From Longimicrobiales bacterium (GTDB lineage Bacteria > Gemmatimonadota > Gemmatimonadetes > Longimicrobiales > RSA9): DNA of 64,000 nucleotides. Below the pieces are notes generated by a model, which saw only the letters and a list, made by a program, of their open reading frames with translations, was not told the DNA's origin and searched no databases. The DNA is taken from the NCBI GenBank assembly GCA_035512635.1, contig DATKDR010000098.1:26273-90272 (forward strand), in the 5' to 3' direction. Made by a program: the position numbers and the translations under genes. Every line of letters begins with the position of its first letter. The stretch's first letter is position 1. Shown one piece after another: positions 1 through 64,000 of this stretch.

Positions 1-500
1 TGCACTTCGACGAGCGCGTCGAGCGACATCGCGTCGCATGCGTCCAGCAGCGCGCGCAGCTCCCGATCGTCGAGGATCGCGACGATCAGCAGGACCGCGG
101 ACGCGCCCGCCGCGCGCGCCTCAAGGATGCGGGCCTCGTCGACGATGAAATCCTTGCGCAGCGACGGCAGGCTGGGCGCGGCCGCGGCGCGCAGGTCGTC
201 CAGCGAACCGCCGAAGTCGTCGGCATCGGTGAGCACGGAAGCGGCACGCGCGCCCGCGGCCGCGTAGCCGGCGATCACCTCCGACGGGCTCTCGTCCGTC
301 AGAACGCCGGCGCCGGGGCTGCGCCGCTTGAACTCCGCGATGACGGCGACGCGCTCTCCGGCTGAGAGCGCCGCTCTGAACGAGGCGGGCGTCGCAGTCG
401 CGAGCGCGGCACGCCGCAGCGCCTCGAGGGCGGCCGCATCGGCACGCGTCCGCGACCGAACCGCGGCCGCCTTGAGCGCCAGGAAATCGGCCGCGCTCAT
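1..500 (-). CDS. trpC: indole-3-glycerol phosphate synthase (3' end cut by window edge)
   Basis: My own minus-strand translation from the ATG at 498-500 gives MSAADFLALK..IAEFKRRSPGAG..SVLTDADDFGGS..LRKDFIVDEARILEARAAGASAVLLIVAIL..LVEV, which carries classic IGPS motifs. ATGA overlap with the trpD stop. Absent from the ORF track because it runs off the window. Confidence 0.85.
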   Translation of the reverse strand, partial: MSAADFLALKAAAVRSRTRADAAALEALRRAALATATPASFRAALSAGERVAVIAEFKRRSPGAGVLTDESPSEVIAGYAAAGARAASVLTDADDFGGSLDDLRAAAAPSLPSLRKDFIVDEARILEARAAGASAVLLIVAILDDRELRALLDACDAMSLDALVEV

Positions 501-1603
501 CGGCCCCATCCCGCCGCGCTCGCGGGCACGGGCGGCTCGGCGACGCGCTCGATGTGCGGCGCGCCTCCGCGTCCCTGGCGCAGCGCGTCGGACAGCGCCA
601 CCAGCGCCGCCATGCGCGTCGTGGCGGCTCCCGTCCCCACGCTGACCCACGCGAGATCCAGGGCGGCGGGCAGGTCGGGCGCGAGCCCGCCGACGCGGAT
701 CGCCGCGGCAGCGTTGAGCAGCGCGATGTCGAGGCGGGCACGGGCCGCGGCATCGTCGGCGACGCCGGCCAGCACCGAGCGGAGGAGGGCCGCGTTCTCG
801 GCGGCGTCCCCGCCGCGCAGCGACGCCACGTCGTGCGTCTCCAGGCCGAGCTCGCCGGGCGTCAGCTCGTACTCGACGACGCGCTCGCCGTCCCACTCCG
901 CGACGTGCGTCGGGCCGGTGACCGTGATCTCGTCGAGGCCGTCGGCGCCGTGCACGACCATCGCCCGCCGCGCGCCGAGCTGGCCGAGCGCTTCCGCGAC
1001 CGGCGCCACAAGCGCTGCGTCGAATACGCCCACCACCTGCGCCTCGGCGCCCGCGGGATTGCAGAGCGGGCCCAGCAGGTTGAAGACGGTGCGCACGCCG
1101 AGCTCGCGCCGCACGGGCGCTGCGTGTCGCATCGCCGCGTGATAGGTCGGCGCGAACAGAAACGCGACGCCGGCGGTGTCGAGCGCGCGCACGCAGTCGT
1201 CGGCGCCCATGCCGACCTCGACGCCGAGCGCCTCCAGCACGTCCGCCGAGCCGGTGCGGCTCGACACCGCCCGGTTACCGTGCTTCGCCACGCGCGCGCC
1301 CGCGCCCGCCGCGATGAACGCCGCCGCGGTCGACACGTTGAACGTGTGCGCGCCATCGCCGCCCGTGCCGCACGTGTCGATGAGACCCGCACCCGAGCGC
1401 GGGAAGGGCAGTGCGCGGGCGCGGATCGCGCGCGCGAAGCCGACGATCTCCGGCACCGTCTCCCCTTTCGCGCGCAGCGCCATCAGCAGCCCCGCCATCA
1501 CCGCCGGCGACACCTCGCCCGCCATCACGCGGCCCATCGCCTCGGCCGCCTCGCTCTCGCTCAGGTCGCGTCCGCGCGCGAGTGCCTCCAGAACCTCGCG
1601 CAT
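497..1603 (-). CDS. trpD: anthranilate phosphoribosyltransferase
   Basis: 368 aa ORF. Motifs GTGGDGAHTFNVSTAAAF and KHGNRAVSSRTGSADVLEALG. Sits between trpG and trpC with overlapping stop/start codons. Confidence 0.93.
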   Translation of the reverse strand: MREVLEALARGRDLSESEAAEAMGRVMAGEVSPAVMAGLLMALRAKGETVPEIVGFARAIRARALPFPRSGAGLIDTCGTGGDGAHTFNVSTAAAFIAAGAGARVAKHGNRAVSSRTGSADVLEALGVEVGMGADDCVRALDTAGVAFLFAPTYHAAMRHAAPVRRELGVRTVFNLLGPLCNPAGAEAQVVGVFDAALVAPVAEALGQLGARRAMVVHGADGLDEITVTGPTHVAEWDGERVVEYELTPGELGLETHDVASLRGGDAAENAALLRSVLAGVADDAAARARLDIALLNAAAAIRVGGLAPDLPAALDLAWVSVGTGAATTRMAALVALSDALRQGRGGAPHIERVAEPPVPASAAGWGR

Positions 1604-2289
1604 CAGACCGCCTCCACGTCGAGCGGGAGCCGGCGCGGCGGCTCATCGGGTCCGATCCGGCGCGGGGCGTCGTCGTCGCCCTGCCGCGCGCTCGCGTGCA
1701 CACGAGTCCACTCCAGAAAATTCGCGAGCATCGTTTCGCCCTCCGGTGTGAGAATCGATTCGGGATGGAACTGCACGCCCTCGATGGGCAGGCTCTCGTG
1801 CCGCACGCCCATGACGACGCCATCGTCGGCGCGCGCCGTCACGCGCAGCTCCGGCGGCAGCGTCGCCTCGACCACGGCGAGGGAGTGGTACCGGCCGGTG
1901 CTGGTCGGGGAATCGAGCCGCGCGAAGACGCCGGCGCCGTCGTGGCGGATCGGCGTGGCCTTGCCGTGCACGCACGCCGACGCCCGCTCGACCCGCGCGC
2001 CGAACACGCGCGCGATGACCTGGTGCCCCAGGCATACCCCCAGCAGCGGCGGCGCGGAGCCGCGCTCCCGACCGCGCTCGACCAGAGCCCGCACGATCGC
2101 CGGCGAGTTGCCCGCGCGATCGGGATGCGAGGGCCCGGGCGAGACGACGACGCCCGCCGGCGCGAGCGCGAGCACCGCCCCCGCATCGATCGCGTCGTTG
2201 CGGCGCACCTCGACCTCCGCGCCCAGCGCGCCCAGCATCTGCACCAGGTTGAACGTGAAGGAGTCGTAGTTGTCGATGACGAGGATCAT
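1603..2289 (-). CDS. trpG: anthranilate synthase component II (glutamine amidotransferase)
   Basis: Internal ATG at 2289 gives MILVIDNYDSFTFNLVQ.., with GVCLGHQ and a HPES triad. ATGA overlap with the trpE stop. The longer track ORF (to 2577) runs through the trpE coding region. Confidence 0.92.
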   Translation of the reverse strand: MILVIDNYDSFTFNLVQMLGALGAEVEVRRNDAIDAGAVLALAPAGVVVSPGPSHPDRAGNSPAIVRALVERGRERGSAPPLLGVCLGHQVIARVFGARVERASACVHGKATPIRHDGAGVFARLDSPTSTGRYHSLAVVEATLPPELRVTARADDGVVMGVRHESLPIEGVQFHPESILTPEGETMLANFLEWTRVHASARQGDDDAPRRIGPDEPPRRLPLDVEAV

Positions 2290-3866
2290 GCGACGGCCTC
2301 CAGCGCGCGCCGCATCGCGCTCAGCTTCTCCTCGGTCTCGGCCAGCTCCCGCTCCGGCACCGAATCCGCCACGATCCCCGCGCCCGCGCGCACCCACGCG
2401 CGGCCGCGACGCAGGATCGCCGTGCGAATCGTGATGCACGCATCCAGCTCGCGCGCGCCCGGCGCCACGTGCGCGATCGCGCCCGCGTACGCGCCGCGCC
2501 CCGTCGTCTCCAGCTCGTCGATCAGCTCCATCGCGCGCACCTTGGGCGCGCCGCTCAGCGTACCCGCGGGAAAGCACGCGGCCAGCGCGTCCAGCGCATC
2601 GACATCGTCCCGCAGGCGGCCGGTCACGACCGAGACCAGGTGCATCACGTGGCTGAAGCGCTCGACCTGCATGAGCCGCGGCACGTGGATGGAGCCGATG
2701 CGGCAGACGCGGCCGAGATCGTTCCGTCCCAGGTCGACCAGCATCACGTGCTCCGCGCGCTCCTTCGGATCCGCCGCGAGCTCGGCCTCGAGCGCCGCGT
2801 CCTCGTCCGCGTCGCCGCCGCGCCGCCGCGTCCCCGCGATCGGCGAGAGCTGCGCCGCCCCGTCCTCGATGCGCAGCAGCATCTCGGGCGACGAACCCAC
2901 CAGTGCCACCTCGGGGAACTCGAGAAAGAACATGTACGGCGCCGGCGAGACCGTGCGCAGCGAGCGGTACAGCTCGAAGGGATCGCGCTCGAACGGGAGC
3001 GACAGCCTTCGGCTCAGCACGATCTGGATCGCCTCGCCGTCATGGATCGCTTCCACCGCGCGCCGCACGGAATGGAGAAATGTGGCGTCATCGGGATCGC
3101 ATTCGGACGAGGTCGCGATAGCGTCGGCGCGAGCGAGCGGCGCGCCCCCCTCGCCTGCCGGCACCCCCGCGCCTGCCCCCGCGCCCGCGCCTGCCCCGCC
3201 CCGCCGATCTCCAGTCGCCCCGAACGGCGCCGCCCCGCGCCGCAGCGCATCGAACACCCCCTCGATCCGAGCCTCCGCCCGCCGCAGGTCGTCGCGCCGG
3301 CCGGCCGCATCGGCCACCGGCGGCAGCAGCGAGATCGCGAGCAGGGTCGAGCGCCGGTGATCGAAGGCGAGCACGGTGTGGAAGCGCGCGAAGAGCGCGA
3401 CCGGGAACGCGGACTCGTCGTGCGCCGCGCTCGGCAGCCGCTCCAGCGTGCGCACGAGGTCGTAGCCGAAGGCGCCGACCAGCCCGCCGACGAAGCCGGG
3501 CAGCTCCGCGTACACGCCCGCTGCCTCGGAACCCGGCGACCCGCGCCACACGCCCGCCGCTCCCGCCAGCCGACGCACGGCGCCTACCGGATCGCCACGA
3601 TACGCGACCGTGCCGGCCTCGCCCGAGACCGTGCCCCGATCCGCGTCCGCCCGCAGCACCGCGTCCGGCCCCACGCCGATGAAGGAGTAGCGGCCCAGCC
3701 GCCCGTCCTGCTCCGCGCTCTCGAGCAGAAAGGCCATGCCGCCCCGCCGCAGCTTGAGGAACGCCGAGACCGGCGTCTCCGTGTCCGAGCGGACCGACTG
3801 CCACACGGGCACGACCGCGTCGAGCGGCGCCGCCAGCGCCGCGTCCCGGACCCTCTCGTCGATCAT
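2286..3866 (-). CDS. trpE: anthranilate synthase component I
   Basis: Chorismate-binding motifs LLESAE, GRYSFIG, SPEMLL and GAYAGA. Start set at the ATG at 3866 (MIDERV), 6 nt after GAGAGGA. ATG 3872 and GTG 3869 are alternatives. Contains a Gly-Ala repeat insert. Confidence 0.9.
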   Translation of the reverse strand: MIDERVRDAALAAPLDAVVPVWQSVRSDTETPVSAFLKLRRGGMAFLLESAEQDGRLGRYSFIGVGPDAVLRADADRGTVSGEAGTVAYRGDPVGAVRRLAGAAGVWRGSPGSEAAGVYAELPGFVGGLVGAFGYDLVRTLERLPSAAHDESAFPVALFARFHTVLAFDHRRSTLLAISLLPPVADAAGRRDDLRRAEARIEGVFDALRRGAAPFGATGDRRGGAGAGAGAGAGVPAGEGGAPLARADAIATSSECDPDDATFLHSVRRAVEAIHDGEAIQIVLSRRLSLPFERDPFELYRSLRTVSPAPYMFFLEFPEVALVGSSPEMLLRIEDGAAQLSPIAGTRRRGGDADEDAALEAELAADPKERAEHVMLVDLGRNDLGRVCRIGSIHVPRLMQVERFSHVMHLVSVVTGRLRDDVDALDALAACFPAGTLSGAPKVRAMELIDELETTGRGAYAGAIAHVAPGARELDACITIRTAILRRGRAWVRAGAGIVADSVPERELAETEEKLSAMRRALEAVA

Positions 3867-3909
3867 CACCATCCTCTCGAAGCGCCCCCGGACCGGATCC
3901 GACGGGCGC

Positions 3910-3956
3910 AAAAAAGGCGGGCGCGCTCCCCTCACATGGAGAGAAGCGCGCCCGCC
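3910..3956 (-). terminator. intrinsic terminator / trp attenuator hairpin
   Basis: On the minus strand, GGCGGGCGCGCT (complement of 3945-3956) pairs perfectly with AGCGCGCCCGCC (complement of 3916-3927). 12-bp stem, 17-nt loop, followed by TTTTTT (3910-3915). It lies between the leader ORF and the trpE start. Confidence 0.8.
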
Positions 3957-4007
3957 GAAACCGCCGGCGCCTGGATGTCTAGGCTAGATGGGCCGGCCGC
4001 GTGCGCA

Positions 4008-4091
4008 CTACTCCCGCGTCAGCCACCACCAGCGGCCGCTGATGGGCGCCCGAGGCGCCCGGATGTCGACGGGAAGAGTGCGCTTGCTCAT
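4008..4091 (-). CDS. trpL: trp operon leader peptide (27 aa, three tandem Trp codons)
   Basis: Hand translation gives ATG AGC AAG .. GGC CGC TGG TGG TGG CTG ACG CGG GAG TAG = MSKRTLPVDIRAPRAPISGRWWWLTRE. It is ~50 nt upstream of the terminator hairpin. No strong SD is visible. Confidence 0.7.
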   Translation of the reverse strand: MSKRTLPVDIRAPRAPISGRWWWLTRE

Positions 4092-4148
4092 TGTGACCGG
4101 AGCTTAGTGGGCGCTCTGGCTTGCCGTCAAGGCTTTGGCCTCGGGCCT

Positions 4149-4228
4149 TGCGCGCTCGAAACGCCTGCCCGCGCGTTTCGTACCGATCCCGCCGCTCCCC
4201 GTGCTTCGGCCGAGCCTATCGGAGCCAC
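4149..4228 (+). repeat. dispersed ~80-nt repeat, copy A (MITE/REP-like arm)
   Basis: TGCGCGCTCGAA..GCGCGTTTCGTACCGATCCCG..CTTCGGCCGAGCCTATCGGAGCCAC aligns block by block with 56536-56615 (+) and 56661-56739 (-). Confidence 0.75.
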
Positions 4229-4407
4229 ACAGGTCGCCCCGGGAAGAAATCCGTGAACGACACGTGCACGTGCTCGTGCTCCTGGAACCTGCACGGCCGT
4301 TGGCTCCGCCCGCTGAGGAATGCCCTGGCAAGCTCGGGACTGGCTCGGGGACGGCATCTCCCCCCAGTTTCCCCGGTCCCGACACGATCCCAGCAACCGC
4401 ATCTGCC

Positions 4408-6117
4408 ATGAAATTCCGGACAGCCGCCACCACCGTCAGCGCGCTCCTCCTCGTGATCGGCTGCGCCCAGAGAGACGCCACCACCGGCCTCGATGCCCCT
4501 GCCCTCGCCGCCGGCTTGACCGCCGAGGACCTGGAGGCGCGGCTCGCGCAGTTCGTCCCGTCGCAGATCGACTTCGACGACTCGACCCTCCAGCCCTGGG
4601 AGCGCGAGGTGCTGGCGAAGCTGATCGAGGCGTCGGACATCATGCACGAGCTCTTCCTGCTCCAGGTGTCGCCGCGGAACCCGGTCTGGCGCGCCGCGCT
4701 GGCGGGAGCGGCGGACACGCGCGAGGGGCGCGCGGCGCGCGACTACGCCGAGGTGATGGCGGGTCCGTGGGACCGGCTGGAGGAGAACGAGCCGTTCCTG
4801 GACGTGGGTCCGAAGCCGCCGGGCGCCGGCTACTACCCGCCGGACCTCACGTCGGAGGAGATCGACGAGTGGCTGGCGTCGCATCCGGAGGATCGCGAGG
4901 CGTTCAGCGGCTACTTCAGCGTGATCGAGCGCGACAAGGGTATGCTGGTCGCGATTCCGTACAACGTGGAGTACCGCGATCGCCTCGAGGTCGCGGCAGC
5001 GGTGCTGAACGAGGCGGCGGACATCGCGCAGAACGCGTCGCTCGCCGAGTACCTGCGCGCGCGCGCGGCCTCGTTCCTGTCGAACGACTACTTCCCGAGC
5101 GACATGGCGTGGATGGACATCGAGGGCACGCGCATCGAGCCGACCATCGGGCCGTACGAAGTCTACGAGGACCAGCTCATGGGCTGGAAGGCGGCCTTCG
5201 AGAGCTTCGTGACCGTGGCCGATCCCGCGGCGAGCGCCGAGCTGGACGAGCTGAAGGACTCGATGCGGCACCTCGAGGAGAACCTGCCGATCGAGGACCG
5301 CTACAAGAACCTGGAGCGCGGCTTCGAGTCGCCGATCCGCGTGGTCGACGTCGTCTACACGGCGGGCGACACGCGCGCGGGCGTGCAGACGATCGCGTTC
5401 AACCTGCCCAACGACGAGCGCGTGCGCGCGGCCAAGGGCTCGAAGAAGGTGATGCTGCGCAACGTCGCGCGCGCGAAGTTCGATGCCATCCTGATGCCGA
5501 TCGCGCGCCAGGTGCTCATGCCGGAGGTCGCGGACGACCTCACGTTCGATGCGTGGTTCACCAACGTGCTCATGCACGAGCTGGCGCACGGTCTCGGGCC
5601 CGGCTTCATCGTCGGCGCGGGCGGCGATACGACGACGGTCAACCAGGCGCTGCGCGACCACTACTCGGCGATGGAGGAGGCGAAGGCGGACGTCACCGGC
5701 CTGCACAACATGACCGTGCTGGCCGCCGACGGCATGTACGATGAGGCGTTCGTGCGCCGCGCGTTCATCGGCCACGTCGCCGACATGTTCCGCGCGACGC
5801 GCTTCGGCGCGACCGAGGCGCACGGCCTTGCCAATCTGATCCAGTTCAACTGGATGGTGGAGCGCGGCGCGATCGAGTTCGACGAGGGCAGCGGCAACTT
5901 CAAGGTCAACTACTCGCGCCTGGTCGACGCAAACCGCGAGCTCGCCATGCGCATCCTCACCATCCAGGCGCAGGGCGACCATGCCGCCGCGGGCGCGCTG
6001 CTCCAGCGCTACGGCACCGTCAGCCCGCAGATGCGCGCGGCGATCGAGCAGCTCGAGTCCGTGCCGGTCGACATCCGGCCGATCTACCCGGGCGCCGACA
6101 GGCTTCGGCCGCGCTAG
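4408..6117 (+). CDS. secreted/lipoprotein zinc metallopeptidase, DPP III (M49)-like
   Basis: The ATG at 4408 gives MKFRTAATTVSALLLVIGCAQ (lipobox). Contains MHELAHGLGP (HExxH) and a downstream EEAKAD motif, as in plant/bacterial DPP III-type proteins. Confidence 0.6.
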   Translation: MKFRTAATTVSALLLVIGCAQRDATTGLDAPALAAGLTAEDLEARLAQFVPSQIDFDDSTLQPWEREVLAKLIEASDIMHELFLLQVSPRNPVWRAALAGAADTREGRAARDYAEVMAGPWDRLEENEPFLDVGPKPPGAGYYPPDLTSEEIDEWLASHPEDREAFSGYFSVIERDKGMLVAIPYNVEYRDRLEVAAAVLNEAADIAQNASLAEYLRARAASFLSNDYFPSDMAWMDIEGTRIEPTIGPYEVYEDQLMGWKAAFESFVTVADPAASAELDELKDSMRHLEENLPIEDRYKNLERGFESPIRVVDVVYTAGDTRAGVQTIAFNLPNDERVRAAKGSKKVMLRNVARAKFDAILMPIARQVLMPEVADDLTFDAWFTNVLMHELAHGLGPGFIVGAGGDTTTVNQALRDHYSAMEEAKADVTGLHNMTVLAADGMYDEAFVRRAFIGHVADMFRATRFGATEAHGLANLIQFNWMVERGAIEFDEGSGNFKVNYSRLVDANRELAMRILTIQAQGDHAAAGALLQRYGTVSPQMRAAIEQLESVPVDIRPIYPGADRLRPR

Positions 6118-6179
6118 GTACTCGGCACGTGAACCTGAGCGTTCAGGTCCCGTTTCGACACCGGAGCCGGAGCAGCGCT

Positions 6180-6228
6180 GAGCCCAGAGCCTAGAGCCCA
6201 GAGCCTAGAGCCTAGAGCCTAGAGCCCC
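6180..6228. repeat. heptamer tandem array H1 (GAGCCYA x7)
   Basis: Read unit by unit: gagccca gagccta gagccca gagccta gagccta gagccta gagcccc. It ends just upstream of an AAGAGGA Shine-Dalgarno-like motif preceding the ATG at 6240. Confidence 0.9.
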
Positions 6229-6239
6229 AAAAGAGGACC

Positions 6240-6824
6240 ATGGACTACCCACTGACACTGACGTTCAAGATCATCGCGATCTCGCCGCAGATGGCGGTGA
6301 CCGACGCGGCCGACAAGCTCGTCTTCTACGTGCGGCAGAAGGCGTTCAAGCTGCGCGAGCAGGTGACCGTGTTCGGCGACCGGGAGCAGACGCGGCCCGT
6401 CGCCTACATCAAGGCGGATCGCATCCTGGACATCTCGGCGACGTACGGCTTCGAGGACCCGCAGGGCCGCCGCTTCGGCGCCGTTAAGCGCGCGGGCATG
6501 AAGTCGATCTGGCGCGCTTACTACGAGGTGCTGCGCGGCGACGAGACGCTGTTCACGATCCGCGAGGACAACGCGCTGGTGAAGTTCCTGGACGGGGTGC
6601 TGTACCAGATCCCGATCCTGGGCGCGCTGTCCGGCTACGTGTTCCACCCCTCGTACACGGTCGCGCGCCCCGACGGCACGCACGTGCTCGCCATCCGCAA
6701 GCAGCCGGCGATGTGGGAGGGGCGCTTCACCATCGAGAAGGCGTCCGAGCTGACGCCGGACGAGGAGGCACTCGCCAGTCTCAGCATCCTGATGATGGTC
6801 ATGCTGGAGCGAGCGCGCGGGTAG
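6240..6824 (+). CDS. conserved hypothetical, LURP-one-related / tubby C-terminal-like (tentative)
   Basis: 194 aa with good G/C third-position bias. MDYPLTLTFKI..YVRQKAFKLREQVTVF..IKADRILDISATY resembles the bacterial LURP1/DUF567-type pattern. AAGAGGA RBS. Confidence 0.55.
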   Translation: MDYPLTLTFKIIAISPQMAVTDAADKLVFYVRQKAFKLREQVTVFGDREQTRPVAYIKADRILDISATYGFEDPQGRRFGAVKRAGMKSIWRAYYEVLRGDETLFTIREDNALVKFLDGVLYQIPILGALSGYVFHPSYTVARPDGTHVLAIRKQPAMWEGRFTIEKASELTPDEEALASLSILMMVMLERARG

Positions 6825-6826
6825 GG

Positions 6827-6868
6827 CCGGATATCTCGTATCCGGTATCCGGTATCCGGTATACGGTT
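6827..6868. repeat. heptamer tandem array H2 (TCCGGTA core)
   Basis: ccggata tctcgta tccggta tccggta tccggta tacggtt, starting 3 nt after the stop codon at 6822-6824. Confidence 0.85.
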
Positions 6869-6898
6869 AGGGTAACTACGCTGAACTGGACTAGCGGC

Positions 6899-7444
6899 AT
6901 GAGCCGATCCGCGACGCCGGCCCGCTGGTTCGCGTTCCTGCGCGCGATCAACGTCGGCGGACACACGGTGAAGATGGAGCGTCTGGCCGCCCTCTTTCGG
7001 GAGCTCGGGCTGGAAGACGTCGAGACGTTCATCGCGAGCGGCAACGTCGTCTTCCAATCGACGGAGAAGGACCCCGCGAAGCTCGAGCGCCGCCTCGAGG
7101 CGCATCTGGGCGAGGCGCTCGGCTACGACGTCGCCACCTTCCTGCGCACGCGCGCGGAGCTGGCCGCGATCGCGGGCAGGCACCCCTTCGGTGAGGAGCC
7201 CGGCGGCACCGTGTACGTCGGCTTCCTCGAGCGCGCGCCGGACGCGGCCGCCGCCCGGGCGCTCAGCGCGCTCGGCAACGAGGTGGACGAATTCGCGGTC
7301 GTCGGTCGCGAGGTCCACTGGCTGGCCAGGAAAGGCATGGGCAGGTCCACGTTCTCGGGCGCTAGGCTGGAGCGCATGCTCGGCATGGCCACCACGCTTC
7401 GGAATCTGAACACGGTCGCCCGTCTTCTGGCGCGCCATGACTGA
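6899..7444 (+). CDS. DUF1697 family protein
   Basis: From the ATG at 6899: WFAFLRAINVGGHTVKMERLAALFRELGLEDVETFIASGNVVF, the hallmark DUF1697 N-terminus. Confidence 0.75.
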   Translation: MSRSATPARWFAFLRAINVGGHTVKMERLAALFRELGLEDVETFIASGNVVFQSTEKDPAKLERRLEAHLGEALGYDVATFLRTRAELAAIAGRHPFGEEPGGTVYVGFLERAPDAAAARALSALGNEVDEFAVVGREVHWLARKGMGRSTFSGARLERMLGMATTLRNLNTVARLLARHD

Positions 7445-8303
7445 ACGCCGCACCGCTCGTCGACGCGGCCCTGATCCTGCCATACGTCGCCGCATGACCG
7501 AACCTGCCTTCGCTGCCACAACCGAATCGGATGTCGCGCGCTCGTGGGCGGAGCTGGACGAGCTGCTCTTCCTGGACGCGTGGGATCCGGGGCTGCGCCG
7601 GATCCGGGTGGCGCGCGCGTTCCGCGGCATGTCGACGCGCGAGGCGAACCTGCGCTCGCGGCTGCTGCGCCTCGGCGGCGATGCCGGCGCGAAGGAGCGC
7701 CACCTGATCCGCAACTTCCGCAAGTACGCGCGGCGCAACGTCGTGCGCGACGACTCGATCTGGAGCTGGCTCGCGCTCGGCCAGCACCATCACCTGCCCA
7801 CCCGGCTGCTCGACTGGACGTATTCGCCGTATGTGGCGCTGCATTTCGCCACCGCCATCGCGGACGAGATGAACGTCGACGGCGAGGTCTGGACGCTGGA
7901 CCTGCGGCGGATCAAAGCCGAGCTGCCCACGCGCTACCGCGAGCTGCTCGAGTCGGAAGGTTCGTTCGTCTTCACCGGCGAGCTGCTCTCCCAGGCGGCG
8001 AAGGGCCCGGCCGAGCTGCGCGCGGCGTCCGACGAGCCGTTTCTGCTGTTCCTCGAGCCGCCGACGGTGTCGGACCGCATCGAGAACCAGGCGGCGCTCT
8101 TCTCCATGCTGTCGCACGTGGAGGCGCCGTTCGAGGGCTGGCTCGCGCGACGACCCGACGCCTGGCGCCGCGTCATCGTACCCGCCTCGCTCAAGTGGGA
8201 GGTGCGGGACCGGCTGGACCAGATCGGCATGACGGAGCGACTGCTGTTCCCCGGCCTCGACGGCCTGTCCGCCTGGCTGTCGCGCTACTACTCCGAGCGC
8301 TAG
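7437..8303 (+). CDS. FRG domain-containing protein
   Basis: GQHHHLPTRLLDWTYSPYVALHFA and DRIENQAALFS match the FRG domain pattern. An alternative start is the ATG at 7494. Confidence 0.7.
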   Translation: MTERRTARRRGPDPAIRRRMTEPAFAATTESDVARSWAELDELLFLDAWDPGLRRIRVARAFRGMSTREANLRSRLLRLGGDAGAKERHLIRNFRKYARRNVVRDDSIWSWLALGQHHHLPTRLLDWTYSPYVALHFATAIADEMNVDGEVWTLDLRRIKAELPTRYRELLESEGSFVFTGELLSQAAKGPAELRAASDEPFLLFLEPPTVSDRIENQAALFSMLSHVEAPFEGWLARRPDAWRRVIVPASLKWEVRDRLDQIGMTERLLFPGLDGLSAWLSRYYSER

Positions 8304-8308
8304 CCTCC

Positions 8309-9310
8309 ATGCGCCGAACCCTGCTGCGCGCCGCGCTCTTCCTGTCCGCGTTCGTCGTCGTCGCGTTCATCGTCTTCCTGGTGAATCAGACGGCGCAGCT
8401 CGTGGCGCTGGCCGACCGGGCGCACCCGCTCTTCGGCGATGTCGTCTTCTGGACCCTGCTCGCGCTCTACGCCTTCTGTCTGCTGGTGCCGGCCTTCCTC
8501 ATCCTGCGCCTGCCGCCGCCGCTGGTGCCGCCCGAAGACGAGAAATCGGCCGACTTCGAGCGCCACATGGAGCGGCTGATGAAGCGGCTGCGTCGGAATC
8601 CGCTGCTGCGCGAACGGACGATCACCGAGCGCGCGCACGTCGAGGAGGCGCTGGTCGTGCTCGACCGGCGCGCGGACGAGCTGAGCCGGGCTGCCGGCGC
8701 GCAGGTCTTCCTGACGACGGCGATCTCGCAGAACGGCTCGCTCGACGGCGTCATCGTGCTCGCCGCGCAGTCGAAGCTGGTCTACGACATCGCGCGCGTG
8801 TACTACCAGCGGCCCACGCTGCGGGATATGCTCTACCTGTACGGCAACGTCGCGTCGACCGCGTTCGTCGCGGGCGAGCTCGAGGACATCGACCTGTCGG
8901 AGCAGGTGCAGCCGATCCTGTCGAGCGTCGCCGGCTCCGCCGCGGGCGCCATTCCCGGCTTCCAGGCGGCGAGCACCCTCTTCGTCACCTCGGTCATGAC
9001 CGGCGCGGCGAACGCGCTGCTCACGATGCGCGTCGGCATCATCACGAAGCAGTACTCGCGCGCGCTGGCCGCGCCACAGCGCCGCATCGTGCGCCGCACC
9101 GCGCTGGTGCAGGCGACGGGGATGCTGGGCGGCGTCGTGATGGGCGGCGCGCGGCGCGTCTGGGACGCCATCCTGCGCGCCACCGGCCGCCGCATGTCGG
9201 GCGCGGTAACCGGCGCGGCGTCGAGCATGCGGCAGGCGAGCGAGTCGTTCGCGGATTTCATGGGCTTCGGTCGCCGGCGCGACGATCCGCAGAGCGGGAC
9301 CGAGCTGTAG
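8309..9310 (+). CDS. YcjF/DUF697-like inner membrane protein
   Basis: From the ATG at 8309: two N-terminal TM helices, then FLTTAISQNGSLDGVIVLAAQSKLVYDIARVYYQRP, resembling the DUF697 core. Confidence 0.6.
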   Translation: MRRTLLRAALFLSAFVVVAFIVFLVNQTAQLVALADRAHPLFGDVVFWTLLALYAFCLLVPAFLILRLPPPLVPPEDEKSADFERHMERLMKRLRRNPLLRERTITERAHVEEALVVLDRRADELSRAAGAQVFLTTAISQNGSLDGVIVLAAQSKLVYDIARVYYQRPTLRDMLYLYGNVASTAFVAGELEDIDLSEQVQPILSSVAGSAAGAIPGFQAASTLFVTSVMTGAANALLTMRVGIITKQYSRALAAPQRRIVRRTALVQATGMLGGVVMGGARRVWDAILRATGRRMSGAVTGAASSMRQASESFADFMGFGRRRDDPQSGTEL

Positions 9311-9352
9311 CACGAAGGCGTACCGTCGTTTCACTCGAAAGGAAGTTCGACC

Positions 9353-9928
9353 ATGCACGAAGCGCAGATCGTTTCCTCGGCCGCCCGCGGCGGGGCGCCG
9401 CACCTGTCCGGCCGGCCGCGCAGCGACGAATACGCGCCGTACTACGCCCGCTACGTCGAGCGCGTGCGGCCCGGCGACATCGCAGTGGCTCTCGAGGAGG
9501 GCGCGCGCGAGACCGTCGCGCTGCTCCGCTCGGAGCTCGCGCGCACGAATGCCGACCGCGCCTATGCGGAGGGCAAGTGGACGCTGAAGGAAGTGGTGGG
9601 ACACGTCATCGACGCGGAGCGCGTCTTCGCCCTTCGCATGATGCGCTTCGGCCGCGGCGACACCACGCCGCTGCCGTCGTTCGACGAGGACGCGTACACA
9701 CCCGCGGGGGAGTTCGGCACGCGCACGCTCGACAGCCTGATCGAGGAGTTCATCGCCGTGCGCAACGCCACCATCCATCTGATTCGCGGCCTGCCGGAGT
9801 CCGCATGGACCCGCCGCGGGGTGGCGTCCGGCTTCGAGGTGTCGGTGCGCGCGCTCGCGCACATCATCGCCGGCCACGAGCTACACCACCGCGCCATCCT
9901 GGAGCACCGCTACCTGGCGGGCGATTGA
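9353..9928 (+). CDS. DinB-family (DinB_2) metal-dependent protein
   Basis: WTLKEVVGHVIDAERVF.. and IAGHELHHRAILEHRYL fit the DinB-like His triad pattern. Confidence 0.7.
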   Translation: MHEAQIVSSAARGGAPHLSGRPRSDEYAPYYARYVERVRPGDIAVALEEGARETVALLRSELARTNADRAYAEGKWTLKEVVGHVIDAERVFALRMMRFGRGDTTPLPSFDEDAYTPAGEFGTRTLDSLIEEFIAVRNATIHLIRGLPESAWTRRGVASGFEVSVRALAHIIAGHELHHRAILEHRYLAGD

Positions 9929-10425
9929 TGACACGAGCACGACGGACACGGGTCGCGACGGTGGCCGTGGCCCTGGTCGCGCTCGGCGCAGGCTGCGCAC
10001 GCGCGGAGGGCCGCGGCCGCGATACGATCGAGCGCCTGGCCTGGCTCGCCGGCTGCTGGGAGCGGCGCGCGGGCGAGCGCCTGCTCGAGGAGCAGTGGAT
10101 GAGGCCGCGTGGGGGCACCATGCTCGGCATGAGCCGCCTGGTCCGCGGCAGCGCGACGCTGTCGCACGAGTCGATGCGCATCGAGGAGCGGGACGGTGGT
10201 CTCGTCTTCGCGGCGCAGCCCTCGGGGCAGGCGCCGGCCGAATTCGCCTCGCAGGCGATCGCGGACTCCGTCGTCGTCTTCGAGAATGCGACACACGACT
10301 TCCCGCAGCGCGTCATCTATCGACACGCGGCGGGCGATTCCCTGCACGCGCGCATCGAGGGCGAGCGCGGCGGCGAGCCCTCGGGCATCGACTTCAGAAT
10401 GGCACGGGTGGCATGCACGGACTGA
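9928..10425 (+). CDS. lipoprotein, DUF6265-like
   Basis: The ATG at 9928 overlaps the preceding stop (TGATG). Lipobox ALGAGC. Motifs WLAGCWERR and FENATHDFPQRVIY. Confidence 0.6.
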   Translation: MTRARRTRVATVAVALVALGAGCARAEGRGRDTIERLAWLAGCWERRAGERLLEEQWMRPRGGTMLGMSRLVRGSATLSHESMRIEERDGGLVFAAQPSGQAPAEFASQAIADSVVVFENATHDFPQRVIYRHAAGDSLHARIEGERGGEPSGIDFRMARVACTD

Positions 10426-10967
10426 GACCAAGCCACGTGGCGGCGGGGCTGGCGCTGACGCTCCTGTTCGCGGCCTGCGACGGCGGCGCGGACGAATCCC
10501 GCGAATCGGCGCGCAGACTGGCGCCGGAATCGGCGGGGCTCGAAGGCGGCCCGGCCACGCGGGACGGCGCGCCTTCGACGGGGGCCGGCTGTGCGCTGCT
10601 CACGGAGGAGCAGGTGGAGGAGGCGCTCGGCTTCGGCGTCGTCATGAACGACAACACGACCGGCAATTGCCTGGTCACGCCGGACGACGGCTCACCGTCC
10701 GGGCCCGCCGTCGACTTCAGGATCGAGGACCGGGCGGCGGCCTACGACTACTTCGCCGCCCAGCCGGATGCCGAGCCCATCCCCGATCTCGGCGACCGCG
10801 CCGTCTGGTCGACCCTCAACGAGATGACCGGCAACCTCGCGGTGGTGCTCGGTGAGCGCGCCGTGGTGGTCGCGATCGCACGGGCGGACGGCCTCGATGC
10901 CCGCGCACGCCGGCAGGCGGAAGCCCTCGCCCGCGCCATCGTCCGGACGCTAGGCAGTAGTCGGTAG
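10413..10967 (+). CDS. hypothetical lipoprotein
   Basis: The ATG at 10413 gives MHGLRPSHVAAGLALTLLFAAC (lipobox). The stop codon lies inside heptamer array H3. Confidence 0.6.
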   Translation: MHGLRPSHVAAGLALTLLFAACDGGADESRESARRLAPESAGLEGGPATRDGAPSTGAGCALLTEEQVEEALGFGVVMNDNTTGNCLVTPDDGSPSGPAVDFRIEDRAAAYDYFAAQPDAEPIPDLGDRAVWSTLNEMTGNLAVVLGERAVVVAIARADGLDARARRQAEALARAIVRTLGSSR

Positions 10968-11032
10968 TCGGTAGTCGGTCGACCGGATACCGGATACCGG
11001 ATACCGAATACCGGATACCGGCTTCGGCTAGC
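10956..11032. repeat. heptamer array H3, two-arm (GGTAGTC)n-GGTCGACC-(CGGATAC)n
   Basis: 11 contiguous 7-nt units in one register fill the whole gap between convergent stops (10965-10967 and 11028-11030). A GGTCGACC palindrome sits at the centre. Confidence 0.9.
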
Positions 11033-11579
11033 GGCCGAACAGCAGCGTGCCCGCACCGAGCCCTCGCGCCTCACCCCCCGTGCTGATCTTGCCGCCGGAG
11101 CCGCCGTGCGGATCGAAGGACCAGATGTCCGGGAACTCGACGAGCAGCAGACCCCTTTCCGGATCGAACTCGCCCACCAGCTCCGTGCGCTCGGCGCCCG
11201 TTTCGCTGCCGCCCGCCCATGACACCTCCCACTGGAGGATGGTCATGATCACCAGCGTGCTGGTGTTGTCGAACTCGCCCCGCCAGAAGACGTCGAAGAC
11301 GTTCCGGAACGGGTCGGTGCGACAGGCCTGATCGGTGCCGGTGGCGACCCGCTGCGTGAAGTGGTGGTGGATCTCGAAGTCGCCGTTCGACTCCATGGCC
11401 AGCACGCTGTCGACACAGTAGTCGGCATCCAGCTCGGCCGGCGGAACGCCGCCCAGCGCCAGGAGCTGGTAGTCGCCCGCCAGGTCCGCGGCGGTGACGT
11501 CGACCAGCTCCGCGGCGTCGTTCGTCTCGCATGCGGCGAGCGCGAAGGCGCCCGCGATGATCGCTTTCTGCCAGCGCAC
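11028..11579 (-). CDS. small lipoprotein with Gly-rich C-terminal tail (module gene C2)
   Basis: MRWQKAIIAGAFALAAC lipobox, DLAGDYQLL, and tail GGSGGKISTGGEARGLGAGTLLFGR. Paralog of 16840-17373. 8 nt after the B2 stop. Confidence 0.75.
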   Translation of the reverse strand: MRWQKAIIAGAFALAACETNDAAELVDVTAADLAGDYQLLALGGVPPAELDADYCVDSVLAMESNGDFEIHHHFTQRVATGTDQACRTDPFRNVFDVFWRGEFDNTSTLVIMTILQWEVSWAGGSETGAERTELVGEFDPERGLLLVEFPDIWSFDPHGGSGGKISTGGEARGLGAGTLLFGR

Positions 11580-11587
11580 TCAGCCTC

Positions 11588-12910
11588 CTAGAAGAAGATC
11601 ACGATCGAGCCGATCGCCTCGCGCCGGTCCCCGCCCAGGACCACCGCGCCGTCAAACTGGAAGCGCTCGAACAGCACCGTGCCGACGCCCGCGCTGAACT
11701 GGAGCGTAGCGTCCTCGGGCTCGGTGCCCCAGAGCTGCCGCTCGATCGGGTCGGTCCCGATGTAGTAGGTGTTCGATGCCGCGATCTGCGCCGCGCCCGC
11801 GCGCAGCGCGAGCGGCGCCGCGCCGAGGAACAGGATGTACTCCGCACCCGCGTGGATGTCGAGACCGTCGTCGGCGACGTAGTCGTCGGCGTTCAGCTCC
11901 TGCCGCCCGGCGGAGCGCGTGAACACGAGCGCGTCGCTCGCGGCGATCTGCGAGTACTTGTTCACGAGCGCGTCCACGGAGATCGTGAACAGCTCGTGCG
12001 GGCGCAGCGCGAAGCCACCGCCGAAGGCGTCCGGTATCTTGAAGCTGAAGGTGTCCTGCGCGGCGATGGCCGGATCGTCCACTTCCTCGCCGCGGCGATC
12101 GACGACGCGCCATTCCAGCTCGTCGAAACTCGGCCGCCGCTTGTAGACGGCGCCCAGGCTGAAGGACTCGCTCAGGCGGAACATCACGCCGCCGTTCAGG
12201 AAGAAGCCGGTCCCCTCGCCGCCGTCGTCGTCCAGCTCGGCGCTGCCGGCACCGACGACCAGTCGGTTGGTGAGGAATGCATCGTCGTACTGCGAGATCT
12301 CGTAGCGCGGGAAATCGACGTCGAGGTCGAGCTGCGAGAGTCCGCCGGACGCGCCGACCGAGAACCTGCCCAGCTTCACCGCGACCGCGGCGCCGTAGTT
12401 GTAGACGTCCATCTCGAGATGGGACGTCGACGGCAGCAGGAAGACGCCGCCGCCGAAGTCCGCACCGCTCGAGGCGACGTCACTCCGGTAATTGACCAGC
12501 TCGTGCCGGAACGCCGCGAGCGTGACCGTGCCGAGCGGCAGTGTCGCGCTGAGGAACGACGGTACCGGCACCTGATTCGTGAACTCGCTGCCGCCCGGCG
12601 CACCGCCCGCCTCCTCCGCCAGCGTCCGCGTGTACTCGACGCCCTTGAACTCGAACGAGACCTGCGGATAGAGCAGGATCGTGAGGCCGGCGGGATTGGT
12701 CTCCGCCGCGGTCGCATCGTCGGCCAGCGGGATGAACGCGCCACCCAGCGCGGCCGAGCGTGCGCCCGGCGCGTTGAAGTTGAAGCCGAGCTTGGCGAAA
12801 TTCTCGGCATTGAGCTGCGCCTCCGCGCCGGTCGCCCCGGCCATCAGCAAGGCGACCGCGAACGCGGCGCCACCGGCGGAGCCGTGCAGGCTCACCGCCC
12901 GCGCCCTCAT
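11588..12910 (-). CDS. outer-membrane beta-barrel, FadL/PorV-like (module gene B2)
   Basis: Signal peptide, then AQLNAENFAKLGFNFNAPGARSAALGGAFIPLADDATAAETNPAGL. Ends in ..IVIFF (aromatic C-terminus). Close paralog of 17382-18722. Confidence 0.8.
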   Translation of the reverse strand: MRARAVSLHGSAGGAAFAVALLMAGATGAEAQLNAENFAKLGFNFNAPGARSAALGGAFIPLADDATAAETNPAGLTILLYPQVSFEFKGVEYTRTLAEEAGGAPGGSEFTNQVPVPSFLSATLPLGTVTLAAFRHELVNYRSDVASSGADFGGGVFLLPSTSHLEMDVYNYGAAVAVKLGRFSVGASGGLSQLDLDVDFPRYEISQYDDAFLTNRLVVGAGSAELDDDGGEGTGFFLNGGVMFRLSESFSLGAVYKRRPSFDELEWRVVDRRGEEVDDPAIAAQDTFSFKIPDAFGGGFALRPHELFTISVDALVNKYSQIAASDALVFTRSAGRQELNADDYVADDGLDIHAGAEYILFLGAAPLALRAGAAQIAASNTYYIGTDPIERQLWGTEPEDATLQFSAGVGTVLFERFQFDGAVVLGGDRREAIGSIVIFF

Positions 12911-14367
12911 CGTCCACCTCCCCGCTGCCGCAGCTCGGCGAGCGGCACTCGCTCATCCGACCCGCCGATGCGAACCGTCGGCGCTCCGTCCCCTGCGCCC
13001 GCGGCCGCGCTGCCGATGGGACTCGCGGACTGGCCGACCGACTCGAAGAAGCCGAGCGGCTCGGTCGGCCGTGCGATGGCGGTGCCGGTCGCCGCCGCGC
13101 AGTGCCCGACCTCGTAGGTGTACGCTCCCGACGAGGAGGTCATGCCGGCCAGGAACGGCGCGACCCAGACCCAGTAGACGTCGGCGCCGCTCACGTCGTC
13201 GACGCGCACGCCCTCCGCGCCACCCGGCGTGGTGCTCTGCGCGGCGATCGCCCCAGTGATGTCGTAGACGATGAGGTCGATGTCGTCGAAGCCGCCCGCG
13301 TGCGCCGCGACGTTGACGCAGACGTCGATGAGCGTGGTCGCATCCCCTTCGCCGAAGAGATGGAACCAGTCGCCCTCGCCGTACTCCGGCGCGACCGCGT
13401 CCGGCGTCAGGTCCGCGCCCGTCAGCGTGAGCGACGGGTTGAAGCCGTACGCGCCCCAGACGGCGAAGGGATCCCAGAAATCGAAGTAGATCGAATCGGT
13501 GGCCAGGGCCGGCGTGTTGTTCGGCTCGAAGACGTCCGCGGCCAGCGGCGAGATGGTCAGCGTCACGTCCGCATCGGGCCGGTAGCGGACCTCCGTGCTG
13601 CCGGCGAACGCGCGCAGCCGGCCGGTCTCCGCGCCCACCGGAATGAACGCGATCAGGTAGCCGTCGCCCGGCACCGGGTAGAGCGACTGCGTCTCGGGCA
13701 CGCGAATAAAGGAAGGCCAGACGTTGTCGACCTGCTGCGCTCCCGGCAGCGAAACGGCGAGGGCGTCGGGCAGTCGCCGGCCGTAGACGAGGATCGGCTC
13801 GCCGATGCGGTAATCGGTGCCCGGGAAAAGAGCGAAGACGTCGGACAGGCAGGGACCCGACCAGTCACTGCCGCTCACCTCGTAGAAGACCTCGTCGCGG
13901 TAGGCTTCGTTGGGTGGCGATTCGCCACCCGGAAAGACGACGGCCAGGATGCGGAGATAGTCGTAGCTGCCGCAGAAGGGCGACACCTCGGGCAGAGTGA
14001 ACGTGCCCGTGAAGCGGGTCTCGCCGGAGGAGCCGGGCAGTGCCTCGAACGACTCGGCGAGATCACCCTCCCACCGGAACGCCTGGCCCGCCACGCTGTC
14101 GTGCGTCTCGAGCCAGACGCCGAGCACGCTGGACGCCGGCATCTCCTGCCAGTGCACGTCGAACTCGACGTCGTGGACGGCCGGACCGACGGTCAGCCGC
14201 TCACCCTCGCGCGGCCGCACGCTCGCCTTGTCGATCGCGACCGCGGTGAACGTCACCACCTCCGGCTCCGTAAACACCGGCGTATCCTCGCACGCGACGA
14301 CGCCGGCAAGCGCAAACACGAGCGGCGTCGCGGCTCCCCGACGTCGGTGTCGGACGAAACGAGTCAT
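12907..14367 (-). CDS. surface/periplasmic lipoprotein with PPC-like C-terminal domain (module gene A2)
   Basis: ATG at 14367 after GAGGA. Lipobox LAGVVAC. The N-domain is paralogous to A1. The C-terminal EPNNT..GDWFHLF..DIDLIVYD resembles a pre-peptidase C-terminal domain. ATGA overlap with B2. Confidence 0.75.
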   Translation of the reverse strand: MTRFVRHRRRGAATPLVFALAGVVACEDTPVFTEPEVVTFTAVAIDKASVRPREGERLTVGPAVHDVEFDVHWQEMPASSVLGVWLETHDSVAGQAFRWEGDLAESFEALPGSSGETRFTGTFTLPEVSPFCGSYDYLRILAVVFPGGESPPNEAYRDEVFYEVSGSDWSGPCLSDVFALFPGTDYRIGEPILVYGRRLPDALAVSLPGAQQVDNVWPSFIRVPETQSLYPVPGDGYLIAFIPVGAETGRLRAFAGSTEVRYRPDADVTLTISPLAADVFEPNNTPALATDSIYFDFWDPFAVWGAYGFNPSLTLTGADLTPDAVAPEYGEGDWFHLFGEGDATTLIDVCVNVAAHAGGFDDIDLIVYDITGAIAAQSTTPGGAEGVRVDDVSGADVYWVWVAPFLAGMTSSSGAYTYEVGHCAAATGTAIARPTEPLGFFESVGQSASPIGSAAAGAGDGAPTVRIGGSDERVPLAELRQRGGGR

Positions 14368-14450
14368 TGTTCCTCGGAAATGTGCGGAATCAGCCCGGCA
14401 AAGAAAGCCAGGCGGGCACGCGTCGCGCATGCCCGACCCGGTCGGCGAAC

Positions 14451-16718
14451 CTAGATGGCCACGCGACCCATGATCAGATTCCCTTCGACTTCGCCCTTCT
14501 TCACCGGATGCTGGGTCTGTCCGGTCGCCTCGGGGACCATGCGCGCGACGTAATCGTACGCCTCGTCGAACATGATCGCACCGTCGCGATTCGCGTCCGC
14601 CGCGCCACGCAGCCCCTCGAGCAGGTAGTACGTGAAGACGCCGTGGCCGAGATCGCTCCGCTCCTGGCTGGGCTCGTTCGCGCTGGACGCGGACATGATG
14701 ACGCGGCCGGTGCCGCTCGCGCCGAGGCGATCGAGGAACGAGTCGGAGATGGTCGCGCGCCGCCCGGACAGCACCGTACGCCCGCCCGACGCACCGCTGT
14801 AGCAGGCGTCCGCGATGAAGATCACCCGCTCCGCCTGGAGACGGCCGAAGATGGTCGCGATCTCGTTCATGGAGAACGCGGTGCCGTACAGATTCTCCGG
14901 ATCCGCCTCCCAGGACAGCAGGTACTTCTCGAGGCCGTCGCCGTCGAGGTTCTGCGCATCGACTTCGGGGCCGCCATGGCCCGCGTAGTAGATGATGACC
15001 ATGTCCTCGGCGCCCGCCCGGCGGCGCAGATCGTTGCCGAGCGCGGTCTTCATCGCCTGCGTCGTGGCCTGAGAGTCGATCAGCTTGATGATGTTCTCCT
15101 CCGGCACGCCCAGATCGTCGACCAGGTAGGCGTAGAAGGCCTCGGCGTCCGCCACGGTGTAGCCGAGATCGGGGACGCCCGGATGCTGGTAGTCCTGGAT
15201 GCCGATGACCGCGGCGTAGACCTCGGACCGCTCCGCCTGGAGGCGGAGGTCCAGCGGCTGCTCGGTGACCTGCCCGGTGATGTTGCGCGCGCGGACGATG
15301 ACGTGGTTCACGTCCTCGGTCAGGTAGACGTCGTGGTAGAAGTTGACGACGGTGCCCTGGTTTTCGAGCTGCTGGCCCTGACCGCCACCCGGCCGCACGA
15401 CCGCCTGGATGCCGCGCGTGCCGGTCTGCACGCGATCGTAGCGGCGGCCGTTCACCTCGATCTCGAGGTTGGCGACGCCGTTGTTGTCCATGACGACGCC
15501 CTGGAGCCGGACGACCTCGCTCTGCATCGGCTCCTCGACGTTGACGGGCGTCACGATCGCGATGCGGGGCGGCTCCTGGGCAGCGCCGCGCTGCGCCGCC
15601 AGCTCCGCCTGCCTGCGCGCTTCAGCGACGCGCCGGATCTCGCCGTCGGCGATGTCCCGGAAGCGGGTCGCCTCCTCGCGCAGCTGCCCGCCACCGGTCA
15701 GATCCTGCGCAAGCAGGAGCGCGATGTCGAAGGTCGCGCGCGCCGACTCGTATTCGCCCGCGTCGAGCTGCCCGCGTCCGCGTCGCACGAGCTCCCACGC
15801 GCGCGATTCGAGAATGCCGAACTCGCTCACCGCCGGAGCGGGCGCGGCCGCGGCCGGTGCCGGAGCGGCCGCAGCCGGGGCGACAGCCGCCGCGGCGACG
15901 GGCGCCGTCGTGACCGCGGCGACGGGTGGAGCCGTGACCGCGACCGCGGGCGGCTCCTTGACCGGCGCCACGGTGGGCGCGGGATCGGCTGCTGCGGGCG
16001 GCGCCGTTACGGCCGGGACCGGCGGCTGCGCAGCTGCGACCGGCGGCACCGGCACTGGAGCGAAGATGGGCGTGACGACGGCAATGCTCGGCCGCGTCTC
16101 GATCTCGACGCGGGCGAGCATGGCTGCCATCGCCTCGCTGCGCACGCGCGCTTCCCACAGCCTCGCGTCCTCGTGCCGCGGTTCGAGCGCGAGCACCGCG
16201 CCGAACTCCGCCAGCGCGGCCTCGAAGTCACCGTTCTCGAAGCGGTCGATGCCCCGCTGCATGCGCTCGGCGAGGCGCTCGCGCAGCTCGGTCTCGGCGG
16301 CCGCGACGGCCGAGGCGGTCGTGCTCGGACCGGCGGCCGCGGCGAGCAGGACCTGGAGCTGACTGTGGAGGCGATCCGAGCGCTGGATCTCGCCCTGACG
16401 CTGCTCCAGCTCGAGGAACCGGCGGGCGTTCTCCAGGTCGCCGAGGTTGTAGTGGGCGACGCCGGCGTAGTAGTACGGCATGTACGCGATGAAGCGCATA
16501 CCGTACGTGCGCGCGCGAACGCTCGAGTCGTCCTTCTTCTCGATCGCCTGCTCCACCTCGGCGATGGCGAGATGCCACTGCGAACGCTCGATCGCCTTCG
16601 TCGCCCGATCGTAGTGCACGTACCAGAGCTCGGCGGAAGGCCCGCTTGCGATGCTCAGCACGAGCAGGAACGGGATGACCGCGTACGTCGAGACGTTATG
16701 GCGCCGCATGATGGCCAA
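14451..16718 (-). CDS. secreted TPR-repeat orthocaspase (peptidase C14)
   Basis: N-terminal hydrophobic signal, TPR-like helices and a long Pro/Ala linker. C-terminal caspase fold with IIYYAGHGG (His) and FIADACYSGASGG (Cys). Confidence 0.85.
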   Translation of the reverse strand: MAIMRRHNVSTYAVIPFLLVLSIASGPSAELWYVHYDRATKAIERSQWHLAIAEVEQAIEKKDDSSVRARTYGMRFIAYMPYYYAGVAHYNLGDLENARRFLELEQRQGEIQRSDRLHSQLQVLLAAAAGPSTTASAVAAAETELRERLAERMQRGIDRFENGDFEAALAEFGAVLALEPRHEDARLWEARVRSEAMAAMLARVEIETRPSIAVVTPIFAPVPVPPVAAAQPPVPAVTAPPAAADPAPTVAPVKEPPAVAVTAPPVAAVTTAPVAAAAVAPAAAAPAPAAAAPAPAVSEFGILESRAWELVRRGRGQLDAGEYESARATFDIALLLAQDLTGGGQLREEATRFRDIADGEIRRVAEARRQAELAAQRGAAQEPPRIAIVTPVNVEEPMQSEVVRLQGVVMDNNGVANLEIEVNGRRYDRVQTGTRGIQAVVRPGGGQGQQLENQGTVVNFYHDVYLTEDVNHVIVRARNITGQVTEQPLDLRLQAERSEVYAAVIGIQDYQHPGVPDLGYTVADAEAFYAYLVDDLGVPEENIIKLIDSQATTQAMKTALGNDLRRRAGAEDMVIIYYAGHGGPEVDAQNLDGDGLEKYLLSWEADPENLYGTAFSMNEIATIFGRLQAERVIFIADACYSGASGGRTVLSGRRATISDSFLDRLGASGTGRVIMSASSANEPSQERSDLGHGVFTYYLLEGLRGAADANRDGAIMFDEAYDYVARMVPEATGQTQHPVKKGEVEGNLIMGRVAI

Positions 16719-16839
16719 TCCTGGCTGGTTTACCGGGGGGATAAAAAAGGTAGCCGCTCGGCCGCTGGAGAGTCAACGGCCGAACGGACTCTGAGGAAGG
16801 CGAAAGCCGCGGCGGCGTCCGTTCGCGGCGGGGCGCCCT

Positions 16840-17373
16840 CTAGTCGCGAAAGAACTCGAGGTCGCCGAACCCGGCTCCGGCTTCCTTGCCACCCGTCTTG
16901 CTTCCACCCCCACCGCCTTCCCCGAAGCCCCACGGGTCGGCGAACTGCACCGCGATGCTGCCCGCGTCCGGGTCGTAGCTGCCGGTCAGATCGGTCCGGA
17001 CATCGAAGTAGACCGGCGCGCCGGATTCGTCGATGATGTATTGGCGCGTCGACTCGAAGGCGAGGAAGGTGCCCAGGTTCGCGTACGTGCCCTCCCAGCC
17101 GCCGAACTCCGGCATCGCTTCGGCCTCGGCCTGATGCGCGCTGCAGGGCTCCGCCACGTCGAAGAGGACGTTGTAGTAGAGGACGAAGGAGCCGGACGCC
17201 GCCAGCTCGAGCCACGCGTATTCGCAGAATGCGCCGGAGTCGAAAAACGCCATGTATTCGTAGGTCCCGGCCAGCTCGCTGCGATCGACATCGACGACCG
17301 GATCCGTCGCGTCGTGCTGCGTACAGCCGGAGAGCCCGAAGGCCAGGACGATGCCGAGAATCTGCTTGCGCAC
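16840..17373 (-). CDS. small lipoprotein with Gly-rich C-terminal tail (module gene C1)
   Basis: GTG at 17373 after GGAGA. Lipobox AFGLSGC, ELAGTYEY, and tail GEGGGGGSKTGGKEAGAGFGDLEFFRD. 8 nt after the B1 stop. Confidence 0.7.
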   Translation of the reverse strand: MRKQILGIVLAFGLSGCTQHDATDPVVDVDRSELAGTYEYMAFFDSGAFCEYAWLELAASGSFVLYYNVLFDVAEPCSAHQAEAEAMPEFGGWEGTYANLGTFLAFESTRQYIIDESGAPVYFDVRTDLTGSYDPDAGSIAVQFADPWGFGEGGGGGSKTGGKEAGAGFGDLEFFRD

Positions 17374-17381
17374 GGTATCTC

Positions 17382-18722
17382 CTACAGCTGTTCGAAGAAG
17401 TAGACGATCGAAGCGACGACCTCGCTGCGCTGCTCGCCCATGACGCCGGCCGCCTCGAGCTGGAGCCTGCCGAAGAGCACGGTGCCGAGCCCGGCGCTGA
17501 ACTGGAGCGTGGACTCGTTCGGCTCCGTCCCCCAGAGCAGGCGCTCGATCGGGTCGGGCCCCACGTAGAAGGTGTTGGAGGCCGCGATCATGGCGGCGCC
17601 GCCGCGCACGGCGAGCGGCGTGGTGCCGAGGAACAGGATCAGCTCGGCGCCCGCATGGATGTCGACGGCGTCGTTCGCGACGTAGTCCTCGCTGTTCAGG
17701 GTCTCGTCGGGATCGATCGATTCGAGGAACACCGTCTCCGTGTTGTCGGCGAGCTGCGAGTAGCGGTTCACGACGGCCGAGGCGCTCAGGGTGAACAGCT
17801 CGTACGGCCGAACGGCCACACCACCGCCCCACGAGTCCGGCACCTTCACCGTGAACTCGCCCTGGTTGTTGTAGGCGCTCGACGCGGGGAGCAGCTCGCC
17901 CTCCGCGTCCTCGAGACGATACTCCATCCCGCTGAAGCTCGGCCGCAGCTTGTAGACGCCGCCGATCTGGAGCACCGATCCGAACTTCAGCAGGACGCCG
18001 GCATTGGCGAAGGAGCCGCTGCCGCTGCCGTCGACCACCAGGCGGTTCGCCAGGTAGCCGGGCTCGAAGATGGGCACGTCGTAGCGCGGAAAGTCGACCG
18101 TCATGTCGAGCTGCGATGCGCCGCCGGCGACTCCCAGCGACATCAGGGAGCCGAGCCGGAAGGCGAGCGCGCCGCCCACGTTCTGGACGCTCATGTCGAT
18201 GTCCGACGTGTAGGGACGCAGGAACAGCCCGCTGCCGAAGTCGACGCCCGCGCTCGCCACCGTGCTGCGATAGTCGACGAGCTGGTGACCAAAGAAGCCG
18301 ATCACCGCATCGCCGTCGGAAAACGGATAGGCCAGGCTGGCGAACGAGGGCAGCGCCACCTGATTCGCGAACTCGCTCGAGCTGGTGCCGTCCGCCACCG
18401 GCTCCTCGAGCGTGCGCGTGTACTCCAGCGCCTTGTACTCGAACGAGAGCTGCGGGTAGAGCAGCTGCGTCAGCCCGGCCGGGTTCGTCTCGGCCGCCGT
18501 CGCGTCGTCAGCGAGCGGGATGAACGCGCCTCCCATCGCGGCGGAGCGCGCTCCCGGCGGACTGAAGTTGAAACCGAGCTGGGCGAAGTTCTCGGCGTTG
18601 AGCTGCGCGGCCGCGGGAGTCGCGACGGCCATCCCGGCCAGCAGCGCGAACAGCGCCAGCCAAGTGCCGGTCGATGCCGCGCCCATCCCGGGCGCGCGCC
18701 GTGAGATCTGCCTGTTATTCAT
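17382..18722 (-). CDS. outer-membrane beta-barrel, FadL/PorV-like (module gene B1)
   Basis: The ATG at 18722 gives MNNRQISRR.. plus a signal peptide, then AQLNAENFAQLGFNFSPPGARSAAMGGAFIPLADDATAAETNPAGL. Confidence 0.8.
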   Translation of the reverse strand: MNNRQISRRAPGMGAASTGTWLALFALLAGMAVATPAAAQLNAENFAQLGFNFSPPGARSAAMGGAFIPLADDATAAETNPAGLTQLLYPQLSFEYKALEYTRTLEEPVADGTSSSEFANQVALPSFASLAYPFSDGDAVIGFFGHQLVDYRSTVASAGVDFGSGLFLRPYTSDIDMSVQNVGGALAFRLGSLMSLGVAGGASQLDMTVDFPRYDVPIFEPGYLANRLVVDGSGSGSFANAGVLLKFGSVLQIGGVYKLRPSFSGMEYRLEDAEGELLPASSAYNNQGEFTVKVPDSWGGGVAVRPYELFTLSASAVVNRYSQLADNTETVFLESIDPDETLNSEDYVANDAVDIHAGAELILFLGTTPLAVRGGAAMIAASNTFYVGPDPIERLLWGTEPNESTLQFSAGLGTVLFGRLQLEAAGVMGEQRSEVVASIVYFFEQL

Positions 18723-18729
18723 CTCGTCC

Positions 18730-20265
18730 TCACTGGACCGACAGCTGATAGGCACCGGTTTCACCCTGCGTGAAGGTCGTGACCCACACGACATAGGTTC
18801 CCGGCGCAAACGACCTTGAAATCTGCGCGTTCATGCCACCGCCGCTGTCATCGTCTTCGGCAAGATAGTTATAGGGATCCGAGGGATCCGAATTGACGTC
18901 GTCGGTGATGACGAGATAGGCGTCGAAGGCGGTACTCGTGAGTGTGATCGTCACAACCGTCTCGGACGCGAGCGCCAGCTCGTAGCCCTCGTAGTAGTAG
19001 CCGTCACCGGGCGCGCAATCGGTCGATTCCAGCGTGCCCGTCGTCGTTTGCCCGACCGCGATCGGCGTCCACGTGAGACAGGGATCGACCGAGCCGCCGC
19101 CGAGCGACGTCACCGACAGCGCGTACGAGCCCGTCTCGCCGGCTGCGAAGGAGTTGGCGTAGATCGTGTACGTGCCAGCCATCAGCCGCACCTCGATGCG
19201 CGAGTCGGTGCCGGTGCCGAAATCGTCGTTCTCCGCCACCACCGAGCCGGTCCCATCGGCCAGGATCAGGTAGGTATCGAACTCCACGCTCGACATGTCG
19301 ATTGCGATCGAATCGTCGCTGGCGAGGTCCAGCGTCCAGAAGTCGTAGTAGCTGCCGTCCCCGAACTGGCAGTCTCCCGCGCCCAGCGTTCCGGAGCCCG
19401 AGCCGCCCGGCGTCAGCGTGCCGGCGAGCGTGCACGCGTTCGTCGCCGCGGTCGCGGACAGCACGTAGTCGCCTTCGCCCCCGCCGTACGTCGTCACCAG
19501 GACCCGGTAGGTTCCCGCCTGCAGATCCTGCACGATCAGGGAGTTCAGGTTGCCGCCGCTGTCATCGTCGCGCGCGATCTCGGCGCCGGTCGACGTCTGC
19601 AGGATCAGATAGGTGTCGAGCGTCTCGCTGCTGAGGGCGAGCGCGACGCTCTGGGCCGCATCGAGCGTCAGCGTCCAGGACTCGCAGCTCACGCCTGCGT
19701 CGAGTGAGCCGCTGCGGGACTCACCGAACGACATGGTCCCTGCGGAGGGTATGGTGGCACTTCCGGTCAACGGGTAGGTCTCGGTGTCGCGGTACGCCGT
19801 GTTCGCTGCCGGATCCATGATCGCGAGCAGACGGATCACGTCGTACGTCTCGCAGCGCGGTGCCATGGAAGGAACCGTGAAGCTGCCGGTGAACGAGAGG
19901 GAGCCCTCCGACCCGCTCACGGTGACGACGCTGTCGACCGCGTCGCCCAGCCAGCTCCAGCCGACGTCCGGCACACTGTCCCACATCTCGACGTAGAACC
20001 CCAGCAGCACGTCGCCAGAGGCCGCGACGTCCTCCGCGCTCCGCTGATAGAGCACGTCGACGTCGTACGTGACGTTCTGTCCGCGGCTGAGCGACACGCC
20101 CGGCTCCGGGCGCAGCGTCGACTCGTCGATAGTGACGGTGGAATAGCGGATCTCGTCGAGCTCGGTCGGCAGCGTCGGCTCCTCACAGGCGGCCGCCACG
20201 ACGAGCGCCGCACACAGGCCGAGGCCACGCGCCCGACGGGCACCGTGCCGGAAACCTTTGTTCAC
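18730..20265 (-). CDS. lipoprotein with three PPC (pre-peptidase C-terminal) domains (module gene A1)
   Basis: GTG at 20265, 7 nt after AAGGAG. Lipobox VVAAAC. Three repeats of the pattern D(T/A)YL(I/V)..G..A.(D/N)DD.G...S.I...L.(A/P)GTY.(V/I)..T...(G/A)E(G/T)G.Y.LS(A/V). Confidence 0.8.
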   Translation of the reverse strand: MNKGFRHGARRARGLGLCAALVVAAACEEPTLPTELDEIRYSTVTIDESTLRPEPGVSLSRGQNVTYDVDVLYQRSAEDVAASGDVLLGFYVEMWDSVPDVGWSWLGDAVDSVVTVSGSEGSLSFTGSFTVPSMAPRCETYDVIRLLAIMDPAANTAYRDTETYPLTGSATIPSAGTMSFGESRSGSLDAGVSCESWTLTLDAAQSVALALSSETLDTYLILQTSTGAEIARDDDSGGNLNSLIVQDLQAGTYRVLVTTYGGGEGDYVLSATAATNACTLAGTLTPGGSGSGTLGAGDCQFGDGSYYDFWTLDLASDDSIAIDMSSVEFDTYLILADGTGSVVAENDDFGTGTDSRIEVRLMAGTYTIYANSFAAGETGSYALSVTSLGGGSVDPCLTWTPIAVGQTTTGTLESTDCAPGDGYYYEGYELALASETVVTITLTSTAFDAYLVITDDVNSDPSDPYNYLAEDDDSGGGMNAQISRSFAPGTYVVWVTTFTQGETGAYQLSVQ

Positions 20266-20334
20266 GATCGGACTCCTTGGATCCCGTGAGTCGTCGCCGC
20301 TCCGGCCTCGGGGGACGCAGCACGGAGCAGCACG

Positions 20335-20352
20335 ATCGCACACGTGTGCGAT
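20335..20352. promoter_or_regulatory. perfect 18-bp palindrome ATCGCACACGTGTGCGAT (candidate operator or 5'-UTR hairpin)
   Basis: Read directly from the sequence. It lies ~70 nt upstream of the A1 start, inside the 370-nt leader region of the caspase locus. Confidence 0.45.
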
Positions 20353-20455
20353 GCAGTGATGGCCCTCTGCTCCGAGGAAAGTGCGGCTGGTAATGAATGC
20401 GAGAAACGATGAATTGCGCGCGCTTGCCGCGGGGGAGGACGCGGCGACGCCCCAT

Positions 20456-20484
20456 AGAATAAGGCCCTGCCGCCGGTTCGCCAA
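20456..20484 (-). promoter_or_regulatory. candidate sigma70-type promoter for the 20.3-11.0 kb locus
   Basis: Minus strand TTGGCG (20479-20484), 17-nt spacer, TATTCT (20456-20461). Consensus-like, but there is no experimental support. Confidence 0.3.
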
Positions 20485-20498
20485 GACTGTTCGAAACA

Positions 20499-20631
20499 CG
20501 GATCCCGGATCCGGGATTCGGCTCTCGGTAGATCGTATCCGGTAGCCGGTATGCAGTATCCGGTAGACGGTATTCGGTATCCGGTAGCCGGTATTCGGTA
20601 TCCGGAATCCCGAATCCGGAATCCGGAATCC
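20499..20631. repeat. heptamer array H4 (19 units: CGGATCC / GGTATCC / GGTAGCC / GGAATCC variants)
   Basis: Parsed in a single 7-nt register from 20499 to 20631. It ends 4 nt from the EF-G-paralog stop codon (20636-20638). Confidence 0.9.
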
Positions 20632-20635
20632 GCCC

Positions 20636-22738
20636 CTACGCCGAGATCTCGACCTCTTCCCGGTCCGCGGACGCGGCCACCTTCGCCGCGACGGCAGCCG
20701 GCGCCTCCTCGTAGCCGTGCAGCTTGCGGTGGTGCGCGGCGCGGCCCTGCGTGAGCGAGCGGAGCGTGGTGGCGTACTTGTACAGCTCCGCCTCGGGCAC
20801 GAGCGCGCGGATCGTCGTCTTGCGGCCTTCGGCGTCCAGACCGAGGATGCGGCCGCGGCGCTGGTTCAGATCGCCCATCACGTCGCCCAGGTACTCCTCG
20901 GGCGTGACGACCTCGACGTCCATCACCGGCTCGAGCAGGACCGGCCCCGCCTCGGCCGCGACCTTCTTGAACCCGATCGAAGCGGCGATCTGGAAGGCGA
21001 TGTCGCTCGAGTCGACGGTGTGGTAACTGCCGTCGTAGACCTCGCACTCGAAGTCGACCATGGGGAAGCCGGCGACGATGCCCTTCTGCGCCGCCTGCTG
21101 CACCCCCTTGTCGACGGACGGGATGAACTTGTTGGGGATGACGCCGCCGGCGATGGCGTCGGTGAACTCGTAGCCGGCGCCGCGCGGGCGCGGCTTGAGG
21201 CGGATCCAGCAGTCGCCGAACTGGCCGCGGCCGCCCGTCTGCTTCTTGTAGCGGCCCTGCCCTTCCGCGGTCTTCCTGATCGTCTCGCGGTAGCGGATGC
21301 GCGGCTGCTCGGTCTCGACGCCCACACCGAACTTCCGCTTGAGCCGCTCGAGCTGCACGTCGAGGTGCAGCTCGCCGAGACCGCGCACGATGGTCTGCCG
21401 CAGCTCGCCGTCGTAGGCGAAGTGGAAGGTCGGATCCTCCTCGTGCAGCTTGTGCAGCCCGGTGCCGATCTTGTCCTCGTCGCTGCGGCTCGCGCCGTGG
21501 ATCGCGAGCGAGATGTCGGGATCCGGGAAATCGATGCCCTCGAGGATGAGCGGCTTCGCCTTCGCGCAGATGGTGTCGTTCGTGTGCGTGTCGCGCAGCT
21601 TCGCGACGACGCCGATGTCGCCCGCGTGCAACGCTTCGACCTCGACACGCTCCTTGCCGAGCGGCACCGACAGGTGAGCCAGCTTCTCGATGATGTCGTG
21701 CTTCGGGTTCGCCACTTCCTCGCCGTTCTTCACTCTGCCGGAGAAGACGCGGAAGTACGACAGCTCACCCACGTGCGGCTCGGTCGCCGTCTTGAACACG
21801 AGCGCCGCGAACGGCTCGCCGTCCGCACACGCCAGCTCCAGGCGCTCACCGGTGCCCGCGCGCTGCGCGATCTGGCGCGGCATCTCGTCCGGATGCGGTA
21901 CCAGCTCCACGAGCTTGGACAGCAGCGCGCGCGTGCCCCAGGTCTTCTCCGGCGCGCCGCAGAACAGCGGGAACAGCTCGCCGCGCTTCATGCCCGCCTT
22001 CATCGCGGCGATCGCCTCCTCGCGCGTGATCTCCTGCCCCTCGAGGTAGTGCTCGAGCAGCGTATCGTCCGTCGTCGCAATCGACTCGAGCAGCTCCTGC
22101 CGCCATTTCTCGAGCTGCGGACGATACTCCTCGGGGACCTCCTCTTCACGGTACTCGCCCGCGGTGTTCGGCTCGTACAGGTGCGCGCGGCCGCTGAACA
22201 GGTTGATGATGCCGTGAAAGCCGTCGCCCGAACCGACCGGGATCTCGACCGGAATCACTTTCTCGGTCAGGTGGGTCTTGATCTCCTCGTAGACCTTCTC
22301 GAAATCGGCGTGCTCGCGGTCCATGCCCGAAACGAAAAAGAGCCTGGGGACTGCGCGGTTCGAGCAGTACTCCCAGACTCTTTCAGTGCCGACCTCGACG
22401 CCCGTCGTGGCGCCGAGGACGAGGACAGCCCCGTCGGCGACCCTCGTCGCGGACAGCACCTCCCCCGCGAAATCCTGGTACCCGGGCGTGTCGAGCAGGT
22501 TGATCTTCGTCTCCTTCCACTCCGCGTATGCGGGCGAGGCCTGGAGCGAGATGCCGTGGGCGAGCTCCTCCGCGGTGTGCATCGTCAGCGTGTTGCCTTC
22601 CTTGACGCTGCCGTGGCGCCGCGCGGTGCCCGAAACGAAGCAGAGCGCCTCGACCAGACTCGTCTTGCCGGAGCCGCCGTGCCCCAGCACGACGACGTTG
22701 CGGATGCGCTCGGTGGGATAGACGCGGGCAGATGACAT
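20636..22738 (-). CDS. elongation factor G-like translational GTPase (paralog)
   Basis: ATG at 22738 after GGGAGAG. G-domain motifs VVLGHGGSGKTS, DTPGYQDF and a five-domain EF-G-like length (700 aa). Not in a str-operon context. Confidence 0.85.
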   Translation of the reverse strand: MSSARVYPTERIRNVVVLGHGGSGKTSLVEALCFVSGTARRHGSVKEGNTLTMHTAEELAHGISLQASPAYAEWKETKINLLDTPGYQDFAGEVLSATRVADGAVLVLGATTGVEVGTERVWEYCSNRAVPRLFFVSGMDREHADFEKVYEEIKTHLTEKVIPVEIPVGSGDGFHGIINLFSGRAHLYEPNTAGEYREEEVPEEYRPQLEKWRQELLESIATTDDTLLEHYLEGQEITREEAIAAMKAGMKRGELFPLFCGAPEKTWGTRALLSKLVELVPHPDEMPRQIAQRAGTGERLELACADGEPFAALVFKTATEPHVGELSYFRVFSGRVKNGEEVANPKHDIIEKLAHLSVPLGKERVEVEALHAGDIGVVAKLRDTHTNDTICAKAKPLILEGIDFPDPDISLAIHGASRSDEDKIGTGLHKLHEEDPTFHFAYDGELRQTIVRGLGELHLDVQLERLKRKFGVGVETEQPRIRYRETIRKTAEGQGRYKKQTGGRGQFGDCWIRLKPRPRGAGYEFTDAIAGGVIPNKFIPSVDKGVQQAAQKGIVAGFPMVDFECEVYDGSYHTVDSSDIAFQIAASIGFKKVAAEAGPVLLEPVMDVEVVTPEEYLGDVMGDLNQRRGRILGLDAEGRKTTIRALVPEAELYKYATTLRSLTQGRAAHHRKLHGYEEAPAAVAAKVAASADREEVEISA

Positions 22739-22936
22739 CGCTTCTCTCCCTGCGGGGTGCGTGTGGGGTGCGGGGATCCGCATCGTAAACCACCGCACTA
22801 TCGGGGGTCAAGGCGGCGCAAAACCCCTGTGCGAGTGCGTGTGCATGTGCCTCCTCCGGAGTCTCTTTTAGTGCCGGACGAAGCCGACTCGCGCGTCGGT
22901 CGAACGATCGACGCGGATTGCCAGCTCATCGCATGC

Positions 22937-23380
22937 CTATTTCGCGCGCAGCATGTCGAGCGCTTTCTCCACGCGCCGCGCGCGCGTCTCCGGCTTCTTC
23001 GCCTCCTCGATCGCGCGCACGTGCTCCTTGCGGTGCGTGTAGGCGAGGCGATCGAAGCGGTCGCGCAGTCCCGCCGCGTCCAGCGCGGAGGCGAGGTCGG
23101 GCGGCACCTCGACCGTACGCTCGGCGGCGTCCTCCACCGGCGTGACCTCGACCGTCTGACCCGCCGCGGTGTTCGCCGCCTCCCGATGCTCGCGCGCGAG
23201 CGGGATCAGGAATCGTCCGCTCATCTTCGCGATCGTCGTGCGGTACTCGTAACCGTTCACCGTCGCGCGCACCGGCACCCGCGTCCTGCCCCACACCTCC
23301 GTCGGATCGAAGGGCAGCACGATGCCCGTCGCATCCATGCCCGGCGCCTTCTCGACCTTCGCCGTGAACGTCCTGCTCAT
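22937..23380 (-). CDS. DUF1905 / YdeI-type protein
   Basis: GRTRVPVRATVNGYEYRTTIAKMSGRFLIPL (DUF1905), followed by a C-terminal YdeI-like helix region RKEHVRAIEEAKKPETR. Confidence 0.7.
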   Translation of the reverse strand: MSRTFTAKVEKAPGMDATGIVLPFDPTEVWGRTRVPVRATVNGYEYRTTIAKMSGRFLIPLAREHREAANTAAGQTVEVTPVEDAAERTVEVPPDLASALDAAGLRDRFDRLAYTHRKEHVRAIEEAKKPETRARRVEKALDMLRAK

Positions 23381-23449
23381 GCTGCACCTCCGGTCGCCGG
23401 CTGGCCCATGAGTTGCGCGCGGCGTGGGAACTCGAACGGGAGGGACGAC

Positions 23450-23704
23450 ATGGATCTGCTTACCTGGCTGGTCGTCGGGCTGGTGGCGGGCGTTCTCGCT
23501 GCGCTACTCGTCGGCGGGGTCGGTCTCGTCGGTGACATCATCGTCGGCATCGTCGGCGCGTTCGTCGGTGGCTGGATTTTCAATGCACTCGGCGTGAGTG
23601 CGCCCTTTGGCGGGCTGGCCGGGACGATCTTCACCGCCTTCATCGGCGCGGTCGTACTCCTGTTCGTGCTGCACCTGATCATGCGATCGCGTCGCCGAGT
23701 CTGA
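23450..23704 (+). CDS. GlsB/YeaQ/YmgE (transglycosylase-associated) small membrane protein
   Basis: 84 aa. WLVVGLVAGVLA..GDIIVGIVGAFVGGWIF..GTIFTAFIGAVVLL is typical of the family. Confidence 0.8.
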   Translation: MDLLTWLVVGLVAGVLAALLVGGVGLVGDIIVGIVGAFVGGWIFNALGVSAPFGGLAGTIFTAFIGAVVLLFVLHLIMRSRRRV

Positions 23705-23723
23705 GAGGGAGGAGCGCGCGCGC

Positions 23724-24596
23724 CTAGTTGCTGCGGTACCGCCGGCTCACGTCGTCCAGCAGCTTGCGCTCGGATTCCGACAGGCTCGCGATGCCCTGCT
23801 TGCTGATCTTGTCGAGCACCCGGTCGACCTCGTCGAGCAGACGCTCCTCGTCCGGCCGCGGCGCGCGCGGCTGCGGACGCCCCTGCGGCTTATCGGCTGC
23901 TCCGCCGCTCGCGATCGTGAAATTCCGCCGGCCCATGCGTCGGCGCAGCCCGCCCAGCCCGCCGCCGCCGCTCTTCGGCTTGCCGGATGCGCGCGACTTC
24001 CACTCGTTCAGGTGGCGCGGCTGCCACCACTTCACGTAGAGCAGCGCCACCGCGGCACCGCCCAGGTGCGCGAAATGAGCGATGGGACTGCCGCGCGATG
24101 CGTTGATGGCGCCGTACAGGTCGAGGACGACGAGGATCGTGACCAGGACCTTCGCGGGGACGGGGAAGATGCCCCAGATCCAGATCTTCGCGTCCGGCCA
24201 GTACAGCGCGAAGGCGACCATGATGCCGATGACGGCGGCCGAAGCGCCGACCACGGGATGGGTGAACGCGAACCCGAAGGAAAGCAGTGCGCCGCCGAGG
24301 CCGCAGGCGAGATAGAAGCGGATGAACGCGTCGGAGCCGAGGCGTCCTTCGATCGGCGGACCGAAGAAGAACAGCATGATCATGTTTATGAGCAGGTGCA
24401 TGAACCCGCCGTGAACGAACATGTAGGTGAAGGGCGTCCAGGGCCGCAGAATCACGGCGCGGGGCACGAGGGCGAGGTACGCGGCGACGATGGGCAGCAG
24501 CGCGGTCAGGAGGAACACCGCGGCGTTCGCGATGAGCAGCCGCTTGACCCATGGCGTCAGCATGCCGCCGAAGCCGAACCCGCCGCGGTAGGCCAT
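23724..24596 (-). CDS. rhomboid family intramembrane serine protease
   Basis: Multi-TM protein with HGGFMHLLINM, GASAAVIGI (catalytic Ser) and HFAHLGGA (His), plus a basic C-terminal extension. Confidence 0.85.
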   Translation of the reverse strand: MAYRGGFGFGGMLTPWVKRLLIANAAVFLLTALLPIVAAYLALVPRAVILRPWTPFTYMFVHGGFMHLLINMIMLFFFGPPIEGRLGSDAFIRFYLACGLGGALLSFGFAFTHPVVGASAAVIGIMVAFALYWPDAKIWIWGIFPVPAKVLVTILVVLDLYGAINASRGSPIAHFAHLGGAAVALLYVKWWQPRHLNEWKSRASGKPKSGGGGLGGLRRRMGRRNFTIASGGAADKPQGRPQPRAPRPDEERLLDEVDRVLDKISKQGIASLSESERKLLDDVSRRYRSN

Positions 24597-24600
24597 GCGC

Positions 24601-26369
<1,769 letters not shown>

Positions 26370-26380
26370 GACGCGTGGCG

Positions 26381-27442
26381 TCACAGTATCGAGGCAAAGC
26401 CGTTCGCCCGCAGCCACGCGTCGTCGTACAGCTTCGACAGGTAACGCTCACCCGTATCGGGCAGGATGCAGACGACGAGCGCATCGGGATCGTCGAGCTC
26501 GCGCGCGACGGTGATCGCGAGGTGCGCGTTCAGGCCGGACGATCCGCCGACGAACATGCCCTCCTCGCGCGTGATGCGGCGCGCGAGGCGGAACGAGTCG
26601 GCGTCGGCGATCGTCCGGTATTCGTCGATCACGTCGAACCACAGCGATGCCGGGATCTTCTCGTTGCCGATGCCCTCGACCAGGTAGGGCGTGCCGGCGA
26701 TCCTCTCGCCGGTGGCCCAGTAGTGCGCGAGCGTGGAGCCCACCGGATCGCCGGCGATGACGCGCACGTCCGGATTGCGCTCCTTCAGGTAGCGGCCCGT
26801 GCCGCTCAGCGTTCCACCGGTGCCCGCCGAAGCGACCAGGTGCGTGACGCGGCCTTCGGTCTGCTCCCAGATCTCGGGACCCGTCGTCGCGTAGTGTGCC
26901 TCGGGATTCGCCTGGTTGTAGAACTGGTTGGCGAAGATCGCGTTCGGCATGGACGCCGCGATCGACTTCGCCTTCATCACGTAGTTCTCCGGATCGTCCG
27001 GCGGCACGGTCGACGGCGTGATCACGACCTCGGCGCCGAACGCGCGCAGCAGCCTCACCTTCTCGTCGCTCATCTTGTCGGGAATCGTGAAGATGCAGCG
27101 ATAGCCGCGCTTCGCCGCCGCGAGCGCGAGGCCGATGCCCGTGTTGCCCGACGTGCCCTCGACGACGGTGCCGCCCGGCCCGATCCGTCCTTCCGCCTCC
27201 GCCGCCGCGATGATCGCCTCGCCGATGCGGTCCTTCACCGAGCCGCCCGGATTCATGAACTCGGCCTTGCCGTACACGGGCGTGCGCACGTCGTCAACGA
27301 CCGAGCGCAGCCGCACCAGCGGCGTCCAGCCGACCGCGTCCGCGATGTCGTCGTACGGACGGCGGTGCGGCGCGTCGGCGCGCACGTGCGCCGGTGCCGC
27401 GCCCGTGCCGGATCCCGCGTAGGGCGACGTTCCCTCGCTCAA
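26381..27442 (-). CDS. PLP-dependent cysteine synthase / cystathionine beta-synthase family
   Basis: FMNPGGSVKDRIG (PLP Lys) and GTSGNTGIGLA. Start uncertain: TTG at 27442 (TTGA overlap, GGGAGCGAGG upstream) or an in-frame GTG about 19 codons downstream (near 27385). Confidence 0.8.
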   Translation of the reverse strand: MSEGTSPYAGSGTGAAPAHVRADAPHRRPYDDIADAVGWTPLVRLRSVVDDVRTPVYGKAEFMNPGGSVKDRIGEAIIAAAEAEGRIGPGGTVVEGTSGNTGIGLALAAAKRGYRCIFTIPDKMSDEKVRLLRAFGAEVVITPSTVPPDDPENYVMKAKSIAASMPNAIFANQFYNQANPEAHYATTGPEIWEQTEGRVTHLVASAGTGGTLSGTGRYLKERNPDVRVIAGDPVGSTLAHYWATGERIAGTPYLVEGIGNEKIPASLWFDVIDEYRTIADADSFRLARRITREEGMFVGGSSGLNAHLAITVARELDDPDALVVCILPDTGERYLSKLYDDAWLRANGFASIL

Positions 27443-27849
27443 AGCCTCGCTCCCTGTGCCCGTGCCTCCGCCTCCGCTTCCGCCTCGAGCTCCGCCTCCG
27501 AGGGCGGGCTCTTCGAGAAGCGGACCGGCAGTCTCACCCACACCTCGACCGGATCCGCGCCCCGGCGTCCGGGTTCGAAGCGCAGCTCGCGCGCGCCCGC
27601 GACCGCGGCGGAGTCCATCGCCTCGTGGCCACTCGTCGAGCGCACGTACACCGAGTCGACGGCGCCCTCCGTCGTCACGTGCACCATGACGACCGCCTGC
27701 CCCTCGACGCCCTCGTCCCACAGCTCGTCGGGGTACACGAACGGCGACGCCTGCTCGACCGGCACCGGCAGCTCGAGCGGCGCGTCCTCGACGGCGCACG
27801 CGCTGGTCGTGAGCGCGGCGACGAGGAACGCCGTGGCCGTTCGCGTCAT
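27439..27849 (-). CDS. TonB C-terminal domain lipoprotein
   Basis: Lipobox LTTSAC. PFVYPDELWDEGVEGQAVVMVHVTTEGAVDSVYV..SGHEAMDSAAV..RFEPG is a TonB_C-like fold pattern. Confidence 0.7.
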   Translation of the reverse strand: MTRTATAFLVAALTTSACAVEDAPLELPVPVEQASPFVYPDELWDEGVEGQAVVMVHVTTEGAVDSVYVRSTSGHEAMDSAAVAGARELRFEPGRRGADPVEVWVRLPVRFSKSPPSEAELEAEAEAEARAQGARL

Positions 27850-30536
27850 CGCGTTTCCCCGCTGGCGCCGTCGACTGGATTCCGTTCCGAAGCGGACGGG
27901 CTGTCGCCGACCGCTTCCGCGCGCAGCGATGCGAGCAGCGCGATCGCTTCCAGCGGGGTGATACGGTTCGGGTCCAGCTCCCGCAAGCGACGGACGAGCG
28001 CGGAGTCGGCCGCCGGAAAGAGCATGAGCTGATCGGTCGCGGCGGCCGCGGGTCGCCGAGCTCCGACTCGGCCGAGGCCGCGTCCGCCCGCGGTGTGCGC
28101 GCCCTCCAGCTCGGCGAGGATCTCCCGCGCGCGCGCGACGACATCCCGGGGCAGACCGGCCAGACGCCCGACCTCGATGCCGTACGACCGGTCCGCGCCG
28201 CCCGGCTCGAGCCGTCGCAGGAAGACGATGTCGTCGCCCGACTCGCGGATCGACACGTTGAAGTTGACGACTGCGTCGAGCTGATCTGCGAGCTGCGTCA
28301 GCTCGTGGTAGTGCGTGGCGAAGACGACCTTCGCGCGCACCCGTTCATGCAGATGCTCGGTGACCGCCCAGGCGATGCTCACGCCGTCGAACGTGGCGGT
28401 GCCGCGGCCGATCTCGTCCAGCAGCACGAGCGACTGCTGCGTCGCGCCATGGAGGATCGACGCGGTCTCGTTCATCTCGACCATGAACGTCGACTGGCCG
28501 CGCACCAGGTTGTCCGACGCGCCCACGCGCGTGAAAATGCGATCCGCGACCGGCAGCTTCGCGCGCGTCGCGGGCACGAACGACCCGACCTGCGCGAGCA
28601 GCTGGATCAACCCGACCTGGCGCAGCAGCGTCGATTTGCCCGCCATGTTCGGACCGGTCAGGATCATCACGCGCGCGTCCTCGGCGAGCACGACGTCGTT
28701 CGGGATGAAGTCCTCGCGCTGCATCATCGTCTCGACGACGGGATGCCGGCCGCCGCGGATGTCGAGCGCGTAGCCGGTGTGCACGTCCGGGCAGACGTAC
28801 CCGCGCCGTTCCGCGAGCTCCGCGAGGCCGACCAGCACGTCGAGCTGTGCCACCCGATCCGCGCTCGCCTGGATGCGACCCACCTCGAGCGCGATCGACT
28901 GGCGCAGCTCCGCGAACAGCGCGGCCTCGCGCGTCGCGATGCGCTCCTCCGCGCCCAGTACCTTCTCCTCCCACTGCTTCAGCTCGGGCGTGAAGTAGCG
29001 CTCGCCGTTCGCCAGTGTCTGCTTGCGCACGTAATCGTCCGGCACCTTCGCCGAGTGCGCGCGCGTCACCTCGAGGTAGTAACCGAACACGCGATTGAAG
29101 CCGACCTTGAGCGACGGGATGCCCGTGCGCTCGCGCTCGCGCGTCTGGAGCCCCGCGATGAAGTCGACCGCGCCGTCGCGCATGCCGCGCAGCTCGTCCA
29201 GCTCCGCGTCCCAGCCCTGCCGGATGGCGCCGCCGTCGCCCAGCGTCGCGGGCGGCTCGTCGGCGAGCGCGCGCTCGATCCGCGCGCGCACGTCGTCCAG
29301 CGGATCGAGCGCATCACGCAGCGCGGCGAGCAGCGGGGACGCCGCTTCCGTGAGCGCGTCGCGCAGCGCCGGCAGCTGCGCCAGCGAAGCGCGCAGCGCG
29401 CCGACCTCGCGCGGCGTCACGCGCCCCGCCGCGACCTTGCCGGCCAGGCGCTCGAGATCGCGGATCGGCTTGAGCTCCGCGCGCAGAGCGCGCCGCGTCG
29501 GCGCCCCGTCGACCAGCTCCGCGACCGCCTCCTGCCGCCGCCAGATCGGCTCCGGCACTACGAGCGGCGCGAGCAGCCAGCGCCGCAGCAGCCGCGCGCC
29601 CATCGGCGTCACGGTCTCGTCGATGACGCCGAGCAACGTGGACGGCCGCGCGTCGGGACCCGTCAGATCCGGCCGCAGCGGCTCCGTCAGCTCGAGATTG
29701 CGCCGCGTCATCTCGTCGAGCGCCATCGACTCGCCCGGCCGCTCGATCCGCGGAGGCCGCAGCGACCGCAGCGCCACCGGCTGCACTTCGGCGAGGTAGG
29801 TGAGTAGCGCCCCGAGGGCGCACAGTCCCGCCGCATCCGCGGACTCGAAGCCGAAGCCGACCGGCGAGTGCACGTGGTAGCGGCGCAGCACCTCGCCCTG
29901 CGCGTGCGACAGGTCGAACAACCAGTCCGGCCGATGCGTCACGCTCGCCCCCTCGATCGGCAGCGCGCGACCCTCCCACGACGCCGGCACGAGCAGCTCC
30001 GCCGGCTCGAGCTTCGCCAGCTCCGCTTCGATCCCCTCACCGGCGTCCGGAATCACGACGACCTCGCCCGTCGAAGCATCGACCGCCGCGATCGCCCATC
30101 CAGATCCCGCTCCCGCTCCCGCTCCCGGTCCGTTGGCCGCCCACAGCGCGACCAGAAAGTTGTTCCGTCGATCGCTCAGCAGCGCGTCGGACAACACGGC
30201 CCCCGGCGTGATCGTCTCGACAACTTCACGCCGCACGAGCCCCTTCGCCTCCGACGCCTCCTCCATCTGCTCGCAGACGGCGACGCGGCGACCGAGGCGC
30301 ACCAGCCGCTCGAGGTACTCGTCGCGCGCGCGGACCGGCACGCCCGCGAGCGGAACCGCCGCCGCCGCGCCGTTGTTGCGCGAGGTCAGCGTGAGGCCGA
30401 GCAGACGCGCGCCCTCCTCGGCGTCCTCGTAGAACATCTCGTAGAAATCGCCCACGCGGAAAAAAACGAGCGCGTCCGGATGGCGCGCCTTCGCTTCGCG
30501 CCACTGCTGCATCAGCGGTGTGTCGGTGCCGGCCAT
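27846..30536 (-). CDS. mutS: DNA mismatch repair protein MutS
   Basis: TPLMQQWREAKARHPDALVFFRVGDFYEMFYEDA, Walker A GPNMAGKST, and DEIGRGT. Confidence 0.95.
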   Translation of the reverse strand: MAGTDTPLMQQWREAKARHPDALVFFRVGDFYEMFYEDAEEGARLLGLTLTSRNNGAAAAVPLAGVPVRARDEYLERLVRLGRRVAVCEQMEEASEAKGLVRREVVETITPGAVLSDALLSDRRNNFLVALWAANGPGAGAGAGSGWAIAAVDASTGEVVVIPDAGEGIEAELAKLEPAELLVPASWEGRALPIEGASVTHRPDWLFDLSHAQGEVLRRYHVHSPVGFGFESADAAGLCALGALLTYLAEVQPVALRSLRPPRIERPGESMALDEMTRRNLELTEPLRPDLTGPDARPSTLLGVIDETVTPMGARLLRRWLLAPLVVPEPIWRRQEAVAELVDGAPTRRALRAELKPIRDLERLAGKVAAGRVTPREVGALRASLAQLPALRDALTEAASPLLAALRDALDPLDDVRARIERALADEPPATLGDGGAIRQGWDAELDELRGMRDGAVDFIAGLQTRERERTGIPSLKVGFNRVFGYYLEVTRAHSAKVPDDYVRKQTLANGERYFTPELKQWEEKVLGAEERIATREAALFAELRQSIALEVGRIQASADRVAQLDVLVGLAELAERRGYVCPDVHTGYALDIRGGRHPVVETMMQREDFIPNDVVLAEDARVMILTGPNMAGKSTLLRQVGLIQLLAQVGSFVPATRAKLPVADRIFTRVGASDNLVRGQSTFMVEMNETASILHGATQQSLVLLDEIGRGTATFDGVSIAWAVTEHLHERVRAKVVFATHYHELTQLADQLDAVVNFNVSIRESGDDIVFLRRLEPGGADRSYGIEVGRLAGLPRDVVARAREILAELEGAHTAGGRGLGRVGARRPAAAATDQLMLFPAADSALVRRLRELDPNRITPLEAIALLASLRAEAVGDSPSASERNPVDGASGETR

Positions 30537-30834
30537 GCGTCCTGCGCGAGTTGGGTGCTGCGGTGACCGCTGAGAATAGCCTTTCGGTCCTGCTCAGCCA
30601 ACGGGCGGCCGTTCACGGTCCGCCGGGAATGCCGCCATCGCCTGGGACCGACTTCGGGCGCCCCAAGAACGCCTGCGAGAAGCCGCGCGCGCGATGGGCT
30701 TCGCGACACTGGAGCTGGAGTAGGCAGCGGCGCACCGCGAGCGGTCGGTCGGCATTCCTGAACGTGAACGTTCGACGTGAACGTGAAGGCAGTTGAAGTG
30801 CCCGTTCCTGGCACATCCCCGGACACATCCTCTC

Positions 30835-30849
30835 TGGCACGTCCTCTGC
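30835..30849 (+). promoter_or_regulatory. candidate sigma54 (-24/-12) promoter
   Basis: TGGCACGTCCTCTGC has GG and GC at the canonical spacing (consensus TGGCACG-N4-TTGC), ~45 nt upstream of the ATG at 30894. Confidence 0.3.
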
Positions 30850-30893
30850 CCATCGCCGTTCGCCCAGCGATTCACGCCGACCACACGGACTCG

Positions 30894-31712
30894 ATGCGCC
30901 ATCTCATCGCTCCAGCACTGCTGCTCCTCGGCGCCTGCGCCTCCGGCGGTCCGCCGGCCGGTCCCGCCGCTCCCGGCGTCCCGGAAGGCCCCGCCGTCGA
31001 GTACCGCGGCGTGCCCGGCTTCGATACGCGCGATTATCCCGGCGACGGCGTGATGGCGCGCTGGCGCGAGCACTCGCCCTATCGCTGGGTCGGCTATTAC
31101 CTGCCCGCGCCGTGCTATACGGGCACCTCGTGGGTCGGCAAGCGGGGCGTGCTGGAGGACCTCGAGTGGGGCCTCGCGGTGCTGTACGTCGGCGAGCAGG
31201 ACTGGCGCGCGATGGGGACGCCACCGGAGATGACGGATTCCGCGGCCGCCGCGAACCCGCGCTGCGCGAGCGCGAACCTGACCCGCGGCAACGGACAGGC
31301 GCACGCGCGGGACGCCGCCGCTCAGGCGGAAGCCGAGGGTTTCCCGCCCGGCACGGTGATTTATCTCGATGTCGAGCGAGTCGACGAGGTGTCTCCGGAG
31401 CTCGAGGCGTACGTCGGTGGCTGGATCGACGGGCTGCTCGAGGACGCGCGCTACCTGGCCGGCCTGTACGCGCACCAGCGCAATGCCACCGCGCTGATGG
31501 ACGTCGCGCGCGCCGCCTACCAGGAGCGTGCGCGCCTCGGCGGCCCGCGCCTCTGGGTCGCGTCGTCCGAGGGCTTCGACGTCACCGCGCATCCTTCCGA
31601 GTCCGGCTTCACGGGCGCCACCATCTGGCAGGGCGCCTTCGACCGCCGGGAGCGGTGGGGCGACGTCACGCTCAGGATCGACGTGAACGTCGCCGAGGCG
31701 GGGCTGTACTAG
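30894..31712 (+). CDS. DUF1906 (Rv2525c-like glycoside-hydrolase-like) lipoprotein
   Basis: The ATG at 30894 gives MRHLIAPALLLLGAC. GFDTRDYPGDGVMARWREHSPYRWVGYYL and IYLDVE resemble DUF1906. Confidence 0.6.
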   Translation: MRHLIAPALLLLGACASGGPPAGPAAPGVPEGPAVEYRGVPGFDTRDYPGDGVMARWREHSPYRWVGYYLPAPCYTGTSWVGKRGVLEDLEWGLAVLYVGEQDWRAMGTPPEMTDSAAAANPRCASANLTRGNGQAHARDAAAQAEAEGFPPGTVIYLDVERVDEVSPELEAYVGGWIDGLLEDARYLAGLYAHQRNATALMDVARAAYQERARLGGPRLWVASSEGFDVTAHPSESGFTGATIWQGAFDRRERWGDVTLRIDVNVAEAGLY

Positions 31713-31800
31713 GCTCTAGGCTCTAGGCTCTAGGCTCTAGGCGTCGTTGTGGCATTTGCTAGAGCCTAATGCCTAGCGCCTAGTGCCCAGGTGCCTAGTG
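31710..31800. repeat. heptamer array H5: (TAGGCTC)x5, spacer, (CTAGNGC)x6 inverted arm
   Basis: The stop codon at 31710-31712 is the first unit. taggctctag (31731-31740) is the exact complement of ctagagccta (31759-31768). Confidence 0.9.
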
Positions 31801-31865
31801 ACCAACACCTGTTTTCCGCCTATCTTCAGGCCGCCAAACGCATTCGAACGCCCGGACGAGATTTC

Positions 31866-34679
31866 GTGCTGAACTTCGATGAGCTGGACGGCGGCGCCAT
31901 CAACGCCGCCTACATCCAGGAGCTGTACGAGCTGTACCGCTCTGATCCCGCCTCGGTCGACGAGGCGTGGCGCCGCATCTTCGCCGCCGAGGACGCCGCC
32001 GACGGGGTGGCCGCACCGGACGGTGACCGACCGGGTGCCCCAGCCGGCCCACCGGATACCGGCTACCAGCTAGCGGGTACCGCGTATCCCGATCGCCGCG
32101 CCGACGACGCCTCGATCAAGGCCGCCAAGTGCGCCGCGGAGCTGGTCGAGGCCTACCGGCTGAACGGTCATTACGCGGCCGACCTCGACCCGCTCGGCAA
32201 TCCGCGTCCCGGCCATCCCACGCTGGAGCCGAAGTTCCACGGCCTGACCGACGAGGACATGGCCTCGGGTCCGTCGGCCGACCTGTGCGGCGAGACGATC
32301 GCGTGGCTGCGCCAGGTCTACACCGGCACGATCGGCTACGAGTTCGAGCACCTCGAGTATCCCGAGCGCTCGGAGTGGATCCGCGATCAGATCGAGAATG
32401 GCCGGCACCTGCGTGAGCTGTCCGCGGACGAGAAGCGGCGCCTGCTGCGCCGGCTGACGGAGGTCGAGGGACTCGAGCAGTTCCTGCACAAGTCGTATCT
32501 CGGCGCGAAACGCTTCTCCGTCGAGGGCAACGACATGCTGGTGCCGATGCTGGACCTCGCCATCGAGCGGGCCGCGCAGGCGGGCGCGCGCGAGGTCGTG
32601 CTCGGCATGGCGCACCGCGGACGGTTGAACGTGCTCGCGCACGTGCTCGGCCGGCCCTACCCGATGCTGATCGGCGAATTCGAGGGGCGGCATGCGTTCT
32701 CCGGCGGCACCGGCGACGTGAAGTACCACCTGGGCGCCGAGGGCACGTACGCGACTGCGTCCGGCGATCCCCTCACGGTGACGCTCGCGCCCAATCCGAG
32801 CCATCTCGAGTTCGTCGGCGCCGTCGTCGTCGGCATCGCGCGCGCGAAGCAGTCGGACCGCACGCAGCCGGAGCTGCGCCGCGACAATGAGCTGGTGCTG
32901 CCAGTGCTGATCCACGGCGACGCCGCGTTCATCGGCCAAGGGGTCGTACCCGAGACGTTCAATCTGGCGGAGCTGAGGGGCTACACGACGGGCGGCTCGC
33001 TGCACGTCATCGTCAACAACCAGATCGGCTTCACCACGCTGCCGTCGGACGCGCGCTCGACGCATTACTCGAGCGACCTCGCGCGCGGCTTCGACGTGCC
33101 GATCTTCCACGTGAATGCCGACGATCCCGAAGCGTGCCTTGCCGTCGTCCGACTCGCGCTCGCGTACCGCGAGAAGTTCCACGGCGACGTGGTCATCGAC
33201 CTGATCGGCTACCGCCGGTACGGGCACAACGAGGGCGACGAGCCGGCGTACACGCAGCCGCGCATGTACGAGGCGGTCGCCGAGCATACGCGCGTGCGCG
33301 AGCTGTGGATCGAAAAGCTCGTCGCCGACGGCGTCGCGTCGAAGGAGGACGCCCAGGCCGAGTGGGACTCGGTCTATCAGCGCCTGATCGACGCGCAGGA
33401 CGAGGTGCAGCAGGAAATCCAGGCGGAGTCCGACGAGGAGAAGGCGCCGCACACGATGCCGCCGGTGACCGAAGCGACGCCGCGTCCACCCGTGGACAGC
33501 AGCGTCGAGCCGGAGCTGCTGCGCGACCTCGACCGGCAGGTGCACAGCTGGCCGGACGATTTCGAGCCGAACCCGAAGCTGTCACGCCAGCTGCGGAAGC
33601 GCGCCGAGGCGGTGCCGGAAGGACGGCCGCTCGACTGGGCCCACGCCGAAGCCCTCGCCTTCGCGTCCCTCCTCGCGGAGGGCACGCCGATCCGGCTCAC
33701 CGGTCAGGACACGGAGCGCGGCACGTTCTCGCAGCGTCACCTCGTGCTGCATGACACGGAGAGCGGCGAGAGCTGGACGCCGCTCGCGCACCTGAAACAG
33801 GCGGGCGCCTCGTTCGAGATCTACAACAGTCCGCTCTCCGAGATGGCCTGTGTCGGCTTCGAGTACGGGTATACGACGGCCGCTCCCGAGACGCTCGTCC
33901 TGTGGGAAGCGCAGTTCGGCGACTTCGTGAACGGCGCGCAGGTCATCATCGATCAGTTCATGAGCGCCGGCCGCGCGAAATGGGGCCAGGACTCGAGCCT
34001 CGTGCTGTTGCTGCCGCACGGCTTCGAGGGCCAGGGACCGGAGCACTCCAGCGCGCGCATCGAGCGCTTCCTCCAGCTCTGCGCCGAGGACAACTTCCGC
34101 GTCGCCGACTGCACCACGCCGGCGCAGTACTTCCACCTGCTGCGCCGCCAGGCCAAGCTCGCGGACCGGCGCCCGCTCATCGTCTTCACGCCCAAGAGCC
34201 TGCTGCGCAATCCCCGCGCGACCTCCTCGTTCGACGAGCTGGCGAGCGGCACGTTCCACCCGGTGCTGCCGGACGCGAGCATGGCCGACAGCCGCGGTCG
34301 CGTCACGCGACTGGTCCTGTGCACCGGCAAGGTCTACTACGACCTGAGCGCCTCGGACGCGCGCGAGCGGAACGGGCACGTCGCCGTCGCCCGCGTCGAG
34401 CAGCTCTATCCCTTCCCCGCCCAGGAGATCGCCGCCCTGGTCGCGGACCACCCCGCGCTCGAGGAAGTCGTCTGGGCGCAGGAGGAGCCGCGCAACATGG
34501 GCGCGTGGCCCTTCGCCGAGCGCCGCCTCCGTGACGCCATCGGCGAGCTCCCGCTCCGCTACGTCGGCCGCCCCGAGCGGGCCAGCCCGGCCGAGGGCTT
34601 CGGCGACGTGCACGAAGCCGAGCAGAAGCGTATCGTTGAGGAGGCGCTCGCAGCCGGACGAAGCGTCGGTAGACCGTAG
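31866..34679 (+). CDS. sucA: 2-oxoglutarate dehydrogenase E1 component
   Basis: INAAYIQELYELY N-terminus, GMAHRGRLNVL, and full-length E1o similarity. Start uncertain: GTG at 31866 is chosen because the track ORF start (31791) lies inside array H5. Confidence 0.9.
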   Translation: MLNFDELDGGAINAAYIQELYELYRSDPASVDEAWRRIFAAEDAADGVAAPDGDRPGAPAGPPDTGYQLAGTAYPDRRADDASIKAAKCAAELVEAYRLNGHYAADLDPLGNPRPGHPTLEPKFHGLTDEDMASGPSADLCGETIAWLRQVYTGTIGYEFEHLEYPERSEWIRDQIENGRHLRELSADEKRRLLRRLTEVEGLEQFLHKSYLGAKRFSVEGNDMLVPMLDLAIERAAQAGAREVVLGMAHRGRLNVLAHVLGRPYPMLIGEFEGRHAFSGGTGDVKYHLGAEGTYATASGDPLTVTLAPNPSHLEFVGAVVVGIARAKQSDRTQPELRRDNELVLPVLIHGDAAFIGQGVVPETFNLAELRGYTTGGSLHVIVNNQIGFTTLPSDARSTHYSSDLARGFDVPIFHVNADDPEACLAVVRLALAYREKFHGDVVIDLIGYRRYGHNEGDEPAYTQPRMYEAVAEHTRVRELWIEKLVADGVASKEDAQAEWDSVYQRLIDAQDEVQQEIQAESDEEKAPHTMPPVTEATPRPPVDSSVEPELLRDLDRQVHSWPDDFEPNPKLSRQLRKRAEAVPEGRPLDWAHAEALAFASLLAEGTPIRLTGQDTERGTFSQRHLVLHDTESGESWTPLAHLKQAGASFEIYNSPLSEMACVGFEYGYTTAAPETLVLWEAQFGDFVNGAQVIIDQFMSAGRAKWGQDSSLVLLLPHGFEGQGPEHSSARIERFLQLCAEDNFRVADCTTPAQYFHLLRRQAKLADRRPLIVFTPKSLLRNPRATSSFDELASGTFHPVLPDASMADSRGRVTRLVLCTGKVYYDLSASDARERNGHVAVARVEQLYPFPAQEIAALVADHPALEEVVWAQEEPRNMGAWPFAERRLRDAIGELPLRYVGRPERASPAEGFGDVHEAEQKRIVEEALAAGRSVGRP

Positions 34680-34750
34680 GCCGTGAATCCATATACGGTA
34701 TACGGTAGACGGTATACGATATACCGATTACCGATTACCGATTACCGATC
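34667..34750. repeat. heptamer array H6 (ACGGTAT / ACCGATT units, 12 units)
   Basis: Single register from 34667 to 34750. It covers the sucA stop (34677-34679) and ends 4 nt before the AGGGAG RBS of the next gene. Confidence 0.9.
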
Positions 34751-34765
34751 AAACAGGGAGTGCAC

Positions 34766-34948
34766 ATGTCGTCATTCGGCATCTACCAGATCGGCTTCAT
34801 CGTCTTCATCATCGGAGTTGCGATCGGCGCGTACCTGCTCGGCGCGCCGCCCCTGTGGATCGCCGTGGGCGCCATCATTCTGATCGGCATCGGCATCCTG
34901 ACCGGCGTCTCGCGCACCAAGCGACAGGACCCGCCGGCACAGCCCTGA
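34766..34948 (+). CDS. small two-TM membrane protein (60 aa)
   Basis: ATG at 34766, 5 nt after AGGGAG. MSSFGIYQIGFIVFIIGVAIGAYLLGAPPLWIAVGAIILIGIGILTG. Confidence 0.6.
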   Translation: MSSFGIYQIGFIVFIIGVAIGAYLLGAPPLWIAVGAIILIGIGILTGVSRTKRQDPPAQP

Positions 34949-35070
34949 GCATCACTACCGCGTCGCCAGGCGATCGAAAGTTCGTGGCGGCGCGCTGACT
35001 CCGACGTATCGTTGCGGAGACACTCGCAGCCGGACGAACAGCGCAGGAGTCGGAAGGCGTAACCGGAGGT

Positions 35071-35107
35071 CGTATACCGTATACTGCCTACCGTATACGG
35101 ATACGGT
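35071..35107. repeat. heptamer array H7 (CGTATAC units)
   Basis: cgtatac cgtatac tgcctac cgtatac ggatacg. Contains the palindrome ccgtatacgg. Confidence 0.75.
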
Positions 35108-35157
35108 TTAGCCCCCTCGCAACTCGACATTCCCCGGACAACCAGGAAGCCACCACC

Positions 35158-35709
35158 ATGAGCTGGCTGATCCTCGCCGTCATCGTCGCGATCGCGGTAG
35201 CGGTCATCGCGATCTACAACGCGCTCGTGCGGCTGCGCGTGCTCGCGAACAATGCGTGGTCGGACATCGACGTGCAGCTCAAGCGGCGCTACGACCTGAT
35301 CCCGAACCTGGTCGAGACGGTGAAGGGCTACGCCGGTCACGAGCGCGACACGCTCGAGTCGGTGACGCGGGCGCGGCAGCAGGCCGTCGAGCTGCGCGGC
35401 GGCACGCCGGAACAGCGCGCGCAGGCGGAGAACATGCTGACCCAGACGCTGCGCTCCCTGTTCGCGGTGTCGGAGGCGTACCCGGAGCTGCGGGCGAACG
35501 AAAACTTCCGCGACCTCCAGCAGACGCTGAACAGCCTGGAGGACGCGATCCAGAACGCGCGCCGCTACTACAACGCGGTGGTGCGCGACTACAACACGAA
35601 GATCGACGTATTCCCCTCGAACATCGTCGCGAACGCCTTCAGCTTCCGGCACCGGGAGTTCTTCGAGGTGACGGAGCCGGAGCGCGTGACCCCGCGCGTG
35701 CAGTTCTGA
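35158..35709 (+). CDS. lemA: LemA family protein
   Basis: N-terminal TM helix, YNALVRLRVLANNAWSDIDVQLKRRYDLIPNLVETVKGYAGHE. Confidence 0.9.
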   Translation: MSWLILAVIVAIAVAVIAIYNALVRLRVLANNAWSDIDVQLKRRYDLIPNLVETVKGYAGHERDTLESVTRARQQAVELRGGTPEQRAQAENMLTQTLRSLFAVSEAYPELRANENFRDLQQTLNSLEDAIQNARRYYNAVVRDYNTKIDVFPSNIVANAFSFRHREFFEVTEPERVTPRVQF

Positions 35710-35710
35710 C

Positions 35711-37600
35711 ATGAGCTTCAGCCTGTCGACAACGCTCGAACCCCGGAAAATCCTCTTTCTGGGGGTGTTCTTCGGCCTCTCGTGGCTCGCGGCGCTGGTG
35801 GAGACGTCGGAGCAGAGTCCGCCGCGGCTGGACCTGCTCGAGCAGTCCACTGCGGCGAGCGGCGCGGCCGGCGCGCAGACCGGGCTCGCGGCCGAGCCCG
35901 CGGAAGACATCTGCGACATGCGCCCGGGTACTCGCGCGGTATGTTTCCAGCGCGTCGCCGCCGAATACAACATCCTGCGCAGCGGCGACGTCATGGTGAC
36001 GGAGAGCCTGACGGTTCGCTTCGCCGGCCAGTGGAACGGCGTCGAGCGGACGCTGCGCGAGCGCGCGACGGCGCACGACCTGCGACCCGCGAGCGAGCGT
36101 GACGGAGCCGCGAGCACCGGCTACCGCCACGTCGACATCGATGTGCTCGGCGCGACGGATGCCGCCGGCAACGAGCTGCGTACGGAAACGGAAGCGAACG
36201 GCAACGCGATCGCCGTCCGCGTGTGGGTGCCAGGCGCGAACAACGTCACGCGCACCGTCGTGCTGCGCTATCGCATCTCGGACGGCGTCACCTTCTTCCA
36301 CGAGCACGACGAGTTCTACTGGAACGTGTGGGGCAGCGAGTCCACCGCGCGCGTCGCCGGTGTGACTACGCGCATCATTCCGCCGGAAGGCACGACGGGG
36401 CTGCGGACGACTGCGTTCGCGGGCGCCGCGGGATCGGCGGAGCGCAACGCCGTGGCGCGGATCGAAGGCCCGGTCGCCGTGGCCTCGACCACGGCGCCGC
36501 TCGGACCCGGCCTCGGCTTCACGGTCGCGGTGGGCTGGGATGCGGGCATCGTCGAGCGTCCGGCCCCGACCGAAGCTCTGTTCGACTGGCTCAGACTCTA
36601 CGGGAGCTTCGCGCTGCCGTTCCTGGCGCTGGGCATCATGTGGTCGATGTGGAAGCGACGCGGGAAGGATCCGGCGATGCTGCCGATCGTGACGCGCTAC
36701 CAGCCGCCGACGGATCTGACGCCCGGCGAGGTCGGCACGCTGCTCGACGAGCGCGCCGATATGCGCGACGTGACGGCGACGCTCGTCGACCTCGCCGTGC
36801 ACGGCCATCTCCGTATCGAGGAGACGGAGGGAAGGAAGATCCTCGGCATGGAATTCGGCGAGGATTACCGCTTCGTGCGGGTCACGCAGCTCGGCGCCGG
36901 CCCGACGCGCAGCCACGAGCTGATGCTGATGAACGCGCTCTTCCGCGGCCGCGATCAGGTGGACCTCTCCGACCTGAAGAACGAGTTCTACAAGGACCTG
37001 CCGGACATCCGCGAGGCGATGATGGACAGTCTCACGGCGCATGGCGTCTACACGCGTCGGCCCGATCGCATACGTGGCGGGTGGGTGGTGGGTGCGTTCC
37101 TCTCCCTTTTCGTCGTCTCACCCGCGCTGGTGGCAGCGCACGCGGCGCTCGTGGCGATCATGATGGTGCCCGTGCTGACCGCGCTGCCGATCGGGATCTT
37201 CGGCTGGCTCATGCCCGCACGGACCGTGAAGGGCACGCGGATCATCGAGCGTCTGCGCGGCTTCCGCGAGTTCCTGAGCCGCGTCGACGGCGACCGCCTG
37301 CGACGCATGAAGATCGATCCATCGGATTTCGAGCGAATCCTCCCCTTCGCCATGGCGATGAGCGTGGAGAAGCAGTGGGGCGAGGCGTTCGAGGGGCTCG
37401 CGCAGGAGCCGCCGCGCTGGTACCACTCCACCAGCGGCGGGCGCTTTCATCCCGGCCTCTTCGCCTCCAATCTGAGCCGCATGTCGACCGCGACCGCGCA
37501 GACCATGGTGTCGGCGCCCGGGGGCTCCGGAGGCTCGGGTTTCGGCGGCGGCGGCAGCGTCGGCGGAGGCGGAGGCGGAGGCGGTGGCGGCGGCTTCTGA
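35711..37600 (+). CDS. DUF2207 membrane protein (LemA partner)
   Basis: Typical architecture: N-terminal extracytoplasmic domain, several TM helices, and a Gly-rich tail GGSGGSGFGGGGSVGGGGGGGGGGGF. Starts 2 nt after lemA. Confidence 0.8.
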   Translation: MSFSLSTTLEPRKILFLGVFFGLSWLAALVETSEQSPPRLDLLEQSTAASGAAGAQTGLAAEPAEDICDMRPGTRAVCFQRVAAEYNILRSGDVMVTESLTVRFAGQWNGVERTLRERATAHDLRPASERDGAASTGYRHVDIDVLGATDAAGNELRTETEANGNAIAVRVWVPGANNVTRTVVLRYRISDGVTFFHEHDEFYWNVWGSESTARVAGVTTRIIPPEGTTGLRTTAFAGAAGSAERNAVARIEGPVAVASTTAPLGPGLGFTVAVGWDAGIVERPAPTEALFDWLRLYGSFALPFLALGIMWSMWKRRGKDPAMLPIVTRYQPPTDLTPGEVGTLLDERADMRDVTATLVDLAVHGHLRIEETEGRKILGMEFGEDYRFVRVTQLGAGPTRSHELMLMNALFRGRDQVDLSDLKNEFYKDLPDIREAMMDSLTAHGVYTRRPDRIRGGWVVGAFLSLFVVSPALVAAHAALVAIMMVPVLTALPIGIFGWLMPARTVKGTRIIERLRGFREFLSRVDGDRLRRMKIDPSDFERILPFAMAMSVEKQWGEAFEGLAQEPPRWYHSTSGGRFHPGLFASNLSRMSTATAQTMVSAPGGSGGSGFGGGGSVGGGGGGGGGGGF

Positions 37601-37681
37601 CGGCGGCGGGACCCCTGGAACCTGTATGTATGGAGGGGTAGGAACCGCCGAACGTTCCGGACTCGAACCACGCGGAGGAAT

Positions 37682-38251
37682 GTGCAGCCCGTAGTCGTCG
37701 TCACCTATCCACACGCGCTCGATCTCAAGGTCGAGCGGCTGGAGCACACGAGCCTGCCGGACCAGTCCACGGGCCTCGCGTACTATTACCGTGGTGGGCT
37801 GATCGCGCGCGGTGTCGTGAGCGATGAGGCGGTCGAGTCGATCCAGTCGCTGGTGAACGATCCGGTACACCTCGCGCTCGCCGCGCAGGAGGACGACGAC
37901 GGCAACATCGACGGCCGGCTGTGTCTGGTCCTGCCGGTGGAGCTCGGCAAGGAGCTCATGAAGGACGACGACGCGGAGCCCGAGGAGGCGTGGAAGTCGA
38001 GCGTGCCCGCGCCGCCCGCCGAGATCGACAGCTACGGCTCGCAGAAGCGCGACACCGCCGATGAGCCGGAGGAGGGCGAGCAGCCGCACATCGCGCTGCT
38101 GCCCATCGGCAACATCGTGCGCAGCAGCGAAGCCCGTAACCATCCCGACGACGTCTCCGCCGACGCGCGCGAGATGCTCGTCAACCTGCTCGCCGGACAG
38201 GGGCAGGATTCCGTGCGCAAGGCGATCGACGACCTGCTCGACTCGATCTGA
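37682..38251 (+). CDS. hypothetical acidic protein
   Basis: GTG at 37682 after GGAGGA. 189 aa, Asp/Glu-rich, with coding-like third-position bias. No family recognised. Confidence 0.55.
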   Translation: MQPVVVVTYPHALDLKVERLEHTSLPDQSTGLAYYYRGGLIARGVVSDEAVESIQSLVNDPVHLALAAQEDDDGNIDGRLCLVLPVELGKELMKDDDAEPEEAWKSSVPAPPAEIDSYGSQKRDTADEPEEGEQPHIALLPIGNIVRSSEARNHPDDVSADAREMLVNLLAGQGQDSVRKAIDDLLDSI

Positions 38252-38253
38252 AT

Positions 38254-38386
<133 letters not shown>

Positions 38387-38400
38387 GCCAGCCGTCCCTC

Positions 38401-39330
38401 TTGAACCACTCGGAAATCTTTAGAAAGGCTCACGCGGGCCATGCCACCTGTCTCGCCGACGAGTGGCACTCCGCGCCGTGTCCGCCGCCCGCGCATCCGC
38501 TCGTCTGGTCGCGGCGCAACGGGCCCTGGCGCGAGCTGGCTGTGCTGTTCGTGGGTGCGGCGCCCGGCAACGCCGGCGGGCGGGGTGCGGGCGACATGGG
38601 CGCGCACGCGACGCGCATCCCGTTCGGCGGCGACGTGGCCGGCGCCAACCTGGATGTGCTGCTCGCGAGCGCCGGCCTCACGCGGGACGAGGTCTTCCTC
38701 GTCGCGGCGCTGAACCGCCTGCCGGACGCGGGTGGCGGCGAGCCGACGGCTCGCGAGCTCTCGCAGCCGGTGGGCGATTACGAGACCAGCCTCCATCTCC
38801 TGCGCGACACGATGCTGGCCGCCCACCCGCGGCTCGTCGTCACGCTCGGCAACGTCGCTCTGCGGGCGACCATCGCGGCCGCGCGCCTGGCGGAGGACGC
38901 CGGGCGCTCCGTCGTATCCGACAGGGTGTCGATGCCGTCGCTCGAGCGACTGAAGAAGGCGGGCCTCGCGCGGAGCGTCGCCGCGGCCTGGCCGGTGGCT
39001 CACGCGCCCGATCCGGCGTTCGCCGAAGCCTGGGGCCCGCGGCCGCTGCCGCACGTGCTGTGGCTCACGCATCCCAGCGCGCAGAACATGAGCCCCCATG
39101 CGCGCGTCGAGACGGCGTTTCACACGCGGATGCTGGAGGCGCGCGACGCGTTGCGCGCGGCAGTGGCCGGGGTGCTCGGCGTGACGCCGCCCGCGATGCG
39201 CAAGGACGTGCCGCTCGAGGGAGCCGCGGCCGTGTCGGGCCGCTCGATCTACGACCTCGCCGAGTGGCGCGATGCGGTCGGACCCCGCCATGCGACGCTC
39301 GATCGGCTATGGCGTTCGAAGGGCGTATGA
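38401..39330 (+). CDS. uracil-DNA glycosylase superfamily protein (tentative)
   Basis: FVGAAPGNAGG (GxAPG-like), IPFGGDVAGANL and LTHPSAQN (HPS motif). TTG start as given by the ORF track. Confidence 0.5.
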   Translation: MNHSEIFRKAHAGHATCLADEWHSAPCPPPAHPLVWSRRNGPWRELAVLFVGAAPGNAGGRGAGDMGAHATRIPFGGDVAGANLDVLLASAGLTRDEVFLVAALNRLPDAGGGEPTARELSQPVGDYETSLHLLRDTMLAAHPRLVVTLGNVALRATIAAARLAEDAGRSVVSDRVSMPSLERLKKAGLARSVAAAWPVAHAPDPAFAEAWGPRPLPHVLWLTHPSAQNMSPHARVETAFHTRMLEARDALRAAVAGVLGVTPPAMRKDVPLEGAAAVSGRSIYDLAEWRDAVGPRHATLDRLWRSKGV

Positions 39331-39344
39331 TTTAGCGTTCGGCC

Positions 39345-39584
39345 ATGGGTTACGGTGCAGCACACCCGACGCGACGTAGCGTCCCCACCGTCGTCGTGCA
39401 TCTCGCCACGGACGATGGCGACGTCGTCTTCCGTGCCCGCTGGAAAGAGCGCGCGATCGACCTCCAGCGCCGCATCGTCTACCGCATCCGTCTCGGCATG
39501 CCCCTCTGGTTCGAGGACGACGCCGGACGCGACCTCTGCTTTCGGCCCGAGCGCATCTGGCGCGCGATGGTGGCCGAGAGCTAG
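39345..39584 (+). CDS. small hypothetical protein (79 aa)
   Basis: Strong G/C third-position bias, but no RBS and no recognisable family. Confidence 0.4.
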   Translation: MGYGAAHPTRRSVPTVVVHLATDDGDVVFRARWKERAIDLQRRIVYRIRLGMPLWFEDDAGRDLCFRPERIWRAMVAES

Positions 39585-39615
39585 CGCTCACCCGGAGCCG
39601 GGTCCCCACCCCTAG

Positions 39616-41169
39616 CTACTTTCCCCTCAACAGGCTCAGCAGTCCGCGTACGCGTTGCACGACGCCGCGACCGTGCAGCGCGCGGACGAGTCCGAGCGCG
39701 CGCGGCAGGCCGAAGCGACGCAGCGGGAACAGTCCCGGCTCCCAGCCGAGGCCCGCGCGGTCGGCGAGCAGCGCGCGCGGCCGCGACAGCTCGCGCAGCC
39801 CCTCGTCGCCGTAGACGCGGCCGTAGCCGCTCTCGCCCGCTCCACCGAACGGCAGCGACGCGATGGTGCCGTTCACGAGCGCGTCGTTGATGCAGACCAT
39901 ACCGGCGCGAAGTCGGCCGGCGAGGCGGCGGGCATCGCCCTCGGGTCCCCAGACGCTCGCGCCCAGGGCGAAGCCGGAGTCGTTCGCGAGGCGTACGGCC
40001 TCATCCGCGTCGCGCACGCGCATCACGGGCAGCACCGGCCCGAACGTTTCCGAGCGCATCACGTCCATGTCGTGCGTGACGTCCACGAGCAGCGTCGGCA
40101 GCCACGCGCGCCCGCCCGGTGCACGCTCGCCGCCCGCGAGGACGCGGGCGCCACGCTCGATCGCGTCGCGCACCTGACGCTCGACGTGGAAAGTCTGCGC
40201 CGCGGTCGTCATCGCACCGACATCCGCATCCGCATCCTCCGGCGTGCCGACGCGGAGCGCGCGCGTCGCACGCAGCGCCTCCTCGATGAACTCGTCGTAG
40301 ACCGCATCGACCACGTACGCGCGCTCGATCGAGATGCAGATCTGGCCCGCGTTCCAGAACGCGCCATTCACGGCCGTGCGGGCAGCCCGCCGCACGTCCG
40401 CTCCTTCGGTCACCAAAACCGGATCCTTGCCGCCCAGCTCCAGCGTGACCGGGATGAGGCGATCCGCCGCCGCGCGCGCGATGGCGCGGCCGGTCTCGAC
40501 GCTGCCGGTGAAGGAGATCTTGTCGACGCCCGCCTCCACCAGCGCCCTGCCGGTCCCGCCATCGCCGGTCAGCACCTGGAAGACGGCTTCCGGAACGCCG
40601 GCCTCGCGGGCGAGGCGCTGCACGGCGAGCGCTGAGAGCGGCGTCAATTCGGAGGGCTTGAGCAGCACCGCGTTGCCGGCGACGATGCCGGCCATCACGG
40701 CGCGCATCGTGTTCAGCACCGGGAAATTCCACGGGCCGATCACCGCGACGACGCCGTAGGGCTCGCGCTCGATCCAGGCCTTCTTGGTGATCAGCCAGCC
40801 GGCCGGCGTGCGCCGCGGCGAGAGCACCGTGTCCGCGCGCTTCGCGTACCAGGCCGCGAGATCGCAGGTGGTGAGCACGTCGACCATCATCGCCTCGAAC
40901 GGCAGCTTGCCCGTCTCGGCCGAGGAGATTCCTGCGATATCGCGCGCATGCTCGGCGAGCAGACGCCGGAACGCGGTGAGTCGACGCGCACGCTCGCGCA
41001 CGGGCAGCGCCGCCCACGCGGGCTGCGCCGCGCGCGCCGCGGCGAGCGCCGCCCGCACCTGCGCCCCGCCCAGGACCGGCACACGACCGAGCTCGGCGCC
41101 ACTCGACGGCGCGCGCACGACGATCTCGCCCGCCGCCTCGTCCGCCGCCCGCTCGGGCGCCGTGATCAC
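39616..41169 (-). CDS. NAD(P)-dependent aldehyde dehydrogenase
   Basis: LLKPSELTP, ELGGKDP and the catalytic Cys context GQICISIERAYV. GTG start at 41169 (GTGA overlap). Confidence 0.9.
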   Translation of the reverse strand: MITAPERAADEAAGEIVVRAPSSGAELGRVPVLGGAQVRAALAAARAAQPAWAALPVRERARRLTAFRRLLAEHARDIAGISSAETGKLPFEAMMVDVLTTCDLAAWYAKRADTVLSPRRTPAGWLITKKAWIEREPYGVVAVIGPWNFPVLNTMRAVMAGIVAGNAVLLKPSELTPLSALAVQRLAREAGVPEAVFQVLTGDGGTGRALVEAGVDKISFTGSVETGRAIARAAADRLIPVTLELGGKDPVLVTEGADVRRAARTAVNGAFWNAGQICISIERAYVVDAVYDEFIEEALRATRALRVGTPEDADADVGAMTTAAQTFHVERQVRDAIERGARVLAGGERAPGGRAWLPTLLVDVTHDMDVMRSETFGPVLPVMRVRDADEAVRLANDSGFALGASVWGPEGDARRLAGRLRAGMVCINDALVNGTIASLPFGGAGESGYGRVYGDEGLRELSRPRALLADRAGLGWEPGLFPLRRFGLPRALGLVRALHGRGVVQRVRGLLSLLRGK

Positions 41170-41834
41170 TGGAGGTGTCGTGACAGGAAGGCGGCGGCGT
41201 CGATGGCGGGGGAGCCGGACGCCTGACCCTCGGGTGGCGCGGCGCGCGGCTCGAGCGGAAGCGCCAGCAGGGGCAGGCTCGTGGGCAGGTCCATCGAATC
41301 GCGCGAGGGGCTCCCCGCGCCGAGCAGCACGAGGGCTCGGACGCCTTCATCGAGCGCCGCGGCACGCGCCGCGTACGGCGCGGCCTCGCCGACGCCGATC
41401 AGCGCCATGCGATCGCCGTCGATGTCCTGGCGCTGGCGCAGGAACTGGAGCACAGCATACGCGTCGTCCGCCGGTTGCGTCATCGGCTCGGCGCGACCCG
41501 AATCCGCCGCCGAGACGGGCGGCAGCTCGAGCTGCACCACCGCGATGCCGCGCGCGAGGAGCGCCTCGGACATCGCCACCGCGGCGACGACGGGGCCGCT
41601 GTCCGGCTCACGCACGACCAGCAGCAGGACCGACGGCAGCGGTGTCGCCTCGAGCGCAGGCAAAGCCACCGTCGCGGTGATCATCTGCCCGGGGAAGACC
41701 GGCACCACGACCGACTGCGTGATCACGCCGGCGTTCGATACCGGCTGCACGCGCTCCTGTCCGAGCAGCGGCGCCGGGGCGCTCTGCATCGCGACCGCGA
41801 CGAGCGAAGCGAACAGCAGCCGAGGCATCGTCAC
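41166..41834 (-). CDS. hypothetical secreted protein (alpha/beta-hydrolase-like, no GxSxG seen)
   Basis: Signal-like MPRLLFASLVAVAMQSAPA. Coupled to the downstream aldehyde dehydrogenase. Start is GTG at 41834 or ATG at 41828. Confidence 0.55.
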   Translation of the reverse strand: MTMPRLLFASLVAVAMQSAPAPLLGQERVQPVSNAGVITQSVVVPVFPGQMITATVALPALEATPLPSVLLLVVREPDSGPVVAAVAMSEALLARGIAVVQLELPPVSAADSGRAEPMTQPADDAYAVLQFLRQRQDIDGDRMALIGVGEAAPYAARAAALDEGVRALVLLGAGSPSRDSMDLPTSLPLLALPLEPRAAPPEGQASGSPAIDAAAFLSRHLQ

Positions 41835-42446
41835 TTACCGCGCGCTCACCGGGATGGCGACGCGCGTGTTCTCCCATTCCAGGATCAGCGACGCGCCCGC
41901 GTCCGCTGGCTCGGAGCGGATGGTGAACGTCTCCACGTGCTCGTCGATGCCCGTCGCCGGCACCATGCCGCGACCGACCTCCTGCGCGCGCACGTCCGCC
42001 GTGTAGCGGCTCTCGTGGCCCCACTGCGACGTCGACCGGTTCACGATCACGACCCACTGCTCCAGACCCGGCATCGTGTACAGCGAATATGATCCGGGGT
42101 CGAGGTCCATGCCCGCGATCGTCGCGGCGAAGGGCAGGTGCAGCGTGGTCGGCTCGTTCGCGCCCGTGCGCCACAGCTGGCCGAACGGCACCGCCTCGCC
42201 ACCGATCATCGTGCGACCCCGGGCCGACGGGCGGCCGTAGCAGATCTTGGCGGTCTGTCCGTCGACCGTGATCAGCGTCGAATCGTAGGGACTCGCGCGA
42301 CCTTCCAGCGCCATGTTCTCCGTCATCGGCGCGCACGCCATCGACTGCGCCTCCGCCGGAGCCGGCGCGGTCGCACAGGCAATCATCGTGAACCAGACCG
42401 CCATCCCACCAATCACCATCCGCATCGCATTCTCCCTGTGCCGCAT
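41835..42446 (-). CDS. DUF2911 family protein
   Basis: ICYGRPSARGRTMIGGEAVPFGQLWRTGANEPTTL is the DUF2911 hallmark. The ATG at 42422 (MRMVIGG) is an alternative start. Confidence 0.75.
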   Translation of the reverse strand: MRHRENAMRMVIGGMAVWFTMIACATAPAPAEAQSMACAPMTENMALEGRASPYDSTLITVDGQTAKICYGRPSARGRTMIGGEAVPFGQLWRTGANEPTTLHLPFAATIAGMDLDPGSYSLYTMPGLEQWVVIVNRSTSQWGHESRYTADVRAQEVGRGMVPATGIDEHVETFTIRSEPADAGASLILEWENTRVAIPVSAR

Positions 42447-42460
42447 GTCATCCCCGGACC

Positions 42461-42493
42461 CACCACCTCACCTCACCTCACCTCACCTCACCT
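42461..42493. repeat. pentamer array P2 (ACCTC/CCTCA x6)
   Basis: caccacctcacctcacctcacctcacctcacct directly abuts the trpS stop codon (42494-42496). Confidence 0.85.
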
Positions 42494-43540
42494 TCAATAT
42501 ACCCCCGCGCTCCTGAAGTAGGTCAGACCCATCGCCTCGCGTACCCGCTCCATCGTCTCGCGCGCAGTCTCGGCCATGCGTCGGTTGCCGGTCTGGAGCA
42601 CGTCGTCGACCAGATCCGGCCGCGCCTCGAGCGCTGCGCGGCGCTCGCGCATCGGCTCGAGGAACGCGTTCAGCGCGGCCGCGAGCTTCTTCTTCACTTC
42701 GACGTCGCCCACCTTCCCCTCGCGGTAGCGCGCCTTCAGCTCCGTGACCTCGGCGGCGTCCGGATTGAACAGGTCGTGGTAGATGAAGACGGGATTGCCC
42801 TCGACGGTGCCGGGGTCGGTCGCGCGCAGGCGATTCGGGTCGGTGTACATGCGCATGACGCGCTGTTGCACGGTCTCGGCGGAATCCGAGAGCAGGATCG
42901 CGTTGTCGAGTGACTTCGACATCTTCTGCTTCCCGTACAGTCCGACCAGCACGTCGTCCGAATCGACCAGCGGCTCGGGCTCCGGGAAGACGTCGCCGTA
43001 GAGGAAGTTGAAGCGGCGCGCGATCTCACGCGTCACCTCGACGTGCGGCAGATTGTCGCGGCCGACCGGAACGAGGTGCGCGCGCGGCAGCAGGATGTCC
43101 GCCGCCTGGAGCACCGGGTAGCCGACGAGGCCGTAGGGCATCACGTCCAGGTGGGCCGCTTCCGCCATGTCCTTGATGCTGGGGATGCGCTCGAGCCGCG
43201 GCAGCGAGACCAGCATGCCGAGAATGAGCGCGAGCTCGCTGGTCTCGGGGATCGCCGACTGCACGAAGATCGTGCTGCGCTCGGGGTCGATGCCAGCGGC
43301 GAGGTAGTCGAGCACCATCTCGCGGATGTGGCCCGGCACTTCGGCGACCGCGTCGCGCTCCGGACGCGTGGTCAGCGTGTGCAGATCCGCGATGATGAAA
43401 TAGCAGTCGTACTCGTCCTGGAGGCGCACGCGGTTCTGGACGCTGCCCACCCAGTGCCCGAGGTGCAGCTTGCCGGTCGGCCGGTCGCCGGTCAGGAGCC
43501 GGCGTGCCGCTGTCGTCTTCCCAACGCTGCTGTCAGCCAT
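42494..43540 (-). CDS. trpS: tryptophan--tRNA ligase
   Basis: From the ATG at 43540: HIGH-type KLHLGHW, KMSKS, and a class Ic layout (348 aa). Confidence 0.92.
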
Positions 43541-44150
43541 TCTCGGTCCTCGATCGAAGGCCGCGCTCCAGCAGCTCGGCCAGCTCGTCATCGTACAGCG
43601 CGTCCAGCCTCCCGCCCGACACCAGCACCTCGGCCGCGACCCGGTCCGGCTCGACCGCCGTCGAGAAATGGATCGCCTCGAGGCGCGCCTGCGCGACCCG
43701 CCCGGTTCCTCCGGTCCCGCTCCCCGCCAGCCGCGCGATCCACTCCTGTCCGGCCACCGAGAAGCGCCGCGGCTCGGACACCGGCGCGCGCGAGGGCGAC
43801 CGGTGCGGCGCGAGGTCCGCCGCAACTGGCAGGCTCTCGTGCGCCGCCGCGTGCGCCGTCCCGGAATGACCCGCCTCCTCCCTCCCCTCGTCCCCGGCCG
43901 CACGAGCTGCCTCCACCCGCTTCGCCTCCAGCCGAGCGACCAGCTCCCGCGCGCTCATCGGCCGCGGGTGCGCCGGCCCCGCCACGTGCTCCGGCTCCGC
44001 CTCCCGCTCGTGCTCGTGCTCGTGCACGTGCTCGTGCTCGGCCGTCTGCCCCTCCCCCTGCCCGGGCGCCTTCTGCCCGTGCCCCTGCCCCTTCTCTTCC
44101 CGCCGCCTTTTCCGCCTTCCTCCGCGTCGCCCTCTCCTTCCGCCCTTCAT
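43533..44150 (-). CDS. hypothetical protein with basic N-terminus and His/Glu-rich tract
   Basis: The ATG at 44150 (ATGA overlap with queD) gives [44 protein letters not shown]. Its stop overlaps the trpS start. Confidence 0.5.
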
Positions 44151-44578
44151 GGCAGCTCTCCGCCGAAATATTCGGCGTACAGGCCATCGTCCTCGCGCAG
44201 CAGCATGCGATGGAGACGCGCACCGTCGGGCAGTGCCCGCGCGACCCGCGGCCAGAGCCAGATCAGCAGATTCTCCGTGGTCGGAATGCGGGCGCCCTCC
44301 GCGAACTCCGGCACCACGTGATTGATGAACTGGTGATCGAGCGGCTCGGTCACTTCGCGCCGCAGGATGTCGTCGAGGATCGCCAGGTCGATCGCGAAGC
44401 CGGTTTCCGCCTCGACGCGACCGCCGACCGTCACCTCGAGCCGGTACAGGTGCCCATGGCCGTGCGGGTTGGCGCACGGCCCGAAGACGGCGCGATTCCG
44501 CTCCTCCGGCCACTCGGGGCGGTAGTAGCGATGCGCCGCGGAGAAGCGGACTTCGCGTGTGAGCAGGGCTGCGGGCAT
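44147..44578 (-). CDS. queD: 6-carboxy-5,6,7,8-tetrahydropterin synthase
   Basis: From the ATG at 44578: FSAAHRY, CANPHGHGHLYRLEVTV and LDHQFIN. Confidence 0.85.
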   Translation of the reverse strand: MPAALLTREVRFSAAHRYYRPEWPEERNRAVFGPCANPHGHGHLYRLEVTVGGRVEAETGFAIDLAILDDILRREVTEPLDHQFINHVVPEFAEGARIPTTENLLIWLWPRVARALPDGARLHRMLLREDDGLYAEYFGGELP

Positions 44579-44733
44579 GTCCGCGAAGCTAGCCCGCACG
44601 CGTCCGGCGCGTCCAGTTGGGCCCCACCAGAGCCCTAGGTGGCCATGATCTTGCAGCGAGCGCCGCTGCACGATGACGAGCATCTCCCAGTTCGCGTGGG
44701 GAGAAAGTCCGAGGAACGAAATCTGGTTCGCCC

Positions 44734-45207
44734 TTGTTCGAAGCTGCACTGGTGACCCAAAGGCGCTTGGCGGATTCCTACCTGGGCCGCGGTGACGTCG
44801 CTCCTAACGGCGGGCCCGCGACCATTCTTCTGGCGGAAGACCACCTGGACAGCCGTGAAGCCATGCGGGCGCTGCTCGAGGCCCACGGCTATCGCGTCGT
44901 CGAGGCGGCGAATGGCCGTGAGGCCGTGGAACGGGCGCTCCAGGAGCGGCCGGACCTCGTACTCATGGACATCATGATGCCGGAGATGGACGGCTTCGAG
45001 GCGACGCGCGTGCTGCGCAGTCAGGAGGGGACGCGCGGCGTTCCCATCATCGCGGTCACGGCGATGGACGGAGCGCAGCGGCTCAGCGTGCAGGCAGGCG
45101 CGAACGACTTCATCGCCAAGCCGATCGACACGCGGGGTCTGATGGCCAAGATCCGGTCCTGGCTTCCGGGGCCGAACGGCGTACCCGGTCCCGGACGATT
45201 CGAATAG
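44734..45207 (+). CDS. single-domain response regulator (CheY-like receiver)
   Basis: ILLAEDHLDSRE..DLVLMDIMMPEMDGFE..PIIAVTA..FIAKP. The start is uncertain (TTG at 44734 per the ORF track). Confidence 0.8.
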   Translation: MFEAALVTQRRLADSYLGRGDVAPNGGPATILLAEDHLDSREAMRALLEAHGYRVVEAANGREAVERALQERPDLVLMDIMMPEMDGFEATRVLRSQEGTRGVPIIAVTAMDGAQRLSVQAGANDFIAKPIDTRGLMAKIRSWLPGPNGVPGPGRFE

Positions 45208-45216
45208 GCTGGAGGA

Positions 45217-45768
45217 TCAGGACGGCAGCAGGGCCCGCAGGACCTCTTCCCCGTAGAACATGCCAATGTACTTCGCCTGCACCGGCGTGATGCGCCGGAC
45301 GGCCCACACCAGCTCCACGTAGTTCGGCTCACGCGGCACATGGGTGAGGTGCATGCCCGCCTCGACCGGCGTGCGACTGCCCTTCCGGTTGTTACAGGGC
45401 GAGCACGCGGTCACCACGTTCTGCCAGGTGTTGCCGCCGCCGCGCGAGATGGGAAGCACGTGATCGCGGGTCAGGAACTGGCGACCATGCAGCTTCGCGC
45501 GATGGCGCCCGCAGTACTGGCAGGCGTAGGCGTCGCGCGCGAAGAGGAAGGTGTTGGTGACCTGACGGCGGAACTTGCGGGGGACATGGACGAAGCGGAC
45601 CAGACGGATGACGACGGGCGCCGGCATCTCCCGGTGCTCGGATCGGTAGACCCGTTGTCGATCGACTTCGAGTACCTCCGCCTTTCGCTCGATGACGAGG
45701 CGGAGAGCCCTTCGAACGGAGAGCACGGTGAGAGGTTCGAAGGACGCGTTGAGAGCCAGACACTCCAT
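45217..45768 (-). CDS. HNH endonuclease
   Basis: From the ATG at 45768: CQYCGRH..LTRDHVLPISRGGGNTWQNVVTACSPCNNRKG. Confidence 0.85.
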   Translation of the reverse strand: MECLALNASFEPLTVLSVRRALRLVIERKAEVLEVDRQRVYRSEHREMPAPVVIRLVRFVHVPRKFRRQVTNTFLFARDAYACQYCGRHRAKLHGRQFLTRDHVLPISRGGGNTWQNVVTACSPCNNRKGSRTPVEAGMHLTHVPREPNYVELVWAVRRITPVQAKYIGMFYGEEVLRALLPS

Positions 45769-45912
45769 GCGCGTAGGACACCTCCATTGGCCGCGACCAT
45801 TTTCGCGTACGACGAGCCCGGGGTTCGCGGCGCGTTTCCCGGGCATCAGGCGGCGCTGCCTTTCGTATGAAGCTAGCAGCGTGTGTGACGAATTGGCAAC
45901 GAGTGCCCCGGC

Positions 45913-48210
45913 TCAGAGCAGCGAGACCGGGTCCCTGTCCAGGACGAGCCTCAGGTCGCCGCCGAGCGACGGATAGTCCTCGAGCAGCGCACGGCCGACC
46001 CTGCCGAGAGGCGAGGCATTCGGCGAGCGGAGCAGGAAGTGCCAGCGCCAGCGGCCCCGGATGCGATCGATGGGACAGGGAGCGGGGCCGATGAGCGTGA
46101 CCGCCCGCGCGTCGCGCGCGATGGACGAGAGGGTCCAGTGGGCGACGGTGGCGATGGCATCCTCGACGCTCTTCTGGTCCTCGCCCGAGACGATGACGTT
46201 GATGAGCCGGCAGTGGGGCGGGTAGCACGGGCCGCGGCGCTCCTCGAGCTCGCGCTCGGCGAAGCCGACGAAGTCGTGCGACAGCGAGCGCTCGATGGCG
46301 TAGTGGCGCGGCAGCGACGTCTGCACGAGGACGAGGCCGCCGCGCAGTCCCCTGCCCGCGCGACCGGCAACCTGCGTCAGCAGCTGGAACGTGCGCTCGG
46401 TCGCGCGGAAGTCGGGCAGGTTGATGCCGACGTCGGCGTTGACGACCCCAACCAGCGTGACGTTCGGGAAGTCGAGCCCCTTCGCGATCATCTGCGTGCC
46501 GAGCAGGATGTCGATGTCGGCCGCGCCGAAACGCTCCAGGATACGGTGGTGCGACCATTTGGCGGACGTGGTGTCGATGTCCATGCGGGCGACGCGCGCG
46601 TCGGGAAACGTCTCGGCCACGGTGCGCTCGACCTGCTCGGTGCCGACGCCCCGGTAGACCACGACCTCCTCGCCGCAGCGGCGACAGGTCGCGGGTGGAG
46701 CCTCCTCGTGCAGACAGTAGTGACAGACCAGCCGGCGGCGGCCGCGATGGTAGGTGAGGCTGACGTTGCAGTCGGGGCAGGCCCACACCTCGCCGCAGCC
46801 GCGACACTGCACGAACGTGCTGTAGCCGCGGCGATTGAGAAGCAGGATGGTCTGCTCGTGACGCCGGAGCCGTTCGGCGATGGCCTCGACGAGCGGGGGC
46901 GACAGCACGGGCGGCGCGCCGCGCGCGGGTGCCCGGTCGCGGCGGCCGGGCTGTGCGGTGCGGCGCTCGCGCTCGTCCGAGTCGCGGCGCCCCTCGCGCA
47001 GATCGATGACGCGCACCTCGGGCAGCCCGAGCTCGCCGATGCGCTCGTGCAGCTCGATCAGCTCGAACTTGCCGGTGCGCGCGTTGTTCCAGCTCTCGAG
47101 GGAGGGCGTCGCGCTGCCGAGGACGCACACCGCGCCGGCCGCGGTGGAGCGCACGACGGCGACTTCGCGGGCGTGGTAGCGCGGCGCCTCCGACTGCTTG
47201 TAGCTGCCTTCGTGCTCCTCGTCGACGACGATCGCGCCGAGGTCGCGCACGGGGGCGAAGACGGCGGAGCGGGCGCCGATCGCGATGCGCTTCCGTCCCT
47301 GGCGCAGGGCGTCCCAGGCGTCGTAGCGCTCGCCGTCGGAGAGCGCCGAGTGGAGCACGGCGATGTCGTCGCCGAAGCGGGCGCGGAAGCGCGCGACGGT
47401 CTGCGGCGTGAGCGCGATCTCGGGCACGAGCACGATGGCGCCGCGCCCCTGCCGCCGCACGACCTCGTCCAGCAGCTCCAGATAGACGCGCGTCTTGCCG
47501 GAGCCGGTGACGCCGCGCAGCAGGAACGGCTTCGGCGCCGCGGCGTCCCGACTCGCCGCGGCGAGCAGCGGCGCGACGACCGCCTGCTGCTCCGCCGTGA
47601 GCGGCGGCACGACCTCCACGTCGCGCGGCATCTCCGCGAAGGGGTCGCGGCGCACGCGCTTCTCGTCGAGTCGGGCCAGCCCCTTGTCGACGAGGCCGTT
47701 CAGGACGGAGGTGGAAAAGCCGAGGCGCTCGGTCAGGTGCGGTACTTCGGCGGCGCCGTCCATCGCCTCGAGCAGCTCGAACAGCTCGCGCTGGCGCGCC
47801 GCTCGCCGGAAGACGGTGTCGCGCTGGCTCAGGCTCGGCAGCTCGGCAACCAGCCGCAGCACGCGCGTCGTCCGGATCGGCGGCTCCGAGCGCTCGGGTC
47901 GGGACAGAGCCGCCGGCAGCGCGCTGCGCAGCACCAGGCCGAGCGGCGCCAGGTAGTAGTCGGCGATCCATGCGCACAGGCGCATCAGGTCGGCGGGAAC
48001 CGCGGGCGTCGGGTCGAGCACGCGCTTCACCGCGCGGATGCGCGTCGTGTCCGGCTCGCCCTGCGTCTCCCCCGTCACCCAGCCGATCAGCGTTCTTCGG
48101 GCGAAGGGAACCAGCACTCTCGAGCCGGACGCTACTCTTTCATCCGTCTGGTATGTGAACGTGCGCGGGATGGGCAGCGGCAGCGCGACTTCTACGAGCG
48201 TTGTCGGCAC
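45913..48210 (-). CDS. priA: primosomal protein N' (replication restart helicase PriA)
   Basis: VEVALPLPIPRTFTY N-terminus, GVTGSGKT, DEEH, and the Cys-rich zinc region CRGCGEVWACPDCNVSLTYH..CHYC. Confidence 0.95.
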   Translation of the reverse strand: MPTTLVEVALPLPIPRTFTYQTDERVASGSRVLVPFARRTLIGWVTGETQGEPDTTRIRAVKRVLDPTPAVPADLMRLCAWIADYYLAPLGLVLRSALPAALSRPERSEPPIRTTRVLRLVAELPSLSQRDTVFRRAARQRELFELLEAMDGAAEVPHLTERLGFSTSVLNGLVDKGLARLDEKRVRRDPFAEMPRDVEVVPPLTAEQQAVVAPLLAAASRDAAAPKPFLLRGVTGSGKTRVYLELLDEVVRRQGRGAIVLVPEIALTPQTVARFRARFGDDIAVLHSALSDGERYDAWDALRQGRKRIAIGARSAVFAPVRDLGAIVVDEEHEGSYKQSEAPRYHAREVAVVRSTAAGAVCVLGSATPSLESWNNARTGKFELIELHERIGELGLPEVRVIDLREGRRDSDERERRTAQPGRRDRAPARGAPPVLSPPLVEAIAERLRRHEQTILLLNRRGYSTFVQCRGCGEVWACPDCNVSLTYHRGRRRLVCHYCLHEEAPPATCRRCGEEVVVYRGVGTEQVERTVAETFPDARVARMDIDTTSAKWSHHRILERFGAADIDILLGTQMIAKGLDFPNVTLVGVVNADVGINLPDFRATERTFQLLTQVAGRAGRGLRGGLVLVQTSLPRHYAIERSLSHDFVGFAERELEERRGPCYPPHCRLINVIVSGEDQKSVEDAIATVAHWTLSSIARDARAVTLIGPAPCPIDRIRGRWRWHFLLRSPNASPLGRVGRALLEDYPSLGGDLRLVLDRDPVSLL

Positions 48211-48247
48211 ACGCGCGCTCTGGTTCGTGATCGACGGGCTTTCGGGA

Positions 48248-49021
48248 TCAGCGCGAGATCCTCACGAAGTCGTAAGGCGGCCACGGGCCCGTCACGTCGA
48301 ACGTCAGATCGGTATGCCGGTGGCCGAGCTCCTCGGCCTGGTCCATGAACTGGAGCCAGTTGCCGCGGTTGACCAGGAACGCAGCGGAGAGGACGTGCTC
48401 CTCCTCGTGGGGGAAGGGGAACGCGGCCCGCGCGAAGCGGCGCAGCTCGGAGTACACGTGCAGGGCGCCCTCGGCGGCCTCGGAGCGCAGCTCCGGAATC
48501 GTCGGCTTCAGGTGCAGGCGCAGCTCCCAGTGGCCCTCGACCAGAGCGATGCCTTCCTCGAGCGGGATGTACTGCTCCTGGAGGAAGCGGATGATCGCGC
48601 GCCGGCCACGGAATACGATGCCGCACGGCGCAGGCAGCAGCGTGTCACGCTTGCTCGCATTCCAGATGACCCGCTGATGCTCCTGCACGGCGTCCCGATC
48701 GAACGTCGGCATGCTGAAGGCGCAGGGCCGCACGAGCGCCTCCAGATCACGGTAACGGATGCGCAGCAGCTCCTCGCGGTCCTTCGAGCCCAGCGAGGAT
48801 CGCCACGCGCCCGCGCGGTTCACGCCGTACAGGTAGTAGCCGGTAGAGGACTCGGGGCGCTCGGTGTCGCCGCGTCCCTCGCGACGCGGCGCCTCGCTTA
48901 CCGCTTCCTCGGCGTCCAGCGCGCGGCGGCCCGCTTCCTCGCGGCGCTCCTGCGCCTCGCGACGCGCCTCGTCGATCTCCGGCGACGGGATCCTCAAGCG
49001 CGCCCTCCATACAGCGCCCAT
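48248..49021 (-). CDS. GvpL/GvpF-family protein (orphan)
   Basis: YYLYGV.., DRDAVQEHQRVI, FRGRRAIIRFL, WELRLHLK and a PWPPYDF C-terminus resemble GvpF/L. The N-terminal ~65 aa are charged. The start overlaps the upstream M24 peptidase stop by 28 nt, so it may lie further in. Confidence 0.6.
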   Translation of the reverse strand: MGAVWRARLRIPSPEIDEARREAQERREEAGRRALDAEEAVSEAPRREGRGDTERPESSTGYYLYGVNRAGAWRSSLGSKDREELLRIRYRDLEALVRPCAFSMPTFDRDAVQEHQRVIWNASKRDTLLPAPCGIVFRGRRAIIRFLQEQYIPLEEGIALVEGHWELRLHLKPTIPELRSEAAEGALHVYSELRRFARAAFPFPHEEEHVLSAAFLVNRGNWLQFMDQAEELGHRHTDLTFDVTGPWPPYDFVRISR

Positions 49022-50208
49022 ACGCTGTCCTGGGGCTCGGGAGTCGTTACTTCGGGTCCGTCGGCTCCCATGAAGACGTCGATCTCGGTACGCAGGCCGA
49101 TGTCGCCCGCCAGGTAAACGCCGGGCTCGATCGAGAAGCCGACGCCTTCGATGAGCGTGCGCGTCTCGCGCGTCTCCAGGTTGTCGATGTTGGGTCCCAT
49201 GCCGTGCGTCGCCTGGTCGATGGAGTGGCCGGTGCGATGGATGAAGGCATCACCATAGCCGCGGGCGCTGACAACGCCACGTGTCGCGTCGTCGACTTCG
49301 TAGCCCCGGATCGGGGTGCCGGCGGTCCAGCGCTCGCGCAGGAGCTGGACGCCGGCGTCGCGGCCGTCGCGGATCACGGCGAAGAGATCCTGGATGCGGT
49401 CCGGCACGCGCTCGCCGAGGAAGCCCATCCAGGTCTGATCGGCGTAGATGCCCTCCTCCGTTTCCTTCGACCACAGGTCGAGCAGCACGAGATCGCCGGA
49501 GCGCAGCTCCGCGCCGCGCTCGCCGGGCTCGTAGTGGGGATCGGCGGCATTGACGGTATTGGCGACGATGGCATCGGCGCCGACGCTGGCGCCGCGGCGC
49601 TCGAGCTCGGCGAGGACCCACGCCTTGAGCGCGCCCTCGGTCAGCGTGCCGCCGTCGCGCGTGGCGTCCGCGAGGTGCGTGAAGGCGTCGCGCGCGGTAT
49701 CGGCGAGGACGCGCGCCGCGCGCCGATGCGACGCCAGTCCTTCGGGCGACCAGCGCGAATAGAAGCGCGACACGAGATTGCCGGAAGACTGCACGTCGGC
49801 GGCGCCGGCCTGGCGCACCATCTCGACGACGCCCGCGGGCACCAGGTCCATGGCGGGCACGGCGTCGCTCGCGGAGTACTCCATCGCGAGCCGCTTTCCC
49901 GTCACCAGCCGCTGCAGCTCGTCGCGCAGCGGAGCCCAGCCGACGTAGGCGGTGGTCGACCACGGCCACTGCTGCCAGGGCGTTCGCTCGATGCCGTGGA
50001 TGAGCGCATGCGGCTCGCCCTCACGCGGGATCAGCACGAAGAAGCGGCGGGTCAGGTCGCCGAGGCCGAGCATGCGCACGGCGACCGGATTGCGCGCGTG
50101 CAGGTCGTAGAGCAGCCAGCCATCCAGGTTCTCGGCCAGGAGCGCCTCGCGGATCTCGTCGATCGAATCACGCAGGGTCCGGAAATCGGATGCGAACGCG
50201 CCTTTCAA
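48994..50208 (-). CDS. M24 family Xaa-Pro peptidase
   Basis: TTG at 50208 (TTGA overlap, GAGAGAGGA upstream). HRTGHSID, GFSIEPGVY and a pita-bread fold metal-ligand pattern. Confidence 0.75.
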   Translation of the reverse strand: MKGAFASDFRTLRDSIDEIREALLAENLDGWLLYDLHARNPVAVRMLGLGDLTRRFFVLIPREGEPHALIHGIERTPWQQWPWSTTAYVGWAPLRDELQRLVTGKRLAMEYSASDAVPAMDLVPAGVVEMVRQAGAADVQSSGNLVSRFYSRWSPEGLASHRRAARVLADTARDAFTHLADATRDGGTLTEGALKAWVLAELERRGASVGADAIVANTVNAADPHYEPGERGAELRSGDLVLLDLWSKETEEGIYADQTWMGFLGERVPDRIQDLFAVIRDGRDAGVQLLRERWTAGTPIRGYEVDDATRGVVSARGYGDAFIHRTGHSIDQATHGMGPNIDNLETRETRTLIEGVGFSIEPGVYLAGDIGLRTEIDVFMGADGPEVTTPEPQDSVWALYGGRA

Positions 50209-51197
50209 GGTCCTCTCTCGTTCGGGGACGCAGGTTTCGTTGTCTCGCTCCGCGTGCCGCTGCGCCTGTCGCCACTTCCGCGCCACTTGGTGCCGCGAAT
50301 GAAGGCGAGGCCGAGCATGCGCTCGCGCGCGATGAGGCGACGCACCTCGTTGCCGTGCAGCACCGCTTCCCACACGCCGCCCCAGCCCCAGCGGCGCCAG
50401 GCGCGCCAGAGGACGCTGAAGCGATCGCGCAGCGAGTAGAAGTCGACCAGCCCGGCGATGCCGAGCAGCGGCTGCTGTGGCGCCGCGGCGGCGTCGGTCA
50501 GATCCTCGACCTGGAGCCCGACCACGCCCGCGTCGCGCAGCATCTGCTTCCATTCCACGAGCAGCATGGGTCGCAGCCCGAGCATGCGGACGAGGGACTC
50601 GCGGAGCGCGTCGTCGAGCTGGCGCGTCCAGACGAGCTGGAGCAGCGCGACGTTGCCCATCGGCTTGACCACCCGCACCAGCTCGCTCACGGCCGCGGCG
50701 GGGTCGCCGCTCGCGCCCAAGCCCAGCTCGCCCATCGCGAAGTCGAAGATGTCGTCCTGGTACGGCAGATCGACGATCGGCGCGACGTCGAAGTGCAGAC
50801 GTCCCGACAGGTTCGCCACGCGCGCCCGCTCCGTCGCGTCCGCCGTCAGCTCCGCGTTCGGGTCGACGCCCGCGCCGGATGCGCCGCTGACGTCGGCCAG
50901 GAAGCGCGTCGTCAGCCCGCGTGCGGACGGGGCCAGCAGGAATTCGCTCTCCGGACCTAGCTCGGCAAGTCGCGCGATGCGCCGGTAGAGCGCCTCGGCG
51001 GCGGGCGAGAGATAGGGTAGACGGCTGAGCCGGCTGACGCCCAGAACGGAAGGGTGGCCAATCTCGAATGCGGACGGGTGCGGCTCGACGGCCGCGTCCG
51101 ACCCGGCCTGGCCGGAATCGGCCGCACCGCCCGATCGCTGGGCCTCGGGGCCGCCCGGCCGCTCAGGCAACGGGCCGGCCGGCTGCTCGGAAGGCAT
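50205..51197 (-). CDS. class I SAM-dependent methyltransferase
   Basis: From the ATG at 51197. The LLAPSARGL..GAGVDPN..DLPYQDDIFDFAM..VKPMGNVAL pattern is a methyltransferase-type fold. Confidence 0.65.
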   Translation of the reverse strand: MPSEQPAGPLPERPGGPEAQRSGGAADSGQAGSDAAVEPHPSAFEIGHPSVLGVSRLSRLPYLSPAAEALYRRIARLAELGPESEFLLAPSARGLTTRFLADVSGASGAGVDPNAELTADATERARVANLSGRLHFDVAPIVDLPYQDDIFDFAMGELGLGASGDPAAAVSELVRVVKPMGNVALLQLVWTRQLDDALRESLVRMLGLRPMLLVEWKQMLRDAGVVGLQVEDLTDAAAAPQQPLLGIAGLVDFYSLRDRFSVLWRAWRRWGWGGVWEAVLHGNEVRRLIARERMLGLAFIRGTKWRGSGDRRSGTRSETTKPASPNERGP

Positions 51198-51228
51198 GCG
51201 CGAAGTTAGACGGGCAGTTCGCGGGCGG

Positions 51229-52191
51229 TCAATCCTGCGGCGCCAGGCCGCAGAGCCCGCGCAGCACGGCCACGACACCCGCGCCCACGCGCGCAGGCGC
51301 GTAGCCGCCCTCAAGCGCCACCACCACGCGGCCCGCGGCGCTCGCGCGCGTCGCCTCCACCAGCCTCGTCGTCAGCCGGTGCAGGTCGCGCGGCTCCAGC
51401 CGCATGCCGCCCAGCGGATCGTCCGCGAGGCAGTCGAAGCCGGCGGAGACGAGCACCAGCTCGGGCGTGAACTCGGCGAGCGTCCCGGCCAGTGCCTCGT
51501 CGAAGACGGCGTGGTACTCCGCCGGGCCGGTACCGAGCGACAGCGGCACGTTGCGCGTCGTGCCCTTGCCCGCGCCCGTGCCGCGCTCGCCCGCGGCGCC
51601 CGTGCCCGGGTAGTGGGGCCACAGGTGGAGCGACAGGTAGTAGACCGACGGATCCGCGTAGAAGATGTCCTGCGTCCCGTTGCCGTGGTGCACGTCCCAG
51701 TCGACGATCAGCACACGCCCCACGCCGCGCTTCTGCGCGTGCCGCGCCGCGACGGCGACGTTGTTGAACAAACAGAAGCCCATCGCCCGGTCCGTCGGTG
51801 CGTGGTGGCCGGGCGGGCGCGACAGCGCGAGCGCCGCGTCGGCCGCGCCATCCAGCACGAGCTCGGCCGCGGTCGTCACGCAGCCTGCCGCCGCGACCGC
51901 CGCGTGCCAGGATGCGGCCGAGACGGCCGTGTCCGGATCCAGCTTCATGATGGTGTCGCCCGCGCGCGCGCGTGCCACCGCGTCCCGGACCGTGTCGACG
52001 TGCGCGCGCGTGTGCGCCAGCTCCAGCATCTCTTTCGTCGCGGGAGCGGCCTCCCTCTGGAGCATGAACGGCAGCAGGGCCGGCGTGTCCGCCTCCAGCG
52101 CGCGGATGATCGCCGGCAGGCGCCCCTGGTGCTCGGGATGGCCCCAGCCGGTGTCGTGCCTTCCACAGTCCGGGTGGCTGGTGAGGGCCAC
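51229..52191 (-). CDS. histone deacetylase-family (class II HDAC/AcuC-like) deacetylase
   Basis: RPPGHHA, FCLFNNVA and DWDVHHGNGTQ. Confidence 0.9.
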   Translation of the reverse strand: MALTSHPDCGRHDTGWGHPEHQGRLPAIIRALEADTPALLPFMLQREAAPATKEMLELAHTRAHVDTVRDAVARARAGDTIMKLDPDTAVSAASWHAAVAAAGCVTTAAELVLDGAADAALALSRPPGHHAPTDRAMGFCLFNNVAVAARHAQKRGVGRVLIVDWDVHHGNGTQDIFYADPSVYYLSLHLWPHYPGTGAAGERGTGAGKGTTRNVPLSLGTGPAEYHAVFDEALAGTLAEFTPELVLVSAGFDCLADDPLGGMRLEPRDLHRLTTRLVEATRASAAGRVVVALEGGYAPARVGAGVVAVLRGLCGLAPQD

Positions 52192-52455
52192 CCGAGTGGC
52201 TGGGTCGGAGGTCAGCGCGCCCTCCGGAGGTCGTCGGACACGCGCTTCTGCACGCCGAAGCGAGGCATTCAGTTATCAGGCAGCCGGTCCCGTGTGGTCG
52301 AGGCGAGGCATTTCAGTCATCGGGTCCCGGATCGATGCGAAGCATAGCGCAGCAGCGCGTGTGTCTGAATGCGTCCCTCCGGCTATGGCAGAACGTCTAC
52401 CTGACGACTGAATGCTTCGCGCTTCCGTCGCAGAAGCGGCTGGCCTGACAACCGG

Positions 52456-55944
<3,489 letters not shown>

Positions 55945-55947
55945 GCG

Positions 55948-56085
55948 TCAGGACTCCGTCGGTCGGTCGCTGCGGCGGGACTGCTTCACACGCTCGCGGC
56001 GCAGCGCGGTCACGACGAGAAGCGCGAGGCCGCCCCAGATGAAGGCGCCGATGATCAGGAAGGTCACGATGGCGGAGGAATTCAT
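55948..56085 (-). CDS. small membrane protein, MetS-like (IWGG motif)
   Basis: 45 aa, MNSSAIVTFLIIGAFIWGGLALLVVTALRRE... Its stop is 4 nt before the carB start. Confidence 0.4.
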   Translation of the reverse strand: MNSSAIVTFLIIGAFIWGGLALLVVTALRRERVKQSRRSDRPTES

Positions 56086-56136
56086 CGGGCTGAATCTGGC
56101 TGGCGGGCTCGTCTCTTGCAACGCCGCGCGGCCGTG

Positions 56137-56460
56137 ATGCCCCCCGCGGATCTCCCCCTGCAAGCGCCCGAACGCATCGGCCCGGATGAGGCCGGCGCCG
56201 TCGAGTACCTCGTCGACACGCTCATCGTCGAGGGGCAGCGCCAGCAGCTCTGGATCCGCATCGTGCCGGAAGGCGGGGCGTGGCACAACGCGCTGGTTTT
56301 CCGGCGGGACGGCAAGCTGTCACCGATGGAGGCCTGGACCACGGGGCTCGACTGGCATCTGCCGCCCACCGCCGCGTGGGACCGCGCGCACTCTCTCGAC
56401 GAGAAGGAGCGGCTCGAGCTGTACGAGCGCGCACTCCGCCCGAGACCGCCGATCATCTAG
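56137..56460 (+). CDS. hypothetical protein (107 aa)
   Basis: This is the terminal part of the long + frame antisense to carB, but it lies outside carB. It shows strong G/C third-position bias and non-repetitive composition. Confidence 0.45.
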   Translation: MPPADLPLQAPERIGPDEAGAVEYLVDTLIVEGQRQQLWIRIVPEGGAWHNALVFRRDGKLSPMEAWTTGLDWHLPPTAAWDRAHSLDEKERLELYERALRPRPPII

Positions 56461-56535
56461 TCTTCCGCTAGTCCGCCGCTGGCGATCGCTTCGTCCTGAT
56501 CCTCAGTGATTCATTCGGAGGACGACCACACCTGT

Positions 56536-56615
56536 TGCGAGCTCGAACCTCTTGCCGGCGCGTTTCGTACTGATCCCGTCGATCCGCTCGCTTCGGTCGG
56601 GCCTATCGGAGCCAC
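56536..56615 (+). repeat. dispersed ~80-nt repeat, copy B (left arm of inverted pair)
   Basis: TGCGAGCTCGAA..GCGCGTTTCGTACTGATCCCG..CTTCGGTCGGGCCTATCGGAGCCAC. Confidence 0.8.
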
Positions 56616-56660
56616 GCAGTGCGGCAACGCGGAAAATGATTCCGGCCTCTCCGATACGGA

Positions 56661-56739
56661 TGGCTCCGATAGGCTCGGCCGAAGGAAGGGGATCGCCGAC
56701 GAAGGTACGAAACGCGCCGGCGCGTGGTTCGAGCGCGCA
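56661..56739 (-). repeat. dispersed ~80-nt repeat, copy C (right arm of inverted pair)
   Basis: The reverse complement reads TGCGCGCTCGAA..GCGCGTTTCGTACC..CTTCGGCCGAGCCTATCGGAGCCA. Together with copy B it forms a ~200-bp palindromic element between convergent genes. Confidence 0.8.
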
Positions 56740-56760
56740 GGATCGGTGGCCAATGAAAGA

Positions 56761-57000
56761 TCAACGCGCGCTGTCACCCGACTGAGATGCCGTGTCCGCC
56801 GCGGCGGAGTCGAGCGAGGGGATGCGGATCGGATCGCCCAGTTCCGACATCCGGCTCGGCTCCTCGCCGTCGACCGTCCAGCCCGGGTTCTCCAGCGGCG
56901 CCTTGGTGTAGCCTCGCGGGTCGTCCGTGTCCGGATCGCCGCAGGCGGCCAGCGCGAGCAGGCAGACGGTCAGGGTGGCGGAGCGCAGGATCTTCGTCAT
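56761..57000 (-). CDS. small lipoprotein (79 aa)
   Basis: The ATG at 57000 gives MTKILRSATLTVCLLALAACGDP (lipobox). Confidence 0.55.
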   Translation of the reverse strand: MTKILRSATLTVCLLALAACGDPDTDDPRGYTKAPLENPGWTVDGEEPSRMSELGDPIRIPSLDSAAADTASQSGDSAR

Positions 57001-57262
57001 CGATCGTCGATCGGTCGGTGTCGGTGCCGCGGTCGATCCGCGGCGGCGGCAAATATGGAGGCCGCCTGCGTCACGCGCCATGCGTCGCGCGGGGCGGCCG
57101 ATTGGACGCGCGGGCCGGTCGGGCAATGCACCGGTCCTGGACCTGCGGCTGCTTTCGTCCCGCTCCATTTGCCAGCAGCCGATGGAATATGGCATGATAT
57201 ACGTCAGGCCGGCTCGGGACATTGAGCTGATATTCGATTTTGCTCCCCGGAGATTCCGTAAA

Positions 57263-57754
57263 ATGGCCGATACGAATGATCGGGTGATGGCGATGGTGGA
57301 GAAGGAGCTCCAGGCCGATCCCGAGATCAGCAACGAGGATCTGCGCACGAAGGCAGAGAAGCTCGACGAGGGTGTCGCGCGCATGTCCGCGCGACAATTC
57401 AACGCGCGCTACCCGCTCCAGGTGAAGCGGCGGCTCCGGCCGCGCCGCAGCGGCGGCCGCAAATCGGCCCGGCGAGGGGCCGGCAGGAAGAGAGGCGGAA
57501 AGACGCGCGCGGCGGGAGGCGCGAAGCGCGGCCGGCCGGCCGGCGCCGGACGAAAGGCGAGACGGCCGGCGGCAGCGAAGAGCGCCCGCGCGACGCGCGG
57601 CGGCCAGGAAGACGGAACGCGCGGCCGGGTCCGCGCGACGATGCTCGACTTCGCGCGGGATCTGGCTTCCGCCGACGGGGCGGGACTGGTCGACGTGATC
57701 GCGGGCGTCGACGGCTACGTCGACCGCGTGCTGGAGGCGACCGGCCGGTCCTGA
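57263..57754 (+). CDS. hypothetical protein with Arg/Lys/Gly/Ala-rich basic central region
   Basis: ATG at 57263 after GGAGA. Structured N- and C-terminal segments flank the basic stretch RRLRPRRSGGRKSARRGAGRKRGGKTRAAGGAKRGRPAGAGRKARR. Confidence 0.5.
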   Translation: MADTNDRVMAMVEKELQADPEISNEDLRTKAEKLDEGVARMSARQFNARYPLQVKRRLRPRRSGGRKSARRGAGRKRGGKTRAAGGAKRGRPAGAGRKARRPAAAKSARATRGGQEDGTRGRVRATMLDFARDLASADGAGLVDVIAGVDGYVDRVLEATGRS

Positions 57755-57864
57755 TCGGCGTATGCAAGACATTCTCGACTACCGGCTCTCGGAGCCGATC
57801 CAGCGGCTCCCTCTGAGCACAGCGCTGCTGCTGATCGCCGCCGTCGTGCTGCATTCGGCGCTGA

Positions 57865-58443
57865 TCAGCCGGCCGAGGCGCTCCGGATCCGGGCGGCCGT
57901 GAGGCCGAGCGGGTCCGCGATGGCCCGCATCGCCTCGATCACGTTCTGTATGTGCTCCGCGAGCTCGAGGCCGAGCAGTCCGGCGCCGCGCTCGACATCC
58001 GCGCGATCCACGCCACGCGCGAACGCGGGGTCCTTCATCTTCTTGCGCACCGACTTGGGCGTGAGGTCGTCGATTCCCGTCGGCCGCACGAGCGCCGTCG
58101 CCGTGATCAGCCCGGTCAGCTCGTCGCAGGCGAGGAGCACGCGATCGAGCGGCGTCTCCGGCGCGACGCCCGTGAAGTCGGGGCGATGCGCGAGGATCGC
58201 GTGCAGCACCTCCTCCGGACAGTCGCGGCCCCGCAGCTCCTCCACCGCGCGCAGCGGATGCTCCTCGGGGTACTTCTCCCAGTCGAGGTCGTGCAGCAGC
58301 CCGGCGAGGCCCCACACGTCCGGATCGCCGCCCATGCGCTCGGCGTAGAAGCGGACCGCGGCCTCGACGGCGAGCATGTGATTGCGCAGGCCGGGGCTCT
58401 CGACCCACTCGTGCAGCAGCGCCACGGCTTCGTCTCGATTCAT
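57865..58443 (-). CDS. HD-domain phosphohydrolase
   Basis: From the ATG at 58443: NHMLAVEAA and GLLHDLD (HD motif). Confidence 0.8.
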   Translation of the reverse strand: MNRDEAVALLHEWVESPGLRNHMLAVEAAVRFYAERMGGDPDVWGLAGLLHDLDWEKYPEEHPLRAVEELRGRDCPEEVLHAILAHRPDFTGVAPETPLDRVLLACDELTGLITATALVRPTGIDDLTPKSVRKKMKDPAFARGVDRADVERGAGLLGLELAEHIQNVIEAMRAIADPLGLTAARIRSASAG

Positions 58444-58528
58444 GCGGCGCAATCTTCCCACGAGCCGCCGCGCGCGAAAGGGGAGCGGATCCGCCGCTCG
58501 AGGCGGACCCGTCCCCCGCGGAATCGCG

Positions 58529-59086
58529 CTACGCCTGCATCGCGTGCGCGCCCTCGGCGATCTCCTCCACCATCTTCCGATTGAACGCCGGCAGGTCGTC
58601 GGGCTTGCGGCTCGTGACCAGGCCCTGATCCACGACCACCTCCTCGTCGACCCAGTCCGCACCCGCATTCTCCAGGTCCCGTCTGAGCGACGGATACGAC
58701 GTGAGGCGTCGGCCCTCGACGACGTCCGCCTCCCCCAGCATCCACGGCGCGTGGCAGATCGCCGCGACCGGCTTGCCCGCGTCGAAGAACGCGCGCACGA
58801 ACGCGACCGCCCGCTGCTCGAGTCGCAGCTTGTCCGGGTTCATCACGCCGCCCGGCAGCATCAGCGCGTCGTAATCCTCCGCGTTCGCATCCGTGAGCCG
58901 CACGTCGACGTCGACGGACTCGCCCCAGTCGTCCTTGTTCCACGCCCGGATGCTGCCCTCCTCGGGCGAGATCACATCGACCCTTGCGCCGGCATCCTCG
59001 AGCGCGCGGCGCGGGTCCAACAGCTCCACCTGCTCGAATCCATTGGTCGCGAGAATGGCCACGCGTCGGCCTTCCAGGTTCTCCAT
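58529..59086 (-). CDS. DJ-1/PfpI family protein
   Basis: RVAILATNGFEQVEL, LMLPGG and the nucleophile elbow AAICHAPW. Confidence 0.9.
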   Translation of the reverse strand: MENLEGRRVAILATNGFEQVELLDPRRALEDAGARVDVISPEEGSIRAWNKDDWGESVDVDVRLTDANAEDYDALMLPGGVMNPDKLRLEQRAVAFVRAFFDAGKPVAAICHAPWMLGEADVVEGRRLTSYPSLRRDLENAGADWVDEEVVVDQGLVTSRKPDDLPAFNRKMVEEIAEGAHAMQA

Positions 59087-59163
59087 GCCGTCCTCCTATG
59101 TTGTGGAGTCTCAACGAGTTAGACGATTACATCGATGCAAGAAATGTGCGGCGCGGCGACGCT

Positions 59164-61224
59164 TCAGCCGCGAAAATCGCGCAGCAATGGCAGCAGCTCG
59201 CTCGCCGTCGCGACGGGCGCCGCGCAGACGGCGCCGGCGCACAGGTATGCGCGCGGCGCGTCGCCGGTGACCATCGCGCGCAGCGCCTCCGGCAGACGTC
59301 CCGGCTCTACTGCGGCAGGCTCGAAGCGTCGCAGGACGGTGCGCGGGCGATGCGCGGCGCGGGCCGCGCGCCAGAGCTCGCCGCGCGTGTCGTCGACCAC
59401 GACCAGCGTGGATGCGGGGGCCACGATCCAGGCGACGGCGCGCGCCCAGGTGGCGACCATGGTGCCGAGCCGCGGCGCGGCGGCGGCGAAGGCCGCGAGG
59501 GTGCGGCGCGCCTCCTCCGTCCAGCGCGCGTCGTCGAGCACGCCCAGCCGCGCGAGCACGAGCGCCATCACGGAGTTCCCCGCGGGCACGGGCGCGTCGG
59601 TGATCGGTCGGAACGGCTGCGCGAGGAGGCCGTGCGCGGCCTCCTCGGCCGGGCGATCGAGGAACGCGCCGTCGTCGTCGCGGTAGCGGGCGAGCGCGAC
59701 CTGCGCGAGCGCGCGGGCGCGGTCGAGCCAGCGCACGTCCTGCGTCGCCTCGAACGCGTCCAGATACGCGCGGGCGACGAGCGCCTGATCCTCGAGGTAG
59801 AAGCCGGCGTCCGGATCGCCGACGCGGTGCGGCACGCCGTCGGCGGCGGGACGGTCGGCGTGGATGCGCTCGAGCGCGCGCAGCGCGATGGGCAGCGCGC
59901 GCTCGTCGCCGGCGTAGCGGTCGGCGGCGATGAAGGCGGAGGCGAGCATGGCGCTCCAGCCGCTGTAGACGGTGTCGTCGACATAGGGGCGCGCGCGGCG
60001 GTCGCGCGCGGTCTTCATGCGCCGCGCGGCTTCCTCGAGCTGCGCCGCGACGACGGTCGGCTCGCGCTCCAGCCGGTGCGCCACCTCGTCGACGGTGAGG
60101 GCGAGGAAGAGCACGTGGCGCTGCGGATCCTCGTGCATCGCGCCGCGCGCGTCGCGCAGGCCGAAGCGCAGCGCCGCGGCCTCGGCCGTGTCGTCGTCGT
60201 CGATCGCCGCGCGGGCCTCCTCGAGCGTCCAGGTCCAGTAGGCGCCGTCGTCGCCGGCGCCGACGTCGGCGTCCTGCGAGGCCGGGAAGCCGCCCTGCTC
60301 GAGCAGCTCGGGGGCGATGTCGAGATAGTAGTCGACGACGCCGCGGCAGACGTCGCGCCATTCGTCGTCGCCCAGCGCGGCGTAGGCGCGGGCGTAGGCC
60401 TCGAGCAGCGCCGCATTGTCGTACGACATCTTCTCGAAGTGCGGCACGTTCCAGCGCGCGTCGACGCTGTAGCGATGAAAGCCGCCGCCCAGGTGATCGC
60501 GAATGCCGCCGCGCGCCATGCCGCGCAGCGTCTCGTCGACCACGCGACGCGCCCACTCCTCTCCCCGATCCAGCCATCGATCGAGCAGCAGCTCGAGCGC
60601 GCCGCCGTTGGGGAACTTGGGGGCCGTGCCGAAGCCGCCGTGCCGGAAATCGAAGCTCTCGGCGAAGCCCTCGACGACGGCATCCACCAGCGCGGGCTCG
60701 AGCCGCCCCGCTCCGGCTTCGGCGCCCGCATAGGCGCTCAGGCGCTCCGCGACCTGCCGCGCCGCGCCCGCCGCCTGCTCCCGGTCCTCGTGCCAGATGC
60801 GCGCGATCTCGCTCAGCACACGCGGAAACGAAGGGCGGCCGTAGCGATCGTCCGGCGGGAAATAGGTGCCTCCGTAGAACGCCTCGCCGTCGGGCGTGAG
60901 GAAGGCGGTGAGGGGCCAGCCGCCCTGCCCCGACAGGGCCTGCACCGCGCGCTGGTACCGCGCGTCCACATCCGGCCGCTCGTCGCGGTCGACCTTCACG
61001 GCTACGAACTGCTCGTTGATCAGCGCCGCGGTCGCCGGATTCTCGTAACTCTCGTTGTCCATGACGTGGCACCAGTGGCACCACACCGCGCCGATATCGA
61101 GCAGGATCGGCCGATCGAGCTCGCGCGCGCGCTCGAACGCGTCGGCGCTCCACGGCAGCCAGGCGACGGGCTGCTCGGCGCCGTGGCGGAGGAAGGGGCT
61201 GGGTGAGGCGGCGAGAACCGACAT
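59164..61224 (-). CDS. thioredoxin-domain protein YyaL (DUF255 plus six-hairpin glycosidase-like)
   Basis: PILLDIGAVWCHWCHVMDNESYENP..VAVKVDRDERPDVD. Confidence 0.85.
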   Translation of the reverse strand: MSVLAASPSPFLRHGAEQPVAWLPWSADAFERARELDRPILLDIGAVWCHWCHVMDNESYENPATAALINEQFVAVKVDRDERPDVDARYQRAVQALSGQGGWPLTAFLTPDGEAFYGGTYFPPDDRYGRPSFPRVLSEIARIWHEDREQAAGAARQVAERLSAYAGAEAGAGRLEPALVDAVVEGFAESFDFRHGGFGTAPKFPNGGALELLLDRWLDRGEEWARRVVDETLRGMARGGIRDHLGGGFHRYSVDARWNVPHFEKMSYDNAALLEAYARAYAALGDDEWRDVCRGVVDYYLDIAPELLEQGGFPASQDADVGAGDDGAYWTWTLEEARAAIDDDDTAEAAALRFGLRDARGAMHEDPQRHVLFLALTVDEVAHRLEREPTVVAAQLEEAARRMKTARDRRARPYVDDTVYSGWSAMLASAFIAADRYAGDERALPIALRALERIHADRPAADGVPHRVGDPDAGFYLEDQALVARAYLDAFEATQDVRWLDRARALAQVALARYRDDDGAFLDRPAEEAAHGLLAQPFRPITDAPVPAGNSVMALVLARLGVLDDARWTEEARRTLAAFAAAAPRLGTMVATWARAVAWIVAPASTLVVVDDTRGELWRAARAAHRPRTVLRRFEPAAVEPGRLPEALRAMVTGDAPRAYLCAGAVCAAPVATASELLPLLRDFRG

Positions 61225-61266
61225 GTCGTCGACGCGGGCGCAGGTTCCGCGCCCGGCGCCGGCCGG

Positions 61267-61309
61267 AAAAAAACGGACGCGCTCCGGGTAGGTTCCCGAA
61301 GCGCGTCCG
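61267..61309 (-). terminator. intrinsic terminator after the TonB-dependent receptor
   Basis: On the minus strand, CGGACGCGCT, a 16-nt loop, AGCGCGTCCG (perfect 10-bp stem), then TTTTTTT (61267-61273). Confidence 0.75.
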
Positions 61310-61396
61310 CGAGAGCGATCAACCTCTCGAACCGCGACTGCTACACCGCCGGTAAGGGACGGTGCCCTCGCTCCGACGTGCGGCGCGAAAGTCGGC

Positions 61397-64000
61397 TCAG
61401 TCCCCGAACCGGAACGAGATCCCGATCGTGCGCGGCTGATTGGTCAGGTATCCGACCCGGGCCAGCGTACCGCGCTCGCGATCGAGCGCCAGGAACACGG
61501 TCTCGTCCGTCAGATTGTTGACGAACAGCGCGACCTCCCAGTTACCGCCGAGCGACACGCCGGCGCGGAGGTTCAAGATGCTGTAGGCCGGCATCTCCGG
61601 ATCGAACGTGAACGTGGTCGCGGTCAGCGGCCCGCCGATGGGTTCGCCGGATGCGTCCAGCGCCGTGATGTCGACCGTGCCCACGCCCTCCGCGTGATCG
61701 TTGATCTGCGTATAGCGGGAGCCCACGTGGTGGAAGGACCCGGTCAGGAAGGCCGGCATCTGCGCCAGGCCGAAGCGGAAGGTGGCCGCGGCCGCCGCCT
61801 CGAATTCCGGCACACCCGGCAACCGGTTCCCCTCCTCGATTCCGTCGATGACGATCTCCTCACCCGTGACCGAGACCGGCCGCGCCCCTAGCTCGGAATC
61901 GGTGAAGGTCCCGGACACCGAGAAATCGAAGAACTCGGCCGGCGCGGCCGTAAGCTCGACTTCGATGCCCCGACTGGTGGCTTCCGGAGCGTTCAGGACG
62001 AGCCGCGAGGAGCAGGTGCCCGCCGTGATGACGACCTGGTAGTCGCTGATGTCCATGTTGAACGCGGAGACGTTCAAGGAGCCGCGCCCTCCGAACAGGC
62101 TCGATTTGGCGCCGATCTCGTAGTTCCAGACCGTCTCGTCCTCCCAGGTGTTCTGCCCGGAGAACAGGGCCAAATCCTCGGGCGTGCACAGCGGAACGTT
62201 CAGCGGATCATTGATGCCGCCGAGGCGGAAGCCCTTCGCCGCCTGCGCGTTCAGGTTGAGCCAGTCCGTCGCCTCGAAGCTCGCGATGAAGCGCGGCGCC
62301 AACCCGTCCGAGTCGATGGAGCCGGGCTGTGACACGACCTCGGTCCCGGTGTTGTCGTGCGCGAAGATGCCGTCGAAGACCTGCTCGCGATCCTCGCTGA
62401 AGCTGTACCAGCGGAGTCCGCCGGTCAGATCGACCCGGCTGCCCACCGGCACGGTCGCTTCGCCGAAGAGGGCGAACTGGCTCAGGTCGTACTCCAGGTC
62501 GGAGAAGAACAGGACGTCCCGCGCCGCCCGGAGTCCCTCCGTGAAGCCGACCGGCGCGCCCAGGATCGGGGCCGCAGCCTCGTCGAATCCCTCGACGAGC
62601 AGCGTCTGCGAGTACTCCCGCTTGCTGTCGCTGTAGAACGCGCCGGCGACCCACTGGAGGCGATCGTCGACCGTGGGAAGACCGAACAGGGCGAAATCGA
62701 GTCCGCCGCTGAGCCGGAATTCCTGCGTGACCACTCTGGTTTGGGTCGAGTCGTCGAGCGGGGCATCCAGTCTGTAGATCGCTTCCGGCAGCGGCAGCGG
62801 AGCTCCTCCGGTGATGCTGCCCGTCAGTGCTCCGGCGTCGCGCACGACCAGGATGTCGCGCAGGGTCAACGACGTCACCGAGGTGAAGTCCACCGCACCG
62901 AAATCGTATCCCACATTCAGATCGGTCAGCAGGAAATCATCCGTGAACGGCTCCTCGATCTGGGTATGCTGCTCACGCTCGCCCAGAGTGATCGCCGGAT
63001 TCGTCGTCGTGAACTGGTTCGCCAGAATGTTGAAGGCATCGATGCGGTTCCACCCATCCATGTCCACCCTCTGAAACAGCACGCGCGGCGTAATGCTTAA
63101 ATTCGCCACCGGCTCGAAGCGAAGCGCGGCACGCGCGCCCATGCGTTGCCCGCTGTTGACGTCGTCCTCCAGCCGGTAGTCGACCAGGGTGTCGGCCTCC
63201 AGCACAGGCTGCTGGGAGTCGATGTAGCCGCCGTACATCGTGTAGTAGGCCACGATCCGCGCGGCCGCCGAGCGGCCAAGTGGCGCGTTCACGCCGACCT
63301 TCACGTTCCCGCCGGGGCCGCCGCCGTCGATGAACGATCCGCCCACCTCACCGAAGACGCTGGTCGCGCCGAGCACCGGCTGATTGCTGATGTAGCGGAC
63401 CGTGCCGGAGAGGGAGCCCGCACCGAACAGCGTTCCCTGCGGACCACGCAGGACCTCGATGCGCGATACGTCGAACAGATCCAGGTCGGGCGTGAACAGC
63501 GACAGGGAGATGGGCGCGTCGTCGAGATAGGCGCCCACCTGCTCCTTCACTCCCGGCTGATCGCGCGCGATCTGTCCACCCGACGCTCCGCGGATCGCGA
63601 CCGTGCTCTGCCCCGGCCCCAGATTCTGCACGCTGAAGCCCGCGACGTTGGCCGCGACGCCCTCGATGTCGTCAACGCCGCGCGACCGCAGCACCTCGGC
63701 GGTGGGCGCCGCGATCGAGAAGGGCACGTCGATCAGCTCCTGCTCCCGCAGCATGGCCGTCACGACGAGCGTTTCGAGCTGGATCGTCTCGAGCCTCAGG
63801 TCGAGCGAAACCGTCGCGCCCGAGCTGACCTGGACATTGGCACGTGCGGACTCTCGAAAGCCGAAAAGCGACGCCGTGACGGTGTACGTGCCCACAGGGA
63901 CGTCGGTAAGTGCGTAGCGGCCATCGGACGCCGCGACGGTGCTCCTGGAGACGCCGGTGGCGCGGTTGCTGGCGGTGACCCTGGCGGCCGGCAGCGGGGC
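61397..64000 (-). CDS. TonB-dependent receptor with N-terminal CarboxypepD_reg-like domain (5' end beyond window)
   Basis: The frame stays open to the window edge (..DGRYALTDVPVGTYTV..). Plug motifs TLVVTA and IEVLRGPQGTLFGAGSLSGTVRYI, followed by a long beta-barrel. Confidence 0.9.
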   Translation of the reverse strand, partial: APLPAARVTASNRATGVSRSTVAASDGRYALTDVPVGTYTVTASLFGFRESARANVQVSSGATVSLDLRLETIQLETLVVTAMLREQELIDVPFSIAAPTAEVLRSRGVDDIEGVAANVAGFSVQNLGPGQSTVAIRGASGGQIARDQPGVKEQVGAYLDDAPISLSLFTPDLDLFDVSRIEVLRGPQGTLFGAGSLSGTVRYISNQPVLGATSVFGEVGGSFIDGGGPGGNVKVGVNAPLGRSAAARIVAYYTMYGGYIDSQQPVLEADTLVDYRLEDDVNSGQRMGARAALRFEPVANLSITPRVLFQRVDMDGWNRIDAFNILANQFTTTNPAITLGEREQHTQIEEPFTDDFLLTDLNVGYDFGAVDFTSVTSLTLRDILVVRDAGALTGSITGGAPLPLPEAIYRLDAPLDDSTQTRVVTQEFRLSGGLDFALFGLPTVDDRLQWVAGAFYSDSKREYSQTLLVEGFDEAAAPILGAPVGFTEGLRAARDVLFFSDLEYDLSQFALFGEATVPVGSRVDLTGGLRWYSFSEDREQVFDGIFAHDNTGTEVVSQPGSIDSDGLAPRFIASFEATDWLNLNAQAAKGFRLGGINDPLNVPLCTPEDLALFSGQNTWEDETVWNYEIGAKSSLFGGRGSLNVSAFNMDISDYQVVITAGTCSSRLVLNAPEATSRGIEVELTAAPAEFFDFSVSGTFTDSELGARPVSVTGEEIVIDGIEEGNRLPGVPEFEAAAAATFRFGLAQMPAFLTGSFHHVGSRYTQINDHAEGVGTVDITALDASGEPIGGPLTATTFTFDPEMPAYSILNLRAGVSLGGNWEVALFVNNLTDETVFLALDRERGTLARVGYLTNQPRTIGISFRFGD

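Follow-up and report, generated by a model that had tools for sequence, protein, structure and literature searches.

Hairpin-forming elements of a Longimicrobiales genome are young, lineage-specific copies of known bacterial heptanucleotide repeats massed after stop codons

H3 and H8, two hairpin-forming elements of a Longimicrobiales bacterium, are young, lineage-specific copies of known bacterial 7-base tandem repeats that are massed after stop codons. They lie in a stretch of 64,000 nucleotides (hereafter, the window) from a Longimicrobiales MAG (Gemmatimonadota). Their hairpins are real, and a dedicated plus-strand RNA terminator is not the reading. Among described repeats, the intergenic heptamers of Xanthomonas (GGGAATC) come closest; H3 and H8 are members of that general class but not of its G4 subtype. 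Heptanucleotides are the commonest long SSRs in many bacteria. The elements described here extend the Xanthomonas-type layout, i.e., intergenic, stop-adjacent and with convergent pairs, to Gemmatimonadota with a unit incapable of forming G4, which argues that the layout is independent of G4 formation.

Composition and gene context of H3 and H8

The original prediction gave H3 and H8 one design, and direct reading of the sequence bears this out: an arm of (GGTAGTC)n, a short degenerate centre and an arm of (GGATACC)n, so that a long hairpin is possible. The parts are the following.

10956..10976, plus strand: H3 left arm, units AGTAGTC (10956-62), GGTAGTC (10963-69) and GGTAGTC (10970-76)
10977..10984, no strand: H3 centre, GGTCGACC, palindromic and at the same time a degenerate unit of the left arm with an eighth base (GGTCGAC+C)
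10985..11021, minus strand: H3 right arm, on the plus strand GGATACC three times, GAATACC and GGATACC (10985-11019), then GG
38256..38290, plus strand: H8 left arm, units GGTAGCC, AGTAGTC, GGTAGTC, GGTAGCC and GGTAGTC
38291..38301, no strand: H8 linker, GGTAACGCGCC, the hairpin loop, made of one degenerate unit and 4 further nt
38302..38386, minus strand: H8 right arm, 12 GGATACC units (38302-38385; GGTATCC on the minus strand)

Read on the minus strand, the right arm of H3 is (GGTATCC)2 GGTATTC (GGTATCC)2, and the arms of both elements read GGTAnnC, one on each strand, pointed inward. The arms are unequal in size, with 3 vs 5 units in H3 and 5 vs 12 in H8, where only the first 5-6 of the 12 right-arm units have partners in the left arm. 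The variants of the units are transitions within CCGG, and those of the H8 right arm are GAATACT at 38323-29 and 38365-71 (AGTATTC on the minus strand). A rare variant, CGAATAC/AATACTG, had been proposed to be common to both elements. CGAATAC does occur in H3, but AATACTG is confined to H8, since H3 continues with CGG, nor is the variant rare: GGTATTC units recur in an array at 20.5 kb of the window and in other phyla.

Both elements start at or near the stop of a plus-strand gene, as predicted. The TAG stop (10965-10967) of the gene at 10413-10967 falls within the second unit of H3, whose left arm offers a TAG in every frame and codes for the C-terminal residues of the protein (..SSR) as well as the stop. 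The gene at 37682-38251 ends in TGA (38249-38251); H8 (38254-38386) begins 2 nt beyond this stop, and its left-arm units 4 nt beyond it. On the other side, the minus-strand gene at 11028-11579 ends in TAG (11028-11030), with the right arm of H3 lying 8 nt beyond that stop, and the convergent gap of 60 nt (10968-11027) is entirely occupied by H3. The right arm of H8 stops 14 nt short of the TTG start, at 38401, of the next gene, of the UDG family.

A family of arrays in the window

We surveyed the arrays by pattern counts and TRF censuses. TRF identified 13 period-7 arrays in the 64 kb. Among the 11 arrays of 5-7-nt units in the window, 10 are intergenic; eight of these 10 lie at most 5 nt from the upstream stop and none lies between divergent genes. 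Two GGTANNC units in tandem (GGTANNCGGTANNC) number 26 in the window where 0.04 would be expected, and three in tandem number 15 (0.00 expected). In a logo of 65 units, the conserved positions are 1-4 (G 83%, G 92%, T 97%, A 95%) and 7 (C 89%), with variation at 5 (T/G) and 6 (C/A/T). Besides H3 and H8, we found the following elements, of which the one at 34.7 kb is, like them, a convergent pair.

6827..6867, plus strand: same family, (GTATCCG)4.3, 2 nt past the TAG stop of the gene at 6240-6824
20499..20632, plus strand: same family, outer arms (GGATCC/GGATTC)n and (GGAATCC)n round 10 mixed units GGTA[T/G][C/A/T]C, 3 nt beyond the TAG stop of EF-G (20636-22798, minus strand)
26214..26368, no strand: two-armed sister element of a pentamer, (AGGTG)n followed by (CCTCA)n, flanked by a minus-strand gene on each side
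31709..31800, no strand: sister element of another unit, (CTAGGCT)4.9 then inverted (GCCTAGN)n; the TAG stop of the gene at 30777-31712 is inside its first unit
34685..34749, no strand: same family, two-armed, (GGTATAC/GGTAGAC)n on the plus strand then (GGTAATC)3 on the minus strand; it begins 5 nt after the sucA stop, and units GGTAGAC CGTAGGC overlap the last sucA codons
35071..35098, minus strand: same family, degenerate (GGTATAC/GGTAGGC)n, between a small gene and LemA

With two copies, varying unit numbers and repetitive arms, H3 and H8 give no meaningful alignment for a covariance model.

Comparison with relatives

Relatives with 59-90% protein identity have the orthologous junctions without H3 and H8. 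At the H8 site, i.e., the spacer between p189 and the UDG gene, there is no array in L165 (90% identity), L166 (84%) or L167 (81%), and elsewhere this spacer carries a different unit, (GTCGTCA)5 in L168 and (CGAATCC)7 in L119. The H3 junction is overlapping, 9 nt or 51 nt in L170, L171 and L172, with no array, and the window protein at this junction ends in ...LGSSR*, of which SSR* comes from the repeat. The syntenic comparison shows here a repeat taking over the stop codon of a gene. About 250 kb of more distant relatives held no strong arrays of the H3/H8 kind. At the 3' end of sucA, arrays are found at the same site in three genomes, with differing units and copy numbers, and the favoured units are genome-specific. 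The flanks of the array loci are syntenic and in frame across relatives. These syntenic comparisons date H3 and H8 as recent gains. That many loci of one genome share unit families suggests dispersal or motif selection.

Folding of the two strands

The claimed pairing is seen in RNAfold structures of H3 and H8: folded outward, each heptad has five Watson-Crick pairs, one U-G and one G-A in plus-strand RNA, and the wobble becomes A-C in minus-strand RNA. The z-scores of the H3 and H8 folds range from -2.5 to -6.1. The recurring mismatch pattern need not be designed: if each arm grew by multiplication of a founder of its own (GGTAGTC and GGTATCC, on opposite strands), the same pairs and mismatches would appear in every heptad. 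In H8, one pair (A38263-U38329) shows a compensated change from G-C to A-U, and there is one wobble-to-Watson-Crick change.

The asymmetry between strands had been taken as a sign that the elements act in the plus-strand transcript. When both strands are folded, the plus strand is favoured for the matched arms, by 2.7 kcal/mol in H3 (-20.6 vs -17.9) and by 5.1 kcal/mol in H8 (-52.6 vs -47.5), but the minus strand is favoured for the whole of H8 (-70.7 vs -63.4 kcal/mol on plus), because (GGUAUCC)n self-pairs via G-U. The asymmetry thus amounts to 3-5 kcal/mol in the matched arms only and is reversed for whole H8, which does not uphold the inference of plus-strand action. Folding both strands of the remaining two-arm elements revealed no consistent strand bias.

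Orientation of the arrays and polarity of the arms

We analyzed orientation in a multi-phylum sample, where the gene reads into the stop-bearing strand of GGTAA/GGTAG units in a ratio of 37:5, and unrelated heptamers show the stop-facing orientation in a ratio of 26:5. The preferred orientation relative to the upstream gene that had been anticipated therefore exists for GGTAG/GGTAA units and not for GGTATCC-type (TAC/TAT) units, which stand at 2:7. Stop-free skewed arrays gave 6:1, with small numbers and with array definitions that differ from those of the 2:7 count. Either G-richness or stop content may be what chiefly sets the orientation. Inward reading of the arms meets stops in 2.1 of 3 frames, vs 0.4 of 3 for outward reading, and units that contain a stop make up 70% of arrays, vs 39% expected from composition. 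An in-array TAG serves as the stop of the H3 gene (10413-10967), of sucA and of the gene at 30777-31712. The excess of TAG in the array-adjacent genes of the window (6/9 vs 10/30) is not significant, and in H3 and H8 the GGTATCC arms are stop-free whichever way they are read. As the array at 20.5 kb lies past the stop of a minus-strand gene, the EF-G transcript reads its stop-free strand.

The order of the arms is also polar: at the loci examined, (GGTAnnC)n precedes (GnnTACC)n in 12 cases and the order is reversed in two, and the 5' arm is the G-rich one in 32 cases vs 3. The G-rich single strands are more structured than their complements by just 1-2 kcal/mol, and a fold-back (snap-back) origin of this G-first polarity is weakly supported.

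Across the multi-phylum sample, the arrays present a stop-codon-bearing, G-rich strand to the incoming gene. This arrangement gives a testable hypothesis on the filter or selection that acts on such repeats.

Comparison with known repeats and RNA classes

The GGGAATC repeats of Xanthomonas have heterogeneous units, (GGGANTN)n, are 89-93% intergenic at a mean of 28 nt from the upstream ORF, form 70-75 convergent pairs, vary between sister species and have no function found (PMC4692102). The heptameric SSR of Nostoc has the unit GGGGAYT (Rehm et al. 2015, PMC4692102), and a general excess of heptanucleotides among long SSRs is attributed to Mrazek et al. 2007 where PMC4692102 and PMC4679880 cite that work. 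H3 and H8 have a period of 7, heterogeneous units, an intergenic position near the upstream stop, convergent pairs and variability among relatives, as heptameric SSRs do. With the Xanthomonas and Nostoc repeats, the window arrays further share fixed and free positions within the unit, an intergenic fraction of about 90%, a location nearer to the upstream than to the downstream ORF and rarely between divergent ORFs, many convergent plus/minus stem-loop pairs and great differences between close relatives. They differ in being in Gemmatimonadota and in that many of their units bear stops and overlap the gene's own stop. GGTAnnC has just two G's, so a G-quadruplex is impossible, unlike in Xanthomonas and Nostoc; the G-quadruplex subtype was rejected, since the units of H3 and H8 hold GG only and no runs of at least three G.

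The TAACTGA repeats are found in Beggiatoaceae, cyanobacteria and Bacteroidetes, mostly just upstream of starts (MacGregor 2015, PMC4679880), and their sets are nearly all direct, with one inverted in 170 (PMC4679880). The window arrays are like the STRR heptamers of cyanobacteria and these TAACTGA repeats in having tandem heptamers at many intergenic sites, mixed heptamers, a patchy phylogeny and stop codons on the forward strand, but they adjoin stop codons and are often two-armed.

Like the REP/BIME of enterobacteria and pseudomonads, the arrays are extragenic, co-transcribed with the upstream gene, located past stops and between convergent genes, species-specific in sequence and able to form hairpins that are often in inverted pairs; GGTAGTC even contains the tetranucleotide GTAG. 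REP/BIME have a 5' GTAG, hundreds of near-identical copies and a cognate RAYT (Y1 transposase) gene. REPs are single, fixed-length imperfect palindromes of 20-40 nt that are mobilised by RAYT, whereas the window elements are variable-length tandem arrays of differing heptamers, and the flanks of H3 and H8 are unlike, so we rejected REP/BIME proper. No RAYT was seen in the window among 10 proteins scanned against Pfam.

Other classes were also discarded. H3 and H8 have no common flanks, terminal repeats or target duplications that would mark a MITE or another mobile element. A CsrA sponge, for which (CGGAUAC)n offers a GGA every 7 nt, is contradicted by the pairing of GGA in the stem and by GGA-free units in other genomes. 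Phase-variation SSRs lie in promoter spacers or 5' coding sequence, where copy number switches expression, and these arrays follow the stops of housekeeping genes (EF-G, sucA, the UDG neighbourhood). A search of the window with Rfam gave nothing at the gathering score, and the sole matches, with E values of at least 0.04, were chance hits to miRNA-precursor hairpin models.

Origin and possible roles of the arrays

We favour, with modest confidence, the explanation that H3 and H8 are local members of a lineage-specific set of intergenic heptanucleotide SSR arrays, grown by slippage and surviving where they are harmless, the hairpin being a by-product. The arrays would lengthen and shorten in 7-nt steps through replication slippage, and the unequal arms of H3 and H8 indicate that the arms grow independently. 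The inverted partner arm may come from fold-back or template switching, or may grow on its own, starting at the end of the opposite gene. Arrays would survive only at harmless sites, directly past stops and never between divergent genes, and where the stop-bearing strand is toward the incoming gene, an array could invade the last codons with the protein still ending. Since the arrays would be transcribed in 3' UTRs or between cistrons, a long imperfect hairpin can form from either strand. At most, it would have a generic, REP-like effect (a barrier to 3'-exonucleases, a pause site), and it would be neither a sequence-specific plus-strand device nor a canonical terminator. Against slippage stand the complementarity of the arms, which is far above that of independent arrays, and the compensated pair and wobble-to-Watson-Crick change in H8. 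The strong polarity of the arms (12 vs 2; 32 vs 3) is not predicted by slippage alone and could reflect selection of the hairpin.

It is unlikely, though the same observations speak for it, that the hairpin itself is selected in the manner of REP/BIME, shielding the upstream mRNA from 3'-to-5' exonucleases and setting differential expression within operons, with a sequence free to turn over. REP hairpins are established as mRNA stabilisers in E. coli. The arrays do lie past stops within co-directional gene strings, their complementary arms are frequent and polar, one pair in H8 is compensated, and the sucA 3' end carries arrays of differing units in three genomes. However, the elements are missing at the orthologous sites of close relatives, the arms differ greatly in size, many arrays have one arm and little structure, and compensated pairs can also come from template switching. 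A broader reading appears equally unlikely: two-armed heptamer arrays would be selected, self-renewing insulators of gene ends across many phyla, with the G-rich stop-bearing arm first on both strands, giving a three-frame stop for ribosomes from either side and then a U-tract-free hairpin that blocks exonucleases or RNA polymerase. If so, H3 and H8 would be its Longimicrobiales examples.

We consider quite improbable the original prediction that the two-arm element terminates plus-strand transcription, in both directions at H3, by the hairpin alone without a U-tract. An intrinsic terminator is a GC-rich hairpin with a U-tract within 0-2 nt. H3 and H8 are like one in that a stable hairpin containing GC directly follows a gene, H3 indeed fills its convergent gap, and the plus strand is the more stable one in the matched arms. 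Moreover, the p189-UDG spacer of L165 carries an ordinary GC hairpin followed by CCCCUUUUCG, so the array may have replaced a terminator. Unlike terminators, they have a stem of 20-40 bp with a mismatch each 7 nt. There is no U-tract (or A-tract) at either, the tails being GGCUUCGGCUAG and CGCCAGCCGUCC, and this, with negative scans, speaks against termination. The terminator scans made no calls at the H3 and H8 sites, under a rule that also missed the visible terminator of L168, whose stem-loop falls outside it and which was folded separately. Canonical terminators with a hairpin and T-tract are present elsewhere in the window, and in L168 a two-arm array and a canonical hairpin with UUUUU stand in tandem. 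The greater stability of whole H8 on the minus strand also counts against termination. Furthermore, H8, the 34.7-kb element and an array at 42.5 kb end 14-26 nt ahead of the next start codon, which leaves no room for a promoter, so that efficient termination would silence the downstream genes. At the H3 site, the 9-nt or overlapping junctions of relatives indicate that a terminator is unneeded there. In annotation, such elements should not count as terminators or structured RNAs.

Very unlikely, in our view, is a three-frame stop wall, in which heptamers with TAG, TAA or TGA are selected to end frameshifted or read-through ribosomes from both sides and to bar ribosomes from downstream structures. 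The inward bias of stops, the 37:5 and 26:5 orientations, the surplus of stop-containing units and the three genes that use an in-array TAG would fit it. The stop-free GGTATCC arms of H3 and H8 do not, nor does the non-significant TAG excess of the window, and the GGGAATC of Xanthomonas is stop-free yet has the same convergent layout (PMC4692102). Survivorship explains the bias equally, as only stop-bearing arrays encroach harmlessly on a gene end.

More doubtful yet is that the arrays serve to bind a protein in a 7-nt register, be it an RNA binder of the HutP type, a cold-shock-domain protein (one monomer per heptamer) or a DNA-binding protein. HutP binds (UAGNNNN)3, and its site, in a leader that precedes a terminator, consists of two sets of three UAG spaced by 4 nt. 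The left arm of H3 reads UAGUCGG UAGUCGG UAG, in keeping with the HutP site pattern, but it is one (UAGNNNN)3 set; the second set and the leader context are absent and no HutP was identified. For CspB, PMC4679880 cites the binding of one protein per heptamer. The conserved GGTA..C with variable positions 5-6 and the units favoured by each genome are also in line with binding. However, no candidate protein was identified, there is no UAG in the GGTATCC arms, the sites are not conserved, and the units vary among close relatives and within the genome (GGTAnnC, CTAGGCT, AGGTG, GGAATCC).

Finally, the arrays are almost certainly not an assembly artefact, even if the source is a MAG and contigs end in arrays in L169 and L166, so that the copy numbers of 86-98-nt arrays may be imprecise: the flanks are syntenic and in frame, and arrays of the same kind occur in independent assemblies and in the complete genomes of the isolates Pseudoalteromonas phenolica, Streptomyces sp. 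NBC_00466 and Zymobacter.

Sequence and gene context of H3 and H8

Direct reading of the sequence confirmed the design of the two-arm heptamer hairpins H3 (10956-11032) and H8 (38254-38386) as originally described.

Arms and centres of H3 and H8
10956-10976: H3 left arm, AGTAGTC, GGTAGTC, GGTAGTC
10977-10984: H3 centre, GGTCGACC
10985-11019: H3 right arm, GGATACC x3, GAATACC, GGATACC, with GG after it
38256-38290: H8 left arm, GGTAGCC, AGTAGTC, GGTAGTC, GGTAGCC, GGTAGTC
11 nt between the arms: H8 linker, GGTAACGCGCC
38302-38385: H8 right arm, twelve GGATACC-type units, two of them GAATACT

The proposed pairing of each heptad, GGTAGTC with GGATACC, gives five Watson-Crick pairs, one U-G and one G-A, in agreement with the RNAfold structures. 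The arms of both elements are unequal, H8 contains a compensated pair (A38263-U38329), and the fold z-scores range from -2.5 to -6.1. On the minus strand the right arms read (GGTATCC)n. Hence, both arms are inward-pointing arrays of a generic heptamer, GGTAnnC. The window has 26 occurrences of GGTANNCGGTANNC, for 0.04 expected. The variant CGAATAC/AATACTG, presented as rare and shared by the two elements, was only partly borne out, since AATACTG is confined to H8 and the "rare" GGTATTC is also present in the 20.5-kb array.

Genes were called from ORF length and GC3, with no trained gene caller. The proximity to stop codons holds: the second unit of H3 contains the TAG of the plus-strand gene 10413-10967, and H8 begins 2 nt downstream of the TGA that ends gene 37682-38251. 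The stop of the gene convergent at H3 (11028-11030) is 8 nt past the other arm, and the start codon of the gene following H8 is 14 nt after its end.

A dense population of arrays in the window

The window is a chromosomal segment of 70% G+C, with carB, sucA and EF-G, from a Longimicrobiales MAG (phylum Gemmatimonadota); array copy numbers are thus possibly imprecise. We identified 11 arrays of 5-7-nt units.

Arrays of 5-7-nt units in the window
6827, H3, 20499, 32051, 34685, 35071 and H8: GGTAnnC-type arrays
6180-6227: (GAGCCYA)6.7, single-armed
26214-26368: (AGGTG)n/(CCTCA)n, pentamer
31709: (CTAGGCT)n with inverted partner
42464-42493: (CACCT)6, pentamer

Ten of the 11 are intergenic, eight of these ten being at most 5 nt from the stop of the upstream gene, and none of the 11 is between divergent genes. 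The logo of 65 units is GGTA(T/G)(C/A/T)C. H3 and H8 are therefore not a family of two but part of a locally dense population.

The GAGCCYA unit is the reverse complement of the CTAGGCT unit of the 31.7-kb element, and its array ends 12 nt before the start at 6240, just ahead of a Shine-Dalgarno-like AAGAGGA. In minus-strand mRNAs both pentamers appear as (AGGUG)n. This sequence resembles a Shine-Dalgarno motif and is complementary to CACCU at the 3' end of the 16S rRNA; (CACCT)6 precedes the start at 42446 by 17 nt. The degenerate GnnTACC-type array at 32051-32082 is part of the coding sequence of sucA, oriented so that no stops are read, and specifies ..PDTGYQLAGTAYPD.. in a variable linker that is missing from the orthologue in the syntenic locus L167. 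The longest sucA ORF begins at 31791, within the 31.7-kb element, and alignment with L167 suggests that the true start is the GTG at 31866. The sucA end is overlapped by the units GGTAGAC CGTAGGC (34668-34690): the window protein ends in ..GRP, with a TAG from the repeat, whereas relatives end in ..FGG or ..FAG, with a TGA.

Strand asymmetry and termination

The original prediction took H3 and H8 for elements acting in the plus-strand RNA, and likened H3 to a bidirectional terminator between convergent genes. We folded both strands, also restricting the fold to matched arms.

Folding energies (kcal/mol)
H3 matched arms: plus -20.6, minus -17.9
H8 matched arms: plus -52.6, minus -47.5
H3 as reported: plus -36.1, minus -32.8
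H8 as reported (whole): plus -63.4, minus -70.7

The matched arms of both elements favour the plus strand, but whole H8 favours the minus strand, because its surplus (GGUAUCC)n units pair with one another via G-U. There is no consistent strand bias among the other two-arm elements of the window: none at 34.7 kb (plus equals minus), plus favoured by 1.6 kcal/mol at 31.7 kb and by 3.6 kcal/mol at 20.5 kb, and minus favoured by 10.3 kcal/mol at 26.2 kb.

No U-tract follows H3 or H8, and a terminator scan made no call at either. The organism does use U-tract terminators, since canonical hairpins with T-tracts are found on the minus strand at 3956-3916 and 16787-16754 (stems of 18 and 14 bp). The next start codon is 26 nt after the end of the 34.7-kb element; with starts 14 and 26 nt away, efficient termination at H8 or at this element would silence the downstream genes. 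Rfam gave no family match. The prediction is thus partly supported: the hairpins and their proximity to stops hold, but the inconsistent strand energies and the lack of a U-tract or terminator call do not uphold a plus-strand device or a terminator.

Recent gain of H3 and H8

We retrieved syntenic loci of relatives via neighbouring proteins. In the spacer between the gene 37682-38251 (product p189) and the UDG-family gene, i.e., the H8 site, there is no array in L165, L166 and L167 (p189 90%, 84% and 81% identical). The same site has (GTCGTCA)5 in L168 (p189 80%) and (CGAATCC)7 in L119. At the H3 site, L170 has overlapping convergent genes, and the two genes are separated by 9 nt in L171 and 51 nt in L172, with no array in any of the three. 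These array-free sites indicate that H3 and H8 are recent gains, in a sub-lineage with fast array turnover. More distant relatives (UDG at most 63% identical) had no strong arrays of this kind in about 250 kb of sequence.

The window protein at the H3 site ends in ...ARAIVRTLGSSR and its relatives in ...ARLIIRRR or ...AHEIVERL. Hence, both the C-terminal residues and the stop now come from the H3 repeat. At the ancestral-like junction of L171 (1825-1850), the stop of a 183-aa gene falls within CGGTAGCCG, with one GGTAGCC unit; this lone unit could be an array seed.

The window, L167 and L168 all have arrays at the sucA 3' end, but they differ in unit and in copy number. A perfect two-arm (GGTAGAC)5/(GTCTACG)n in L168 (2632-2790) precedes a canonical terminator, with a hairpin of -25.4 kcal/mol and UUUUUCGUUU. 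At the junction of the convergent 79-aa and Aldedh genes of L168 (7581-7736), two arms are 98 nt apart, one adjoining each stop. Heptamer arrays also occur at contig ends (L169 968-997, L166 1-30); short-read assemblies are therefore broken by them, and copy numbers in MAGs may be unreliable.

Orientation across phyla

A scan for (GGTANNC)4, with one genome per species, gave at least 118 loci (L001-L118). Among the matches listed, they span Gemmatimonadota, Chloroflexota, Acidobacteriota, Bacteroidota, cyanobacteria, Planctomycetota, several proteobacterial classes, Streptomyces and one archaeon. As this sample was selected for the motif, it carries no information on motif frequency, but it allows orientation tests, all given here for the matches listed. 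Neighbouring inverted arrays run from (GGTAnnC)n to (GnnTACC)n 12 times and the other way round twice. With L165-L172 and the window added, and whatever the unit, 32 of 37 inverted two-arm short-tandem-repeat elements have a G-rich 5' arm and 3 a C-rich one, a property that holds identically for both strands. Reading the arms inward meets stop codons in 2.1 of the 3 frames, and reading them outward in 0.4 of 3. Where a single array adjoins the stop of one long ORF, the gene reads into the stop-bearing strand in a ratio of 37:5 for GGTAA/GGTAG units and 2:7 for GGTAC/GGTAT units; for unrelated heptamers in L001-L118 it is 26:5. Stop-containing units make up 70% of arrays versus 39% expected from composition, and stop-free units have no clear orientation bias. 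G-richness and stop content are confounded in these tests, and their effects are not separable here.

Two elements from unrelated phyla, L048 5681-5767 (Pirellulales) and L032 4647-4771 (Anaerolineae), have the same left arm, (GGTAGTC)n, facing an inverted right arm of (GGCTACC/CTGGCTA)n, which is nearly the H8 design.

Possible origin and effect

The arrays are periodic, intergenic, stop-abutting and young, their arms are unequal, and they can overwrite a gene's final codons while providing the stop. In our preferred account, held with moderate confidence, array length would change by 7-nt replication slippage, each arm separately propagating its founder unit, so that an identical mismatch pattern in each heptad would need no design. 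Arrays would survive only in harmless places, and only the stop-bearing orientation could advance into the end of a gene while leaving the protein no longer than before; together, these would give both stop proximity and orientation bias. The inverted partner arm may have grown independently from the opposite gene end, which fits the 79-aa/Aldedh junction of L168. A weak case can be made for fold-back or template switching as another route, G-rich single strands being just 1-2 kcal/mol more structured. The hairpins will be part of transcripts, and may plausibly affect the 3' ends of mRNAs in a generic, REP-like way. What a purely neutral account fails to predict is, above all, the strong polarity and the compensated H8 pair A38263-U38329.

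Relation to known repeats

H3 and H8 belong to an already known kind of repeat. The main interest lies in the orientation rules across phyla, which bring the old question of heptamer repeats in bacteria closer to a test. According to Mrazek 2007, as cited in PMC4679880, heptanucleotide repeats outnumber every other long SSR class in many bacteria. The closest description is that of the Xanthomonas GGGAATC arrays (Rehm et al. 2015, PMC4692102): about 186 per genome, with heterogeneous units (GGGANTN) and an intergenic share of 89-93%, at mean distances of 28 nt from the upstream and 160 nt from the downstream ORF, under-represented where ORFs diverge, with 70-75 convergent array pairs, and varying extensively among sister species; no function was found. 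The window arrays share all these reported features except G-quadruplex potential. Identification of H3/H8-type elements as REPs (no fixed palindrome), intrinsic terminators (no U-tract) or contingency loci (wrong position) was rejected. Further kin in kind are the cyanobacterial STRRs and the TAACTGA repeats of Beggiatoaceae.
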